From positions 256,001 to 320,000 of the forward strand of contig CAXXMV010000003.1 of the NCBI GenBank assembly GCA_963662285.2: a DNA stretch of 64,000 nucleotides, written 5' to 3'. Shown in pieces: positions 1-64,000 of this stretch. Positions within the stretch are counted from its first letter, which is position 1; every line of letters begins with the position of its first letter. Position numbers and translations under genes: made by a program. Under the pieces are notes generated by a model that searched no databases, was not told the DNA's origin, and saw nothing but the letters and a program-made list of their open reading frames with translations. This DNA comes from a bacterium (GTDB taxonomy: Bacteria > Hinthialibacterota > Hinthialibacteria > Hinthialibacterales > Hinthialibacteraceae).

Positions 1-120
1 CGCACTAATAGATAAAAAACTCTTTCTTATAATCGCCATAGATTATACGGTCGTAACGATAGGTCGTACTAGGGATGAAGGTAATAAATCCACAAATCAT
101 AATGAGGGCATTCCAGCCGA

Positions 121-1095
121 TTATTTCTTACTCCAATTAGTATGAGGAGCACGGTTTTCAATAAACCAGCCATACAACAATTTAGAGTAAGTTTGCTTCT
201 TGATCCCGTGTCTCTCATACAATGGCTCTAATAAGTGATGAACCATAGGCAGGTTATAAAAGGGAATTCCTGGAAAATAGTGGTGTTCCAGATGATAATT
301 GGAATTAAGAAATACAAAATCCCACAAAAAACTCCCTTTCATTAGCGTTGACCATTGGGCGACGTCATCAGGATTAACATTATAGTGCTGCCCCAGCCGA
401 TTAAGGGTGAATGCGACCGGAAAAACAAAAAAATATGGAATCAAATAGACTTTCAGCAATATCCACCCGCCGCCCAGCCAGCCAATGATAACCATAATAA
501 CCAAATGAATGCTAATAGTAATAAGTCGCTCTGCTTTGATGGCAGCGCGTAGTTGCTCTGGATATCTACTCACTTCTTTAGCGGCGGCGCTGAAATATTT
601 ATAGAATAAAAATGGCGTAGCATAAAGCAGTTTATACCATCGCTTATTAATTTTAGGAGTCAAGTGAGCGCGTTTGGGATCATCGCTTGAAGAGCCAAGT
701 TCTGCGTGATGATCCAGATGCCACCGCTTAAACTGGGTCTGAGAAATCCCACTGGGCAGTGCGTATAACCAACCCAGTATACGGTCTAATCTTTTATTCT
801 TTTTAGGCAAAACCAAATTGTGAATAACTTCATGCAGTAAAATAGTGAAATCAAATATTATAAATCCCAGCCCGATAGAGCAGGGCAGCCAATAAAACCA
901 ACGATCCGACATAAGAATAACGGCAATGCACAGTCCCGCTAATATTATCTGCCGGGCCGTAACCATAAAATGCCTGACAGATGAACATCGATGCAACTCT
1001 TGAACAACATCATGAGGAATAGCATCACGCAATTCACCCTTAAAATCACCGATGTGTTGATAATAGTAATGTTTTTTATTCTGTAAGTTTTCCAT
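121..1095 (-). CDS. Fatty acid desaturase family protein
   Basis: Three His boxes (HEVIH, HLDHH, HLEHH) and hydrophobic segments. Confidence 0.9.
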   Translation of the reverse strand: MENLQNKKHYYYQHIGDFKGELRDAIPHDVVQELHRCSSVRHFMVTARQIILAGLCIAVILMSDRWFYWLPCSIGLGFIIFDFTILLHEVIHNLVLPKKNKRLDRILGWLYALPSGISQTQFKRWHLDHHAELGSSSDDPKRAHLTPKINKRWYKLLYATPFLFYKYFSAAAKEVSRYPEQLRAAIKAERLITISIHLVIMVIIGWLGGGWILLKVYLIPYFFVFPVAFTLNRLGQHYNVNPDDVAQWSTLMKGSFLWDFVFLNSNYHLEHHYFPGIPFYNLPMVHHLLEPLYERHGIKKQTYSKLLYGWFIENRAPHTNWSKK

Positions 1096-1199
1096 TTTAA
1101 CAATAAATTATAAAACAGATAAACATCTTTGCAAGAAAATGCAGTAAGCCAGTTTGGAAAATCCTACTTGATATAATGCCGGGAAAAATCCACCAATGC

Positions 1200-1228
1200 G
1201 TAGGATGGGTCAGCCTCACCGACCCATC
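1200..1228 (+). repeat. GTAG-type REP-like palindrome
   Basis: gtag-gatgggtc...gacccatc; related to copies at 15640, 19825 and 51757. Confidence 0.7.
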
Positions 1229-1240
1229 AAAAATCCACTC

Positions 1241-2218
1241 CTACTTCGGAAACAACAGATCAACATCGCACTTCTTTTTCTTCTTCATACTCGTCGTTTC
1301 TATCCCCTGAGAGACGGTAGCTTTCCGTACGCAAGGCGCCGACAACATAATGGCTTTGGGATCAATCTCTTCCAATTCGAGTCTACTAAGCGCCGCCCGG
1401 CAATATTCTGGATTCAGGTCGATGCCGATATAATTGCGCCCCAGCGCTTCAGCCGCCACGCAGGCGGCCCCGGTTCCATTGAACATATCCAATACGATAT
1501 CGCCTTCAAATCCGGCTTCGACGCATCGGCCAAAGCTATACATCATGATCAACCGCTGCGGTAATGATACCGGAAAAGGGCAGGGATGCCCGCCGGATCG
1601 TTTAATGTCAGCTGGATATATCGGCCATACCTGCATAGTCAGGTTGCGCCATTCTTCCTGAGTAATCCTGCTGGCTTCCTTTGCTTCTTTTTCAATGCCC
1701 GGAGGCGCTCCTTCTTTAACGAAAACATTAATAAATTCTATAGTGTTATCTTCATATAAATTAGGCGGATAAGGATAACTGCCGAACATCTTAACCGTGG
1801 TCTGCTTTTGCCAGACGAACAAACTATATCGATTAAATCCTTCAAGATTACTCAATATGGATTGCTCAATATCGCTGCTGATATTCTTAAGATGCCGCGT
1901 GTGCTGATCATTGATAATCTTTTTAGGAATCGGCATAATCGGCGTCACAATTGCCAACTTCCCGTTAGGTATCAAAATCCGCTGCGTCTCGCGCCAAATC
2001 TCCAGCAGGTCGCTGATATAGGTTTCGTAATCAGTATGCCCCAACTGCCCGGCATGGTCGTAATCGATCACGTCCCAATAGGGTGGACTGGTAACCGCCA
2101 GCGCCACGCACTGATCCGGCAGACGCCGTAAGGTCTTCAATGTGTCCGCTTGAATAACCTGATTGACGAATTCTTGCGGCCAGTTATCTTGATTTGGAAT
2201 ACGGTGGTTTTGATTCAT
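1241..2218 (-). CDS. Site-specific DNA methyltransferase, beta class (N4-C/N6-A)
   Basis: Catalytic motif VTSPPY precedes HPCPFP and the SAM-binding DMFNGTG...YIGIDLN. Confidence 0.9.
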   Translation of the reverse strand: MNQNHRIPNQDNWPQEFVNQVIQADTLKTLRRLPDQCVALAVTSPPYWDVIDYDHAGQLGHTDYETYISDLLEIWRETQRILIPNGKLAIVTPIMPIPKKIINDQHTRHLKNISSDIEQSILSNLEGFNRYSLFVWQKQTTVKMFGSYPYPPNLYEDNTIEFINVFVKEGAPPGIEKEAKEASRITQEEWRNLTMQVWPIYPADIKRSGGHPCPFPVSLPQRLIMMYSFGRCVEAGFEGDIVLDMFNGTGAACVAAEALGRNYIGIDLNPEYCRAALSRLELEEIDPKAIMLSAPCVRKATVSQGIETTSMKKKKKCDVDLLFPK

Positions 2219-2233
2219 TTGATGTAAGATAAT

Positions 2234-3421
2234 TTAGTTTTTATCAAGGGATTTCATATAAATATATGTGCGGGTAAGCCAGTCGCGGAAAATATATTCT
2301 CCACGCTGACGTTGAGTTATTACATTCAGTTTCTTCATGCGTTGAATAAAATTATCAAACTTTCTCTTTTCATTTTCATTCAGTTTTTTTACAATATCAC
2401 TTTTTTTGAAACTCAATTCAAGGCGATCTTCAGCAATCTTTTTTAGTATTCTATGATAATCCTGACTTTGAAGCGCTTTATAAACTTGTTGATCAACAAA
2501 TTTTCTTCCAACTTCTTCTGATGCTGCAACTACCGCTCTTTGAGCAACATCTTTATTGATGAAATTACTGTCCGTTATCCAAAACGCCGCTTCACCAAGT
2601 AAATGCAGTAATTTTGGCAGACCTCCTGAATATTTTGATAATATTTTCAGAGCGTTTTCATCAAGTTTCATATCTACTTTGTTGAATGCATTAAGAAAAA
2701 ATTCATTGCTCTCTTCGTTGCTCATTATTTCGATCTGCGATATTTCAAATATTCGCTCCACTGGCTGGTGCTTTTCAACGATGGTTCTATATTTTTCATC
2801 CGTACCGCACAGGATTAATAATAACGGTAGTGGAGAAGCGCTTATGGCATTTTCATCAACCATAGATTTTATAAATTGAGCGAATTTTGATTGGTTGGAG
2901 ATGCCGTTTATCTCATCAAATACCAGGATAATTCCATTGTATTCGTCTTGAATTCTTTTATATATTTCGCCAAGAAAAGCCAGGAAGCCTTCCCGAATAT
3001 CAGGTGAATCCTTTTTTAATTTATCCAGTTTAATAGATATGCCAAAAAGAGATTGCTCTCCAATATAGGTAGATAAAAAATCTTGGATTTTCTCAGCGAC
3101 GGTTGGTTTTGAAATTTTAGACTGAATGATTGTCTGCACTACGGAAGCCGTCATTTCATCCAAAGAATCCTTGCCGCCCAGCATCACATGATAACTTAAT
3201 AGTTTATATTTCTCTTCGGCCAGAACGCTGCTATATTTAGCCAGTGATGTTTTCCCGATGCCATATTCACCCATAATAAAAACTGCTTGCGGTTTTCCAG
3301 TTGCCACTTGTGAAGCAGCGCGGGATATACGTTGAATTTCGGTCTTCCGACCCACAAAAAGATCAACCGGAACCGGCAATCCCGGATAAAATGGACTCTG
3401 ACCCTTTTCTTCAAAATTCAT
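2234..3421 (-). CDS. P-loop ATPase (AAA_16/ATPase_2, archaeal-type, STAND-like) with probable C-terminal winged helix
   Basis: PF.PG.P...FVGR.E N-terminus, Walker A GEYGIGKTS, Walker B LVFDE, SGGLP motif; RBS gaggag. Confidence 0.85.
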   Translation of the reverse strand: MNFEEKGQSPFYPGLPVPVDLFVGRKTEIQRISRAASQVATGKPQAVFIMGEYGIGKTSLAKYSSVLAEEKYKLLSYHVMLGGKDSLDEMTASVVQTIIQSKISKPTVAEKIQDFLSTYIGEQSLFGISIKLDKLKKDSPDIREGFLAFLGEIYKRIQDEYNGIILVFDEINGISNQSKFAQFIKSMVDENAISASPLPLLLILCGTDEKYRTIVEKHQPVERIFEISQIEIMSNEESNEFFLNAFNKVDMKLDENALKILSKYSGGLPKLLHLLGEAAFWITDSNFINKDVAQRAVVAASEEVGRKFVDQQVYKALQSQDYHRILKKIAEDRLELSFKKSDIVKKLNENEKRKFDNFIQRMKKLNVITQRQRGEYIFRDWLTRTYIYMKSLDKN

Positions 3422-3432
3422 GATATCTCCTC

Positions 3433-3472
3433 AAAAAATAAGAACGGCATCCAAAACAAGGATACCGTTCTT
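3433..3472 (-). terminator. Intrinsic terminator immediately upstream of the ATPase RBS
   Basis: Minus strand: aagaacggtatcc-ttgtttt-ggatgccgttctt followed by atttttt. Confidence 0.7.
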
Positions 3473-3505
3473 TGATAGATTAATAAACGGGTGAGGGGTA
3501 ATCTA

Positions 3506-3531
3506 GTAGGGTGCGCCCCTTGTGGGCGCCC
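3506..3531 (+). repeat. GTAG-type REP-like palindrome (gggcgccc subtype)
   Basis: gtagggtgcgccccttgtgggcgccc; near-identical copy at 46624-46648. Confidence 0.75.
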
Positions 3532-3558
3532 TGTTTGATGCAACAACTCCAAAATCCC

Positions 3559-4512
3559 CTAAGCTTCTTCCCACTGTTGCTTAAGATAAGCAATCGACTT
3601 GGGCATTTCCGAAAGTTTGTTCTGTTCGCCAGCGTCTTGTCCCTTGGCTGGACCATTGCATCCACATTCAAAACTGCAATAATCCTGATATCCGATATCT
3701 TTCAATGCGCGGAAACCGGCGCGGAAATCATCGCCGTCGCGGAAGGAATCGTTTTTGTCGAATCCCGGTTGTTGACGGTGGGGACGGCTGGCCAGGTGAA
3801 CGTGATGCAGCCATTTACGACCCGCTAGGAATCCGGCGTAATCGTCGGCTTCTTCATAACCCATGTGATAAAAATCACCCATCAGGCAGCAATAGGGATT
3901 ATCCACTTCCTTGCAGATCTGCGCGGCGTCCGCAATCTGCCGGACATACCAGGTCTCTTTGCGGTTCAATGGTTCCAGGAGAAGACGGCATTTAACTTGT
4001 TCAGCATATTCAGATATTTCTTTAAGAAAATCAATCAGCATATAACGTCCCGCCACGATACCCGCTTGCGACTGTCCGTTGAAGGCAGGAACGTAAATCA
4101 AACCGGTGGATTTTAATTCACCAGCCGCTTCCAGGATGCGCTTCATTGATTCCATGGCCTGCTTGCGCATATCAGGATTTTCAGATGAAGGAGCGCCTTG
4201 GAATCCGGCGCAGATAGCGCTTATTTTCATATTACGGCCTTGCAGCGCCTTCTGATATGATTCCACTCTTTCCCACAATTTGCCGCCCCATGGTTCAAGA
4301 CCAACCAATCCCTGGGCTTCCATGAAATCAAGTTTTTCCGTCAACGATTTCCCCGGCATAGGCCCTTCTTGCGACGAAAGCTTTAATTCTGCATCTTTAC
4401 CTGTCTGGTTCAAATTAACGCTGGAAGCAGCCGAAGCGGTTTTGGCGGTCATGGCTAATCCAGCGCCAGCCAAGGCGCTGCCTGCGATAAAAGTTCTACG
4501 GGTTTGAGACAT
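3559..4512 (-). CDS. Sugar phosphate isomerase/epimerase (xylose isomerase-like TIM barrel) with Tat signal
   Basis: TRRTFI twin-arginine motif; EPLNRKE, GDFYHM, HVHLA and SFEC metal-binding motifs. Confidence 0.85.
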   Translation of the reverse strand: MSQTRRTFIAGSALAGAGLAMTAKTASAASSVNLNQTGKDAELKLSSQEGPMPGKSLTEKLDFMEAQGLVGLEPWGGKLWERVESYQKALQGRNMKISAICAGFQGAPSSENPDMRKQAMESMKRILEAAGELKSTGLIYVPAFNGQSQAGIVAGRYMLIDFLKEISEYAEQVKCRLLLEPLNRKETWYVRQIADAAQICKEVDNPYCCLMGDFYHMGYEEADDYAGFLAGRKWLHHVHLASRPHRQQPGFDKNDSFRDGDDFRAGFRALKDIGYQDYCSFECGCNGPAKGQDAGEQNKLSEMPKSIAYLKQQWEEA

Positions 4513-4550
4513 TAGTTATTCTCCATTATCAGTATATTTTTTGTTAGTTG

Positions 4551-5525
4551 CTATTTAATCCATCGCGCAACATCGGGAGCATGATAAGTCAAAATAAAAT
4601 CCGCTCCCGCTCGTTTGAAAGATATCATATTTTCCATCACAACGCGCTTTTCATCAATCCATCCGCGCTCTGCAGCGGCTTTTACTTGTGCATACTCGCC
4701 GCTCACGTTGTATACCGCCAACGGAGCATCAAACCGGCTGCGTAGATCACGCAGAATATCTAAATAAGGCAGACCCGGTTTTACCATCAGTATATCGGCC
4801 CCTTCATCCAGGTCTAATTCGGCTTGACGCAACGCCTCCAGACGGTTGGGTGGATCCATTTGATGCGAGCGTCGGTCTCCAAATGACGGCGCTGATTCAG
4901 CTGCATCCCGGAATGGCCCGTAATAACCGGACGAATACTTAACCGAATAAGACATGATCGGCAGATATTCAAAACCTGCGTTATCCAGTTCATTACGGAT
5001 AATAGCAACCCGTCCATCCATCATATCCGACGGCGCCGCCATATCGCACCCGGCCTTGGCATGAGCCACTGCCTCTTTGGCAAGCAATTCAACCGATTCA
5101 TCATTCAGGATGTTTTCACCATCCAACACCCCGCAATGTCCATGACTGGTATATTCACACAGACAGATATCGGTTATCACCACCAGCGTCTTGCAGACTT
5201 TTTTGATCTCACGAACCGCTTGCGCAATAATGCCGTCTTCTGCATACGCCTGCGTCCCCTGCGCGTCTTTCTTCTCTGGAATGCCGAACAGAATCACAGC
5301 TGGGATGCCCATATCCTCAATCTTCTTGCATTCCCCTCCTATCAGATCGACGCCGTACTGGAAGCAATCGGGCATAGAGGCAATTGGCTTCATGGCGCCT
5401 CGCTGATATGTCACAAACATGGGATAAACCAGGTCGTCTAACCGTACATGATTCTCCCGAACCATGTCGCGGATGCGGCTGTTCATGCGCAGCCGCCTTG
5501 GACGATGAGTAAAATCGTATTGCAT
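4551..5525 (-). CDS. hemB: Porphobilinogen synthase (ALA dehydratase)
   Basis: RPRRLR, DICLCEYTSHGHCG, APSDMMDGRV, YGPFRDAA, MVKPG, YNVSGEY. Confidence 0.98.
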   Translation of the reverse strand: MQYDFTHRPRRLRMNSRIRDMVRENHVRLDDLVYPMFVTYQRGAMKPIASMPDCFQYGVDLIGGECKKIEDMGIPAVILFGIPEKKDAQGTQAYAEDGIIAQAVREIKKVCKTLVVITDICLCEYTSHGHCGVLDGENILNDESVELLAKEAVAHAKAGCDMAAPSDMMDGRVAIIRNELDNAGFEYLPIMSYSVKYSSGYYGPFRDAAESAPSFGDRRSHQMDPPNRLEALRQAELDLDEGADILMVKPGLPYLDILRDLRSRFDAPLAVYNVSGEYAQVKAAAERGWIDEKRVVMENMISFKRAGADFILTYHAPDVARWIK

Positions 5526-5535
5526 GGCAACCCTC

Positions 5536-6429
5536 TTAACTTCTCCAGGCCAGTTTGGTTACTTGCCCGTTCATATCCATATTGCCGCCGATAGCATGCA
5601 TGGTGAATTGAGCGCCTTGAGCATCCACATCAACTTCCATCCATCCGATAGGCTGCGAATCGTTAAAATTATAAGCCACCGCTGGAAGATTAATCATCTG
5701 AATCCCTAAACGATCTTGAATTTCCCAGGCATGAGAATGTCCATATACAATGGCTTTAACTTTCCTGGATGGAACAATAATAGAGAATAAGCGGTCGGCG
5801 TCCAACAGTGATCCATCCGAATCGCGTAGATCATGATGGAAGAAAAGTATGGTCGGTCTGTCATCAGAGGATTTCAAATATTCCCGCAGCCAGTTGCGCT
5901 GCTCTTTACCGATCAATCCCGATACCCGGTTTGAAAATAGCATTGAATCCAAAAGTATGAATCGCACTTGGGGCTGCTCGATAACCAATACATGCTTGCC
6001 GCCCGGTTTATGGTTTACGCCGGGATGCTCCTTAAAAGCGTTACGGAAATTTTCCCGGTGATCATGATTGCCCAACGCCATGCCCAGCGGCATCTTCTCA
6101 ATCAATGGATCAGCCAGGGTTTTCAGCGCCGCGTAATCTCCCGCGAAGCCTTCCAATCTCGCCAGGTCGCCGGTAATCAAAGCCCCTTCCACATCAGAAG
6201 CAATAACTTCAGCCACGGCCTGCTTCATATTATCAAACGGACGGAATCCCCGGTATTCATTGGATGGATCGCGTGGAACGTGAATATCAGATAAAAACGC
6301 CCATTTGGTTGATTTCGACTCTTGCGCCGCACTGCTGGAACTCTTCAGCACCGTCAGCGCTCCAATACCCGCCAAAGTACTGCTCAGGAACTGTCGTCGA
6401 TTCTGTTTTGAATTTATCAGAACTGACAT
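5536..6429 (-). CDS. Calcineurin-like metallophosphoesterase with Tat signal
   Basis: NRRQFL; SDIH, TGDL, GNHD, FHH and GHSH motifs. Confidence 0.9.
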   Translation of the reverse strand: MSVLINSKQNRRQFLSSTLAGIGALTVLKSSSSAAQESKSTKWAFLSDIHVPRDPSNEYRGFRPFDNMKQAVAEVIASDVEGALITGDLARLEGFAGDYAALKTLADPLIEKMPLGMALGNHDHRENFRNAFKEHPGVNHKPGGKHVLVIEQPQVRFILLDSMLFSNRVSGLIGKEQRNWLREYLKSSDDRPTILFFHHDLRDSDGSLLDADRLFSIIVPSRKVKAIVYGHSHAWEIQDRLGIQMINLPAVAYNFNDSQPIGWMEVDVDAQGAQFTMHAIGGNMDMNGQVTKLAWRS

Positions 6430-6515
6430 TGTATAATCCTTTCTGCAATAATGCCTGGTACTCTATCTAAATAACTTTAAATGTCGGATAACCCTATCCC
6501 CTCTCCCCCCGGGAG

Positions 6516-8021
6516 TGTAAAGGCCTGGGACATGGGTAACAGGTGTTCGGGGACATAGGTAACACATTTTCTGAGTGTATTCTAGCCTTGAAAGGAGGCG
6601 AAGAATATGCCCTGGAACGAGGTGGACCTTATGTCTCTGAGAAAAGAATTCGTATTGTTGAGCCAGCAAGAAGAAAGCAACATCAGCCAATTATGTAAAC
6701 GGTTTGATATCAGCCGTAAGACGGGTTACAAATGGATCAAACGGTACAAAGAAGGAGGAGGCGAAAATCTCCAAGACCGTTCCAAAAAACCCAATACTTG
6801 CCCTCATCAAACAGATAAGTCTATCGAGCAAGCCATTACAGAAAATCGCGAAAAAGGATGGGGAGGACGCAAAATTCGCTCTCGTCTGATTCAATTGGGA
6901 TACGAAAATGTTCCTAGCGCCAGCACTATTACTGCCGTGTTACGCCGACTGGGATTGCTGGATGAAAAGGAAAGTCACAAGCACAAAGCCTATAAGCGTT
7001 TTGAAAAAGATACGCCCAACGAATTGTGGCAAATGGATTTCAAAGGAGATTTTCCCACGCTCAAAGCACGCTGTTATCCGCTCAGCATTCTGGATGATTG
7101 CACGCGCTTTGTTCCCGGATTATTTTCGTGCGCCAATCAGCAAAGGGAAACCGTGCAAGACTCCCTGGAAAGCGTGTTCAGGATGTATGGTATGCCTCGG
7201 GCGATGTTGATGGATAACGGAAGTCCGTGGGGAGGATGCAAAACCTGCGAATACACCAGATTGACAATATGGCTGATACGATTGGGTATTCGCGTGTATC
7301 ACGGTCGCCCCTACCATCCGCAAACCCAAGGCAAGGTCGAGCGATTTCACCGGACCTTTAAGCAAGAATTGCTGATAAGGGAATCGTTTGTGGATTTGGA
7401 ATATTGCCAAAGGCGGTTTGATGAGTGGCGTTATGAATACAATTTTGAGCGTCCTCACGAAGCCCTGGATATGGATGTCCCGGCTAACCATTATACGTCC
7501 AGTCCTTTTGTTTATCCGGGAAGTTTGCCGGATATCGAGTACGCGCCGGGCAGCATTATCAGGAAGGTGCAACAAGGAGGTCGGGTGGCGTACCGTGGTG
7601 AAGATTACCGGGTGAGCCGCGCCCTGGTAGGATGCCCGGTTGCCTTGAAACCCGCTATGACCGATGGGATGATGGACGTATATTTTTGCCGACAAAAAAT
7701 CAAGACGCTCGATCTGCGTTTGAATGAAATCAAAGAAGATAACTTGGCAATCCAGAAAAAGGCGTCACAATAGAAATTGGTTGGGCGAAACGGAAGCGGG
7801 CGCTGCAGGAGTGCAACCCGCCAGGGATAGCCGATCCGAGGTGCGAGGGATAATGCAGGAGGTGAAATATTCACCTCCTCCCTCTAAGCCAACCAATTAT
7901 CCTGAGCATCTCTAGATGCCTAAAAAAAAACTCAAACAATAACCTGGGATAAATCCGGTTTTGATAAAAAACTGTAACCCATGTCCCCGAACATGTGTTA
8001 CCCATCTACCCGGTCTGTACA
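6516..8021 (+). mobile_element. IS481-family insertion sequence, complete, with GGGAG target duplication
   Basis: TGT...ACA ends; ~50-bp imperfect terminal inverted repeats (tgtaaaggcctgggacatgggtaacaggtgttcggggacataggtaaca vs reverse complement of right end tgtacagaccgggtagatgggtaacacatgttcggggacatgggttaca); gggag at 6511-6515 and 8022-8026. Confidence 0.93.
6607..7773 (+). CDS. IS481-family DDE transposase
   Basis: MPW start, HTH ISRKTGYKW, WQMDFKG, DNGSPW, HPQTQGKVERFH, YNFERPHEAL. Confidence 0.95.
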   Translation: MPWNEVDLMSLRKEFVLLSQQEESNISQLCKRFDISRKTGYKWIKRYKEGGGENLQDRSKKPNTCPHQTDKSIEQAITENREKGWGGRKIRSRLIQLGYENVPSASTITAVLRRLGLLDEKESHKHKAYKRFEKDTPNELWQMDFKGDFPTLKARCYPLSILDDCTRFVPGLFSCANQQRETVQDSLESVFRMYGMPRAMLMDNGSPWGGCKTCEYTRLTIWLIRLGIRVYHGRPYHPQTQGKVERFHRTFKQELLIRESFVDLEYCQRRFDEWRYEYNFERPHEALDMDVPANHYTSSPFVYPGSLPDIEYAPGSIIRKVQQGGRVAYRGEDYRVSRALVGCPVALKPAMTDGMMDVYFCRQKIKTLDLRLNEIKEDNLAIQKKASQ

Positions 8022-8123
8022 GGGAGAGGGCTAGGGTGAGGGATATTTAAAAATCACTTATTACTCTTAATGCGTGGGCGCCAAGGGCAAGACCGCATTA
8101 CGGTCAGCCCTTGATTAAACCAC
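8022..8123 (+). repeat. Composite repeat (right half of CCCTCTCCC-type REP plus nested hairpin), copy 1
   Basis: gggagagggctagggtgaggg...gggcgccaagggcaagaccgcattacggtcagcccttgat; direct repeat at 9266-9369. Confidence 0.8.
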
Positions 8124-8194
8124 TCAAGAGAGATTATAAAACAAATTATATAACCTCATACTGATTATCAATGTCGGGTATTCAAGGTAGTTTT

Positions 8195-9063
8195 TTATTT
8201 CGCCGCTTTAACCTTGTTCTTAATCGTTCCCAATCCTTCAATACTGACAATCATCAGATCTCCAGCATGGGCTGGAAGCGCTTCGGTTGTTGCAGTGAAA
8301 ATAACGTCGCCCGGATCCAAAGAATAAACATGCGATAAATCGCTGACGATCTTTTCTGGAGTATAGGCCAGGTTGGAAGTGTTATGGCTATAAGTAATTT
8401 CCTTGCCGGTTGAAGGAGTGATAACTTTAAGGGTTCGTTCACGGTTGCGCCAATCCGCGCCTTTGTGAATGAACGGTCCATAAGGGGCGAAACCGTCGCA
8501 TTGCTTCAAACCAAAAACCAACAGTACTTCTTCCTGATCCAGAGGCTCTCCAACTACGCGATGATATGAAGTGACATCGCCCACGATATCATTGCCAACC
8601 GTATAACCGAAGATCGCTTCTTTGGCTTCAGCAATTGAACCGTCTTTGATCCTCTTGCCAATAACAATAACCAGTTCGGTTTCAACATTTATTGTATCCA
8701 GAGAACCGGGCAGCACTACATCTTCACCGGGAGAGGCGGCGGTGGTTGGCGGTTTCAGGAACCAGCGTATGGTTTTAAGCGGTTTTTTGCCGTCAGTCCA
8801 GTTATCTTTATAAGCGCCGGATAGGCCGATCACTTTTTTCGGCTCGCTGGGATGCAGCAGTTTTACTTTATCAACGGATATTGTATGTCCCGTCTCTTTC
8901 CCCCGGCCCAAGGCGCAGCGCATAACTGGTGAATTACATCTCCATCAGCCCGTCCATAAAAAACGCCGGCATCTGTCTGATAGCGGCAATAAACCTCGCT
9001 GCTCCAGGCGCCCATGGCCAACACGCAGAACAATACTGATAAAAACATCATTTTTCGAGTCAT
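8195..9063 (-). CDS. Fumarylacetoacetate hydrolase family protein with signal peptide, split by a -1 frameshift at ~8896-8902
   Basis: ORF 8863-9063 (signal peptide and N-domain ending ..APWAGGK) joins ORF 8195-8923 (ETGHTI...FLKPP, ETELVIVIG, GYTVGND) at G GGA AAG. Confidence 0.8.
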
Positions 9064-9160
9064 TATTCGTCCCCTTTATGTGTTTATGAATTATGGCAAA
9101 TCTATAAATCCTACCATAATAATGTACCCATTGATAACAAGATTCTCATTAATTACCAAA

Positions 9161-9197
9161 TCCTCCCCCCAAGCCTGGGGGAGTCAGAGGGGGGTTG
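9161..9197 (+). repeat. CCCCCAAGCCTGGGGG-type REP-like palindrome
   Basis: tcctccccccaagcctgggggagtcagagggggg; relatives at 29645, 34241 and 38402. Confidence 0.75.
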
Positions 9198-9252
9198 AGT
9201 TTCGATGATTCATTCCCCTTCTAATCAAATACCATTAACTAAAGCGCATCAT

Positions 9253-9369
9253 CCCCTCTCCCGCCGGGAGAGGGCTAGGGTGAGGGGGATTTTAATACAA
9301 CCTATTTTAATGAAATAGCAGGGCGCCAAGGGCAAGAGCGCATTGCGCTCAGCCCTTGATCGAACCACC
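9253..9369 (+). repeat. Composite repeat (intact CCCTCTCCC-type REP plus nested hairpin), copy 2
   Basis: cccctctcccgccgggagagggctagggtgaggg...gggcgccaagggcaagagcgcattgcgctcagcccttgat. Confidence 0.8.
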
Positions 9370-9436
9370 AATGATTGTGCAAAATTACTTAAATTAATGA
9401 CATTCCTGTTTTTCCCATGCTTCTAGTATCTCTATA

Positions 9437-10787
9437 TCATATTAATCGGTTTTCTTCAATATCGTAATAATGAACTGTGTTGCCTTCAACTTTTTTTTCA
9501 GCCAGATTTTCCAGATAAAACAAGGTTGGAGCAGTGATATACATGTTGTTTAGAAACGGTTGGGTATACATTACATCCCCATTAAAACGCCCCCCCGACA
9601 TGAATGGGAACGTACTTGCCGTTCACGTCGCGGTATTGCCCATTATGATTGTTCCAATCAACCCCTTCAGTCAAAAATCCATATTCACCGTGATGGTGCA
9701 GGGCGGCGCTGCGCAGTATGGTCAGCCCTTTCAGTTCGTATTCCCGTATATGATAAAAATGGGCTGCTTCGAAATAAGCCAACGCCGCTTCAGCGTTTTC
9801 CCACAGGTATGATGTATCCCATGAATCTTCCATATATAACAGGCCCTGCGTTGCAACTCCATTGCGGTCTTGCCGCATTTCAAAGCGTTCCAGACCATGC
9901 AGACATTTGTATCGCGCCCATTCCCGTAACGTATTATCATTCAAATAATCCGCCGCGCGGCTCAGGCAGCGGTAACCAACGCTTAGCGCCACGTTTTCAC
10001 AATCGTCATAGGTGTCATGATTAATGCTGCCGAATGCGCCGCCCATATCACGATAGACGTCAGCCGCCCGCCGGATCTCTTTGCTATAATCGCGTAATCC
10101 TCTTTTGCTCAATTCTACCCATAACCACAGCAGATAAGTCCCGTCGCCGCTGTGGTCGAACTGATCATCAGGATAGTCGCCCCATGCTTTATAATTGGCA
10201 TGAGAACCATCCGGCGTACATCGTCTTGGATACCATCCATTAGAGCAGGGCTTTACGTTTTTCCATAACCAGTCAGAAGTGAGCAGAGCAGTTTCAATTA
10301 AACGAGAGCGTAATGGCTCTGCAACTTCATCCGAGGCCCACAGCAGCTGCAAGGCAATATAGCCTGTAGAACCAGGGCAAAACCAATTCTCAAATTTAGG
10401 ATTATGCATGTAGTTGATGAATCTCTTGTCGCTGGCAATATCACGGTATGGCCGTACGAATCCATCATCCTGAAAGAAGCCCCCTTCCAGAGCATGATGT
10501 AAGACCGAAATCCCTATAGCATTAAGCCGCTGATCGCCGAATATTCGGGCGTATTTGATAATTTCATACGCCCCGCCAATAGCGTTCGCCGCCCAACCAA
10601 TGCCTTCCAATTCGCCGAATTCATGCCATGTCGCCGGGATTCCATCAGGATCAACAAAAGTGGAATTGGCGCACAGGTTACCCAGATAAACGCTCAGGCA
10701 TCTATGCGTTGTAAATCTAAGAGAATCAGCAACGCTATCTATTATCGAATAATTACTATTTGCCGCACGATAAAATTTGTTTAACAT
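9437..10787 (-). CDS. Hypothetical protein, probable alpha/alpha-toroid glycosidase-like, frameshifted at a G7 run (9590-9596)
   Basis: 401-aa ORF stops at 9582; removing one G extends it by GGRFNGDVMYTQPFLNNMYITAPTLFYLENLAEKK...ENRLI to TGA at 9437. Confidence 0.65.
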
Positions 10788-11177
10788 AAACTAAACTCCG
10801 AATAATCCCAGAATAATCCTTTGAATTGATTCCTCTAGTACTCTATAAAAAATCACCTAATATCACCAACGATAAAACATAAAGTAATCCAGTCTAACAG
10901 ACCGAAACCTAATCTGTGGAGACCTGTCTTGATTTTTTCTGATTATCAGGGGGCTTTTTAATGGTTTTATGAACTTTCCATAGAAAAAGAGATAAGATAT
11001 AAGTAAAAATAGCAAATTCGGTCTAATTCAAAGGTTGAATATGACTGAAAAAGATCAAGTTATTTTTATTTTACAAAACTATTTAAAATCATTAATAACC
11101 AGCTATATTTTTCATGGATTTTTCAGTAAAGTATTGTATGTATTATTAAAGAGTTACGAAAGTGGGAGGTTACAAAG

Positions 11178-11780
11178 ATGCGTAAGTCCGGTTTTACTTT
11201 GATTGAATTGCTTATTGTTGTTGCCATTATTGGGATTTTGGCGGCGATAGCTGTACCGAATTTCTTGAATGCTCAACAACGGGCGCGTTATGCTCAAGTT
11301 GAGTCAAACATGAAAGCGTTGGGCACCGCAATGATGACTTATCAGGTTGATTGGGGATCTATGCCTTTACATCCTCCTGGTCATTTGACAAATATTTATA
11401 ATAATGGTTTAACCACTCCTGTAGCATATATTGCCACTGAGCCGGTTGATGTTTATCAGTCCTATCTTAATTCTAAATCCAAAATGTACGGTGATTCAAA
11501 TGCCAGGCCGGTTCTGCATCCTGAACCATTTTATACTTGCAGCGGCGGCGCTTATGGTCATCCTGCTCTAGATAAAGGCGTTCCAGCCCCTGGAACAGGT
11601 AACGATCTGACATTACGATTTATTGATGATCCTCCTTTAAGGCAAAAGGCATTATCTCAATTTAAATATGGCCGCTATATCGTCAGCATCGGTCCTGATT
11701 TGGTTCATAACTTTCCGGGAACCTATAATATTTCCAATGGACTAATTAGTTCTGGAGATATTATCCGGGTAATTCCTTGA
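11178..11780 (+). CDS. Prepilin-type N-terminal cleavage/methylation domain protein (pseudopilin-like)
   Basis: G|FTLIELLIVVAIIGILAAIAVPNF class III signal; C-terminal SIGPD...YNISNGLISSGDI. Confidence 0.9.
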   Translation: MRKSGFTLIELLIVVAIIGILAAIAVPNFLNAQQRARYAQVESNMKALGTAMMTYQVDWGSMPLHPPGHLTNIYNNGLTTPVAYIATEPVDVYQSYLNSKSKMYGDSNARPVLHPEPFYTCSGGAYGHPALDKGVPAPGTGNDLTLRFIDDPPLRQKALSQFKYGRYIVSIGPDLVHNFPGTYNISNGLISSGDIIRVIP

Positions 11781-11916
11781 TACAACGCGTTACAATGTTG
11801 TATTATTTTAATGAATAAAATATTTATATCTTTTCATTGGGATTTTGTTATGCTATAATTTTGAAATGGGAACTTATGGCTCTAAGTTCAAATTTTTGAA
11901 GATGGTATTGTAATCC

Positions 11917-12375
11917 ATGAATAAAACTCCCAATAACTTTTACGAATGCACAGCTTCTCTTGAACAAATATGCCAAGTTCTTGAAATTATCACAGACGCG
12001 GCTCGTATAGCTGGTATGGATGAAAAGAGCGTCTGGAAATTAGAGACATCATTGGATGAAGCTTGCACTAATATAGTTAACTATGGATATAAAGATCGTA
12101 GTGACGGCAAATTATGGTTTAATTGGAATAAAACCAATAATCAATTTGTGATTACTATCCAAGACGCCGGATTAGAGTTTGATCAATCAGAACCAACTGC
12201 TCCTGATCTGGATTGTGATATATGCAAAAGGCAAATCGGTGGATTAGGCCGCTTTATAATGTCTCAATTCCTTGATGGCATGAAATATGAAAGAAAAGAT
12301 GGTAAAAATTGCTTAACCATGATTAAGAATCTTGATGCTATCCAAGAGCCGGTCAAACAGGCGGCGGTTTCATGA
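11917..12375 (+). CDS. Anti-sigma factor / RsbW-like kinase (HATPase_c_2)
   Basis: DEACTNIVNYGY, IQDAGLEFD, GGLGRFIM motifs. Confidence 0.85.
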   Translation: MNKTPNNFYECTASLEQICQVLEIITDAARIAGMDEKSVWKLETSLDEACTNIVNYGYKDRSDGKLWFNWNKTNNQFVITIQDAGLEFDQSEPTAPDLDCDICKRQIGGLGRFIMSQFLDGMKYERKDGKNCLTMIKNLDAIQEPVKQAAVS

Positions 12376-12412
12376 TTTTTCCTTAATTCAGCAAAATAGA
12401 AACAGCAAATAT

Positions 12413-12448
12413 AAACAGCCCGTGATTAATATCAGGGGCTGTTTTTTT
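12413..12448 (+). terminator. Intrinsic terminator
   Basis: aaacagcccgtgat-taat-atcaggggctgttttttt. Confidence 0.75.
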
Positions 12449-12460
12449 GTAGTTTTTTTA

Positions 12461-12560
12461 GTATGGGACAAAGCGACAGCGTAGCCCACCACTAACCACT
12501 TGTATAATATAGAGTTACGTGGTTTTTTTGGGATGAAACAAAGCGCCAGCGTATCCCATC
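12461..12560 (+). repeat. Two degenerate GTAG-family REP copies
   Basis: ...aaagcgacagcgtagcccacc and ...aaagcgccagcgtatcccatc resemble 15699-15727. Confidence 0.55.
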
Positions 12561-12674
12561 ATCTCCCGAAAATCCAATAATTATCAATACCCAATGGCGC
12601 TTTTCATGGGCGCCCAAATTCGATTAACTCAACGAAGCGTAATCCCCCCATGAATCAAACAACCACTCATTCAT

Positions 12675-14030
12675 TCATTTCAACGGACCTGTCGAAAAAT
12701 ATTGATTTGTTAAATCCCGGTAGGTGCGTAATTTACTTTCAATCATTAACGGCGATTGTTTCGCCAGTTCAAAACGCTGCCTAACTTCGTCTTCATTACC
12801 GGGCTGGTGGATCATAATACTGATAGCAGCCAGATTTCCTGTTAGAGAGTATTTCTCAAACTTACTCTCTTTGCTTAAACGCCGGTATATATCAAGCGCT
12901 TTATCTTTTTCATTTAATTGATTAGAGTATATTGTTCCTAATAAATACAATGCATTATTGCAGGCCAGATCATCATTTTTGTAATTATCCCGAAATTTAC
13001 TGGCGATATCAAACGCTTCATCATACTTATGCTGCATGACATAACCCACCAGTTTCATATCATAAATATGATTTTTCCAGGTTGTGGAACCAAAAATTTC
13101 CGTGTTCGCGTGTAAATCATCCGTAGCAAATCCATTCTCGATCATCAAGTCAGTAAGCGTACAAATCGTCTTTCCACCTTCTACGCCTGCGAATCTTAAG
13201 CCGGATATAATCAATGCTAATTGTTCCCGGACAAAGTCGCCCTTGTCATTATTTCTTTCCATGAACAGTTTGACGCATTGGTTGAGAGAACCGGTAATTC
13301 CACCGCGTAATGACTGAATAATTATGTAATAATACGGAGTGTTCTTAAGTTCAGGGGATGCAATAATATCTGCATCCAAATTATCCCCTGGCGAATTAGC
13401 GTCAAGCGTAGGATCAATACTTATCAACAACTCCAGCGCTTTGAAATATTCTTTATCTGCGGTAAGACATGCGACCTTGGCGATTTGCTGAGTTAAAGCG
13501 TCTTGTTTATCCTCAATGAAAAATGGATACATCTTATCCAGGGCTGGTTTGAGAGCATCAATATCATTATCTATGGTCATGTACCGGAAAAACCGGACAA
13601 GGTCTTTGCGGTTTTTAGATGAAACGGCAAAATCAGGATCGGGAGTAGCAAGCAGACCATCAAAGGCAATAGGCGCCAGATAACGTGAAACTAGAATAGC
13701 AGCGGATTTGCCCATCATACCGCCAATTGCTTCAAGATAGCATTGAATTGCATTGGGTTGTTTTTTATGAATGGCTTGAGCAAATAACTTTATAGATTCC
13801 TCAGTTTTCCCTGAATGAAGCAGCAACCGCGCCTGAAGCAGAGTATCCTTTTGATCAATAAAACTCTGCGTACTAAGGTTTGAGTCGTTGGTTATATGTT
13901 TCGAAGAAACAAACCTATAAAACCCATAAGAAGCATAAATCAATAGAATAATAATTAAGATGATAATATTCCGGTATTTGCGCATCCGTTTATCCCTTGT
14001 TTTCACCGGCTGATTTTTGCTGTCAATCAT
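12675..14030 (-). CDS. Membrane-anchored hypothetical protein with TPR-like repeats
   Basis: N-terminal hydrophobic anchor; ALYLLGTIY...KALDIYRRL TPR-like pattern. Confidence 0.65.
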   Translation of the reverse strand: MIDSKNQPVKTRDKRMRKYRNIIILIIILLIYASYGFYRFVSSKHITNDSNLSTQSFIDQKDTLLQARLLLHSGKTEESIKLFAQAIHKKQPNAIQCYLEAIGGMMGKSAAILVSRYLAPIAFDGLLATPDPDFAVSSKNRKDLVRFFRYMTIDNDIDALKPALDKMYPFFIEDKQDALTQQIAKVACLTADKEYFKALELLISIDPTLDANSPGDNLDADIIASPELKNTPYYYIIIQSLRGGITGSLNQCVKLFMERNNDKGDFVREQLALIISGLRFAGVEGGKTICTLTDLMIENGFATDDLHANTEIFGSTTWKNHIYDMKLVGYVMQHKYDEAFDIASKFRDNYKNDDLACNNALYLLGTIYSNQLNEKDKALDIYRRLSKESKFEKYSLTGNLAAISIMIHQPGNEDEVRQRFELAKQSPLMIESKLRTYRDLTNQYFSTGPLK

Positions 14031-14161
14031 GAACCATCTGTATTATATTGAGTTATGTGCAAAACAACAATTAATATTACTCACCGTCGGCTTTAAACAT
14101 TAACGCTGTCTATGTTATATTTATTACAGTGCATCCCTCATGGAAGGAATTAAAATCAATC

Positions 14162-15625
14162 ATGAATAAATTTCCCATATCACTCGCTATCAAAATACTT
14201 CTATTGACCTTGTTAACTCCTCTGTACTCTATGGCTGATTCTAGGCAGTCCGTTCTGGATATCGGTTCGCACCGTGAACTATTCGTTGATAATTACTTGA
14301 TTGATAAGATGGAAGGAACGCAGTTGCGTATGCATTCACCCGTTTCCGCTGGAGCAGTGCTGCAATTCGATAAACCCTGGGAAGGCCGATACTGCGGTTA
14401 TATATCTGCATTTGCGGATGGGGATCGATTCCGTCTGTATTACCGGGGATTGCCTCAAGCCGGCAAAGACGGCAGCAACAACGAAGTGACCTGCTATGCC
14501 CAGAGCTTTGACGGCGTCCACTGGCAAAAACCAGACCTTGGAATATACGAAATAAATGGTTCAACCAATAACAATATCGTTATTAAAGACCAGGCGCCTT
14601 TATCCCATAATTTCAGCCCCTTTCTCGACGCGAAACAGGATATCCCCGATGAAGAGCGTTATAAGGCGTTGGCCGGAACTGAAAAGAGCGGCTTGGTCGG
14701 CTTTGTATCCGCTGATGGCTTGCATTGGAAAAAATTGCGGGATGAGCCAGTGATAACCAAGGGAGTCTTTGATTCACAAAACGTGGCCTTCTGGTCAGAG
14801 TCAGAATCATGTTATGTATGCTATTTCCGCACCTGGAGCGGAGGCGGCTACAAGGGCTACCGCACCGTAAGCCGCTGCACCTCAATTGATTTTATAAATT
14901 GGAGCGAACCAGTCGCCATGACATTCGGCGACGCGCCTATGGAGCACCTTTACACCAGTCAAACCCATGCCTACTTCCGGGCGCCACATATTTACATAGC
15001 ATATCCCGCCCGCTTCATGCCGGGTCGAAAAGTCTTGACCAAAGAACAGTTTGCAGAAATCGGCGGTGAAGCTCAATATTCGTCTGATAGTTCCGAAACC
15101 TGCTTTATGACCAGCAGAGGCGGGAACCGCTACAACCGCACCTTCATGGAAGGCTTTATCCGTCCTGGACTCGGTATCAACAATTGGAGTTCGCGCACCA
15201 ACTATACCGCCTGCGGCACCATCCCGACTTGCGAGAATGAGATGTCGCTCTTCATTCAACGCAACTATGGCCAGCCCACCCATTACCTGGAACGCCTCAC
15301 CCTGCGCACAGACGGTTTCGCATCAATCAATGCCCCCTTCGTCGGCGGTGAAATAACCACCAAGCCCTTCCGCTTTCAGGGAGAAAAACTGACCATTAAT
15401 TTCTCCACCTCAGCAGCCGGAAGCATCTGGGTAGAAATCCAAGACCAACAAGGCCAAACAATACCGGGATTCTCCAAAAACGATTGCAACGAAATAATCG
15501 GCGACCAAATCAAAAGAACCGTAACCTGGAAGGGAAATCCAGCAGTCAATTCTCTATCAGAGAAACCCATACGCCTGAAATTCATAATGAAAGACGCCGA
15601 TCTATATTCGATGAAATTTGAATAG
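14162..15625 (+). CDS. Secreted hypothetical protein, probable beta-propeller glycoside hydrolase-like
   Basis: Signal peptide; RELFVD, S.DG.HW Asp-box-like repeats, FDSQN, LRTDGFAS; start chosen at ATG 14162 within ORF 14129-15625. Confidence 0.7.
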   Translation: MNKFPISLAIKILLLTLLTPLYSMADSRQSVLDIGSHRELFVDNYLIDKMEGTQLRMHSPVSAGAVLQFDKPWEGRYCGYISAFADGDRFRLYYRGLPQAGKDGSNNEVTCYAQSFDGVHWQKPDLGIYEINGSTNNNIVIKDQAPLSHNFSPFLDAKQDIPDEERYKALAGTEKSGLVGFVSADGLHWKKLRDEPVITKGVFDSQNVAFWSESESCYVCYFRTWSGGGYKGYRTVSRCTSIDFINWSEPVAMTFGDAPMEHLYTSQTHAYFRAPHIYIAYPARFMPGRKVLTKEQFAEIGGEAQYSSDSSETCFMTSRGGNRYNRTFMEGFIRPGLGINNWSSRTNYTACGTIPTCENEMSLFIQRNYGQPTHYLERLTLRTDGFASINAPFVGGEITTKPFRFQGEKLTINFSTSAAGSIWVEIQDQQGQTIPGFSKNDCNEIIGDQIKRTVTWKGNPAVNSLSEKPIRLKFIMKDADLYSMKFE

Positions 15626-15639
15626 ATAGGTAGTAGCCC

Positions 15640-15727
15640 GTAGGGTGGGTCGCGTATTATGACCCACCGAACCAACCACTTTTGATAACAGGCCGCACGT
15701 AGGGCTAAAAGCGAAGCGTAGCCCACC
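15640..15727 (+). repeat. Tandem pair of GTAG-type REP palindromes
   Basis: gtagggtgggtcgcgtattatgacccacc and gtagggctaaaagcgaagcgtagcccacc. Confidence 0.8.
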
Positions 15728-15742
15728 ATTTATCAATTAAAT

Positions 15743-15771
15743 TTGACAATTAATGTTATTATGGGTAGGAT
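15743..15771 (+). promoter_or_regulatory. Sigma70-type promoter of the ParDE operon
   Basis: TTGACA-17 nt-TAGGAT. Confidence 0.6.
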
Positions 15772-15799
15772 AAGATAAACATTTGAATGAGAAGAAATC

Positions 15800-16051
15800 A
15801 TGAATATTTCTCTTACCCCGGAATTGGAAAAAATGGTTCAGCAAAAAGTCGCTGCAGGAATGTATGATTACGCCAACGAGGTTATACGGGATGCTTTGCG
15901 ATTACTCAACGAGCGTGATCAAATTCAAGAATTACGCTTAAAGGAACTTCAGAAAGATATAAAAAACGGGTTGGATAGCGGCGATCCTACTCCTTTTAAT
16001 ATAGAAGATGTAATTAACCGTGGTCAGAAACGTTGGGCGTCAAAAAAATAG
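15800..16051 (+). CDS. parD: Type II TA antitoxin, ParD family
   Basis: MNISLTPELE...V..G.Y....EVIRDALRLL...I..GLDSG. Confidence 0.9.
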   Translation: MNISLTPELEKMVQQKVAAGMYDYANEVIRDALRLLNERDQIQELRLKELQKDIKNGLDSGDPTPFNIEDVINRGQKRWASKK

Positions 16052-16066
16052 AAGGCTTAAAGGCCT

Positions 16067-16363
16067 ATGGCGATAACAATACTCAAGCGACCGCAAGCCG
16101 ATATAGATATTGATGAAACTGCGGACTATATCGCAGAAGATAATCCCGAAGCCGCTGTGCACTTTCTATGATTACTGGATGGAAAACTAAAAACTCTAGC
16201 CCAAAATCAATTGATATGTCGTTTACGTCCGGAATTATATACTAATTTACGGAGTTTTCCTTTTGGGAATTATGTCATTTTCTATCTTCCCATAGAAAAT
16301 GGAATAGACATTGTACGTTTTCTTCATTCATCCCGAGACATAGAGCCACTTTTCGATGTTTAA
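16067..16363 (+). pseudogene. parE: ParE/RelE toxin with in-frame TGA at 16169-16171
   Basis: Manual translation MAITILKRPQADIDIDETADYIAEDNPEAAVHFL*LLDGKLKTLAQNQLICRLRPELYTNLRSFPFGNYVIFYLPIENGIDIVRFLHSSRDIEPLFDV; absent from the ORF track. Confidence 0.85.
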
Positions 16364-16490
16364 ATGCAGTGAGCAAGGTGGACTGCTATTGTTGATAGAA
16401 AAGTTATGATAAATTAATATAATTTGAATAATACCAAGTGAAAACTTGTATCATCGTTGTTTTTTATATAATTTATAGAGGTGATATGTT

Positions 16491-17582
16491 GTGTCTATTA
16501 AAATTGTGAATATGATTTTTGCTTTATTTCTCCTGTCATCTTCCACTGTTTTTGGGTGTACTGCGTTTATATTGGATACAGAAAATGGACCAATATTAGC
16601 TCGGAATATGGATTTTTATTTCGGTGATGCTTATCTTATTGTCAATAAACGTGGAATACAAAAAAGAGCTTTGTTATTGAATTCTTCAGAAAAATCCAAT
16701 GGCGTAAAGTGGACATCAAAATATGGATGTATTACATTAAATCCGATATCCTATCAAATTCCTTGTGGGGGGATAAATGAAGCAGGATTGGTTGTTGTAG
16801 CTTTATATGATTTGATCAAAGAGCGTCCAAAACCTGACCAACGCACAGTAATAGATATCATTCAATGGATACAATACCAATTAGATAATCATAGAACGGT
16901 TGACGAGGTTATTGATTCAATATCAAAGATACGCATTTCAAATGAAACGTTTGATGCTCAGCTTCATTACTTGATCTGTGATTCAAAAGGGCGCCGAGCT
17001 GTTATAGAAATAATAGCAGGAAAGGAAATTGTTTACCGAAAAGAACAAATGCCTATAAGTGTTTTGGCAAATGCTAAATACCAGGAATCTCTAAAATATA
17101 TTAAGAAGAATGATATGATATTTGAATCGTATCAATCAACTAATGAACAAAGAATTACGCGTGCTCTACAAAAAGTGAATAATTATAATTCTTCAAAAGA
17201 TAAAGCTATTAAGTATGCGTTTCAGGCTCTAGATTTTGTGAAATACAATAGAAATAACCAAAAAACTTATTGGTCAGTAGTATATGATCCAGTAAAACAA
17301 AAAGTATATTTTAATAATAGGGATAATATGACAAAAGGAACACTCGATTTAAATTCCATCGATTTCAGTCAAGATTATCCTGAATACTTAGATACAATGA
17401 AGATTTATAATACTGATTTAAATTCTCAGTTAAGTAATTATGATTTCTCAACTCATGAAAACTTTACACGAAATATGATTACAAAGTATCTAAATTTGGG
17501 TACTTTTTTATCAATTAACAAAGATAATCTAGAAATTATAATTTCTAGGACATTTCCAATAATAAGTACTAAATGCGAATAA
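16491..17582 (+). CDS. Linear amide C-N hydrolase (choloylglycine hydrolase / penicillin V acylase family), secreted
   Basis: Signal peptide then nucleophile C-TAF; ARNMDF, GINEAGL, HYLICD, T.WSVVYD; AT-rich. Confidence 0.88.
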   Translation: MSIKIVNMIFALFLLSSSTVFGCTAFILDTENGPILARNMDFYFGDAYLIVNKRGIQKRALLLNSSEKSNGVKWTSKYGCITLNPISYQIPCGGINEAGLVVVALYDLIKERPKPDQRTVIDIIQWIQYQLDNHRTVDEVIDSISKIRISNETFDAQLHYLICDSKGRRAVIEIIAGKEIVYRKEQMPISVLANAKYQESLKYIKKNDMIFESYQSTNEQRITRALQKVNNYNSSKDKAIKYAFQALDFVKYNRNNQKTYWSVVYDPVKQKVYFNNRDNMTKGTLDLNSIDFSQDYPEYLDTMKIYNTDLNSQLSNYDFSTHENFTRNMITKYLNLGTFLSINKDNLEIIISRTFPIISTKCE

Positions 17583-17660
17583 TTGTATTGTTTGAACTGG
17601 CTAAAAGCGATAGCACACCACACCACACCATTTTTCTCTGGTTTTCCAAAAATAAAATTC

Positions 17661-17689
17661 TTGCAAATATGTATCATATATGATACGAT
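17661..17689 (+). promoter_or_regulatory. Promoter with overlapping palindromic operator of the TA operon
   Basis: TTGCAA-17 nt-TACGAT; perfect 16-bp palindrome gtatcatatatgatac at 17671-17686. Confidence 0.7.
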
Positions 17690-17694
17690 GGGTT

Positions 17695-18009
17695 ATGTAT
17701 GAAATAGTTCTATACCAAACCAAAAACGGAAAAGAGCCTTTAACGGTATGGTTAAGTGGTCTTGAGAAAAAAACCCGCAGCCGGATACGGGCTCGTATAT
17801 TAACTATCCAAGCCGAGAATTTGGGTGATTACAAGAGTGTTGGACAAGGTGTTTTTGAATTGCGTTTTTTCTTTGACGGCGGTATCCGCATTTACTTTGG
17901 AAAAGATGGAGGAAAAATCATCGTTTTGTTATGTGGAGGGGATAAAAGCACCCAAAAGCGAGACATAGAAACGGCAAAGAAATATTGGGAGGATTACAAA
18001 AATGGCTGA
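17695..18009 (+). CDS. Type II TA toxin, RelE/HigB-like addiction module killer
   Basis: NLGDYKSVGQGVFELRF..GG.RIYFG...LLCGGDKSTQKRDI..AK. Confidence 0.9.
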   Translation: MYEIVLYQTKNGKEPLTVWLSGLEKKTRSRIRARILTIQAENLGDYKSVGQGVFELRFFFDGGIRIYFGKDGGKIIVLLCGGDKSTQKRDIETAKKYWEDYKNG

Positions 18010-18334
18010 ACGAAAATTTAGAACATACGATAAATATCTAGAGGAACATTTCAAAGAGCATCCGGAAGAAGTTGACGACTTTTTGCAAGCGGCTTTAGAG
18101 GTCTATGAAGAAGAACAAGATCATACTGCATTGCTCTTGGCGCTTCGCCATGTAGTTAAGGCCAAGGGTGGAATGACGGAGTTAGCAAAAAAAACCGGTA
18201 TAGCCCGTGAAAACCTATATAGAATGTTGGCGCCCACAGGCAACCCAACAGTAAAAACTTTGCAAAGCATTTTAAATGCGTTTGGGTATGTGATTTCTTT
18301 CAAATCGATGACGATGAGTACTTCTCAAAGGTAA
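18002..18334 (+). CDS. Addiction module antidote, HTH (HigA-like)
   Basis: LLALRHVVKAKGGMTELAKKTGIARENLYRML...GNPT; overlaps the toxin gene. Confidence 0.9.
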   Translation: MAERKFRTYDKYLEEHFKEHPEEVDDFLQAALEVYEEEQDHTALLLALRHVVKAKGGMTELAKKTGIARENLYRMLAPTGNPTVKTLQSILNAFGYVISFKSMTMSTSQR

Positions 18335-18359
18335 ACTAATTTACCCAAAGTATCAGCCA

Positions 18360-18393
18360 GTAGGGTGGTCTAAAAGCGATAACGTAGCCCACC
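18360..18393 (+). repeat. GTAG-type REP palindrome
   Basis: gtagggtggtctaaaagcgataacgtagcccacc. Confidence 0.75.
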
Positions 18394-18431
18394 ATTTACC
18401 ACCCAGGAATAAAATAATTTAAGGTAAAGAC

Positions 18432-19820
18432 ATGATAGATCGTAGACAATTTGTAGGAAGTGGATTATTAGGCCTTAGCGCATTGGGCGCTACAAACCTA
18501 AGCGCCACCGAATCATCCAAGACGTACAGAGAACATGAACGATTGATCCCGGTTGTCGAAGATGCGGATGTCATTGTATGCGGCGGCGGTCCGGCTGGAG
18601 TCGCAGCGGCATTGGCCGCAGCGCGAACCGGCGCATCAGTTCGCTTGATCGAAGTTAATGGATGCCTTGGGGGAATTTGGACAGCGGGATTGCTATGTTG
18701 GATTCTGGATACTAAAGACAAACCGGGAATTCTTGTGGAGATTATGGACGAACTTACCCGGCGCGGGGCTGGTTATCAGAACGGAACATCTACGCTTCCT
18801 TATGCGTATGATCCCGAAATTATGAAACTGATTTTGGAAGAACTTTGCATGGAAGCAGGAATAAATATACGTTTGCATACCCGCCTGGTCGACGCTGGAT
18901 TGGATGAAAACAAGCGCTTAAAGATTGCTGTCACTGAATCTAAATCAGGCCGCGAGGCCTGGCGGGGAAAGGTCTTTATAGATGCAACCGGAGATGGTGA
19001 CCTGGCTGCGCGGGCAGGCTGCAAATTCGATATGGGGCGGGAAGAAGATGGACATATGCAACCCTTCACTATGTTCGCTATGATCACCGGCGTGGACTAT
19101 GAAAATTTCAAAGAATTTGTTCGCGGTAAAGAAAAAGATCCTAGCGCAACCAAGCAACGCTTGTTTGATGAAATCAAACAAGGCGGACTATCGGTCTCTT
19201 ATCGAAAACCTGTCCTTTTTCGGATTTACGATGACCTCTATTGCCTGGGAATCAACCATGAATACGGATATTCCGGCATCGACGCCAATGATGTCACTCA
19301 AGCAACATTACATGCGCGAAAGGAAATTCACCAAGCCGTAAATGCTCTACGTTCGTTACAAGGGCGTTGGAAAAACTTGAAAGTGGTTGCAACGAATGAG
19401 CAAATCGGGATTCGAGAGGCTAGGCGCATACACGGTCATTATACGGTTTCGAGCAACGATCTACTTAATGGCGTCAGTCAAAAAGATTCCGTTTGCAAGG
19501 TGTATTTTGGAGTCGATGTCCACCCTCCGAAATTCAATGAGGGGAAAAATGCTTCATTCAATCTTGGCATCAAAAGCAAACCTTATGATATTCCACTACG
19601 AGCGCTGATTGCACGCGATGTGGATGGCTTGTTAACTGCAGGGCGATGCATCAGCGGTGATTTTATTGCACACTCCAGTTATCGAGTCACCGGAAATTCA
19701 GTAGCGCTGGGTCAGGCCGCAGGAGTAACAGCGGCGCTTGCCGTGCAGAGTGATTTGTTACCGCAGAATATTGCGTGGGAGAAAATTCAAAAAGGCATTG
19801 AAAAACTTAATGCTACTTAA
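18432..19820 (+). CDS. FAD-dependent oxidoreductase with Tat signal
   Basis: DRRQFV; GGGPAG, FIDATGDGDLA, PYDIPLRALI, AGRCISG, GQAAG. Confidence 0.9.
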   Translation: MIDRRQFVGSGLLGLSALGATNLSATESSKTYREHERLIPVVEDADVIVCGGGPAGVAAALAAARTGASVRLIEVNGCLGGIWTAGLLCWILDTKDKPGILVEIMDELTRRGAGYQNGTSTLPYAYDPEIMKLILEELCMEAGINIRLHTRLVDAGLDENKRLKIAVTESKSGREAWRGKVFIDATGDGDLAARAGCKFDMGREEDGHMQPFTMFAMITGVDYENFKEFVRGKEKDPSATKQRLFDEIKQGGLSVSYRKPVLFRIYDDLYCLGINHEYGYSGIDANDVTQATLHARKEIHQAVNALRSLQGRWKNLKVVATNEQIGIREARRIHGHYTVSSNDLLNGVSQKDSVCKVYFGVDVHPPKFNEGKNASFNLGIKSKPYDIPLRALIARDVDGLLTAGRCISGDFIAHSSYRVTGNSVALGQAAGVTAALAVQSDLLPQNIAWEKIQKGIEKLNAT

Positions 19821-19824
19821 CTCC

Positions 19825-19889
19825 GTAGGGTGGGTCGCGTTTTATGACCCACCGAATCAATCACTTTAAGTTGTTTTCAGTAGCCCACC
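19825..19889 (+). repeat. GTAG-type REP plus partial second copy
   Basis: gtagggtgggtcgcgttttatgacccacc...gtagcccacc. Confidence 0.78.
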
Positions 19890-19894
19890 ATTTA

Positions 19895-20308
19895 CTATAT
19901 TGTTACTTTGGCTGTAACAACGTTATTCGGTTGAAATATAATCTTGCCTTTATATGGCATAATAGATTCAATATAAACATTAAGATCGATTTTGGAATCT
20001 TCAGGATTCTGATCATAATCAATATGTATGCTACATTCACCAACAAAGTTTGCATGAAAAGATTTTGTTTTGCCATTCTTTAAGAGTTTGATCTGGTATA
20101 TGGTTTCATGGTTTGAACCAAGAAATATTTGTATGTTCTCAATATCTTGTCCTGAATTATTCTCTACAGTGATACGGCACTTGTGGAGAAAACTGAACAT
20201 GTAAATCAGAAGAAATATCAATAGCCCGATAGATGCTATTATTAAAATCTGTCTCCATCCTCGATGAAGAAAATTGAAGATTAAAGCCAAAGTCGGGAAA
20301 TGTTTCAT
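19895..20308 (-). CDS. AT-rich hypothetical membrane-anchored protein
   Basis: Within ORF 19895-20344; RBS aagga before MKHF; one transmembrane segment and a small beta-rich domain. Confidence 0.55.
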   Translation of the reverse strand: MKHFPTLALIFNFLHRGWRQILIIASIGLLIFLLIYMFSFLHKCRITVENNSGQDIENIQIFLGSNHETIYQIKLLKNGKTKSFHANFVGECSIHIDYDQNPEDSKIDLNVYIESIMPYKGKIIFQPNNVVTAKVTI

Positions 20309-20344
20309 AGAGTATTCCTTTTTATTAGATACATGAGATAACAA

Positions 20345-20427
20345 GGTGGGCTACGCCGCTTCGCGGCTTTTAGCCCACCCTACTTTATAGTTTAATCCCG
20401 TAGGGTTGGTCGCGTATTATGACCCAC
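20345..20427. repeat. Divergent pair of GTAG-type REPs
   Basis: 20345-20383 (reverse complement gtagggtgggctaaaagccgcgaagcggcgtagcccacc) and 20400-20427 gtagggttggtcgcgtattatgacccac. Confidence 0.8.
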
Positions 20428-20445
20428 TGAATCAACCTAATATCA

Positions 20446-22692
20446 TCAATGAATCATAAAATCACGAACGCCTGTTTTTTCCAAATGTTCAGGTGAATAA
20501 GATCGAAAACGTAAGGTTATGGAATGCTCGCCGGGTTGCGCATGGATGCGTAAAAAATCTTTAGCGTGGGGAGTTGGGATGTCCATTCCACTTTGAATGC
20601 TTTCTTCCCAGTTAACAACGGCGATTTCATCGAAATATGCGTATGCTTCACCATTAAGCGGTGGATCATGCCGCATAAAAATTCGCGTCGCGCGTGGATT
20701 GGCGGTTGAGTCTTCCAGGCCTTCGATATCATCCGGCATATGCATATCAGCCCATACCGGCGTCCATTCAAAATCACCGCCGGGATGCAATACCAGAGTT
20801 TCGGCGCCGTAATCCGCATCGCCGCTGCTGGCGTAGTAACGCGCGTATATCTCTATATTTCCAGCATTAACGCCTTTCATGTAACCATATAAAGATAATT
20901 TCTTGTTGGGATTACCTTCGGAGTCCCCCATAACCCGGATGCGGTTTCGGAATGGCATGAATGATGGGTCGCTGTTGTTCATATCCCGGTTACTGCACAG
21001 TGATGAGATTCCACGATATGAATCGGTGATCGTTACAAATCGGGAAATCCCCGATATATCCCATCGTTCCGCTTCAAATGACATGTCGTCGATGTCCCAA
21101 TCATCAAAATCTCCGAAATGAAGAATATCGCGTCCTAATTGAATCGTTGCGGACGGCGCATTGATATCAAATCCAGCGAGAGATTCATATTTCATGTTCC
21201 ATTCACGCAAATCGATGATAATTTCACCTGATTCAGGGACGCTGATTGTAAGATCAACCGTTCGGTCATCAGCGATTACATCTTTATTTTCCAGTGCAAT
21301 CCAGACTTGATTTTGATAGGGATACACTTGCAGGCCGTACCCATGTGAAAATTCACAGATGTGACGTAGAAAAACATCAGCCAACTGACCTGTGATGGGA
21401 CGCGGACGGTAATCCTCCAAATATATGGGAATTAAACGAATTTTCTGTACTTGGTCTCCATTCATATCCACACTTGCCAGTAAACCCAGCATGGTTTCCA
21501 ACCTATCCTGATCAAACGCGAAATTGCCCAGGCTATGAACGGTGATAATCCCATTGATAAGGCCAATGCCTTGCGCAACGTGAGGGTGATGACCAATCAC
21601 TAATGATGCGCCATTCTCTGCGACCAATTCCATACGTCCATAGGTATAATCTGTGGGTTGGTAGGTGTATTCCTGACCTCCATGCAATTGCGCTATGGGG
21701 ATGTATCCGGCGTCGATTTCACGCTGGATGGATGCGATAACCTCATCATCAAGGGTTAAGTCAGCGGCGCCGCCTTTTTGAGTTTCGGCGACATAGGAAA
21801 CAGGATGTTGCCGGCCCGTCACCGAGGTCATGGAGAGTAAGCCGAATAGCGATCCCCCAAGTGTTACGCGGTAAGCCTGAAAGGCTTCTTCGGATGTCAG
21901 CCCGGCGCCGCTATGCGGAATTCCTGATTCGTTTAGTGATTGGATGGTGTCAATAATGCCTGATTCTAAATAATCGTAGACATGATTGTTGCCCAGCGAG
22001 ACGTAATCGACGCCCAGCCACAACAAGGAGGGCAGTGAAGCAGGTAGACTGAAATACGCATAATCCTTTTGCATATGGGGAGTGATGGGATTATCAGTCA
22101 CAGGCGTTTCAAGATTTACGACTCCCCAATCCGCCGCTTGATAATAAGGTCGGATATACTCAAATAGACTCCGGCTTCCCGGATCAGGATTGGATGTCTT
22201 AATCAACGCATCGGGGTCATCAGGGGGAATCTGATCCAATGGCGTTGATTCATCGGCGTCGAGGAATCGGCGGGCGAATGAAGCATCGCCAGCGAAGAGA
22301 AAACGTACATCGCCTGTTTCCCGCATAGAAAGATAGATTGGATCAAGGGCGATGGTTTCTATATTGATATCTTGTGCGAGATGCACCGGTATAATCTCGT
22401 TATGATATCCAGTGATCGATACCGAAAGAAGGTCGTTTTTTCGCGAAAGCCCTTGGAATTCGAAGGCGCCTTGAGCATCGGCGTATTGCGTAGCCCCGGC
22501 AATAGAGACGGCCGCATTTTCCAACGGATCGCCATACAGATTTAGGACAGTACCGATGAGGCTGACCGGATGAACCAGAAATTCATCACGGGCGGATAAC
22601 TCCCAATTTGGGGGATCTTCAGCATATAATTGGTTTATGGGCATCAATTGCATAAAACAAAACGCCAAAAGATAGAGGTAAGAAAATTTCAT
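20446..22692 (-). CDS. Secreted CapA/PGA_cap-family metallophosphatase-fold protein with extra domains
   Basis: Signal peptide; FAGD, NLETP, SLGNNHVYD, HGGQEY, IGHHPHVAQ, SLGNFAFDQ. Confidence 0.85.
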   Translation of the reverse strand: MKFSYLYLLAFCFMQLMPINQLYAEDPPNWELSARDEFLVHPVSLIGTVLNLYGDPLENAAVSIAGATQYADAQGAFEFQGLSRKNDLLSVSITGYHNEIIPVHLAQDINIETIALDPIYLSMRETGDVRFLFAGDASFARRFLDADESTPLDQIPPDDPDALIKTSNPDPGSRSLFEYIRPYYQAADWGVVNLETPVTDNPITPHMQKDYAYFSLPASLPSLLWLGVDYVSLGNNHVYDYLESGIIDTIQSLNESGIPHSGAGLTSEEAFQAYRVTLGGSLFGLLSMTSVTGRQHPVSYVAETQKGGAADLTLDDEVIASIQREIDAGYIPIAQLHGGQEYTYQPTDYTYGRMELVAENGASLVIGHHPHVAQGIGLINGIITVHSLGNFAFDQDRLETMLGLLASVDMNGDQVQKIRLIPIYLEDYRPRPITGQLADVFLRHICEFSHGYGLQVYPYQNQVWIALENKDVIADDRTVDLTISVPESGEIIIDLREWNMKYESLAGFDINAPSATIQLGRDILHFGDFDDWDIDDMSFEAERWDISGISRFVTITDSYRGISSLCSNRDMNNSDPSFMPFRNRIRVMGDSEGNPNKKLSLYGYMKGVNAGNIEIYARYYASSGDADYGAETLVLHPGGDFEWTPVWADMHMPDDIEGLEDSTANPRATRIFMRHDPPLNGEAYAYFDEIAVVNWEESIQSGMDIPTPHAKDFLRIHAQPGEHSITLRFRSYSPEHLEKTGVRDFMIH

Positions 22693-22694
22693 GA

Positions 22695-23342
22695 TTAATT
22701 TGTTTTTTCATCCTTCTGCTTCTCACCCCAAAGTTTTCTAAGCCGCTGGTCTCTACCGCAATTATAGCGGTAAGACCGATATCTTAGTGGATTCTTTTTG
22801 TAGTAATCCTGATGATATTCTTCCGCTTTATAGAATTCTCCGGCCTTTAGGATTTTGGTGACGACTGGTTTTTTCAGTTGTCCTGATTTTACGAGTTTAT
22901 CTTTGGATTGCTCTGCCAACTCTTTTTGCTCGTCGTTTAGATAAAAAATGGCGGTTGAGTATTCATGTCCCCGGTCGCAAAATTGCCCTTTGGCGTCTGT
23001 CGGATCAATGCACCGCCAAAATATATCCAGCAGTTTACTATATGAAATAACTGATGGATCATAAATGATCTGAACTACTTCTATATGCCCTGAACGGCCA
23101 TAGTTCTGGTAGGTTGGATTCTTATCTTTCCCCCCGGCGTAACCGGAAATCACCTCTTTAATTCCAGCAATTTTCTCTAAATCTGATTCCATGCACCAGA
23201 AACAGCCGCCCGCAACAATGGCTTTTTCAAGACTGGCTTTTTCGAGGTAGGTTTTTGGCGAACTCTGTTGGGCGAATGAATCCGTTGATAAAAACTGTCC
23301 GAATAAAAATATTGAGATAATGAACAATGAAATTTTTCTCAT
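22695..23342 (-). CDS. msrA: Peptide-methionine (S)-S-oxide reductase with signal peptide
   Basis: AGGCFWCME, GYAGG, GQFCDRG, AEEYHQDYY. Confidence 0.95.
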   Translation of the reverse strand: MRKISLFIISIFLFGQFLSTDSFAQQSSPKTYLEKASLEKAIVAGGCFWCMESDLEKIAGIKEVISGYAGGKDKNPTYQNYGRSGHIEVVQIIYDPSVISYSKLLDIFWRCIDPTDAKGQFCDRGHEYSTAIFYLNDEQKELAEQSKDKLVKSGQLKKPVVTKILKAGEFYKAEEYHQDYYKKNPLRYRSYRYNCGRDQRLRKLWGEKQKDEKTN

Positions 23343-23460
23343 GATAGATCACCTTTCAGATAGGCTGTATTACAATAAACATAGCATCTTTTATTGGTTA
23401 TGTAGTTATCTAAGTTTTCCGATCATGTTGTTCAATGATTATGGTGAAAAGTCTGATTAA

Positions 23461-23494
23461 GTGGGTTACATGACTTGCGTCATAGCAGCCCATC
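23461..23494. repeat. Degenerate REP-like hairpin
   Basis: gtgggttacatgacttgcgtcatagcagcccatc. Confidence 0.4.
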
Positions 23495-23500
23495 AGAATT

Positions 23501-23836
23501 CTAGGGCGTCGAATCATTCTTATCTGGATTATAAAGTTTTAATTTGGAAGGTTTTATGGAAAAGTATGTTGCAAAGAAGAGCGCTAGCATGAAAATATTG
23601 GATATCTTGAAATCTACAAAAAACAATGAAATAAGCATTAAACCCAGGTTGACTCTAAACAGATTAATAAAAATATGATGAAAATTTCTGGTTATCCAAG
23701 TCGGTATGTATTCCCGGTCAAGAAAAGAAAAATAGGTTCTTACTAAAGTTTCTAAGAATATCCATATGATAACCAGGAAATAGCAGGATAATAATAGTAA
23801 TACCGGACTCAAAGCTAAAAACTCTAGAAATGTCAT
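23501..23836 (-). CDS. Small hypothetical membrane protein
   Basis: Hydrophobic 111-aa ORF with RBS aagga. Confidence 0.5.
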   Translation of the reverse strand: MTFLEFLALSPVLLLLSCYFLVIIWIFLETLVRTYFSFLDREYIPTWITRNFHHIFINLFRVNLGLMLISLFFVDFKISNIFMLALFFATYFSIKPSKLKLYNPDKNDSTP

Positions 23837-23919
23837 TAGATATTTCCTTTTTAGAAATGGTTGTTTTTATAATTACATATCTTATCATCATAATATAGAT
23901 TAATGTATATATATTGCGA

Positions 23920-26709
23920 TTATGGAATATTATATTTAGCAATTAGGCGTAGATTGTTGATTCCTGCTTGAGCAAGGTTCGGGTAGAGATTCAGATTTTT
24001 CAGATCCGGGGAGATGGCTGATAAGGAATATCTTTCATTATGTTTCATTCCCCAAAACCAAAAATAGCCGTGTTGGTCTGTCTTACCTATGCTAATGATT
24101 TGATTCGCCTTGTTTTTCACAGTTATTTGAACGCCGGGTAGAGGCGCTTGATCTTCTTGAATAAGTTGTCCTGACATGTTGGTTGCAGGAACCAATATTA
24201 AATCCTTTTCCACTACTTTATGAATTGACGAGATAGCTAAGGTGTAATTCAAATCACAGAATTCAGTTGTGGACCGTTTTCCCATGTGAGGAGTATCGAT
24301 TACATGAATTCCCGGTTTTACTGAAATTGTTACTCTTCCCGGTTCGAGATTGGTGATTTGGTATTCACCGTGATCGAGTATTTGAGTTGGAACAGATTCA
24401 TTATTCTGCATTGCCTGGAGTTGGATGCCATCGAGTTTTGTATAATCCTCACAAATGATTTTCCCTTTGATCATATAATCATTAGTTGATTCACGGATAA
24501 TGATGTTTACGTTATCCAGTTTTTCACCATTTTTGAATGAGATAGTCTCAATGCCCTTGGCGGTATACTTTGATTTTTTTAGAACAAACGGATTCAACAT
24601 AGAAAGATTATCATTCTCAGAGGTTTCGTTGATCATTGCTGTGATTCTGGCTGTGTAAGCAATTTTAGCGGAATTGGCGTATAGAGAGATTTTATAATGG
24701 CCTTGGGCGTCAGATAAAACCGGATTCTCTATAAACCGTACGTTTTTACATGCAATCCTCACTACTGAATTTTCTATTGGACTGTTATTCAAGCTGACAA
24801 TGCCGGAAATGGTTACCGGATTTCTATATACGACCGAATATTGCAGATTAACGATATCTGCGTCACGCACTTCCACTTTCATTTCATCCAAGGGGATAGA
24901 CCGGAAAATTTGATTATCTTGATCACCAATCATGCCGCCAGCAATTGTATGGCTGGGGATTTGACTAATAGTTCTTGAACTTGAAGAACTATGACCAAAC
25001 CGGCTTTGCGCAACAGAAGTGATAACAGGCGTTGGTTTGGGTATTGGTATCTTAACATTGGGCGCGGGGATTACGCCGCAATCGTTTTCGTTGTCAATAA
25101 TGGGAATAAGAATGTATTCACCAGATGGAACGTTTCGGAAAACAAAGGCGCCTTGAGAATCTGATTTGGCAACGCTATGCTCGCCCATCCGGTCAGAGGT
25201 TCTAAACAATTGTAAGTTAAAACCTTCGATTAGATCATGCGTTTTAATCTCTTTAACTTTTCCCGAAATTGTATATCCAGATGATTTGAAAAGCGCTAAT
25301 AACTGGCGCCTGGGTTCGTTGATTAAGATATCATTTCGATAAATATCCTCTTCACGGGCATCTGGCGGTTTAACCTCTAAAAGATATTGCCCGAAAGGAA
25401 CGTATTCAAAAGTTATTTTGCCGAATTCATCTGTTTTACCCGATTGTATATTCGATTCCAGGTTTGGTTGCTTAGGAAACAGCCGCACTGCGGCGTTTTT
25501 AATACCTGCGAACTGAAAAGGAAGTCCTGCCAGCCTTGCTCTTATAGTAACGTTGCTAAACCAACGTGAGAGGTAGATTTTTTCACCTCCCTTGGCGGGA
25601 TGAAGAAATGCAATGGTTGAACTAACTTCATCACCGATGGCTTGAGCGAAATATGATCCCGCTGGAAGGTTTTCGAAGAGGCACGAACCATCAGCGCCGG
25701 TTTCACGTTCTTGATATACCTCACCGATGGGATACTCATGTAATTTCGGCAAGTGAACAAAGAGATGTTGATTTTCTCTTTGGATGTCTAAAAAATCGTG
25801 CTCTTCGGTTGATCCAGTTGGATTTGAATAATAGGCCAACAATGCATCGTAGATACGCAACCGCGCCGAATTACAGTTGGTTTGTTTTTGGATAAATGAC
25901 ATCGGATTATCAAGCAACGGGGCGCTTTCATCCCACATAAGGCCGGAAATTCCGATAATCTGATCGTTGGTGAATAAATCACTCCACCCGCTGCTATAAA
26001 CAGGATGAAATGATTGCGGTCCATAGGGAGCGTGGTTTACTTGGATGCGATTTCCATCGAATCGCAGATTTCCCTGCAATGATACATCACCCCGTGCTAT
26101 GTAGGAAAGATTAAAACTATCCGGCAAAGGGCGAATGACTCCAGTACCTTTGCGCAATACCACTCGAACGTTAGGAGCGGGCGTTTTGAATTCCTTATCC
26201 CAATAGACTTGAATCTTGAATTTAGACTGGTATTCCAGGCATATTCTAATAGCTGTATCATTATTGGGATCAATTGGCGCATCCGCTTTTTGGTAGCCGT
26301 CGCTTACGACTGATGCCTGAACGATGCCAGGGGGAATACCGGGAACTGTTAGAGAGCCGTTTTGAAATGAGTAATGCTTCGTACCTAATATAACTACTCC
26401 AGAATCAATCGGTTGGTTCAATGCATCGACAATTTCAAAGGTTAGGGGGCGTGAATTTTCCGGAGTAATTCCTGATTTTTCGATTGGCGCTGCTTTTGTG
26501 GGAATCGGAGAAGGGATGGCAGCAATCTTCTCGTCGGGTGTGGTAAATACAGCGTTTTTTTGCTCTTTGGATTTCAAAAGAAGGGAAGAGTCAACAGGAG
26601 GATTGGAGCGATATTCCTGTCGCTGATCCAGAGTCATCATGCAGAACAGAACAATTCCAATTGTAATAATCACAACACAGATGCAAGTGAATTTGATGGA
26701 CCGGTTCAT
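23920..26709 (-). CDS. Large membrane-anchored protein with repeated carboxypeptidase-regulatory-like domains
   Basis: Repeated TD..G.F.F..(L/V)P.G.Y motifs; N-terminal transmembrane segment. Confidence 0.75.
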   Translation of the reverse strand: MNRSIKFTCICVVIITIGIVLFCMMTLDQRQEYRSNPPVDSSLLLKSKEQKNAVFTTPDEKIAAIPSPIPTKAAPIEKSGITPENSRPLTFEIVDALNQPIDSGVVILGTKHYSFQNGSLTVPGIPPGIVQASVVSDGYQKADAPIDPNNDTAIRICLEYQSKFKIQVYWDKEFKTPAPNVRVVLRKGTGVIRPLPDSFNLSYIARGDVSLQGNLRFDGNRIQVNHAPYGPQSFHPVYSSGWSDLFTNDQIIGISGLMWDESAPLLDNPMSFIQKQTNCNSARLRIYDALLAYYSNPTGSTEEHDFLDIQRENQHLFVHLPKLHEYPIGEVYQERETGADGSCLFENLPAGSYFAQAIGDEVSSTIAFLHPAKGGEKIYLSRWFSNVTIRARLAGLPFQFAGIKNAAVRLFPKQPNLESNIQSGKTDEFGKITFEYVPFGQYLLEVKPPDAREEDIYRNDILINEPRRQLLALFKSSGYTISGKVKEIKTHDLIEGFNLQLFRTSDRMGEHSVAKSDSQGAFVFRNVPSGEYILIPIIDNENDCGVIPAPNVKIPIPKPTPVITSVAQSRFGHSSSSSRTISQIPSHTIAGGMIGDQDNQIFRSIPLDEMKVEVRDADIVNLQYSVVYRNPVTISGIVSLNNSPIENSVVRIACKNVRFIENPVLSDAQGHYKISLYANSAKIAYTARITAMINETSENDNLSMLNPFVLKKSKYTAKGIETISFKNGEKLDNVNIIIRESTNDYMIKGKIICEDYTKLDGIQLQAMQNNESVPTQILDHGEYQITNLEPGRVTISVKPGIHVIDTPHMGKRSTTEFCDLNYTLAISSIHKVVEKDLILVPATNMSGQLIQEDQAPLPGVQITVKNKANQIISIGKTDQHGYFWFWGMKHNERYSLSAISPDLKNLNLYPNLAQAGINNLRLIAKYNIP

Positions 26710-26915
26710 TCAATGCTCCTTATGTATAAGATAAACAAAGAATCATTATTTGTATAATATAACGAATAAAAGATAAAGTCAGAATATAGTGATAAATGTA
26801 TTAATGAATATACAATATATTTTTAAACACACTTTTAGTGCGTTGAAATATTTTAACAGTTCAAACACAAACTTAGCGCTTTTGAAACGCTGGATTTATT
26901 TAAGAATCTTAATGC

Positions 26916-27284
26916 TTATACAGATTTCTTTTTGCGCCAGAACGATCCTAATTGTTTCCGGCTTTTGTTTTGAGCCATTAATGACGAATTGGCTTTATCG
27001 TTTGGGATATTATTAAAACTGGATTGATTGTTGTTTACCGGATTTCGGGTGTTTTGGTTTTCTTTCTGGCTGGAATTTTGTTTTTCTAAGGCTTGGAGAT
27101 ATTTATTGACTATTTGGTTTTGGATTCTGGATGCTGTACAGAATAAACGGAATAGTGCGTTGGATTCGGGTGAGTCTGGATCATAACGCTTTTTTAGATT
27201 CTCTGAAATCTTAATGATGCAATGGCAGAAAGTATCAATGACATCTTCGTTGAATTTGGATATGGCTTCGGCTGTGATAGACAT
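26916..27284 (-). CDS. Hypothetical protein
   Basis: 122-aa ORF with RBS aggag and an upstream sigma54-like promoter. Confidence 0.6.
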   Translation of the reverse strand: MSITAEAISKFNEDVIDTFCHCIIKISENLKKRYDPDSPESNALFRLFCTASRIQNQIVNKYLQALEKQNSSQKENQNTRNPVNNNQSSFNNIPNDKANSSLMAQNKSRKQLGSFWRKKKSV

Positions 27285-27333
27285 TGGGGTTCTCCTGTTT
27301 ATAGTTTTTGTTATTGCATTGAAACGTAATATG

Positions 27334-27349
27334 GCAAGATGTATGCCAA
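27334..27349 (-). promoter_or_regulatory. Sigma54 (-24/-12) promoter
   Basis: Minus strand TTGGCATACATCTTGC (GG-N10-GC), ~50 nt upstream of ATG 27284. Confidence 0.65.
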
Positions 27350-27532
27350 TTCGAGGATTTTTGTTTTGAAATAAGTGATTTTAGATGACTGCCATTTCAT
27401 GGATGAAACTGTACTGATAATATAAGTAATAATAATTTGAGGGCGTTAGAGCGATTCTAAATATTAGGTGCATTAAAAGAAGGAACGTTAAAAAAATCCA
27501 GCGCTTTCATTGCTCATATAGTTTTGTGAACC

Positions 27533-27548
27533 GCGATAACGTTATCGC
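27533..27548. promoter_or_regulatory. Perfect 16-bp palindrome, candidate LacI-family operator
   Basis: gcgataacgttatcgc upstream of the sugar-enzyme fusion gene. Confidence 0.5.
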
Positions 27549-27615
27549 TAGGGTTTACCAAGTACTATCGAAAATGCTATAACTATACATATTATTTTAC
27601 AGGAAATGAAAAGAG

Positions 27616-29490
27616 GTGAATAACATGCTTAAGCTGAGTGGATTTGGCGATGAAATAGCTGAAGATTTTGAGGAGCAGTTGCGTGAGATGAGAAAGATGA
27701 ACCTCAATCACATAGCCCTGCGGAATCTTTGGGGAGTGAATGTAATTGATCTAAGCCCTGCGCAGAAGAAACGCGCCCGCGACCTGTTGCGTCAATACGG
27801 CATGGGGATATCAGAGATTGGTTCTCCACTTGGCAAAGTATCTATTAACAGCTCGTGGAAGAAGGAATGGGCCAGATATGAAAGCGCTATTGAAAAAGCT
27901 CATTATTTTAATTGTCCCCGCATTCGTATATTCTCGTTCTATTTCCCCAAGGGAGAACCTAGCGAGAAATACCGCGATCAGGTTGTTAAACGCTTAAAAG
28001 AGATGGCAGATCGCGCTGAAGCAGAAGGCATCATGCTGCTTCATGAAAATGAAGCTAATATATACGGTGAGACCGGCATCCATTGCAAAGACTTAGCTGA
28101 AGCTGTTGATTCACCAAATTTCAAACTTATCTTCGATCCAGCCAATTATCTACACAGTGGAACCAAGGCTTTTTCGCAATGGTTCCAGATGCAAGCGGAT
28201 CATGTGGTTCATTTGCATATCAAAGACATCACTTTTGATAAAGTCTTTAAGCCCGCGGGGCAGGGCGATAGCGAGATTCCTGAATTGATCGCGGAATTGG
28301 TCAAACGGGGATTCTCCGGTTACGCCACTATGGAACCGCATTTGCTGCAAGGCGGACAGTTCTTCGGTTTTACCGGACCGAAAAAGTTCGTCGAGGCGAC
28401 TGAAGCCTTTAGAAAAGTGTGTGATGACGCGGGAATGCCGCACCGTGAAGTGCGCATGGGCGTGGTGGGCATGGGCTTTATCGGCATGTTCCATTGCGAC
28501 AGTATGCAGGAAGTCCCAGAAGCGCATCTGGTTGCGGTAGGCGACAGCGTTAAGGCGCCCAACCTCAAAAAGGCGCAGGATAAATTTAATGTCATGGCTT
28601 ATGACAAAGTCAATGACCTGCTCAAAAGAAAAGATATCGACGCCATAACCATTGGTACGCCCAGCGGAATGCATGAACCGATTACTTCGCGTGCGGCGAA
28701 ATCCAAGAAACATGTTTTAACAGAGAAGCCCATCGAAGTTTCCCTTGAAAAAGCCGACAAGATGATCAAGGCGTGCCGCGATAATAAGGTGAAACTGGGC
28801 GTAATATCGCAACGCCGTTGGGATCCCGGCATGAAGGAACTCAAGGAAGCGCTTGAGCAGAACAAGTTGGGCGAGCTGATCTTGGGCGAGGCCTATATCA
28901 AATGGTACCGCTCGCAGGAATATTATGACAGCGGCGGCTGGCGTGGAACCATGAAACTGGATGGCGGCGGTTGTTTGATGAACCAATCTGTCCATCAGGT
29001 AGACTGTCTGCAATGGCTCATGGGTGATGTAGTAGAGATATACGCCCAGACCGCATTGAAAGCGCACAAGCGCATTGAAGTCGAAGATGTGGCTCAGGCA
29101 CTGCTGAAATTCAAGAACGGCGCCCAGGGAACCATAATCTCATCAACAGCATGCTACCCCGGTTTTGAAGAACGCATCGAAGTTCACGGAACCAAGGGAA
29201 CTATGGAACTCTACAAAAACTTGATCCGCACCCGCGAAATCATGGGAGAGAAGAAAGTTGAAGCCAAAGAGACTGCTGACCGCGGTTCCGGCGCAGCTGA
29301 CGCTCAGGCCATTTCCAATGAAGGTCATGTGGCGCAGATCAAGGATTTCTGTCAGGCCATTATCGAAGACCGGGAACCATTGATAACTGGTGCAGAAGGC
29401 CGCAAGCCTTTGGAAATTATATTGGCGGTATATGAATCGGCTAAAACCAAGAAACCGGTTAAATTACCGTTGAAGGTTAAGAAGAGTTAA
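27616..29490 (+). CDS. Fusion of sugar phosphate isomerase/epimerase TIM barrel and Gfo/Idh/MocA oxidoreductase
   Basis: N-half LSGFGDEI, HENE, FDPANY, HIKD, EPHL; C-half GMGFIG, EKP, DGGGCLMNQSVH, EVED. Confidence 0.9.
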   Translation: MNNMLKLSGFGDEIAEDFEEQLREMRKMNLNHIALRNLWGVNVIDLSPAQKKRARDLLRQYGMGISEIGSPLGKVSINSSWKKEWARYESAIEKAHYFNCPRIRIFSFYFPKGEPSEKYRDQVVKRLKEMADRAEAEGIMLLHENEANIYGETGIHCKDLAEAVDSPNFKLIFDPANYLHSGTKAFSQWFQMQADHVVHLHIKDITFDKVFKPAGQGDSEIPELIAELVKRGFSGYATMEPHLLQGGQFFGFTGPKKFVEATEAFRKVCDDAGMPHREVRMGVVGMGFIGMFHCDSMQEVPEAHLVAVGDSVKAPNLKKAQDKFNVMAYDKVNDLLKRKDIDAITIGTPSGMHEPITSRAAKSKKHVLTEKPIEVSLEKADKMIKACRDNKVKLGVISQRRWDPGMKELKEALEQNKLGELILGEAYIKWYRSQEYYDSGGWRGTMKLDGGGCLMNQSVHQVDCLQWLMGDVVEIYAQTALKAHKRIEVEDVAQALLKFKNGAQGTIISSTACYPGFEERIEVHGTKGTMELYKNLIRTREIMGEKKVEAKETADRGSGAADAQAISNEGHVAQIKDFCQAIIEDREPLITGAEGRKPLEIILAVYESAKTKKPVKLPLKVKKS

Positions 29491-29507
29491 GAGTGATATT
29501 CCAATTA

Positions 29508-29542
29508 CCCCATACCCTAGCCCTCTCCCGCAGGAGAGGGGA
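29508..29542 (-). repeat. CCCTCTCCC-type REP
   Basis: ccccataccctagccctctcccgcaggagagggga. Confidence 0.7.
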
Positions 29543-29581
29543 CTTGGTGATTCTCGAATTTTGATTATCAATGTATAATTG

Positions 29582-29612
29582 GAGGCCGTCATTAGTGGCG
29601 GCCTCTTGTTTT
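29582..29612 (+). terminator. Intrinsic terminator
   Basis: gaggccgtca-ttag-tggcggcctc followed by ttgtttt. Confidence 0.65.
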
Positions 29613-29644
29613 ATTGATCATGACAGGTTATTTATATGAAATTA

Positions 29645-29720
29645 TCCCCCCAAGATTGGAGGGAGTTAGAGGGGGGTTGTCTTCAACCCCCTCCTAACCT
29701 CCCCCAGGCTTGGGGGAGGA
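29645..29720. repeat. Inverted REP doublet (REPIN-like)
   Basis: cccccaagattggagggagttagagggggg...ccccctcctaacctcccccaggcttggggga. Confidence 0.75.
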
Positions 29721-29791
29721 ATCATTTCCATAGGCTAACCTGTTATGATTAATATTTCGATTACCCAATATTGATATACATTTCTTATAAC

Positions 29792-30895
29792 ATGAATCAG
29801 TCTTACCGGATTTTGCATATAGATACTGATAAGACCTGGCGCGGGGGACAGCAGCAGGCGGCTTCGCTTATCAAGCATCTTTACACAATGGGGCATGAGA
29901 ATATTCTCGCCTCGCCGCCTGACAGCGAACTGCTGAGAAGAATCCCCGATGCAATGTGCGCCAAGGTTCCCTTATCGATGCATAATGAGTTGGACATCAT
30001 GGCGGCGTTTAAGTTATCAGGGATAATTAAAAGCCAGAAGCCGGATTTAATTCACGCCCATTCGGGCCGGGCGCATACTATAGGTTTGATGGCTCGCATG
30101 TTGTCCGTTAAATCGATTCCCCTGATAGTTTCCCGGCGGGTGGATTTCCCAATAAAAATGGGATTGTTTTCAAGGTGGAAATATAATAAAGCGGATTACT
30201 ATATCCCTATTTCTAAAAAAATCGCATCACGTCTGGTCGATTATGGCATCTCTTCTGATCGAATGAAGGTGATTTATAGCGGGGTGGAGCCTGACCGTTT
30301 CAGGAATGTGGATAAGGAACATTTACGAGAGGAATTCTCTCTTGATGCAGACAGTATTATTATTGGCAATATCGCCTATTGCGACGCCCCCAAGTGTCAA
30401 AGAGACATTATCCATGCTGCGCCTATTGTATTGCAGAAGATTCCTAATGCTCAGTTTTTTATTGTGGGCGACGGGCCATTGCGAGAGGAATTGATTGAGA
30501 TGGCCAATGAGTTGGGCGTTGCAGATCGTATCCATTTTCCCGGTTTTCAGAGTAATATTGGCGACTACTTGAAACTTATCGATATTTTTCTGATGGTTTC
30601 AGAGGATGAAGGTTTGGGATCATCAATCCTGGATGCGCAATATTTCGGCTTGCCTGTGATAGCAACTCCGGTAGGAGGCATCCCCGAAATTGTGATTGAT
30701 GGAGAAACCGGGATACTGACTCCTGTTAATGATTATCAAAAACTGGCGGATAACATAATTGATCTGGCCAATTCTTCATATAAGAGACAACAGATCGGGG
30801 AATTGAGTAGAAGGAAAGTTTTAGATAGTTATACTACTGAAATAATGGCTCAGAATATATTGCAGACTTATCATGATGTTATGAAAAATTTTTAG
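29792..30895 (+). CDS. Glycosyltransferase family 4
   Basis: WRGGQQQ, SRRVDFP, EGLGSSILDA, GGIPEIV; start at MNQSY within ORF 29771-30895. Confidence 0.92.
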   Translation: MNQSYRILHIDTDKTWRGGQQQAASLIKHLYTMGHENILASPPDSELLRRIPDAMCAKVPLSMHNELDIMAAFKLSGIIKSQKPDLIHAHSGRAHTIGLMARMLSVKSIPLIVSRRVDFPIKMGLFSRWKYNKADYYIPISKKIASRLVDYGISSDRMKVIYSGVEPDRFRNVDKEHLREEFSLDADSIIIGNIAYCDAPKCQRDIIHAAPIVLQKIPNAQFFIVGDGPLREELIEMANELGVADRIHFPGFQSNIGDYLKLIDIFLMVSEDEGLGSSILDAQYFGLPVIATPVGGIPEIVIDGETGILTPVNDYQKLADNIIDLANSSYKRQQIGELSRRKVLDSYTTEIMAQNILQTYHDVMKNF

Positions 30896-30912
30896 TTAGA
30901 AAAAATAGCACG

Positions 30913-31635
30913 ATGAATGATGATAACAACCTTAATCCCAAAGAACTGGCTATTCCCGGATTCCATGCATTTATGGAAAAGTTCATTATTGAGCAATTCG
31001 GTGAGAACTATAAAGGGAAAGTGCTTGATGCCGGCGCCGGGCAAGGCGCCTTCTCGCAACGCTTAAAGAATCATGGTTACAACATTGCGGCCTGCGATCT
31101 CGATGACGCCCATTTTAAGTTGAAAGATATCGAGTTTAAGCAAGCCAATATCGCTGAACGCATACCCTGGGATGATAACGAATTCGACTTGATGCTGGCG
31201 CTGGAATTGACCGAGCATGTCGATGGAGTGATGGGATTCTTTGAAGAAATAAACCGGGTTCTCAAGCCTGGTGGATTTTTAATATTCACTACGCCCAATA
31301 TATTGTCATTGAAATCAAGGATTCAGTTTTTGCTGAGCGGTTTTTTCTATTCATTCAAACCGATTTCTGAAACTGAAACAGACGCCGCCGCCGACCATAT
31401 TACTCCACTGACGCTTGATTTATACGATTACCGGCTGCGGCAATGCGGTTTAAGCATAAAAACGGTTTCTACTGATAAAATTCAGCGTTCATCAAAAGGA
31501 TGGCTGCTGCTTTATCCACTTATAAAACTTTATTCATTATTGAAATATAAAAATAATCCAGCGGTGCAGAGGCAGAATAGTATGAATTGTCTGCTGGGTC
31601 GGAAACTGATCGTCCTCGCTCAGAAAACGGAATAA
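30913..31635 (+). CDS. Class I SAM-dependent methyltransferase
   Basis: VLDAGAGQG, RVLKPGG, TTPN. Confidence 0.9.
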   Translation: MNDDNNLNPKELAIPGFHAFMEKFIIEQFGENYKGKVLDAGAGQGAFSQRLKNHGYNIAACDLDDAHFKLKDIEFKQANIAERIPWDDNEFDLMLALELTEHVDGVMGFFEEINRVLKPGGFLIFTTPNILSLKSRIQFLLSGFFYSFKPISETETDAAADHITPLTLDLYDYRLRQCGLSIKTVSTDKIQRSSKGWLLLYPLIKLYSLLKYKNNPAVQRQNSMNCLLGRKLIVLAQKTE

Positions 31636-31636
31636 T

Positions 31637-32404
31637 CTATTTCTCACCAACAACAATAATGGTCCTCGCCGAGAGCGTTCCTATACGATTGATGTGATCC
31701 AATAACTTTTTGTTATCTGCATAAAAATCGGGATATTTGGATGAAATCTTCAATCGGTATTTTTGATAAAATAACTGGATTAGAGGATAGAACAGACAAG
31801 ACAGAAATAATCCTGATTTCTTAAGTCTGTCATAGTGGATATCAATATCTTGAAATCCGGCCCGATAGAAGGCATAGCCCAGGTAGTAGAGTGATATGGG
31901 GTGGATATGTCCGCCCAGCATGGTTGGATCGTTGGTTCGCAAGGGCAGGATGTTGAATAATAATCCGAAGCCGCTGGTAAAAGCGCGAATACGCGAGTTG
32001 ATATTCATGATGTTAGGCGTAGTGACGATTATCTTGCCCCCCGGTTTGACCACGCGGCGCAGTTCACGAATAAATTTGAACTGATCTTCCAGGTGCTCGA
32101 TGACTTCAATACTGGTCACGATATCGAACTGATTGTCATCATAGGGCAGGGGATTATGAAAATCCGCTGATTGGCACTCAATCTCATCATACTTGAATCC
32201 ATCCGGATTCAGATCGCAGGCGCATATATGGTCTTTGGGATTACGCTGCAATTGTTCTTTAATGTAATTGCCCAAAATAGAAACGAAGTATCCTTCTCCC
32301 GCGCCGACATCCAATACTTTTTTGTCTTGCAGGTCTTCTTGCGTAACGAGTGAATATACTTTTTGATTGGTTTGATTGATGGAAAGCGATTTGATTTGGT
32401 TCAT
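31637..32404 (-). CDS. Class I SAM-dependent methyltransferase
   Basis: VLDVGAGEG, EVIEHL, RVVKPGG, TTPN. Confidence 0.9.
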   Translation of the reverse strand: MNQIKSLSINQTNQKVYSLVTQEDLQDKKVLDVGAGEGYFVSILGNYIKEQLQRNPKDHICACDLNPDGFKYDEIECQSADFHNPLPYDDNQFDIVTSIEVIEHLEDQFKFIRELRRVVKPGGKIIVTTPNIMNINSRIRAFTSGFGLLFNILPLRTNDPTMLGGHIHPISLYYLGYAFYRAGFQDIDIHYDRLKKSGLFLSCLFYPLIQLFYQKYRLKISSKYPDFYADNKKLLDHINRIGTLSARTIIVVGEK

Positions 32405-32409
32405 AGTAG

Positions 32410-33183
32410 TTAATATTTTTTATTTTTATCAGGAGCAGATATGTTGTGATAATACCATAGTTTGAAATATTTGGTGAATACATAGAATGCTGACAAAACA
32501 CAGATCATTAAGCCCGGTAGACCATCCAGGAAACCCAAGCGGATGATATACATGTGGATAAAACGCCAGACCGGGCTAAATACTAATTTGATTATGCTGG
32601 ATTTTTTGTTTTTGCTGTAGAGAACCTTGGCGCCTTCAGTGGTGTACATCTGAAATTTTCTGAAATAGTCATCCAATGATCGATAGGTGATGTGGATGAT
32701 ATCCCCGGCAATCACGCCTGGCTTTTGATTCAGTATGACGTCGCCATGATGACCGCATTCTTCGATCCGGTTCCGGTCGCGATGAAAGAAGCGCACGATT
32801 CTATCATGACCCCAACTACCATGATTAATCTCATGACCAAAAAAATAATTCTTACGGGAAATAATATAGGCTTGGTTATCAGGATTATTATTAAGTAAAG
32901 TCTGGATATTTTCTTTTAACTCAGGAGATACTCTCTCATCCGCATCCAGTAGTAAAATCCATTTATTCTCAGCCTGGGGAATCGCCCAGTTGCGTTGGGA
33001 TGCATGGCTGCCGTATTCACGCTGAATGATTCGCGCTCCGAATTGCCGGGCTATGTCCAGCGTATTGTCGGTGGAGAATGAATCCACCACCAGAATTTCA
33101 TCGGCCCATGCGACGCTGGCCAGACAATCGCGCAGGTTATCCTCTTCGTTGAATGTGGGGATTAGAGCAGTTATTTTTTTCAT
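32410..33183 (-). CDS. Glycosyltransferase family 2 (LPS beta-1,4-glucosyltransferase-like)
   Basis: TFNEE, VDSFSTD, LDADE, GFLDG motifs. Confidence 0.9.
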   Translation of the reverse strand: MKKITALIPTFNEEDNLRDCLASVAWADEILVVDSFSTDNTLDIARQFGARIIQREYGSHASQRNWAIPQAENKWILLLDADERVSPELKENIQTLLNNNPDNQAYIISRKNYFFGHEINHGSWGHDRIVRFFHRDRNRIEECGHHGDVILNQKPGVIAGDIIHITYRSLDDYFRKFQMYTTEGAKVLYSKNKKSSIIKLVFSPVWRFIHMYIIRLGFLDGLPGLMICVLSAFYVFTKYFKLWYYHNISAPDKNKKY

Positions 33184-34109
33184 AATGATCGCAACGTTTT
33201 TGATGTTAATCTACGGCGCCAAAAACCTTTCAACCAGAAATAGGGCGCTTTGGGCAACTGAGTGCAATAAGCGCATAGCAGAGGATATATCTGGTTAATC
33301 AGGTCGCAGCGTTTATACCAGTCGAACTCATAGGGCGCGAAATTATTAACAAAGTATTTTAGGCCGAAACTTTTCAAGACGAACCGCAATCGTCCGCGAT
33401 GATATTTATAGTAATATGTAAAACTATTCTTTTTGGTTCCATAGGTTTCAAAATGATAAACTACTGATGAGGGTTGATAGAGTATCTTGTAACCCGCCTG
33501 ACGGGCGCGGTTGCTGAAATCAATATCTTCAAAATAAAGCGGAAAGCCTTCATCCAATAATCCCAGGCGGTCAAACACGCTCCTGCGAATGGCCACCGAG
33601 GCGCCGGTGAGGTATTCAACCTGCTGTGGTTTATCATAATCGCCATTATCAGGTTGGCCATACCCGCGATGCTGCGTTAATCCGTTAGGCTCCATAATAC
33701 CACCCGCAAATTGAATCAGCTCGCTATCGGGGAAAAGCAGCTTTGATCCGGCCAGTCCAACCTGGGGATCATTCAACATCGGTTTGATTAACTCTATGAG
33801 CCAACCCTTGCGGACTTCGGTGTCAACATTCAGCAGAACAATGACGTCGCCGCGGGCGACGCGGATGCCAAGGTTGCAGCCTTTGGGGAAACCGAAATTC
33901 TCTGAATTCTGCACGATGGTGATTCGATCCTGGTAGGAGAATGCCATAGCGACGGAGTTATCGCTGGACGCATTATCAACCAGCAGGATTTCTTTGGGCT
34001 GATAGTCATCGGCCAGAACTGAATCAAGGCAGCGGGAGATGAAACGTTCACCGTTGTAGTTAAGGATGATTACCGAAACCATAGGGCGGTTATTATTAGA
34101 GTCTTGCAT
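33180..34109 (-). CDS. Glycosyltransferase family 2 (WbbL-like)
   Basis: VIILNYN, VDNASSD, LLNVD, YFEDIDFS. Confidence 0.9.
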   Translation of the reverse strand: MQDSNNNRPMVSVIILNYNGERFISRCLDSVLADDYQPKEILLVDNASSDNSVAMAFSYQDRITIVQNSENFGFPKGCNLGIRVARGDVIVLLNVDTEVRKGWLIELIKPMLNDPQVGLAGSKLLFPDSELIQFAGGIMEPNGLTQHRGYGQPDNGDYDKPQQVEYLTGASVAIRRSVFDRLGLLDEGFPLYFEDIDFSNRARQAGYKILYQPSSVVYHFETYGTKKNSFTYYYKYHRGRLRFVLKSFGLKYFVNNFAPYEFDWYKRCDLINQIYPLLCAYCTQLPKAPYFWLKGFWRRRLTSKTLRSL

Positions 34110-34142
34110 TATAGATATAAACCTAAAACAGTAGTTGTTATC

Positions 34143-34281
34143 AACCCTCTCCTGACCTCTCCCAATCTTGGGAGAGGAATGTTCGCCCTGAGTATTTGGT
34201 TTAATTAAGTCTTAACAATACAACTACATACATCACTGAATCCCTCTCCCCCAAGTTGGGGGAGAATTCAAGAGGGGGTTG
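34143..34281. repeat. Pair of CCCTCTCCC/CCCCCAAG-type REPs
   Basis: aaccctctcctgacctctcccaatcttgggagaggaat (near-identical to 51711-51749) and ccctctcccccaagttgggggagaattcaagagggggtt. Confidence 0.75.
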
Positions 34282-34352
34282 TTTTCAAGAACCTTTTCCT
34301 AACCAAACAGCCTTTATTAGGATTAAATAAGGGTAGGGAACTTATAGTTTTC

Positions 34353-35429
34353 TCATGGCGCCGCAATTTTTTTAAGTTCGGAACTTTTATCTTCCAATTC
34401 ATCCATTTTGGTGAAGATCAGACGACCTGCAGAAGTTTGCAGAACCGATGCCACTGTTACATTTATCTTCTCTCCCAGCATGCGCTTGGCGTTTTCTACG
34501 ATGATCATGGTGCCATCTTCGAGGTATCCAACGCCTTGTCCCGGTTCTTTGCCTTCACGGATAACATGAACGTTAAGCACCTCTCCCGGAAGAACCACCG
34601 TTTTTAATGATTGGGCGAGAAGATTGATATTGAGTACGCTGATCTGTTCGATTTCAGCGACTTTATTCAGATTGAAATCTATCGTAAGAAGCGTTCCTGC
34701 GTATTTTTTGGTTAGTGCTAATAATTTTTTATCCACTTCTTGTAGATTAGGAAAATCTTCTTTAAGTATTTCAACTTCACAGTGAGATGCTTTCTGGAGT
34801 CGCTTGGAGATATCCAGGCCACGCCTTCCTTTGGCGCGTTTCATGGGATCATTGGAATCGGAAAGGGCTTGCAGCTCATTAATGACGAATGAAGGTATGA
34901 TTAATAAACCTTCGATGAATCCCGCTTCAGTAATTTCGGTTATTCTACCGTCTATCAATATACTGGTATCCAGAATTTTTGATCCATATAAACGGTCTTC
35001 TGATTGTATCAGGAAACTACTGGCGGAAAAATCGAAGCGATGCGCATTACGCAGAGCAATCGCCACCCCGAAATAGCCAAGAAAAAGATGTAGAAAGATG
35101 CGCGTTAAATCGAGCGATTCATCTGATAACCATCCAGGCAAGCCCATAACGATCAAGCTTGATGTGATTAAACCAAGAACCATACCCAGAACGCCAATAA
35201 GCAATTCCTGGGGAAAAGCTGACCTGATTTGACTTTCAATAATTACCAGGACGCAGGCGGCCAGCATAGCGAAAAAATCAAAATAAATTAAATCACCGTC
35301 TACAACGAATGGATTGATAATTTGCGCGGTTTTATGAGTAATAAGACCCACGAGTATCACGAATATTAATCGCACTACTCCTAAAAAAGGTATATCTCTT
35401 CCAATGTTTTTGGGTTCTTGTTTATTCAT
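34353..35429 (-). CDS. PIN/TRAM domain membrane protein (YacL-like)
   Basis: Four TM segments, LDTSILIDGRI, GRRGLD, DFNLNKVA, GKEPGQGVGYLEDGTMIIVE; follows radA. Confidence 0.92.
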   Translation of the reverse strand: MNKQEPKNIGRDIPFLGVVRLIFVILVGLITHKTAQIINPFVVDGDLIYFDFFAMLAACVLVIIESQIRSAFPQELLIGVLGMVLGLITSSLIVMGLPGWLSDESLDLTRIFLHLFLGYFGVAIALRNAHRFDFSASSFLIQSEDRLYGSKILDTSILIDGRITEITEAGFIEGLLIIPSFVINELQALSDSNDPMKRAKGRRGLDISKRLQKASHCEVEILKEDFPNLQEVDKKLLALTKKYAGTLLTIDFNLNKVAEIEQISVLNINLLAQSLKTVVLPGEVLNVHVIREGKEPGQGVGYLEDGTMIIVENAKRMLGEKINVTVASVLQTSAGRLIFTKMDELEDKSSELKKIAAP

Positions 35430-36805
35430 GATTCAAATAAAACCGTTTTTACCTGGTCTACCGTCTGGGCATAAGACAATCCATCTATAGAATTGCCTTG
35501 CCTTTGAATTTCGCGAGCATTGCCTTCGGGTATCATACCACCATGATAGCCCAGTTGTTTAGCTTCCCGAATACGATGTTCGGCGCCCCGTACAGCTCGG
35601 ATTTCACCTGATAAACCAATCTCTCCAAATAGAATGTACTGCGGTGGAAGCGGAATGTCAAAATAACTCGATAAAATTGCCGCGGAAATACCGAGATCCC
35701 CGGCTGGTTCAGATATAGTGATGCCTCCCGTTACATTGACGAAAATGTCGCGGGAGCCAAGGGGGATTTGCAACCTTTTTTCTAAAACCGCCAGTATCAT
35801 GGCCAGGCGGTTGGAATCGATCCCGGTGCAGGTGCGGCGGGGGAAGCCATGACCGTGAAAGGGCGCCACCAGCGCCTGGACCTCTATCAACATGGGGCGG
35901 TTACCCTCTAAAGTTATGGTTACCACTGATCCCGCCGGATGCCGTCCTGAACCGGCGAAGGTCGAACCGGGATTCTGGACTTCACGCAATCCCTGTTCGG
36001 ACATTTCGAAAAGTCCGATTTCATGGGTTGATCCAAAACGGTTTTTGGCGCCCCGTAATATACGGTAGTGCCGGTGTTGATCTCCTTCAAAATATAGTAC
36101 TACATCCACCAGATGCTCCATCATACGTGGTCCGGCGATATTGCCCTCTTTGGTGACATGGCCGACCAGAATGATAGGCGTAGCGGTTTCTTTGGCCAGT
36201 CTGACCAGAAGCGCAGTGCAATCACGTACCTGTCCGACGCTGCCTGGCGCGGAAGTCAGTTCCGACCATGATGTGGTTTGAATAGAATCAATAATGGCCA
36301 GAAAGGGCTGCATCTCCCGGATATCGGCTATCATGGCTTCAACTTGAGTTTCCGATTTTATGAACAGTTCGGGAGATTGCGCATTCAGGCGTTCGGCGCG
36401 CAATTTTATCTGTCCCGGCGACTCTTCTCCGCTAAGATAAAGTACGCGGCCATAGAGAGAGGCGATTTTGTCTGATGCTTGCAGCAGAAGAGTGGATTTA
36501 CCAATGCCCGGTTCGCCGCCCAACAGAATGGCTGCACCGGGTAGAATGCCGCCTCCTAAAACGCGATCCACCTCCGATATACCGGTTGAGTAGCGTTTTG
36601 ATTCCGATACGGATATTTCATTGATAGATTTTGGTTTTTGAACTTTGAGATTAGAAGATTTCAGAGTTAAGTCCCGATTAGAAACCGGACGTACAGTCTC
36701 TTCTACGGCGGTATTCCATTCTTCACATTGAGGGCAACGGCCAAACCATTTGGGTTGACTGTGTCCACAGGAAGAACATGCAAAAACTGATTTTGGTTTC
36801 GCCAT
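35426..36805 (-). CDS. radA: DNA repair protein RadA/Sms
   Basis: C4 zinc finger, GEPGIGKST, KNRFG, GEIGLSGEIR. Confidence 0.97.
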   Translation of the reverse strand: MAKPKSVFACSSCGHSQPKWFGRCPQCEEWNTAVEETVRPVSNRDLTLKSSNLKVQKPKSINEISVSESKRYSTGISEVDRVLGGGILPGAAILLGGEPGIGKSTLLLQASDKIASLYGRVLYLSGEESPGQIKLRAERLNAQSPELFIKSETQVEAMIADIREMQPFLAIIDSIQTTSWSELTSAPGSVGQVRDCTALLVRLAKETATPIILVGHVTKEGNIAGPRMMEHLVDVVLYFEGDQHRHYRILRGAKNRFGSTHEIGLFEMSEQGLREVQNPGSTFAGSGRHPAGSVVTITLEGNRPMLIEVQALVAPFHGHGFPRRTCTGIDSNRLAMILAVLEKRLQIPLGSRDIFVNVTGGITISEPAGDLGISAAILSSYFDIPLPPQYILFGEIGLSGEIRAVRGAEHRIREAKQLGYHGGMIPEGNAREIQRQGNSIDGLSYAQTVDQVKTVLFES

Positions 36806-36843
36806 AATTTAACAATAAGAGATTCTATAGAGCGATCATTACA

Positions 36844-38346
36844 TCAAAAACGAAGTCTCAGACCAACATGCGGGAAAACATCATCTGTGATGTTTTGCGC
36901 CCCGCCGTAAAGGTAAAAATGCTTCCAGATAAGAAATTCTGAATAGGCGTCAAGGCGTTCTTCGTCATTATCAGTTAAGCCAACGCCTTCCATACCGATC
37001 ATCCAGCGGTCAAATATCTGCCAATCCACTCCCAGTCCTAATTCGGATTCGATAATTCCTCCGTGAAAAGTTATTGGACCGGTCTGGTAGGCAAGCTGGG
37101 CTTCAAAGTCATTGGATGAACCAAGATTATTTCCGCCGATTTGTAGATACATATCATCGTACATGGCGTAACGCAAAGAGAAATCCACCCGTGCGTTATT
37201 GTCATCATTATTGAAGCGGGGACTATCAGGGAAATAGAGCATATCCAGTTCCCAATTAAACCGGTCGCCAAGACCAGATATTTGTCCAAGAGCATTTGAA
37301 GCCTGAGCAATAGTATGTTTAGCGGACAAAGAGAGTTCTGGATCATAAATCAGATCATGAACCATACCATCACCGCTTTCGATTTGATGGAGGAAAGAAT
37401 TAACGCGGTTGGAAGCGTCCTTGGCGTTTTCGGAAAACTCCATCAGGTTTTCCATAGCTTTTTCAATCTCGGGATTATTGTTATCAACGATATCGTTTAA
37501 CTTAACAATCAAAAGATCGGCATGCTTCATCGACTTGTTTAATTGCTCTGAGAGGGTAGTGATTTCAGATGTGATCTTATTAAGATTTTTAGGCAATTCT
37601 TCACGCAGGGCGCTGGTTAATTCAGAAGAGTTCTTTAAGGTGCTTGTAAGATGAATGCGGTTCTCATTCAACATATTCCGCGCATCAGTAACAAATAATT
37701 CTGAACTGGCGATTAATGAAATCAGATTTGCAGATGCTATTTGAGCGTTTTGCATTATATCTTTTAAGCGGTCTTCTTCTCCACCGAGAAAATCATTGAT
37801 TTCTTCAGATATTTTTTTCAGATTTTCCGTCAATTTAGTAATATTTTGTTGAAATGCAGAGTCACCCAAAACTTTACCTAAAGCCAAGGTTATTTTCCGG
37901 ACTTCTTGTATTAAAAGATTCATCTCTGCTATAAGCTGATCCATCTGTTGAGGGCCACGACCTTTGAGGATGGTATATTCGGGCGCTTTTTCGAGATCGC
38001 CATAAGATAATTCAATATATTGCTCCCCCATCATTCCAAGAGTGTTGACCGAAGCCATTGAATCGTATGAAACGTGGGCATCCTCTTTAACGCTGATATC
38101 TACGACTACAAAGTAAGTCGGGGTGGGCGCCATCACGACTGTAGAAGAGATATTATCGACTTCTCCAATAGGCAATCCAGCTTGTTTGACGGGCGCGCCT
38201 TTTTCAAGAGTGCCGATATGGGTGAAATACACCGGATAATGAACCTTTCTTCCGGCGAATAAACCGCTGCCCATATTAATTGTGAAAATTAGAAATACAG
38301 CAAATACTACAAGAACGAATAATCCCAAAATGGCTTCTTTGCTCAT
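36844..38346 (-). CDS. mlaD: MlaD/MCE protein with long helical region and C-terminal beta-barrel-like domain
   Basis: TM plus MCE domain (LEKGAPVK..G..IGEV, GMMGEQYIEL); coiled-coil-like middle; amphipathic strands ending VGLRLRF. Confidence 0.85.
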   Translation of the reverse strand: MSKEAILGLFVLVVFAVFLIFTINMGSGLFAGRKVHYPVYFTHIGTLEKGAPVKQAGLPIGEVDNISSTVVMAPTPTYFVVVDISVKEDAHVSYDSMASVNTLGMMGEQYIELSYGDLEKAPEYTILKGRGPQQMDQLIAEMNLLIQEVRKITLALGKVLGDSAFQQNITKLTENLKKISEEINDFLGGEEDRLKDIMQNAQIASANLISLIASSELFVTDARNMLNENRIHLTSTLKNSSELTSALREELPKNLNKITSEITTLSEQLNKSMKHADLLIVKLNDIVDNNNPEIEKAMENLMEFSENAKDASNRVNSFLHQIESGDGMVHDLIYDPELSLSAKHTIAQASNALGQISGLGDRFNWELDMLYFPDSPRFNNDDNNARVDFSLRYAMYDDMYLQIGGNNLGSSNDFEAQLAYQTGPITFHGGIIESELGLGVDWQIFDRWMIGMEGVGLTDNDEERLDAYSEFLIWKHFYLYGGAQNITDDVFPHVGLRLRF

Positions 38347-38401
38347 TATTCCGATTTCACTTTCCAGGGTAATAAATAGATCATCCGACTTATAAGTTTT
38401 A

Positions 38402-38490
38402 TTCCTCCCCCAAGCCTGGGGGAGGTTAGGAGGGGGTTGATTAGTCGAAACACAACCCCCCTCTAACTCCCCCCAGGCTTGGGGGGAGAA
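38402..38490. repeat. Inverted REP doublet (REPIN-like)
   Basis: ttcctcccccaagcctgggggaggttaggagggggttg...caacccccctctaactccccccaggcttggggggagaa. Confidence 0.8.
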
Positions 38491-38547
38491 TTCTATTATC
38501 TCAAGCGTGGCTATAATCTTATCATTTTATATATCTTAGTTGTAACA

Positions 38548-39387
38548 TTAAATATTATTTAAAGGCCCTTCTGATTTACCTAGAATAAATTGTTGCACAA
38601 TTTCATTATCCGTGTTGCGAATTTCAGTCGGCGATCCAGTGTAGATGACTTCTCCATTGAGCAGCATGGATATTTTATCAGAAATCATAAAAGCGCTATT
38701 CATATCATGGGTAATAACCACCGAAGTTGCATTCAACTCTTTGGCTAATTTCATCATTAATTGGTTGATGGCGTCTGATGTAACCGGATCAAGTCCGGAG
38801 GTCGGTTCGTCATACAAGAGAATTTTGGGTTTATTAATGATTGCTCTGGCTAAACCAACCCGTTTACGCATACCGCCTGATAATTCTGAGGGCATTTTAT
38901 CCAGAATATCACCCAATTGCACCATCCGGAGATTTTCTATGACGATCTCTCTAATCTCTTTTTCGGAAAGCTCGCGTTCTTCAAAAAGAGAGAAACCAAC
39001 ATTCTGTAGTACATTCAATGAGTCGAACAAGGCCGCATATTGGAAAATCAAACCGACTTTTTTTCTGATAGGCAACATTTCTTTTTCATCGTAATCAGAT
39101 ATATCTTCTCCATCAACTAATATTGTTCCCTGATCGGCTTTCATAAGACCGCAAATGTGTTTTATCAGGACGCTTTTGCCTTCGCCGCTGCGTCCGATAA
39201 CCGACCGTGTTTCTCCCGGAGCGACGAACATATCGGCGCCCCGCAGTATTTGTTTTCCGCCAAGCCGCTTATGGATGCCGCTCATACGGATCATGTCGCC
39301 ATTGGAACCATTGGCGGAAGATTGGAAATGTTGGTCTTCGATCGCGTTGCTCATGAAAAAAAAATTATGATCCTTAGCGTTGCTCAT
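38548..39387 (-). CDS. mlaF: MlaF/Mkl-type ABC transporter ATPase
   Basis: GRSGEGKS, FQYAALFDSL, LSGGMRKRVGLARA, YDEPTSGLDP; start uncertain (39387 or 39354). Confidence 0.9.
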   Translation of the reverse strand: MSNAKDHNFFFMSNAIEDQHFQSSANGSNGDMIRMSGIHKRLGGKQILRGADMFVAPGETRSVIGRSGEGKSVLIKHICGLMKADQGTILVDGEDISDYDEKEMLPIRKKVGLIFQYAALFDSLNVLQNVGFSLFEERELSEKEIREIVIENLRMVQLGDILDKMPSELSGGMRKRVGLARAIINKPKILLYDEPTSGLDPVTSDAINQLMMKLAKELNATSVVITHDMNSAFMISDKISMLLNGEVIYTGSPTEIRNTDNEIVQQFILGKSEGPLNNI

Positions 39388-40199
39388 GGGAAAAGTTGTA
39401 TGGTCCAAGTAGTTAAAAAGAAATTAGCTATCAAAATCAGTATTGATGACTGCACAACGGCTTCAGTGGTTGCTTCGCCGACGCCTTGGGCGCCGAAACC
39501 GGTTTCAAATCCCCGGTAACACCCCACAATCGCGACTATCATTCCGAAAAAGATTGTTTTGAAAATACCGCTGCAATAATCCTCGAAAGTTAACCATGAC
39601 CAAATATTGGCTATGTATAATCCAGGCGTGATATTTAACAAATATACTCCCACAATAAAGCCGCCGCCAATACCAACCGCTATGGCCAGAACGGCGAGAG
39701 CGGGAAACATGCAAGTCGCCGCAATAAAGCGGGGCGCCACCAGATAACTGATGGGATTGGCGCCCAGGCATTTCAGGGCGTCAATCTGTTCGGTCACTTT
39801 CATGGTGCCAATCTCGGCGGCGATGCCGGCGGCGATGCGTCCCGCCAGAACCACTGAAGTTAGAACCGGGCCAATCTCGCGGGCGAAACTGATCGATGCG
39901 ATGCCGCTGGCGTAATTTTTCATGCCCAGCGGCTGCAATTGCGTGCCGGTTTGCAGCACTAAAACCATCCCTGTGAAGGTTGCGGTCAGTAAAGCGATGG
40001 GAAGAGACATAACTCCCATATGAATCATTTGATCAACTATCATGCGGAAGCGCCATGGCCTACGAAAAGAGATGGCAATAGTCTGCAAGAAAAGTTGCGC
40101 AAGACGCCCGACGCTTTCAAAAAACTTATTGGTTCCTTGACCGATACGGGCTAAAAATGTATCTACATTAGTCTCAATATTTGCAAGAGTATGATTCAT
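39384..40199 (-). CDS. mlaE: MlaE ABC transporter permease
   Basis: REIGPVLTS...AGR...IAAEIGTMKVTEQIDAL, GVGEATT.AVV. Confidence 0.93.
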   Translation of the reverse strand: MNHTLANIETNVDTFLARIGQGTNKFFESVGRLAQLFLQTIAISFRRPWRFRMIVDQMIHMGVMSLPIALLTATFTGMVLVLQTGTQLQPLGMKNYASGIASISFAREIGPVLTSVVLAGRIAAGIAAEIGTMKVTEQIDALKCLGANPISYLVAPRFIAATCMFPALAVLAIAVGIGGGFIVGVYLLNITPGLYIANIWSWLTFEDYCSGIFKTIFFGMIVAIVGCYRGFETGFGAQGVGEATTEAVVQSSILILIANFFLTTWTIQLFP

Positions 40200-40247
40200 A
40201 AGAGCATGATTCTCCCCGGATAATAATGCATCAAACCTCCCTGGACG

Positions 40248-41180
40248 CTATTCAACATTTAATTCGTCAACATATTTAGTCGCTGATATGGCTGCCGTCA
40301 CGCCATCGCCAACCGAACTGGCCATTTGACGGGCGGCGTCTATCCGGCAGTCTCCGCAGGCGAATATGCCGTGAACGCTGGTATGCATCAGCAAATCAAC
40401 TTTGATAAGTTTATGCTCGTCGATTTCAACCAGATTTTCAACCAATTTAGTATTTGGAATATGCCCCACGAAAACGAATACGCCATCAATTTTGTGTTGC
40501 TTGGTCTCTTTGGTTTTTACATTTTCAAGCATTACTCCGATTACTTTTTGATCACTTATTATCTCTGTGACGACTGAATCCCAGATAATATTTACTTTTT
40601 CATTTTTCAAGACCCGGTCTTGAAGCACGGCGCTGGCGCGTAATTGATCACGCCGGTGTACTATTGTAACGGAGTTGCAGAAACGGGTTAAGAAGAGAGC
40701 CTCTTCTACGGCGGCGTCTCCACCTCCTACCACGACCACGTCTTTGTCTCTAAAGAAAGCGCCATCGCAGGTTGCGCAATAAGAGACGCCGGTTCCAACA
40801 TTCTTATCTTCTCCGGGTACGCCCAATTTTCTGGGATCAGCTCCCATAGCCAGGATTATGGAACGGGCCTTAATCTCATTTTTATCAGCCACAATATTAA
40901 ATACGTCTCCATCCCGGCTGATATTTGTTACTGTAGCGCTTTTGAGTTCCGCGCCGAATTTTTCCGCTTGTTTCTGCATTAGGTCGGCAATCTCAAAACC
41001 GCTAACTGATTCCAGAAAACCAGGGTAATTTTCTACTGCATCCGTTAGGGAAATCTGCCCCCCGGCAGCGCCTTTTTCCAGAATAAGAGTACTGAGATTA
41101 CCCCGCGCCGTATATAATGCCGCCGCTAAACCAGCTGGACCTGCTCCAATTACCACAGAATCATATATAGAAGAAACCAT
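40248..41180 (-). CDS. trxB: Thioredoxin-disulfide reductase
   Basis: GAGPAG, VSYCATCDG, GGGDAAVEEA, HRRDQLRA, FACGD. Confidence 0.95.
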   Translation of the reverse strand: MVSSIYDSVVIGAGPAGLAAALYTARGNLSTLILEKGAAGGQISLTDAVENYPGFLESVSGFEIADLMQKQAEKFGAELKSATVTNISRDGDVFNIVADKNEIKARSIILAMGADPRKLGVPGEDKNVGTGVSYCATCDGAFFRDKDVVVVGGGDAAVEEALFLTRFCNSVTIVHRRDQLRASAVLQDRVLKNEKVNIIWDSVVTEIISDQKVIGVMLENVKTKETKQHKIDGVFVFVGHIPNTKLVENLVEIDEHKLIKVDLLMHTSVHGIFACGDCRIDAARQMASSVGDGVTAAISATKYVDELNVE

Positions 41181-41486
41181 TAAATTATCTCCAATCAAAA
41201 AAAATATGTTATTGCGTTTGTCTTTGAATTACTTTATTTTATATCCAAGACAAGAGATTGGCTACTCGACTAGCGGTTATACTTTATCTAAGTTAATCTA
41301 GTTTGATGTAAATAGCTGATTTTTAATTAAAATATGCGAAATTATTTGAATAATTATTGATATTAATTGCATTTTGAAATAATTGCATCTTATAAAATAC
41401 ATTATTACTACGTTATGAATCCGGGAAGGTTCTTGATTAGGCAAAATATTTATAAGTATATTCATAACATCAGAGGAGAAAACGCG

Positions 41487-43112
41487 ATGAAAGTTAACTG
41501 GAATATCGAAAAACACGCGTTATGTTTGCTAAAGTCATCTTTTTTGCTGTGCGCTTTACTGTTAATAATCCAAAGCGTCACGGCGGGGGGGGCGTTTGAT
41601 AATTTCCTCAAAGCGGAACGAAATGGCTGGCAGGCTCAAAAAGCCTTTCAAAAATGCATGAATTTTACTTATGGTTGGCTGGGACATCGCGACCCGCGCT
41701 CAGGCTTGATTCCAAGAAATCTTAACAGGGATAATTTTTGGAACGCGCAGGATTCCGCCGCCGATAACTATCCCTTCATGGTGCTCACTGCATCTTTATT
41801 GAACCGGGAGTTGTTCAAGGGAACCATGCTTGACATGCTGGAGAGCGAAATCATCCGAACTAATCGTCTGGATAACCTGCCTGACGATTTCGATTTCGCC
41901 ACTCAAAAATTCCGTCTTGCCGAAATTGATATGAATCACTTAATCTTCGGCGGTTCTGAATATGTAAAAGATGGATTGATACCATTAACCGAATGGATGG
42001 GGCCAAGCCCCTGGTCGAGCCGTATGATCGGCATCCAGGATTCCATCTGGAAACATGCCGCCATCAATACGCCTTATGGTAAGATTCCCTCGATTAATCA
42101 TGAAATTAATGGAGAACAATTGCAGGTCTTATGCCGTTTATACTGGATGACTGGCGATGAACGTTATAAAGAATGGGCTTTCCGCTTAGCGGATTACTAT
42201 CTGTTGGAACATCTACCAACCGATAATGATAACCTGAGCCTTGACGATCATGGCTGTGAAATCATCGGCGGCTTGGCAGGTGGATATTTCCTGGCGGCTC
42301 ATACTGACGCTGAGCGACGCGAAAAATACCGCGCCCCGATTCACCGCCTGCTGGATCGCATATTGGAAATAGCTATCAATGAAGACGGCCTGTTCCACAT
42401 GGTGGTTAATCCCCAAACTGGCGAAGTAAAAAAAGAGGAATTGACCGACAATTGGGGATATGACTATAACGCCGTCCTTAATGTCGCGCAATTGGATGAT
42501 GTAGACCATTATTACGAAGCCATGCGCCATGTATTGGATAATATTAATAAATACGTCTATTACCCCTGGGAAAACGGTGGTTCCGATGGATACGCCGACT
42601 CCATAGAAGGCGGATTGAATCTGCTCAACCGTATTCCCAATCCCAAAGGTTTCCAGTGGGTGGATGACAGTATGGAAATCCTACTGGCCAAACAGCGTGA
42701 AGATGGAGTTATTGAAGGCTGGCATGGCGATGGCAACTTCGCCCGAACCGCTCTGATGTACGCCCTATGGAAAACCCAAGGCGTTCATCTGGTTGATTGG
42801 AGAGCCGATTTGGCCTTTGGCGCTGTTGTGGATCAAGGTTCGCTATATCTATCGATCCAAGGCGATTGGAAATGGTCCGGTCTAGTGAAATTTGATATCG
42901 CCCGGCACAAGGTCTATTTTAAGTTGCCATCCGATTATCCAAGAATTAACCAATTCCCTGAATGGTTTACAGTTGACGCAGGTAAATCTTATAAAGTATG
43001 CATCAATGGCGCGGAGGAAATAACCAAAACTGGCCAGGAACTGATAACAGGTTTGCAAATATCAACCAAAGCGGGCGTTCCCGTAAACATTAAAGTCTCG
43101 CCAGCTGAATAA
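41487..43112 (+). CDS. Secreted hypothetical protein, alpha/alpha-barrel glycosidase-like
   Basis: RBS gaggag before ATG 41487; signal peptide; conserved-looking DSAADNYPF, DHGCE, IEGWHGDGNFART. Confidence 0.65.
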   Translation: MKVNWNIEKHALCLLKSSFLLCALLLIIQSVTAGGAFDNFLKAERNGWQAQKAFQKCMNFTYGWLGHRDPRSGLIPRNLNRDNFWNAQDSAADNYPFMVLTASLLNRELFKGTMLDMLESEIIRTNRLDNLPDDFDFATQKFRLAEIDMNHLIFGGSEYVKDGLIPLTEWMGPSPWSSRMIGIQDSIWKHAAINTPYGKIPSINHEINGEQLQVLCRLYWMTGDERYKEWAFRLADYYLLEHLPTDNDNLSLDDHGCEIIGGLAGGYFLAAHTDAERREKYRAPIHRLLDRILEIAINEDGLFHMVVNPQTGEVKKEELTDNWGYDYNAVLNVAQLDDVDHYYEAMRHVLDNINKYVYYPWENGGSDGYADSIEGGLNLLNRIPNPKGFQWVDDSMEILLAKQREDGVIEGWHGDGNFARTALMYALWKTQGVHLVDWRADLAFGAVVDQGSLYLSIQGDWKWSGLVKFDIARHKVYFKLPSDYPRINQFPEWFTVDAGKSYKVCINGAEEITKTGQELITGLQISTKAGVPVNIKVSPAE

Positions 43113-43165
43113 GTCCGTGTTGATGAGTTATACAAAAAGTATTAGTTCTGAATAAATATTGAACG

Positions 43166-43205
43166 ATATGTACTTGAAAGGTTTGAAAATCTTTCAAGTA
43201 CATAT
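43166..43205. terminator. Long hairpin / probable terminator
   Basis: atatgtacttgaaag-gtttgaaaat-ctttcaagtacatat. Confidence 0.55.
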
Positions 43206-43288
43206 TTGTTATTGCGCTAATTTCAGTTTAACCTATAATGTAATTGTTTCTATCTTAAATCTTTTTAATTAAATGGGATATAAACTGT

Positions 43289-44299
43289 ATGTTTATTAAG
43301 GCAATCACGATGGTAAAGTTGAATTATTCTTATAAAAGTTTTCTTATAGTAACTGGTGGATTGCTTTTCACCATTATACTGTCTGGTTGCGTGACTACCG
43401 GGGGTTCTATTCAAGCCAATTACTCAAACATCAGCCAGTTGGAAGAAGCCGATAACTTGTTTGATAATGAGAAATACCAGACCGCTTTGCTGAAATATTC
43501 CAGTTACGTATTTTCTCCATTCCCTAATAAAAAGCATGAGGATTACGCTTATTACAAACTCGCCTTGTGTCATTATCTGCTGGGGCAATATTATGACGCC
43601 CAAAAAACAGCAGAGATTCTAGTTCAAACTTATCCCAAATTTGAATATAGCGAGCAAGCCAATGATCTGCTGGCCAAGAGCGATAATAAGATCAATGAAC
43701 GTAAAATTGAGTTCTCCAAACAATGGAATGAGCTATTAAAGGAAATCGAAAAAACAACTCAACTTGCCGCGCAAAATCCTGATAGTGCTGAGCATCAGTT
43801 CAAATTGGGCGATCTTTATTGGGATGCGGGTAAGTACGGTGACGCAGTCCGGCAATATGAAAAAGCGGCTCAGCTGGACAAAGCCTATTTAGAAAAAAAA
43901 AACTTGCGTACCAGGGTTCGCATCGATCAATCTGGTGAATTCCTGATTCGCGATCCCATGTATCAACACATAGAAAAGCCAGCCCCTGTCAGGGTTACGC
44001 AGGTTCGGCGGGATCGCATCACCCGTGAAGACTGGTTGGGTGAGTATGAAGCGTTGAGACTGAGCGGTTATGTTGAGAATGATGGTCTCTATGATGTAAA
44101 TAATGTGCAGGTGGAAATAGCCATCTATGATTTTTTTGATACAATTCAGGAAACTAAACTGGTTAATATTGGCGCTCTGCAAGCTGGCGGACGAAGACCC
44201 TTTACCGTCATGTTCAACCAATACCGTGATATGGCTATCGATATAATGAAATATACTACTGAGATTTTTTTTGATGAATCTGCGGCGGCCCGGCGATGA
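43289..44299 (+). CDS. TPR lipoprotein (BamD/pilotin-like) with C-terminal FxLYD-like domain
   Basis: Lipobox LSGC; TPR motifs AYYKLALCHY and QFKLGDLYWDAGKY; G.VEN.G...V.NVQVEIAIYD...L.AG..RPF. Confidence 0.75.
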   Translation: MFIKAITMVKLNYSYKSFLIVTGGLLFTIILSGCVTTGGSIQANYSNISQLEEADNLFDNEKYQTALLKYSSYVFSPFPNKKHEDYAYYKLALCHYLLGQYYDAQKTAEILVQTYPKFEYSEQANDLLAKSDNKINERKIEFSKQWNELLKEIEKTTQLAAQNPDSAEHQFKLGDLYWDAGKYGDAVRQYEKAAQLDKAYLEKKNLRTRVRIDQSGEFLIRDPMYQHIEKPAPVRVTQVRRDRITREDWLGEYEALRLSGYVENDGLYDVNNVQVEIAIYDFFDTIQETKLVNIGALQAGGRRPFTVMFNQYRDMAIDIMKYTTEIFFDESAAARR

Positions 44300-44358
44300 T
44301 TTTGATGGGTTATTTTATGAAACATATTAATGGAAGATATTTTCACGAGCATAATACT

Positions 44359-45468
44359 ATGAGAAATCCCCTTATGTCATGCAAAAGATTTACTGCTTCG
44401 TTTTTGATAATCGGGATTCTACTTGTTTTTTCTTTCTCCTCTGATGCGCAAATAAAAATCGCACGAGATCCAAAGTTTGCCTTGCCAGCCAATGCAATGA
44501 CAGACTTGATTAAACATTATGAAGATAAACCTGATGGACCCTATCAGGTGATGGTTGAAATTATTATCTTCGAAGTCTTCATGCGTAATGAAGATAAAAT
44601 CGGATTTGTTTACAATATTCTGGGGGAAGTCGGCGAATTCCGCGGTAACAACCTTAATGGTCTTGCTTCCACCGAAAGTGATCTTAGCGTTTTAGGCAGC
44701 GGCGGTAGGGATTTATTATTGCCATCAGGTTTGAATATTGTATCCAATATATTTGAAAGTAACGATGAAGACCGGGTTGAAGCGGTTATCCAGGCTCTTG
44801 CAGAAGATCAGACGGTTCAAGTCTATTCTAATCCCAGGCTTTTAACCCTGGATGGCGTACCAGCCCGTTTGGAAACCGGTGAAGAGATCCCCTTTCTTGA
44901 ACGTAAAAATCTTGGTACCAGCGAAACCTTTTCAACTAATTTCAGAAAATCCGGCGTTACTATGCAGATTACGCCCTTTGTGAGATTCACTGAAACTGAC
45001 ATCCAAAGAAAAAAACCTTATATAATCGTGGACTTGGATGTCAGCCTTTCCAGCATTTCCCGTTATCGCGAAGAAGAAGGTTTTACTCAACCTATTGTTG
45101 ATGATAGGAACTTAACAAATCGTGTGACATTAAAGGCCGGACAACGAATTATTGTCGCCAGTCTTTACCGGGATACTCAAGAGAATACCATGCGCGGCAT
45201 TCCCATTTTGAAGGATCTTCCCGTTCTGGGTAGATTATTTAAGGGGACCACTAATATGAATCAGATTTCGCAGTTATTCATTATGGTGAAACCTGATCTT
45301 TTTGATTATTCCGGAGAACTATTACAAAAAACAGGCGTACTGAATCCTGAACAGGAATCCAAGGGATTTAGAAAGATTCTGGAAAAACGCACCCAGGCTC
45401 TTGATGGGCGTTCAGGACCTTTTGAAGAATTTAGATCACTATTTCTTGATCGTAATACTCCGCGATAA
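44359..45468 (+). CDS. Secretin-family protein 1, no N-domains
   Basis: QVMVEIIIFEV, IQALAED...YSNPRLLTLDG.PA..ETGEEIPF, GV.MQITP, GIPILKDLPVLGRLFK; start uncertain (44296-44374). Confidence 0.85.
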   Translation: MRNPLMSCKRFTASFLIIGILLVFSFSSDAQIKIARDPKFALPANAMTDLIKHYEDKPDGPYQVMVEIIIFEVFMRNEDKIGFVYNILGEVGEFRGNNLNGLASTESDLSVLGSGGRDLLLPSGLNIVSNIFESNDEDRVEAVIQALAEDQTVQVYSNPRLLTLDGVPARLETGEEIPFLERKNLGTSETFSTNFRKSGVTMQITPFVRFTETDIQRKKPYIIVDLDVSLSSISRYREEEGFTQPIVDDRNLTNRVTLKAGQRIIVASLYRDTQENTMRGIPILKDLPVLGRLFKGTTNMNQISQLFIMVKPDLFDYSGELLQKTGVLNPEQESKGFRKILEKRTQALDGRSGPFEEFRSLFLDRNTPR

Positions 45469-45493
45469 ATATAGGATATTCGAATTTAAAATC

Positions 45494-46609
45494 ATGATTG
45501 TAAACCTGGTTAACCTCATAATAAATAATTCAGCTAGAAGAACTCTGGTTAGAAATTTCTATTTAAGCATATTTATATTATGCCTGTTTCCTCTGATCTC
45601 TTCAACTCAGGATATTAGTCCGGTAATTCAGATATCGGCTAATGTTTATGTATATCGATTGGATGGAGAGAAACAACTTGGTTTATTCTATCAATACAAC
45701 AGGACAAGCGGATCAGTTCAAAATAGTGATGTGTTTCTTCATGGAACTGAGAATGTTAATGAACAGGCCATCGGTGCGCTCGATATATCCGGCAGTTTCG
45801 CCACTCTCAAATATGGATCAATTGATTACAACTTAAAGACTGCAATTGAAGAAGGACACGCAACTTTAATAAATCATCAGAGAGCCATTGTCTCTGACGG
45901 GGAACATTTTTCATTCTCTGCTGGTGAAAAGGTTCCTTTAACCAAAGTTGTAATGAAGGGTAATAATATAACCCTAGATACTGAAGAGCGGCCTGTAGGC
46001 ATAAAACTAAATGGAACTCCCCGTATTTTTCGCGGTGATAATATAATCATGGATTTGGAAATTGAATCCAGTGAAATCACCCAAATTAATACTTTCGACC
46101 GTGGTGACGAAAAAAGATATACTCTTCCGGTTATTGCCAAACGAAATATAAAAACTGTGGTAATCGTTCCCTCGGATCGTCCGGTTTATATAGGTGGTTT
46201 ATATACGGATACTACTGGAGATTTAACCAGAAAAGTTCCAATTATTGGTGATCTGCCGATAATTGGCTTCTTCTTAAGAGGATTCAATAAAAGCCGGCGC
46301 CAGTCTGAAACTATTTTTAGAATTACTCCTGTTATTAAAAAGCCCGGTGAAGGTCTGGATATTGGATCATCTATTTTTGAAGAACTTTTGCAACCGGAAG
46401 GCGACTTATCATTAATTCAACAAACCGGCGTCCGTGAAAAAAGTACTGAAGCGAACAGTTCATCAATAATTACGCCTGCAACATCCACCCTTATGGTTCC
46501 TTCACCGCTGATTAAGATGGCTACTGAAGTTGTGAATCAAAAAAAGCCTGAGACAAATAAATCCACCGGGGCAAATAAGAAATCATCTAAAAGGTGGAGT
46601 AATAAATAA
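45494..46609 (+). CDS. Secretin-family protein 2, no N-domains
   Basis: AGEKVP, VGIKLNGTPRI, IAKRNIKTVV, IGGLY, KVPIIGDLPIIGFFLR, ETIFRITP; start uncertain. Confidence 0.82.
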   Translation: MIVNLVNLIINNSARRTLVRNFYLSIFILCLFPLISSTQDISPVIQISANVYVYRLDGEKQLGLFYQYNRTSGSVQNSDVFLHGTENVNEQAIGALDISGSFATLKYGSIDYNLKTAIEEGHATLINHQRAIVSDGEHFSFSAGEKVPLTKVVMKGNNITLDTEERPVGIKLNGTPRIFRGDNIIMDLEIESSEITQINTFDRGDEKRYTLPVIAKRNIKTVVIVPSDRPVYIGGLYTDTTGDLTRKVPIIGDLPIIGFFLRGFNKSRRQSETIFRITPVIKKPGEGLDIGSSIFEELLQPEGDLSLIQQTGVREKSTEANSSSIITPATSTLMVPSPLIKMATEVVNQKKPETNKSTGANKKSSKRWSNK

Positions 46610-46623
46610 TTCCGGTTAACCAA

Positions 46624-46648
46624 GTAGGGGCGCTCCTTGTGGGCGCCC
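46624..46648 (+). repeat. GTAG-type REP (gggcgccc subtype)
   Basis: gtaggggcgctccttgtgggcgccc. Confidence 0.75.
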
Positions 46649-46674
46649 GAAATTTCCTACTCCCTCCATATAAA

Positions 46675-48987
46675 TCATTGCAATGCTGGTGGATCAACTT
46701 TTTCTCCCTTGATCTGCGCCAGTTGTTCATCTTCTGAATAAGTTCCATAAAACGATGCGTTGCCGTCCAGCCATAGATAAAGCCGCTTCATTTCATCATT
46801 ATTCAATTTGACCATATTTCTCTTAATATGATTACTGATAATCCCAGTGAGAGGGCTATTATCAGAAGGCATCTCTTCAGGCAGCGTAACTGTTTGACGA
46901 ATGCTGCTATCGCCCCACTCATACCATTTAACATAAGGTTTAAGAGTATGATACGATACTAAAAAGCCGTCTTTTTCTGCTCCGCAAAGATTGGGGCGCT
47001 TTTCATTCTTTCCTTTGCCGTCATGGCATCCAACGCAGTGCTGGTCGAGAATCGGTTGAACCAGACGCGAATAGTTCCAGGGTAGGGAACCATCAGGTCC
47101 CGGTTTTATCTGAGAAGGTTTTCGTTTAAATGCGATGGGCTGAGTATTCCTGGCAACCGTTCCCGGAGTTTCATGGCACCCGACGCAGCCCCGCTGTTCT
47201 CCCGGTTGAAGATAAATCAGGCTGCGCATCCCCTGAACCGCCTTGCCATTATCATCTATGGCTTGGAATAATATTGGCTTACTGGCGGGAACGCGGAAAA
47301 AGGCTGAACCATCTTTTTCGACCGGAACTGAACCAAGCAGCATTCGGGCTGATTCAGCATTAGCGTAACCCAGTCTCGGTTTGTTAGCTACATGAGTCTC
47401 GCTTTTTGGTAATATCTGAAAGATGTTTAAGGTTTTAATCTTTCGGGCGCCGGATTTTTCATAAAGACTGGTATTGATATCTGAAAGTAATAATTCCCCT
47501 TCATTTTCTAAATTTGAGTCCAAAGCTGAAGGTACAACCGGAGGAACGGTTCTCGGCGCCAGAGGTATGGGGTACATAGAGGAGATGCCTTCTTCTCTAT
47601 AAAGCAGTTCCATATTGCCGAAGCGGTCAAACAGGTATAGACCGGTAGTGGTATCTTCATCAACATGCGGACCCATTCCCGGCAGTGGATCGAAACTGAA
47701 GGAGACCAGATAATAATTCTCTGATAATGGCCAGGGGCTATGGAAATAACTGTTAGGCCATCCATTGGCTTCTGGAAAACAGACTTCAGGGGTCAGTAAT
47801 TCCAATGAGCTGAAATCATCTTCTCCAGTCTTTTTGTGAATCTTAATTTTTGTAGGATCAACCACCACCAACGAACCGCCTACATCTGCATGATGCGCTC
47901 CAGCCACAAAAACGATTTTGTTTGATCCTGGAATCGCTCTGGGCTGGTAACAGGCGTTTAGATTCTTGGTGTAATTTCCAAACAGTATTGATGGATTAGA
48001 ACCATCAGGATTGCTGATCCATAATCCATGGAAATTGGCTGCAGAGCGGTCTATGTAATCCCATCTTGTATAGACGATGCGTCCATCATGGAGCACGCTG
48101 GGGTGCCATTCATTGGTTTCATGGAAGGATAGCGTCTTGATATTTTGACCATCACTCTTCATGCGATGCAACGTATAGCAGGGCAGAGGTTCCCAGGGAT
48201 TATGGCATCTACCGAAGCCGCCGCGCCGCGTCGACATGAATGCAACATCCCCGCCGGGTAATTCGCACGGATCGAAATCATCGTATATTCCGTCAGTTAA
48301 TTGCTTGAGATTGCCGCCATTACAGTCCATGGAGTATATATGGAAACATTTTCGCTGGTCTGAATAATAATCCGGCTTTTGTTCCGCCCGTTCTGCGAAG
48401 GCGAAATAGATAGACTTGGCGTCATAGGATAGTGATAGAGTGGTGAAATTGCCTTTGGGCAAGCGATGCTTAGTCAGATCGCTGGTTTGCATGGAGTAAC
48501 CCGGATTATCCAGTTTATAAACTCCGCCGCCAGAGATGTCTCTGTAATCATAAAAATAACCCAGATATTCATGGAGCATTTGGCAGATAAAACGGCGGCG
48601 TTTGAGGAAAACAATTGGCGATGATTCAATTAGAGGATTCTGGAAGGATATATCACGGATTAACCATCGAATCTGCTTGTACAAAGCAAACCGTTCGGCT
48701 TCATCCATAGATTCAAGATTATTGATCTGTTTTTTATAGATTTTAAATAACTCAAACTCTATTTCCAGATTCAACTCGCTTGATTCCGATAAATCAACCA
48801 GGAGTTTTTCGCATCTTTCCAATGATTCATAAATAGCTATTAAATCCGACGAGGAGCGTCCTTTTCTTTCTTCCTGTAATTGCCAATCATATTCAATGGC
48901 TGATCTGAATTTATCAGAAATGGAATAACAAATCTGGCAAGTTACAAAACAGCAGCAAGCAGTGATGAGTAGACGTGAAAACCGCAT
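46675..48987 (-). CDS. Secreted beta-propeller protein with hydrazine synthase alpha-like middle domain and two c-type heme motifs
   Basis: DDFDPCELP, EWHPSVLHDGRIVYTRWDY, PVEKDGSAFFRVPA, QPGEQRGCVGCHE, HCVGCHD. Confidence 0.8.
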   Translation of the reverse strand: MRFSRLLITACCCFVTCQICYSISDKFRSAIEYDWQLQEERKGRSSSDLIAIYESLERCEKLLVDLSESSELNLEIEFELFKIYKKQINNLESMDEAERFALYKQIRWLIRDISFQNPLIESSPIVFLKRRRFICQMLHEYLGYFYDYRDISGGGVYKLDNPGYSMQTSDLTKHRLPKGNFTTLSLSYDAKSIYFAFAERAEQKPDYYSDQRKCFHIYSMDCNGGNLKQLTDGIYDDFDPCELPGGDVAFMSTRRGGFGRCHNPWEPLPCYTLHRMKSDGQNIKTLSFHETNEWHPSVLHDGRIVYTRWDYIDRSAANFHGLWISNPDGSNPSILFGNYTKNLNACYQPRAIPGSNKIVFVAGAHHADVGGSLVVVDPTKIKIHKKTGEDDFSSLELLTPEVCFPEANGWPNSYFHSPWPLSENYYLVSFSFDPLPGMGPHVDEDTTTGLYLFDRFGNMELLYREEGISSMYPIPLAPRTVPPVVPSALDSNLENEGELLLSDINTSLYEKSGARKIKTLNIFQILPKSETHVANKPRLGYANAESARMLLGSVPVEKDGSAFFRVPASKPILFQAIDDNGKAVQGMRSLIYLQPGEQRGCVGCHETPGTVARNTQPIAFKRKPSQIKPGPDGSLPWNYSRLVQPILDQHCVGCHDGKGKNEKRPNLCGAEKDGFLVSYHTLKPYVKWYEWGDSSIRQTVTLPEEMPSDNSPLTGIISNHIKRNMVKLNNDEMKRLYLWLDGNASFYGTYSEDEQLAQIKGEKVDPPALQ

Positions 48988-49144
48988 TTCTATCTCCTGA
49001 ATATAAAAGAATCATTGCATCTTTAGAGCAATTCTAACAAAAGAGTGTAAGATTATTTGTGCTTTTATATGTATTTTATTTATAGAATATAGGAAAGAAA
49101 TACTGGAGGATAGTGATAAATCAGGTCATATATCTCAAATTTAC

Positions 49145-49621
49145 TTATGAAATCGTTTCTTCTCGAATATCCTGGGTGAAATTTGATGTATGAGCAGTAG
49201 TACGTATTTTATAAACCGTATCGACAAAATCTTCTTTATCTTCTATAGAGCCTTCACTGCGGATGATCCGGATCATCTCCTGGCTGGCCATATCATCAAA
49301 AATTCTTGTTGAATCAAGGACTTGAAGCGCTTTTTTATATGGATACCTTTTGACCATATACTTTAGCGTTAATTCCTCTTTAGGATCCAATCCCAAAAAC
49401 TGTAATTGATCAATAAATTTTCTATAAATTTTTCTTCTTTGATATATATAAAAACTAAAAGAACAGATAAAGAGCAATAAAATTATGCCTCCAACAGCTG
49501 AAAAGATAGAAGTTGGTTCCAACCACTGAGAACTCATGTTTTCGATGATTGATGCTGTAGGTTGTCCTGAAACAATTAATGGCTCAAAATGACTTCCAAC
49601 TAAAGTTGAAAATATAGACAT
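49145..49621 (-). CDS. Hypothetical membrane protein
   Basis: 158-aa ORF with one TM segment. Confidence 0.55.
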   Translation of the reverse strand: MSIFSTLVGSHFEPLIVSGQPTASIIENMSSQWLEPTSIFSAVGGIILLLFICSFSFYIYQRRKIYRKFIDQLQFLGLDPKEELTLKYMVKRYPYKKALQVLDSTRIFDDMASQEMIRIIRSEGSIEDKEDFVDTVYKIRTTAHTSNFTQDIREETIS

Positions 49622-49948
49622 GTATTTATACCTGGATGTATAAGTAAATACTTATCAGTTAGTTTTTAATAGGTTACGTGACATGCGCCCACAATAATAA
49701 AAAATATAGATTGACTATATTACTGTCGTCATCTTATGTAATTTACTTAAACTTTATTTAACTTCAATTTGCTAAATAAATAAACTAGAAAAAACGAAAA
49801 ACAGAAGATAATATCATATTTAAATCGGACAAATATGATATCCGCTTCAAATAACGCATGTTACAGAGTAAAAATTACATTATTAAGAGATTGTCAGTGA
49901 AAATCAGTTTATAAGGTAATTGTATTCTAACTGAAAAATGATAAAAAC

Positions 49949-51662
49949 TCATGCATTCTTTTGAATTTTTTTCCACGAATCGCGTAGAGTTGCGGTTCTG
50001 TTGAAAACCAGATTATCCTGAGTTGAATCCTGATCAACGCAGAAATAACCCAATCTTTCGAATTGACAACTGTATCCCGGTTCTACTGAAGCCAGTGATG
50101 GTTCGAGATAGCATTCAGTTAAGGTCTTCAATGAATCGGGATTAAGGTTATCTTTCCAATCAGCGCCCTCTGCAACAGCAAGAGGATTCTCGTTCGTAAA
50201 GAGATAATCGTATAGATTAACTGTGGCTTTGACGGCATGTTGAGCCGATACCCAGTGGATGGTTCCTTTAACCTTGCGGCCATCGGGAGCATCTCCTCCA
50301 CGGGTGGCGGGATCATAGGTGCAATGAATTTCCACAATCGCACCGTTATCATCTTTCACCACGTCCTGACAGGTCAAGAAGTAGGCGTAGCGGAAACGCA
50401 CTTCACGCCCGATGCCCAGACGGAAGAATTTACGCGGCGGATTCTCCATGAAGTCGTCGCGTTCAATATATAGTTCGCGTGAGAATGGAACTATGCGTGA
50501 ACCGGCTGTTGGGTCTTCGGGATTATTTATAGCGTCAAGTTCATCAACTTGATTTTCCGGGTAGTTTGTTATAACAACTTTAATTGGATCCAACACGGCC
50601 ATAACGCGGGGAGCGATCTTGTTGAGATGTTCGCGCAGGCAATGCTCCAGCTGTTGGATTTCAATAGTGCCATCGCTTTTACTGACTCCAACGCGCCGGC
50701 ATAATTCAAGGATGGCTTCCGGTGTATAGCCGCGACGGCGCATTCCACAGAGGGTTGGCAGTCTGGGATCATCCCAACCGCTGACGCAGCCTTGTTCGAC
50801 CAGTTCCCGCAGATAGCGTTTGCTGAGAACGGTATAAGTAAGATTCAAGCGTCCGAATTCATACTGTTTGGAAGGGAATATGCCCAGCTGTTCGATGAAC
50901 CAATCGTAAAGTGGTCTATGATTGGCGAAACCGATGTCACAGATGGAATGAGTCACCTTCTCGATAGAGTCGGATTGACCATGGGTCCAATCGTACATCG
51001 GATAAATGCACCATTTATCACCCGTGCGGTAATGATCGGTATGAATGATGCGGTACATCACCGGGTCGCGCATGTTGAGGTTGGGATGCGCCATATCTAT
51101 TTTAGCGCGCAGGGTTTTTGATCCATCGGGGAACTCACCATCACGCATACGCTGGAAAAGGTCGAGATTCTCTTCTACAGAACGGCTGCGGTAGGGGCTA
51201 TTTTTACCCGGAGGGGTTTCCCGTTTTGCCATCCTCTCCAAAACCGGCGGTGCCGCGATACTCACGAATCTCGTCTTCGTTGAGGTCGCAGACGTAGGCC
51301 GCGCCCTTTTTAATCAGTTCAACCGCCCAGTCGTAGAGTTGATCGAAATAATCTGATGCGTAATAAAGCCGGTCTTCCCAATCGAAGCCCAGCCACTTTA
51401 TATCTTTCTGGATGGCGTCGACGTATTCGGTCTTCTCTTTAGCCGGATTGGTGTCGTCGAAACGCAGGTTGTATTTTCCATTGAACGCTTCCGCAATTCC
51501 ATAGGTAATGCTTATCGCCTTGGCATGACCGATATGAAGATAACCGTTCGGCTCAGGAGGGAAGCGGGTATGCACGCGACCCTCATGCAGTCCGGCTTCA
51601 ACATCGGCTTGGACGATATCTCGGATAAAATTGGAAGGGGATTTAATTTCGTTATCTGACAT
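49949..51662 (-). CDS. glnS: Glutamine--tRNA ligase, split by a +1 frameshift near 51204-51232
   Basis: 5' ORF has [17 protein letters not shown] and RFDDTNP; 3' ORF has [40 protein letters not shown]. Confidence 0.92.
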
Positions 51663-51710
51663 TCAGTTGCTCCGTATGGTTGTTTTGATTTAATTAGGGT
51701 TACGTAATTC

Positions 51711-51786
51711 AACCCTCTCCTAACCTCTCCCAATCTTGGGAGAGGAATGCTTGTCCGTAGGGTGGGTCGCGCTTTTTTGACCCACC
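51711..51786. repeat. Adjacent CCCTCTCCC-type and GTAG-type REPs
   Basis: aaccctctcctaacctctcccaatcttgggagagga plus gtagggtgggtcgcgcttttttgacccacc. Confidence 0.78.
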
Positions 51787-51799
51787 GATTTTAACCACC

Positions 51800-53236
51800 C
51801 TAATCACGCTCAATAGTCTTCGCAAATTCGATGGCGTCATTAAGTCGTTGCGCCACTTTCTCGTTGCCTAACAGGCCGATTACGTCGAAGATCGGAGGGC
51901 TGACATTCGACCCGGTCAACGCCAATCTGACGGCTTGGGCGAAAAGCCGCATTTTGATATCTCGTTTTTCCATTATTTCTTTAAATGCGTTTTCCCAATC
52001 CTCATGAGAGAGTGTCTCCCCTGAATGATCTGCCGTAAATGATGATAAATCAGCGACCGCAGTCATAACTTCGGGCTTAAAAGCTTTACGGGATTCTTTC
52101 TCAGGGTAAACATATTCGTCTTGATAAACAAAAGCGATTTTCTCATATATTTCATCCAGCGTACGAACCCGTTCACGGGTGCAGCTGGCGATCTGGTTTA
52201 CAAATTCAACATCCTGACATTGATCCCGGGTAAGAATGCCCTTTGCTAAGGCGAATTCTACGAAACGGCGCCCAAGTTCTTCAACAGGAAGCAGTTTGAT
52301 ATGTTCGCCGTTGATCCATTCCAGTTTCTGTGGATCGAAAACGGCGGCTGATTTATTACAGGCGTCAAGCGAAAATAGTTCCACCAGTTCTTGTTTAGAG
52401 AATAATTCCTGATCTCCATGTCCCCATCCCAACCGCGCCAGATAGTTCATTATCGCTTCTGGCAGATAACCTTGCTCGCGGTACTCCATAACGCCAGTAG
52501 CGCCATGCCGTTTTGAAAGACGGGCTTTATCCTGACCTAGAATTTGGGGGAGATGAGCAAAAATTGGTAGATCATATCCAAGTGACTGATAAATCTGTAC
52601 TTGTTTGATGGTATTATTGAGGTGATCGTCGCCGCGTATGACATGGGTGATCTTCATATCATGGTCATCCACCACAACCGCGAAATTATAGATTGGCGTT
52701 CCATCGCTGCGAACCAGGATTATATCGTCAATTTCCCGGTTGGAAATTTCGACGTCACCACGGATTGGATCATTAATTTTGGTGCAGCCATCTTGAGGAG
52801 TCTTGAGCCTTACGCAGTAAGGCGTTCCATCATCCGCATGACCTGCGTCACGGCAGCAACCGTCATACATGGCAGTTTTCCCGGCATCCTGCTGTTCCTG
52901 GCGCAGAGCATCAAGTCTTTCAGGAGTGCAGCGGCAGCGGTAAGCCAAACCGGCATCAAGTAGACGAAGCGCCTCTTCTTTATGGCGTTCGATCCTCTGG
53001 CTTTGATAGACCGGCTCTTCATCCCATTCCATGCCCATCCAGCGCAGACTGTCAAGAATTGCGGTTTCGTACTCTTTTTTAGATCGTTCTTTATCGGTAT
53101 CTTCGATGCGAAGCAGGAATTGTCCGCCATTATGACGCGCTAAAAGATAGTTATAGAGAGCAGTACGGAAATTGCCAACATGAGGATTTCCGGTTGGACT
53201 GGGCGCGAAACGGACGCGAAATGAATCTGATGCCAT
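51800..53236 (-). CDS. gltX: Glutamate--tRNA ligase
   Basis: RFAPSPTG.PHVGN, RIEDTD, IRGDDHL.NT, RLSKRHG. Confidence 0.96.
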   Translation of the reverse strand: MASDSFRVRFAPSPTGNPHVGNFRTALYNYLLARHNGGQFLLRIEDTDKERSKKEYETAILDSLRWMGMEWDEEPVYQSQRIERHKEEALRLLDAGLAYRCRCTPERLDALRQEQQDAGKTAMYDGCCRDAGHADDGTPYCVRLKTPQDGCTKINDPIRGDVEISNREIDDIILVRSDGTPIYNFAVVVDDHDMKITHVIRGDDHLNNTIKQVQIYQSLGYDLPIFAHLPQILGQDKARLSKRHGATGVMEYREQGYLPEAIMNYLARLGWGHGDQELFSKQELVELFSLDACNKSAAVFDPQKLEWINGEHIKLLPVEELGRRFVEFALAKGILTRDQCQDVEFVNQIASCTRERVRTLDEIYEKIAFVYQDEYVYPEKESRKAFKPEVMTAVADLSSFTADHSGETLSHEDWENAFKEIMEKRDIKMRLFAQAVRLALTGSNVSPPIFDVIGLLGNEKVAQRLNDAIEFAKTIERD

Positions 53237-53399
53237 AATATAAAGACCTACTTTCGTATTATCGAATAATCAAATTACCTCTCCCTCAAGGGTTAGAGTG
53301 AGGGCGAAGTGCGTTATTTGAAATGCATATTCTGAAAGTTTATTGCCGGAAGGACGTTTCACAAAGTGGTTTTGGATTAAATAAGGTAAATGAAAGAAG

Positions 53400-53433
53400 A
53401 AATCCCTTCTTCTGTAGTAGAAGAAGGGATTTT
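53400..53433. terminator. Probable intrinsic terminator hairpin
   Basis: aaatcccttcttct-gtagt-agaagaagggattt. Confidence 0.65.
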
Positions 53434-53490
53434 CAATCATTCGGGTTAATAGTATATCCTGTTGGTTTTGTTAAGCAGTTTTTCTCATTT

Positions 53491-53525
53491 CCCCTCACCC
53501 TAGCCCTCTACCGGCGGGAGAGGGA
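53491..53525 (-). repeat. CCCTCTCCC-type REP (degenerate partner at 53278-53305)
   Basis: cccctcaccctagccctctaccggcgggagaggga, reverse complement of the 9253-type copy. Confidence 0.75.
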
Positions 53526-53543
53526 ACTGGATTTCCTAAATTA

Positions 53544-54887
53544 CTAAATCAACGATTTAACATTTTTGTGAACTTTGCGCACCGCTTCGGCGATTTGATC
53601 CATGTCGTTGCGCGTTCCCAGCATCATGTTTTGGAAGAACCAGAGCGCTTCTTCTGTGCATAAACGGTCATTGGCGGGACATTGGTTTTCTTGCAAGTAT
53701 TTATCGATTATTTCTTTGCTATAAACCTTAGCAAAGGGTTCTGAACGTAGAGTTTTCTCTACAAAAGGTTCTTTGTTTAATGGAGTATATCCACTGGCGC
53801 ATGGAATGCCTTCAGCTCTTATTGCTTCAATTACTTTGCCACGGGAGGCGCCGCCGAATTTATCTTTATCGTAACGCATCATATAGAGGTGATATGCGTT
53901 GCGGGTGCAGCCCTTGTACATCTTAGCTGGAGTGATACCTGGAATCTCATCCAATTGTTTCGATAGATAATCGGCGTTATCTTCACGGGTTTTGGCGAAT
54001 TCATCTAATCTGCCTAATTGTTTAAGTAAAAGCACTCCCTGAAATTCTGTCATACGCAGATTGGCGCCGTTGTTGGCATATTGAAAACCATAGGTATTGG
54101 TACGTTCGCGGCCATTGGATTGGAATGAGAAGATACGATCCATTAATTTTGTGTTATTGCTGATAATAGCGCCGCCATCTCCAGAACTCAGGTTCTTGGT
54201 AACCTGGAAACTAAAACATCCAACATCGCCGACTGAACCGGACTTCTTGCCTTGCCATTCGCCCATGTGCGCCTGACAAGCGTCTTCAATCACATGTAGG
54301 TTATGTTTCTTGGCGATAGACATGATTTTGTCCATATCGCACATATTGCCGCCCAGGTGTACGGGGATGATAGCGCGGGTTTTATCGGTTATTTTCTCTT
54401 CGATCTTGCTGGCGTCCATCTGAAATGTTGCTGGATCAGTGTCGACGAAAACGGGCAGGGCATGCTGTAAAAATACGACATTAACCGTGGCTACAAAGGT
54501 ATAAGGCGGAACAAGCACTTCGTCTCCAGGTCCAATACTGAGACCGTTTAATGATCCAAACAGGGCGCTGGTTCCACTATTGGTTGCGATGCAATCTGTG
54601 ACGCCCATTAGTTTTGCGTAATCGGCTTCAAAGGTTTTGACCTTGTCACCATTCAAACGGCACCAGCCGCGATCATGCAAGACATCCAACCATACTTTAT
54701 CGTAACTTTCGTCGATTTGAGGCCAGGATAGGAATCCATCGGTACGAACCGGTTTGCCGCCCTGAACCGCCAGTTTACTGGATTGTCCAATTGTTTCTGA
54801 CGCTAAAGCCGGTACAGCAAAGGAAGCTAATCCCGCTGTTGCTGTTGTTTTCAAAAAACTTCTACGTTTCAAACTTGTGTTATTCAT
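53544..54887 (-). CDS. DegT/DnrJ/EryC1/StrS PLP aminotransferase with Tat signal
   Basis: LKRRSFL; NSGTSAL, PPYTFVAT, IEDACQAH, FSFQVTKNL..GDGG. Confidence 0.92.
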   Translation of the reverse strand: MNNTSLKRRSFLKTTATAGLASFAVPALASETIGQSSKLAVQGGKPVRTDGFLSWPQIDESYDKVWLDVLHDRGWCRLNGDKVKTFEADYAKLMGVTDCIATNSGTSALFGSLNGLSIGPGDEVLVPPYTFVATVNVVFLQHALPVFVDTDPATFQMDASKIEEKITDKTRAIIPVHLGGNMCDMDKIMSIAKKHNLHVIEDACQAHMGEWQGKKSGSVGDVGCFSFQVTKNLSSGDGGAIISNNTKLMDRIFSFQSNGRERTNTYGFQYANNGANLRMTEFQGVLLLKQLGRLDEFAKTREDNADYLSKQLDEIPGITPAKMYKGCTRNAYHLYMMRYDKDKFGGASRGKVIEAIRAEGIPCASGYTPLNKEPFVEKTLRSEPFAKVYSKEIIDKYLQENQCPANDRLCTEEALWFFQNMMLGTRNDMDQIAEAVRKVHKNVKSLI

Positions 54888-54974
54888 TATTTATCCCTCC
54901 AAAATTGAACATTTATTTAACCAAATTGTTTTATCGGGCAATGTTATTAAGTTAAGGTATTTCATCCAATCTAT

Positions 54975-55019
54975 GGTGGTTTGATCAAGGGCTGACCGCA
55001 TTGCGGTTTTACCTTTGCC
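54975..55019 (-). repeat. Third copy of the nested-hairpin repeat seen at 8076 and 9321
   Basis: Reverse complement ggcaaaggtaaaaccgcaatgcggtcagcccttgatcaaaccacc. Confidence 0.7.
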
Positions 55020-55110
55020 ACTCATCGCGCCCAACTTAGCGATGGTATATGGATTAGAATAATATAGAATATCAAAAAAATGTATAATTAGCCAGATGAG
55101 AGTTTCATTT

Positions 55111-55151
55111 AAAAAAAATAACGCCCGGAATAATTATTTCGGGCGTTATTT
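55111..55151 (-). terminator. Intrinsic terminator
   Basis: aaataacgcccggaat...atttcgggcgttattt with an A-run on the plus strand (U-tract on minus). Confidence 0.75.
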
Positions 55152-55172
55152 GATATGCGGCTAAAACTTGAT

Positions 55173-55739
55173 TTAATCTTGTTTTCCTATAGAAAAAGCT
55201 TTACCGAGGCAATCACCGATTTTATAATAGGCCTGGTTGCCTGGAGCATAAAGCAATGGGCGGACTTTTTCTATATCAGTTACGCCAAATTCGTTGACCA
55301 CATCATTTTCAGCTTTAACATCCATGATCTCGCCTACGAATTGAGTATGCAAACCAATTTTTAATATGTGGATGACTTTACATTCCAAAACCATGGGACA
55401 TTGGTCGAAATAGGGTGCATTGACCAATTCGCTCTTTACGGCTGTAAGACCTGACTCTTCATACTTATTTACGTTAGGTCCAGACGCCATGCCGGAAAAA
55501 TCAACTTCTTTAACCAAATCCTCAGAAGGAATATTCACAGTAAATGCCTGGTTCTTTTGAATGCATTCGTAAGTATAAGTCTCTTCTCTGATGGATATGG
55601 CCACGCATGGCGGTTGGCTGCAGCAGATGCCTCCCCATGCTACGGTCATAACATGGGGATTGGCGTTTTTATCGTAAGTTCCAACTAAAAAAACAGGAGT
55701 TGGATACACAACATTTTTGGGTCCAAGCGATTGTTTCAT
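55173..55739 (-). CDS. Flavin reductase family protein (flavoredoxin-like)
   Basis: YPTPVFLVGTYD, MTVAWGG, FTVNIP, ECKV...IGLHTQFVGEI. Confidence 0.9.
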   Translation of the reverse strand: MKQSLGPKNVVYPTPVFLVGTYDKNANPHVMTVAWGGICCSQPPCVAISIREETYTYECIQKNQAFTVNIPSEDLVKEVDFSGMASGPNVNKYEESGLTAVKSELVNAPYFDQCPMVLECKVIHILKIGLHTQFVGEIMDVKAENDVVNEFGVTDIEKVRPLLYAPGNQAYYKIGDCLGKAFSIGKQD

Positions 55740-55829
55740 TGTTTTGATTACTTTCCAAAGCAGTTATTTTAAGAATAGAGAAATAATCTATTCTTTCTCA
55801 AAGCCATACATCGCCGGACGACATAGAGT

Positions 55830-57593
55830 CTATCCTGTGAAATATAGATAAGCAGCAAGAATTATAACCAATAACAGAACTGAAGCAAATATATCCTTCC
55901 AGTCCCAACTGCTGCGTGATTCGCGCCGGTGTTCGTCGCTGATAGTTGCAAAGGTCAATCCGCTCAGTTTGGCCGGATCAGGCGCTGGAGTCATGTAACT
56001 GACGGCTATCATTATAACCACGCAGAACAGGAATATCATCAAACTATAGTATTGGAAATACATATTATTGATGATCCACAGATATGATCCTTCAGTATAT
56101 CCATTTTCAAAACCGGCTAATTTGAGAGAAACAGGAGTATCGATGGCTAGTCGGGTGATGCCAAGAATAAATCCACCGATCAGAGCGGCTAAACATCCTG
56201 CGCCATTGACTCTCTTCATGAATACGCCCAGGAAGAAGACCACGAAGATTGGAGGGGCTATGTAGCCTTGCACGCCTTGCAGGTAATCATATAAACCCCG
56301 TGCGCCTTGAATAACCGGAACCCAGCACAATCCTACGACAACCATAGCCAAGGTGGCCAGACGACCAATCCAAACTAATTGTTGTTGAGTGGCTTTAGGT
56401 CGGAACTTGGAGTATAAGTCCATGGTAAAGAGCGTCGAGGAAGCGTTGAAGACTCCCGCCAGCGAGCTCATCAAAGCGGCCAACAAACCAGCCACTACCA
56501 GCCCGCGTACGCCTACTGGCAATACATGTTTGACCATTAACGGAAAAGCTGCCTGACATTTGTCTGAATCCAAAACGCCGGAAGTGTATATTTCATTAGC
56601 CAATATAGGCGATTTGCCGCTCTGGGCCAGGGCGAAGCATATCATACCGGGGATGATGAAAATAAAAACTGGCAGCAGTTTCAGGAAAGCAGCGGCAATA
56701 CTGCCGCGCCGCGCTTCTTGTTCGTTAGGGGCGCCCAGGGTTCGCTGAACGATGTACTGGTCGGTGCACCAGTACCATAAACCAATAATGGGAGCGCAAA
56801 ACAACATGCCCAACCAGGGATAATTATTATTAAAGTACCATGCCATGCGGCCAGTCTCTTTGACCGGCTGCCAAGTGCTTTCCATACCTTCTGGAATCAG
56901 GGGTTTCCATAGGTTGAACATCTCTGTACCGCAGAATGAGCGCAGTTCGCCCCATCCTCCCAAAGCTTTCAAGCCAAAATAGGTCACCAGGACGGAACCA
57001 AGCACCAGAACCACAGTCTGCAAGGCTTCGGTGTAAGCCACCGCCCGCATACCACCCAGGATGGTGTAAAGTCCCGTCAGGATGATGACAGCAAATGATC
57101 CGATCCAGAAACTATCCAATACCACAAAGCCTATATCTAACTGGACGTCGGGCAGCAGGGTGCGGAACACGATTCCGCCCGCAAAGATGCCCACTGCTAC
57201 TTTGGTCAGTACATAGGCCACTAGTGATATGATGGATAGAATCCAGCGGGCAGTTTCATTGTATCGTTTCTCCAGAAACTCAGGCATGGTGAAGACCTTG
57301 GAACGGGCGTAAAAAGGCACGAAAACCCATCCCAACACCAGAAGGCACCATGCGTGCAGTTCGTAATGAGCCATAGCCACGCCGTCGGTGCAGCCCGAAC
57401 CAGCCAAGCCGACCAGATGCTCTGAACCGATGTTGGAAGCGAAAATCGACGCTCCAACAATAAACCACCCCAAATTTCTTCCAGCCAGGAAATAATCATC
57501 GGTTGTACTTTTGCTTTTTAGAATAACCCACCAGGCCAAGCCAAAAAGCAGCAGGAAGTATCCCGCTATCATAATCCAATCAAGTAGTTGCAT
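55830..57593 (-). CDS. Sodium:solute symporter (SGLT-like)
   Basis: YFLAGR, ASNIGSEHLVGLAG, WYWCTDQYIVQR, LAALMSSL. Confidence 0.93.
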   Translation of the reverse strand: MQLLDWIMIAGYFLLLFGLAWWVILKSKSTTDDYFLAGRNLGWFIVGASIFASNIGSEHLVGLAGSGCTDGVAMAHYELHAWCLLVLGWVFVPFYARSKVFTMPEFLEKRYNETARWILSIISLVAYVLTKVAVGIFAGGIVFRTLLPDVQLDIGFVVLDSFWIGSFAVIILTGLYTILGGMRAVAYTEALQTVVLVLGSVLVTYFGLKALGGWGELRSFCGTEMFNLWKPLIPEGMESTWQPVKETGRMAWYFNNNYPWLGMLFCAPIIGLWYWCTDQYIVQRTLGAPNEQEARRGSIAAAFLKLLPVFIFIIPGMICFALAQSGKSPILANEIYTSGVLDSDKCQAAFPLMVKHVLPVGVRGLVVAGLLAALMSSLAGVFNASSTLFTMDLYSKFRPKATQQQLVWIGRLATLAMVVVGLCWVPVIQGARGLYDYLQGVQGYIAPPIFVVFFLGVFMKRVNGAGCLAALIGGFILGITRLAIDTPVSLKLAGFENGYTEGSYLWIINNMYFQYYSLMIFLFCVVIMIAVSYMTPAPDPAKLSGLTFATISDEHRRESRSSWDWKDIFASVLLLVIILAAYLYFTG

Positions 57594-57923
57594 TGCTCCC
57601 GCCTTTCGATATCACGATAAGTTAATAAAAATCATGTAATTGCCGCAGTGATATGCGCGTTTATAGATTTGTTTTGTCTAAAATTCGATAATTTCCGCAA
57701 TTTAGGATACCCAAATCAACGCATTTTACATGGACAATCGTTCTAGAATAATCAAATTTGTCTAGTTTCTGCAAGTGCTTTCGGTTCATTATTGTTAGAT
57801 TCAACAGAGAAAAATTTTCTGCTCTTCTTCTATTTATGAGATTTTTTTGACATAATCGTAATCTGTTGCTGTTCTAATATATTTAATCGCTACCAATAGC
57901 ATCGACAGAAATAGGAGAATTGA

Positions 57924-59546
57924 ATGTCTATAACTGGATTGGATTATGCTGTATTTCTTGGATATTTCTTTGTCGTTATATCCATCGCTCTCTGGGTTTC
58001 CCGCAAGCCGAAAGGTGAGGAACGAACCTCAGAGGATTTCTTTCTCGCGGGACGCGCTCTACCCTGGTGGATCATTGGAACCTCGCTAATCGCTTCCAAT
58101 ATCTCCGCTGAACAGATGATCGGTATGACTGGTTCGGCTTTTGCGGGAGGGTTGGCAGTCGTGTCATACGAATGGATGGCCGCTGTAACCCTGTTGATTG
58201 TGGCCAAATGGATGCTGCCCGTCTTCTTGAAAATGAAGATATACAGTATGCCGCAGTATCTGGAAGAACGTTTTGACAAACGGGTCAGTATGAGTTTGGG
58301 GCTATTTTGGCTGTTGGTCTGGGTATTCGTTAACCTTACATCAATTTCCTACCTGGGCGCTTTGACGCTCAATAACCTGATCGGCGCTGATTTCCTGGCG
58401 TTGACTGGAGTACAGTATCAATTATGGCACGGCGTGGTAGGACTCTTCCTGATTTCTTTCATTTATACCTTAACCGGCGGTTTAACGGCGGTAGCCTGGA
58501 CCGACATTATTCAGGTTGCGGTTCTGTTTATCGGTGGTCTGGCTGTGACATACTTTGGCCTGAGCGCCATGAGCGATGGCGGCGGTCTGGTAGCCGGATT
58601 CAACGCTTTATGGCAACAAACGCCTGATCATTTTCATACTGTGATGTCATGGGATCATAAAGAATATCCCTGGATCGGCATCTTTTTCGGCGGCATGTGG
58701 GCGGCTAATTTGGGTTACTGGGGCTGCAATCAGTATATTATCCAGCGCGCCCTGGCAGGTAAGAATATCAAGGAAGCCCAATATGGTCTGGTCTTCGCAG
58801 CTTTCCTGAAAGTTATCGTTCCCATCGTTGTATTGCTGCCGGGCATCGTGGCTTTCGCCATGTTCAAAGACATTATTAGCAAACCCGACGAAGCTTATTC
58901 CATCCTGATTAGTAAGTTAGTTCCTGCCGGATTCATCGGTTTGATCGTAGCCGCTATCGTCGCCGCCATCATCTCTTCACTTAATTCGATGGTCAACAGC
59001 ATCGCCACTGTCTTTACTATGGATATTTACCGAAAGATCAAACCACATTCTTCGGAAAGTATGCTAGTCCGCATTGGTCGCATAACTTCGGTGGTTGTAG
59101 TATGCATCGCCGCTTGCATCGCACCCTATTTTGAGAACCTGGATCAGGTTTTCCAATATATTCAGGAATACACCGGTATGGTCACGCCGGGCGTTGTAGC
59201 GATCTTCTTCTTTGGTCTATTCTGGAAAAGAGCAACTTCGACGGCTGCGTTGTGTATGGCGATTCTGACAATTCCGATTTCGGCTGCATTAAAATTCCTG
59301 CCTCCTTATCTGAATGTTGAATCATTATTATTCCGTTTCTTGAATCCATTCATGAATCAGATGGGCGTAGCCACGGTTATTATATTGATTTTGGGATATA
59401 TCATCTCCATGTCAACCGAACACAAACCTCATGAATCATACGATAAGATGGAGGAGAGCGTCTCCTACAGAACATCTATGCTGTTCAATGTATACGCAAC
59501 TCTCATACTGGGCGTATTAGCCGCCTTGTATATCATATTCTTCTAG
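57924..59546 (+). CDS. Sodium/sugar symporter (SSS family)
   Basis: FFLAGRALPWW, ASNISAEQMIG, YWGCNQYIIQRAL. Confidence 0.93.
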   Translation: MSITGLDYAVFLGYFFVVISIALWVSRKPKGEERTSEDFFLAGRALPWWIIGTSLIASNISAEQMIGMTGSAFAGGLAVVSYEWMAAVTLLIVAKWMLPVFLKMKIYSMPQYLEERFDKRVSMSLGLFWLLVWVFVNLTSISYLGALTLNNLIGADFLALTGVQYQLWHGVVGLFLISFIYTLTGGLTAVAWTDIIQVAVLFIGGLAVTYFGLSAMSDGGGLVAGFNALWQQTPDHFHTVMSWDHKEYPWIGIFFGGMWAANLGYWGCNQYIIQRALAGKNIKEAQYGLVFAAFLKVIVPIVVLLPGIVAFAMFKDIISKPDEAYSILISKLVPAGFIGLIVAAIVAAIISSLNSMVNSIATVFTMDIYRKIKPHSSESMLVRIGRITSVVVVCIAACIAPYFENLDQVFQYIQEYTGMVTPGVVAIFFFGLFWKRATSTAALCMAILTIPISAALKFLPPYLNVESLLFRFLNPFMNQMGVATVIILILGYIISMSTEHKPHESYDKMEESVSYRTSMLFNVYATLILGVLAALYIIFF

Positions 59547-59582
59547 AATGACATAGTAGTTGAGTATTATACGTAGATTAAT

Positions 59583-59616
59583 AAAGCCCCGTGGATGTGT
59601 ATTCACGGGGCTTTTT
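59583..59616 (+). terminator. Intrinsic terminator
   Basis: aaagccccgtgga-tgtgta-ttcacggggcttttt. Confidence 0.8.
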
Positions 59617-59664
59617 ATATATGGCAGAGCAATTATACGAGCGAGCCGGGCGCTGATTAAAAAA

Positions 59665-59752
59665 TGTCTGAATCTGGATACCCCGGATTAGCAGGATACT
59701 CAGGCTTTTTCATCATGAGCATCGTTTCATCCTGGGTATCATGATTCAGATA
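59665..59752. repeat. Short inverted-repeat element (MITE-like)
   Basis: tgtctgaatctggataccccggat...atcctgggtatcatgattcagata. Confidence 0.5.
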
Positions 59753-60024
59753 AAAATTACTCTAAATACATGTAAATCTAATATATTCAATAAGTAAAAT
59801 GACATAAATCAAGAATATTGTATAATTATTCGCCCGAATCACCCAATGACTTTTATTGAATAATCATGATTGTAATCAATTTTTTCAATGAAACAGGTTG
59901 ACTAAGTACGACTATTTATGGAAGAATCCTTATATAGATTATTTACAAAAAGATTCTGTTGCGTCTTCAGTAATAAATCTCGTACATAATGTTTTATCAA
60001 AGCAATATTTTATGGAGGTATAGA

Positions 60025-61401
60025 ATGGAAAAGCTTGATCAAAAATCCGCATTGAATAGCCGAACCAGCCGCCGGTCGTTTTTACAAACAACCGCTGTTG
60101 TAGGAGCCGCCGTAACTGCTCCAATGTTTATTCCCGCCAAGACATTGGGGAGAGGTAATGCGACAGGACCGAATGACAAAATCATTTTGGGTGGTATAGG
60201 CATAGGTGGTCGTGGATCGTACGATTTAAAAAATTTCATACTTGAAGAAGATGTGCATTTTGTAGCGACTTGCGACCCGCAAAGAGCGAGAGCCCAAAAA
60301 GTCAAAGAATTCGTTGACGAACGTTACGGTAATAATGACGTAAAAGTTTACCATAACATGTTCGAATTTTTAGAACAACGCACGGATGTCGATGTAGTTC
60401 TCAGTACAACGGGCGACCGTTGGCATGCGACCGCCGCCGTTCATGCTATGCGCGCCGGAAAAGATATCTATTCTGAAAAGCCATCTTCGATGACTGTTGC
60501 TGAAGGACAAGCAGTTGTAGAAACCGCGAAACAGTATGGCCGAATTTATCAAACGGGAGCGCAACGTTTGAGTGAAGCGCCTTTCACGTTCTGCAACGAA
60601 ATGCTGAGACTGGGCCGCTTGGGAGAAATCAAAGAAGTCCGCGCTCATATCGCACCCTGGAATCCAGCCAAAATGCGTCATGACTGGCTGCCGGAAGAAA
60701 AAATGCCAGCCATAGAAGAATGCGATTGGGATCACTGGTTGGGACCCTGCCCGTGGAGACCCTACAATAGTAGTTATGTAAAAGGTGGTTGGCGTGGATT
60801 CTATGATTATCACACCAGCTGCATTGGTGAATGGGGCGCCCATACTTTCCCTCAATGCCAGGTGGCATTGGGTCTGGGTGAGACGTCAGGTTGTGAATAT
60901 ACCTATGTTGATAATGATTCAGGCGATCAAATGCCTATTAAGTTTGAAAACGGAATGACCATGATCCTGGAACGTGAAAACATCTATCCAGAAGACGCCA
61001 AACTGAAATACTTCCGTAAAGGCGGCTCTTGCGCCGTACATTTCCTGGGTACTGATGGCTGGGTTGCTTGCGGCGATGGCTATGAGCGTCCTGATGTATC
61101 CGATCCAAAAATGTTGGATGACTATGACAAAATAGTTGATGCATATATTGAACGTACAGGTCGGCCGGTTCGCGGCTCAATGCGTCATATACGTAATTTA
61201 TTGGATTGCGTTAAAAACCGGAAGAAAACGGTTGCCAACGAAGTTGTCATGCATCGAACCATGACAACAGTTCACGCTGCGAATATTTGCATGTGGCTAG
61301 GCCGGGATCTGAAATTTGATCCTAAAACTGAACGCTTCGTGAATGATGATGAAGCTAACCGCTATCTCGCCAGAGCGCAAAGAACGCCTTGGGCTATGTA
61401 A
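60025..61401 (+). CDS. Gfo/Idh/MocA oxidoreductase with Tat signal
   Basis: SRRSFL; GIGGRG, DRWH, YSEKP, DWDHWLGP, GEWGAH; RBS ggagg. Confidence 0.9.
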   Translation: MEKLDQKSALNSRTSRRSFLQTTAVVGAAVTAPMFIPAKTLGRGNATGPNDKIILGGIGIGGRGSYDLKNFILEEDVHFVATCDPQRARAQKVKEFVDERYGNNDVKVYHNMFEFLEQRTDVDVVLSTTGDRWHATAAVHAMRAGKDIYSEKPSSMTVAEGQAVVETAKQYGRIYQTGAQRLSEAPFTFCNEMLRLGRLGEIKEVRAHIAPWNPAKMRHDWLPEEKMPAIEECDWDHWLGPCPWRPYNSSYVKGGWRGFYDYHTSCIGEWGAHTFPQCQVALGLGETSGCEYTYVDNDSGDQMPIKFENGMTMILERENIYPEDAKLKYFRKGGSCAVHFLGTDGWVACGDGYERPDVSDPKMLDDYDKIVDAYIERTGRPVRGSMRHIRNLLDCVKNRKKTVANEVVMHRTMTTVHAANICMWLGRDLKFDPKTERFVNDDEANRYLARAQRTPWAM

Positions 61402-61420
61402 GTGAAAGGAGATCAAACGA

Positions 61421-61999
61421 ATGTTAGAAGATAAACTTATAGAAACAATCCAAGACGAGAAGGCTGAGTTTTTTGACCGCATGGACGCCTGTCGTCAATT
61501 GGGAACTATTGGAAGCAAAAAATCCATCAAACCACTGGCCTCTTTATTGCATGGAGACGAAAGATTGGCTCACATGGCGCGTTATGGATTAGAAACTAAT
61601 CCAGATCCATCTGTGGATAAAGTTCTTCGTATAGCAATGGAAGGAGCGGAAGGCAGAAACCTGATGGGAATTATGCTTTCCTTGGGCCAACGCCGCGACA
61701 ATAAATCTGTTGATCTAATCGCTCAACATTTAGGCAGTCAAGATAAAGAGATTTCTGGATTTGCGGCCAAAGCGTTAGGTCAAATTGGAACCAAAGATGC
61801 ATTCAATGCGCTTCGCAGCGTTTTCCGCGACGGTGGAATCGAGGATCGCGCAGGATTATATGAAGGCATCCTTCGTTGCGCAAACCGGTTCGAAAAAACT
61901 GACAAAGAAGCCGCCTTGCAAATTTATGAAAATTTACAAAAAGGCAACGCACCAGATTATGTAAAGTTTGGAGCCAAAGCAGGCGCTAAACGCGTGTAA
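61421..61999 (+). CDS. HEAT-repeat protein
   Basis: ACRQLGTIG, MARYGLE, SLGQRRD, AAKALGQIG repeats. Confidence 0.75.
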   Translation: MLEDKLIETIQDEKAEFFDRMDACRQLGTIGSKKSIKPLASLLHGDERLAHMARYGLETNPDPSVDKVLRIAMEGAEGRNLMGIMLSLGQRRDNKSVDLIAQHLGSQDKEISGFAAKALGQIGTKDAFNALRSVFRDGGIEDRAGLYEGILRCANRFEKTDKEAALQIYENLQKGNAPDYVKFGAKAGAKRV

Positions 62000-62038
62000 T
62001 GACTTAGAGTATCAAGCATAAGTAAGCATAATAATAAC

Positions 62039-62071
62039 ATAGGGTGGGTCGCGTTCTTTGACCCACCCTAT
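62039..62071. repeat. REP-derived hairpin between convergent genes
   Basis: atagggtgggtc-gcgttcttt-gacccaccctat. Confidence 0.7.
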
Positions 62072-62084
62072 TATTTTCATCTCT

Positions 62085-63992
62085 CTATTCAGTTATCGGC
62101 TCTCCCAAGGCATCCACCGGATTTTCAATGCTCAGTTTCTCTTCAGGAATCAGCGCAGCCAGATCGGGCAGATCGTAATATTTCAAGGCGCCGTGAACCG
62201 TGTTGATTAGTTGGTTTCGGTTCATGGTGTTATGAATTACGTTGGACCATGAGATAAGTGAATTTTTGATTTTGACTGATGCAAACATGTCATGCTCCAG
62301 CGCGGCGGCATGTAATGCTGACGGCCCGGTTTCTCCATAGGAGACCAGATGAAGTTTTAATGGTTTATCTTCTACAGATAGCAGCTGAATATATTGCGCG
62401 CAGTCCAGGATATCCCCGGTTCTCATGCCGACGTAAGTTTTATCGAGCATGTAGGCCGAGAAATAATCTTGCCATCCCATTCCAAAATGCAGGTTGAAAC
62501 CTTTGCCGTCAGACGGGCGAACTGTTTCGCCGACGCCGCGCAGGTCAACCGCGAAAACCTTTTTACCTTCTCTGAGATATCCCTCAATCTCTTCTAATGC
62601 AGCATCCTTGCCCTTATCGTTGAGGTATAGAATTACCTCATTACTTGCGTTATCTGATCCGGTTGTGAAGAAGAGAGCGGGGAGCGCAATTCCCGGTTCA
62701 GGTTTTAATATTATCTTGTTGACATAGAAATCATTCCATTTCTGGCGTTCATCAATTTCAATGTCGGCGTTAAATTCTTCTAGCGCCTTGATTCCAGCCA
62801 GTTCCCGCACTTTATCCAATACTTTGTCCACTGGATTATCAGCCCAGAAACTTTTGCGTTGCTGCGCCAGTTTCTCTTCCAGTTCCAGATTAAGATCATA
62901 CACTGACCGGGCGCCTTGCATTAACATAACCTGACCTTTTTCGGAGCATTGCATCTGTTCGTCTGCAAGTATGGGGAAATCCGGTTCGGTTATGGGCGCA
63001 TCGATGCCGCGCAGCCAGCGCAGCATCCAGCGGGTCATGCCCACGCGCAGTTGAGTGCTGAAGCCATGAGTCATATCAGTCTCGACCAGGTTCATCCGTT
63101 CGGCGAAGCCCAGTCGTGAATAAAAGCGTTTGGCCTGCCGGAAGGCGTACCAGGCGCCTTTGATGTCGAAGAAGTCGCGGGTGGCGGTGCACATCAAGGT
63201 GGGCCAGGGGGCGCGCATCATGATGTAATCGGCGTGATCCATACCAAAGGCGATCTGGCCATGAATATTCTGTTCGGCGTCCTGGGGCGCCTGATTTCTC
63301 AGGGTGGTGATATAACAGCTGGGCGCTGCGCAGGCTACGCGCTCATCCAGCGCCATAATATAACTGGTCAAGGTTCCGCCGCCGGAATTGCCCGTGCAGC
63401 CGATGCGATTGGCATCAATATCATCGCGGCTCACTAGATAATCGATGCTGCGCATTCCATCCCAAACGCGGTACATGGCGGTGTTGCGTCCCACCAGAAT
63501 GCTGCCAACTCCGGCCATAGTGTGTCCAATAGTTCCGCCGATAAGCGGCGTGTTATCCGGTTTTAGCAACTGATACCGCTCTCCCTGGTCTATGGGATCA
63601 TAGCAGAGCACCGCAAAACCGTTCTTAGCCAGCAGGATGCAACTGCGCTGGTAGGCTTCTTCCGCTTTACCATTGTTACTGTGTCCACATGGGAAGAGTA
63701 CTGCTGGATATGGCGCTCTGCCTTCGGGAAGATAGAGCACGGCAGTGACGAAATGATTGGGCTGGCTCTCATATATTATCTTCTCCATACGGTAATCATC
63801 AAAACTGAGTTTTCCGGTTATCTGCGCGTTCAGTGGAGTACGTTCGGGAAAGCCGCCCAGCTGATCGATGAAGAATTGCTTCATCCTGGACTGATGCTCC
63901 AGTAATTGTGCGTCCGTTTTCAATTCTTCATAGGCTGCTTCACGAAGGTCGAATGCTTCATAGGTCAGATTGCGTAAATAGGACGTCATCAT
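62085..63992 (-). CDS. Acetylxylan esterase-like alpha/beta hydrolase; true start probably beyond the window end
   Basis: PCGHS..GK, DPIDQGER, GNSGGG nucleophile elbow, DAEQN; second hydrolase-like domain at the C-terminus. Confidence 0.82.
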   Translation of the reverse strand: MMTSYLRNLTYEAFDLREAAYEELKTDAQLLEHQSRMKQFFIDQLGGFPERTPLNAQITGKLSFDDYRMEKIIYESQPNHFVTAVLYLPEGRAPYPAVLFPCGHSNNGKAEEAYQRSCILLAKNGFAVLCYDPIDQGERYQLLKPDNTPLIGGTIGHTMAGVGSILVGRNTAMYRVWDGMRSIDYLVSRDDIDANRIGCTGNSGGGTLTSYIMALDERVACAAPSCYITTLRNQAPQDAEQNIHGQIAFGMDHADYIMMRAPWPTLMCTATRDFFDIKGAWYAFRQAKRFYSRLGFAERMNLVETDMTHGFSTQLRVGMTRWMLRWLRGIDAPITEPDFPILADEQMQCSEKGQVMLMQGARSVYDLNLELEEKLAQQRKSFWADNPVDKVLDKVRELAGIKALEEFNADIEIDERQKWNDFYVNKIILKPEPGIALPALFFTTGSDNASNEVILYLNDKGKDAALEEIEGYLREGKKVFAVDLRGVGETVRPSDGKGFNLHFGMGWQDYFSAYMLDKTYVGMRTGDILDCAQYIQLLSVEDKPLKLHLVSYGETGPSALHAAALEHDMFASVKIKNSLISWSNVIHNTMNRNQLINTVHGALKYYDLPDLAALIPEEKLSIENPVDALGEPITE

Positions 63993-64000
63993 CTCCTGAT

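Follow-up and report, generated by a model that had tools for sequence, protein, structure and literature searches.

In current descriptions, secretins are homo-oligomers that serve T2SS, T4P, Tad, T3SS and filamentous-phage machines as exits; the superfamily forms detergent-resistant outer-membrane rings of 12-16 subunits, and the N-domains of these proteins are taken as their coupling and gating parts. Can a secretin work alone? The question is raised by three genes in a stretch of 64,000 nucleotides of bacterial DNA (hereafter the window): they encode a barrel-only, duplicated secretin (secretins A and B) and, as its dedicated partner, a TPR-FxLYD lipoprotein; no motor lies nearby. The trio also raises the questions of how such a gate opens and whether secretins form mixed rings.

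A self-contained module of three genes

The sequence-only reading of the window had placed three tightly linked, co-oriented genes at 43289..46609, and the ORF list gives the same coordinates. The genes overlap or nearly abut. The lipoprotein gene (43289..44299, + strand; 336 aa; supported by the ORF list, Pfam and NCBIfam) is followed by the gene for secretin A (44296..45468, + strand; 390 aa as the longest ORF, with a likely start at M22 or M27) and the gene for secretin B (45494..46609, + strand; 371 aa from the ATG at 45494). The ORF of secretin B is open from a TTG at 45401 (402 aa, 45401-46609), and the ATG is likely to be the real start. The stop codon of the lipoprotein gene and the start codon of the secretin A gene overlap as ATGA; overlaps of 4-8 nt, seen in the window and in its relatives, suggest that translation of the trio genes is coupled. 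The preceding gene ends at 43112, and a hairpin with a 19-bp stem at 43165..43206 (+ strand; consensus scan only) is probably a terminator, which would set the trio apart as its own transcription unit.

The trio is a self-contained module that is inherited together. An orthologue of secretin A is found in 18 of the 19 other genomes of the family, and the order lipoprotein-secretin-secretin, whose conservation had been proposed as a check, is kept in 24 out of 25 loci of relatives (in the 25th the contig ends inside the secretin A gene). A profile of the lipoprotein matches 26 of the 35 genomes of the phylum: 17 out of 19 in family f1, 4/4 in f2, 2/2 in f3, 1/1 in f4, 1/1 in f6 and none of seven in f5. 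The trio is found in five of the six families, and its genes are the only ones common to the loci across families. The names given by the sources suggest that the phylum of these trio-bearing relatives is Hinthialibacterota. Sampled 31-mers of the stretch are all present in an independent contig set (possibly the source sample itself), and a frameshift hiding longer N-termini of the secretins is excluded, since orthologues in 25 independent assemblies likewise have short N-termini.

The first protein is a TPR/FxLYD lipoprotein, as had been read from its translation. Its signal peptide carries a lipobox, LSGC, with the cysteine at position 34 (nt 43388-43390); the lipobox is kept in 23 of 24 aligned orthologues and the cysteine column is almost invariant. 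TPR pairs of the BamD/YbgF type and a coiled stretch take up about residues 44-200 (Pfam, NCBIfam), and an FxLYD beta domain covers residues 256-311 (nt 44054-44221), with a match to FxLYD_dom (NCBIfam NF038353) of 32.6 bits against a cut-off of 23. Lipobox, TPR repeats and a gene that overlaps the secretin A gene are the features of a TPR-type pilotin, and by analogy with TadD, PilF and Y4yS we infer a pilotin role for this protein. TadD is absent among the best 60 of 310 PDB matches to the lipoprotein profile. The TPR-secretins among the collected hits, P0048 and P0041, have N-domains; the lipoprotein resembles the TPR region of P0048 only as TPR repeats in general resemble each other (hhalign probability 73%).

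Secretins A and B are complete secretin domains with nothing else that folds

Both secretins match PF00263 far above its cut-off of 27.5 bits (secretin A: residues 167-335 of the ORF, E 5.7e-32; secretin B: residues 150-312 of the ORF, E 5.2e-30), and neither has a Pfam match to PF03958, PF21305 or PF13629. The hallmark motifs of the C-domain, reported from the sequence alone, are found in both translations: TGEEIPF and GIPILKDLPVLGRLF in secretin A, AGEKVPL and KVPIIGDLPIIGFFL in secretin B. Neither protein qualifies as a GspD or a PilQ. The scores to TIGR02517 (the GspD equivalog) are 113.7 and 78 bits for the two secretins against a cut-off of 351.35, those to TIGR02515 (PilQ) are 99.7 and 81.1 bits against a cut-off of 284.35, no gsp genes were found within the window by the Pfam scan, and there are no pilMNOP genes near the trio. 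Nor do they classify as the Tad secretin RcpA/CpaC: there is no tad operon at the trio, and the PF13629 domain that A and B lack is carried by the genome's actual Tad secretin.

Secretin A (longest-ORF numbering) has a signal peptide to about residue 51, one short helix, a barrel at about residues 81-339 (nt 44536-45312) and, at its C-terminus, two helices (residues ~351-383) that in the AF2 model resemble an S-domain and are placed like one. In secretin B the signal peptide is followed immediately by the barrel (model residues 41-299, nt 45614-46390), and the last ~70 residues (nt 46400-46606) form a Ser/Thr/Lys-rich tail with a basic cluster at its end; the tail had been noted in the translation and is disordered in the model. 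The AF2 models are predicted, not solved, structures of moderate confidence (mean pLDDT 68.8 and 70.3). They agree with the sequence-only reading that the domain begins soon after the signal peptide in A and at once in B: strands start at model residue 63 in A, after the signal helix and one short helix, and at residue 44 in B, directly after the signal helix.

Structural comparison gives the same boundary. Residues 60-318 of A (Z 14.3) and 41-309 of B (Z 14.2) were aligned by VIA-align onto ETEC GspD (5zdh) from residue 319; the structural alignment spans GspD ~316-319 to about 600, and its start is the start of the GspD secretin domain. A Foldseek search with the AF2 models gave an E-value of 2e-19 to PilQ (6w6m). 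N0 or N1-N3 ring domains were found neither by Pfam nor in the AF2 models of A and B, and likewise not in the orthologues, confirming that both secretins are without N-domains.

Loss of all N-domains, with neither cargo nor motor nearby (in the window and at the 25 loci), would fit a structural ring or anchor of the outer membrane that is not a channel, e.g. the remnant of a decayed Tad secretin that serves envelope architecture. We consider this very improbable, however, because the secretin hallmarks and the full barrel are kept in both paralogues over five families at 22-64% identity, and because the structural alignment covers GspD from residue 316 to about 600.

The proposed pore and its possible motors and cargo

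Two lines of evidence link the lipoprotein to a secretin: gene fusions, and a pairing with a single secretin in another lineage. Two metagenomic proteins, P0117 and P0120, are secretins of the B type without N-domains whose C-terminus carries FxLYD (NCBIfam 39.3 and 41.2 bits, cut-off 23), and they are the only ones among 258 proteins that match an HMM of the FxLYD region of the lipoprotein (E 4.7e-23 and 1.3e-14). The fused form was absent from all 35 genomes of the phylum, no contig of P0117 was confirmed in the metagenome scan, and a word search with the FxLYD tail of P0117 returned P0117 itself only. In the second case a homologue of the lipoprotein (E 7.5e-37 to the family profile, positions 44-309) shares an operon with one N-domain-less secretin of 287 aa; this locus (L080) is in a binned MAG titled Caldisericota, a phylum label that may be unreliable. 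The unstudied FxLYD domain gains here its first functional context, an association with the C-terminus of secretins.

We propose, with a probability of about 0.55, that the trio is one operon for an outer-membrane pore, a gated beta-barrel of the secretin type that lacks N-domains and is assisted by a pilotin. The lipoprotein would act as a pilotin or dock, like TadD, PilF, Tgl and Y4yS. The sequence-only reading, which is supported in part, had likewise proposed a pilotin role or, alternatively, that the lipoprotein might stand in for the N-domains in trans. The lipoprotein may grip the C-terminal ends of the secretins, namely the S-domain-like helices in A and, as the position of FxLYD in the fused forms suggests, the tail in B, and decorate the exterior of the barrel. 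A and B may stem from one N-domain-less secretin that was duplicated (another lineage has a single such secretin), and they would cooperate either within a mixed ring or as two rings whose co-expression is obligatory. A complex prediction of lipoprotein residues 35-336 with A 31-369 and B 40-305 (the tail of B cut) gave no answer (score 0.00 in two runs without controls) and speaks neither for nor against a complex. Since a pore without N0-N3 would be unable to dock an inner-membrane platform of the GspC, PilP or RcpC type in the known way, it most likely works on its own in the outer membrane, as a conduit for some periplasmic cargo. In known secretins a filament or needle that is driven from the inner membrane opens the gate, and we know of no way in which a stand-alone pore would open, which counts against the stand-alone reading. 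A partner machine may be encoded at a distance, as several GspE-type ATPases are present in each genome of the phylum.

That A and B are divergent from each other, as first noted from their translations, is clear from a secretin tree of 50 rows, in which they form separate clades (SH-aLRT 98 for A; 93/96 for B) with identical internal branching; the two have therefore co-diverged. Their weak grouping with the Tad secretin of the genome (SH-aLRT 88) makes an origin from a Tad module likely, a point against a stand-alone pore, and one source labels an orthologue CpaC. Both observations would also suit an explanation that we hold possible but doubtful: the trio may be the exit of a type-IV-filament machine encoded elsewhere (Tad-like or GspE-driven), with the filament opening the gate, another periplasmic protein compensating for the missing N-domains and the lipoprotein being an ordinary pilotin. 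The GspE-type ATPases speak for such a machine too, as does the Tad locus, in which the Pfam scan found no TPR pilotin gene of its own. Family f5, moreover, lacks both the trio and the Tad ATPase, a single shared absence that counts as one event.

The genomic contexts argue against it. No secretion or pilus ATPase or platform gene was found by Pfam in the window's 41 further large ORFs, in agreement with the earlier reading that no T2SS, T4P, Tad or T3SS motor flanks the trio, and T2SSE had no match on contig C3. The fetched flanks of all 25 loci of relatives likewise contain no motor gene, and in each of these loci the trio lies outside an ordinary T2SS, T4P or Tad locus. Six other type-IV-filament machines are encoded in the genome, and each has its own secretin beside T2SS, T4P or Tad genes. 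As an obligate partner the Tad system is weakened by six trio-bearing genomes in which no Tad ATPase was found at E<=1e-80 (including G004 and G007, 96% complete). An orphan TPR-T2SSE ATPase (contig C2) was rejected as partner: copies of full length are confined to f1 and f3 and are missing from the trio-bearing families f2, f4 and f6. A separate N-domain gene for the trio was not found in the genome outside other secretin genes, all 14 matches to Secretin_N being inside such genes or in the N-part of a split T2SS secretin (contig C1), a true split secretin that exists elsewhere in the same genome.

If the pore is a stand-alone one, its cargo could be a glycan, a slime polymer or some glycosylated product that it receives from an O-antigen-ligase-like membrane protein (Wzy_C). 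The pore would be the one proposed above, now with a named cargo; we consider this reading unlikely. A Wzy_C-family protein adjoins secretin B, in convergent orientation, in six out of 18 fetched f1 loci (two of the six exceed the Pfam cut-off), and in L080 a Wzy_C gene is directly downstream and co-oriented (81 bits); glycosyltransferase genes lie 9-14 kb upstream of the trio in the window, and a published report describes secretins that act as slime nozzles (PMC12475490). But the Wzy_C homologue of the window's genome is on another contig (C7), a Wzy_C neighbour was not seen in the f2, f3, f4 and f6 loci, and the arrangement in f1 may be mere synteny beside groESL. Another candidate, an exported protein of 581 aa encoded upstream, was rejected as conserved cargo, as it is beside the trio in f1 only; it has no Pfam or NCBIfam family, and a marginal match to GH76 (E 0.0034).

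A bolder form of the stand-alone pore, to which we give rather little credence, is a motor-independent channel of new architecture, in which the paralogues would alternate in one hetero-oligomeric ring and the TPR-FxLYD lipoprotein would crown its periphery. To our knowledge no hetero-oligomeric secretin has been described. If true, such a ring would be without precedent as a heteromeric secretin and would offer a route of secretion or uptake without a type-IV-filament or type III machine, with a single-secretin ancestral form in other uncultured lineages. As the trio is small and self-contained, it is amenable to direct heterologous co-expression.

Comparison with known secretin systems

Searches of open-access papers and preprints for heteromeric, orphan, truncated or split secretins returned only the split secretin of the rhizobial-type (Rhc) T3SS and general secretin literature, and searches for FxLYD returned nothing related; the word 'secretin' is absent from the published Hinthialibacter description. 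In the Rhc T3SS, the C-part of the secretin is encoded separately and the adjacent TPR lipoprotein Y4yS affects its abundance (PMC3574062, PMC4311626). The pair Y4yS/RhcC2 is like the trio in having a lone secretin C-part and a neighbouring TPR lipoprotein gene; however, the N-part is supplied by RhcC1 within a T3SS cluster, whereas the trio is without an N-domain gene.

The Tad system of Pseudomonas aeruginosa also pairs a small secretin with a TPR outer-membrane lipoprotein: the pilotin TadD binds the C-terminal end of the secretin RcpA (PDB 8odn), which is also described as being without an N3 domain (PMC10499894). 8odn is among the structural matches of both models (Z 13.0 for A, 12.4 for B). 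RcpA differs in having a VirB9-like N-domain and a tad operon with RcpC, an ATPase and a platform, none of which the trio secretins have, and the trio differs in its two paralogous secretins and in the extra FxLYD domain of its lipoprotein.

In type IVa pili, the TPR lipoproteins PilF, PilW and Tgl are needed for multimerisation of PilQ (PMC4311626). PilQ structures are among the top structural matches of the A and B models, but PilQ has AMIN, N0 and N3 domains and sits in pilMNOPQ, unlike the trio secretins. For the barrel, the best matches in sequence and structure are the T2SS secretins GspD, PulD and XcpQ (5zdh, 6hcg, 5wln), which have S-domain pilotins; GspD has the N0-N3 domains that A and B lack, and its S-domain is placed like the two end helices of secretin A.

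The pilotins GspS and AspS are non-TPR proteins. The filamentous-phage secretin pIV retains N0 and N3, and works with phage inner-membrane proteins. It is the smallest well-studied secretin, and its structure (7ofh) aligns with the model of secretin A with a Z-score of 14.1 and an rmsd of 3.9 over 171 residues.

Three linked genes and their conservation

The ORF listing agrees with the sequence-only reading, which had described three closely linked, co-oriented genes. All three are on the plus strand of the window: a lipoprotein gene (43289–44299; 336 a.a., with the lipobox LSGC at the end of its signal peptide), the gene for secretin A (44296–45468; 390 a.a., PF00263 at E 5.7e-32) and the gene for secretin B (frame open from 45401, with an ATG at 45494 preceding the signal peptide; 371 a.a., PF00263 at E 5.2e-30). 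The lipoprotein stop codon overlaps the secretin A start, and gene overlaps of this kind, a few bases long, recur in many relatives; a hairpin with a 19-bp stem (43165–43206) lies between the upstream gene and the trio. Eleven TPR-type families of Pfam match the repeats of the lipoprotein (lowest E 2e-08), and its N-terminal half has a weak likeness to BamD and YbgF (NCBIfam) and PDB profile matches to 9hiv_D, 2xev and 9cmw. An FxLYD domain is at its C-terminal end (NF038353, residues 256–311; 32.6 bits, cut-off 23).

The trio is conserved as a unit: the order lipoprotein–secretin–secretin is found in 24 of 25 fetched loci (in one of the 24 the lipoprotein is cut by the contig start), and in the 25th the contig ends inside secretin A. 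Among the 19 other genomes in the same family (f1), 18 have a secretin A orthologue (E ≤ 1.7e-83) and the one without is 82% complete. Across the phylum, which is taken to be Hinthialibacterota, 35 genomes were scanned with the lipoprotein profile and 26 gave a match: 17/19 in f1, 4/4 in f2, 2/2 in f3, 1/1 in f4, 1/1 in f6 and 0/7 in f5.

Only the trio is common to the locus across families; within f1, synteny additionally includes trxB, mlaEFD and the gene directly upstream of the trio (41367–43112, plus strand; kept as a neighbour only within f1). The latter encodes an exported 581-a.a. protein with a marginal GH76 match only and no Pfam or NCBIfam family matched, which may be cargo specific to this lineage, or a neighbour by synteny alone. 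Convergent with secretin B (46675–48987, minus strand) is a gene for an exported 770-a.a. protein whose middle domain is of the hydrazine-synthase-alpha type (PF18582, E 6.6e-27); its adjacency to the trio is not kept in relatives. Elsewhere in the window, the glutaminyl-tRNA synthetase gene (49952–51662, minus strand) is in two overlapping frames (51207–51662, PF00749 positions 2–110; 49952–51265, positions 107–313), a frameshift that is either real or an assembly error. The left end shows signs of mobile or defence DNA: an rve-type integrase/transposase gene (6607–7770, plus strand) and a DNA methylase beside a BrxC/D-like ATPase (1244–3421, minus strand).

Two secretins without N-domains

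A Pfam scan bears out that both secretins contain PF00263 and lack the N-domain families (periplasmic N0–N3). NCBIfam models of GspD, PilQ, MshL and SctC align to A and B by their C-terminal parts only, with scores far under their cut-offs. In AlphaFold2 models built on alignments of 45 (A) and 26 (B) orthologues (mean pLDDT 68.8 and 70.3), secretin A has a signal helix, one short helix (46–55), strands (63–315) and C-terminal helices (330–348 and 354–362), and secretin B has a signal helix, strands (44–282) and a short helix, the tail being disordered from 303. No hidden N0 or N3 domain was found in these models, whose pLDDT is moderate. Secretins are the sole Foldseek matches of the models at E ≤ 1e-10. 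By VIA-align, A 60–318 and B 41–309 superpose on ETEC GspD from residue 319 and on Vibrio cholerae GspD from residue 316 (Z 14.1–14.3), the point where the secretin domain begins; PDB profile searches concur, with alignments starting at XcpQ 308 and ExeD 296. Frameshifts that hide longer N-termini are ruled out, since orthologues in 25 other assemblies have the same short N-termini. The C-termini differ: the helices of secretin A are conserved in the orthologue alignment (consensus PFExFRELFxDR), and secretin B in f1 has a long disordered tail closing in a basic, aromatic cluster.

A secretin-domain tree was built by a quick method, with SH-aLRT support only. Its 50 rows comprise 22 database sequences, the six secretins found elsewhere in the genome and, to save time, subsets of 11 rows each from the 25 of A and the 26 of B. 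The tree has an A clade (nine of 11 A rows, support 98) and a B clade (10 of 11 B rows, support 93; inner node 96) with identical internal branching; the most distant rows, from f4 and f6, lack resolution. A and B group with the genome's Tad secretin (weak support, 88), apart from its T2SS and T4P secretins, and the tree gives no resolved relationship of A to B. With the B profile, distant A proteins score ∼1e-46, ahead of every other secretin. It is plausible that the paralogues A and B share one ring: they strictly occur together, have diverged in parallel, are probably translated in a coupled manner and have C-termini that complement each other.

Search for a motor

The flanks had been described as free of motor genes, and a Pfam scan of the other 41 large ORFs of the window indeed found no secretion- or pilus-type ATPase or platform gene. 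The whole genome (7.29 Mb, eight contigs) has eight PF00263 matches and 11 T2SSE ATPases. Eight 20-kb regions contain, by Pfam, three T2SS-like clusters, of which one has a split secretin, and one cluster each of the Tad, T4P-like and pilMN–secretin types, the last plausibly serving a separate pilB/pilT cluster; every T2SS-like, Tad, T4P-like and pilMN cluster comes with a secretin of its own. The genome's 14 Secretin_N matches are all inside the secretin genes of these clusters, leaving no spare N-domain protein for the trio. At E ≤ 1e-80, 22 of the 35 genomes scanned have the Tad ATPase. Six genomes with the trio, of which two are 96% complete, do not have it at this threshold, and the only f1 genome lacking the trio does have it; f5, without both, counts as a single shared absence.

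An 879-a.a. fusion of an N-terminal TPR region with a GspE/PilB-type ATPase (contig C2, 31654–34290; L071:9655–12291, minus strand) has no secretion genes around it; as a partner for the trio it was rejected, its full-length form being confined to f1 and f3. A 1057-a.a. secretin with a long N-terminal TPR region (contig C8; L069:9426–12596, minus strand) has a PilM–PilN fusion, a gene resembling pilins and a FliG paralogue beside it; its matching ATPases (pilB/pilT/pilB) are encoded on a different contig (C6, 1.588–1.592 Mb).

The split T2SS secretin, in a gsp-like cluster on contig C1, is encoded by two adjacent genes: L064:13049–14503 (485 a.a.; N0 and three Secretin_N domains) and L064:14521–15762 (a 414-a.a. 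C-part with its own signal peptide, a Gly-rich linker, an N3-like remnant seen by eye and the secretin barrel). Unlike the secretins of the trio, this C-part keeps an N3-like remnant before the barrel. The split is real and phylum-wide, as it was also found in all three relatives checked (L072, L073 and L074, from f1, f2 and f5), and it is a T2SS counterpart of the RhcC1/RhcC2 split.

The lipoprotein–secretin pairing and known systems

A B-profile search of 1.84 billion representative proteins gave 47,504 matches at E ≤ 0.001. Besides orthologues, the best 150 of these 47,504 include a series of short secretins with the barrel starting in the first 5–40 residues. Two of them, P0117 (420 a.a.) and P0120 (454 a.a.), have a C-terminal FxLYD domain (NCBIfam, 39.3 and 41.2 bits); they share 36% identity with each other, and P0117 shares 55% with secretin B of f6. 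Among 258 stored proteins, an HMM of the lipoprotein's own FxLYD region matches only P0117 (E 4.7e-23) and P0120 (E 1.3e-14).

Four short secretins were used to scan one genome per species, and nearly all of the 80 loci kept code for ordinary long secretins; two, L080 and L077, code for short ones. L080, in a MAG titled Caldisericota, encodes in order a 305-a.a. lipoprotein homologue (family profile E 7.5e-37, FxLYD HMM 6.6e-16; NCBIfam FxLYD 19.3 bits, under the cut-off), two small exported proteins (one weakly OmpH-like), a single 287-a.a. secretin without N-domains and a Wzy_C–TPR membrane protein. L077 has two TPR-like genes followed by an OmpH-like gene and a 291-a.a. secretin without N-domains. 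The small exported, weakly OmpH/Skp-like proteins are immediately upstream of the single secretins in these non-Hinthialibacterota loci (L080:4597–4941 and L077:4332–4730); the trio has no such gene. The L080 locus suggests that the pairing of a TPR–FxLYD lipoprotein with a secretin lacking N-domains predates the secretin duplication, and the FxLYD–secretin fusions show that FxLYD can sit on the secretin's own C-terminus.

A glycan is one option for the cargo of the pore, though the link is weak. A gene for an O-antigen-ligase-like Wzy_C membrane protein recurs beside secretin B, convergent with it, in six of 18 f1 loci (L043, L046, L048, L051, L054 and L056), a Wzy_C protein is encoded directly downstream of the L080 secretin and co-oriented with it (L080:5887–7545), and slime-nozzle secretins are reported in PMC12475490. 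The window's genome, however, has no Wzy_C gene at the trio; the homologue there lies close to a T2SS cluster, on contig C7.

Whatever the cargo, the best-supported reading is that the trio would form a pilotin-assisted secretin pore without N-domains. Searches of open-access papers turned up no description of stand-alone secretins lacking N-domains, of secretin paralogues in pairs or of the FxLYD domain. Related arrangements appear in three papers: a TPR lipoprotein is established as secretin pilotin for RcpA–TadD, with the C-terminal end of the secretin in the TPR groove (PMC10499894); the case is made for PilF, PilW, Tgl and Y4yS as pilotins too (PMC4311626); and in the rhizobial-type T3SS a lone gene for the secretin C-part is beside a TPR protein gene, the N-part being a second gene (PMC3574062). 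The trio differs from all of these in that N-domains are wholly absent and there is no motor context, and in that it combines an obligate pair of secretin paralogues with an FxLYD domain.
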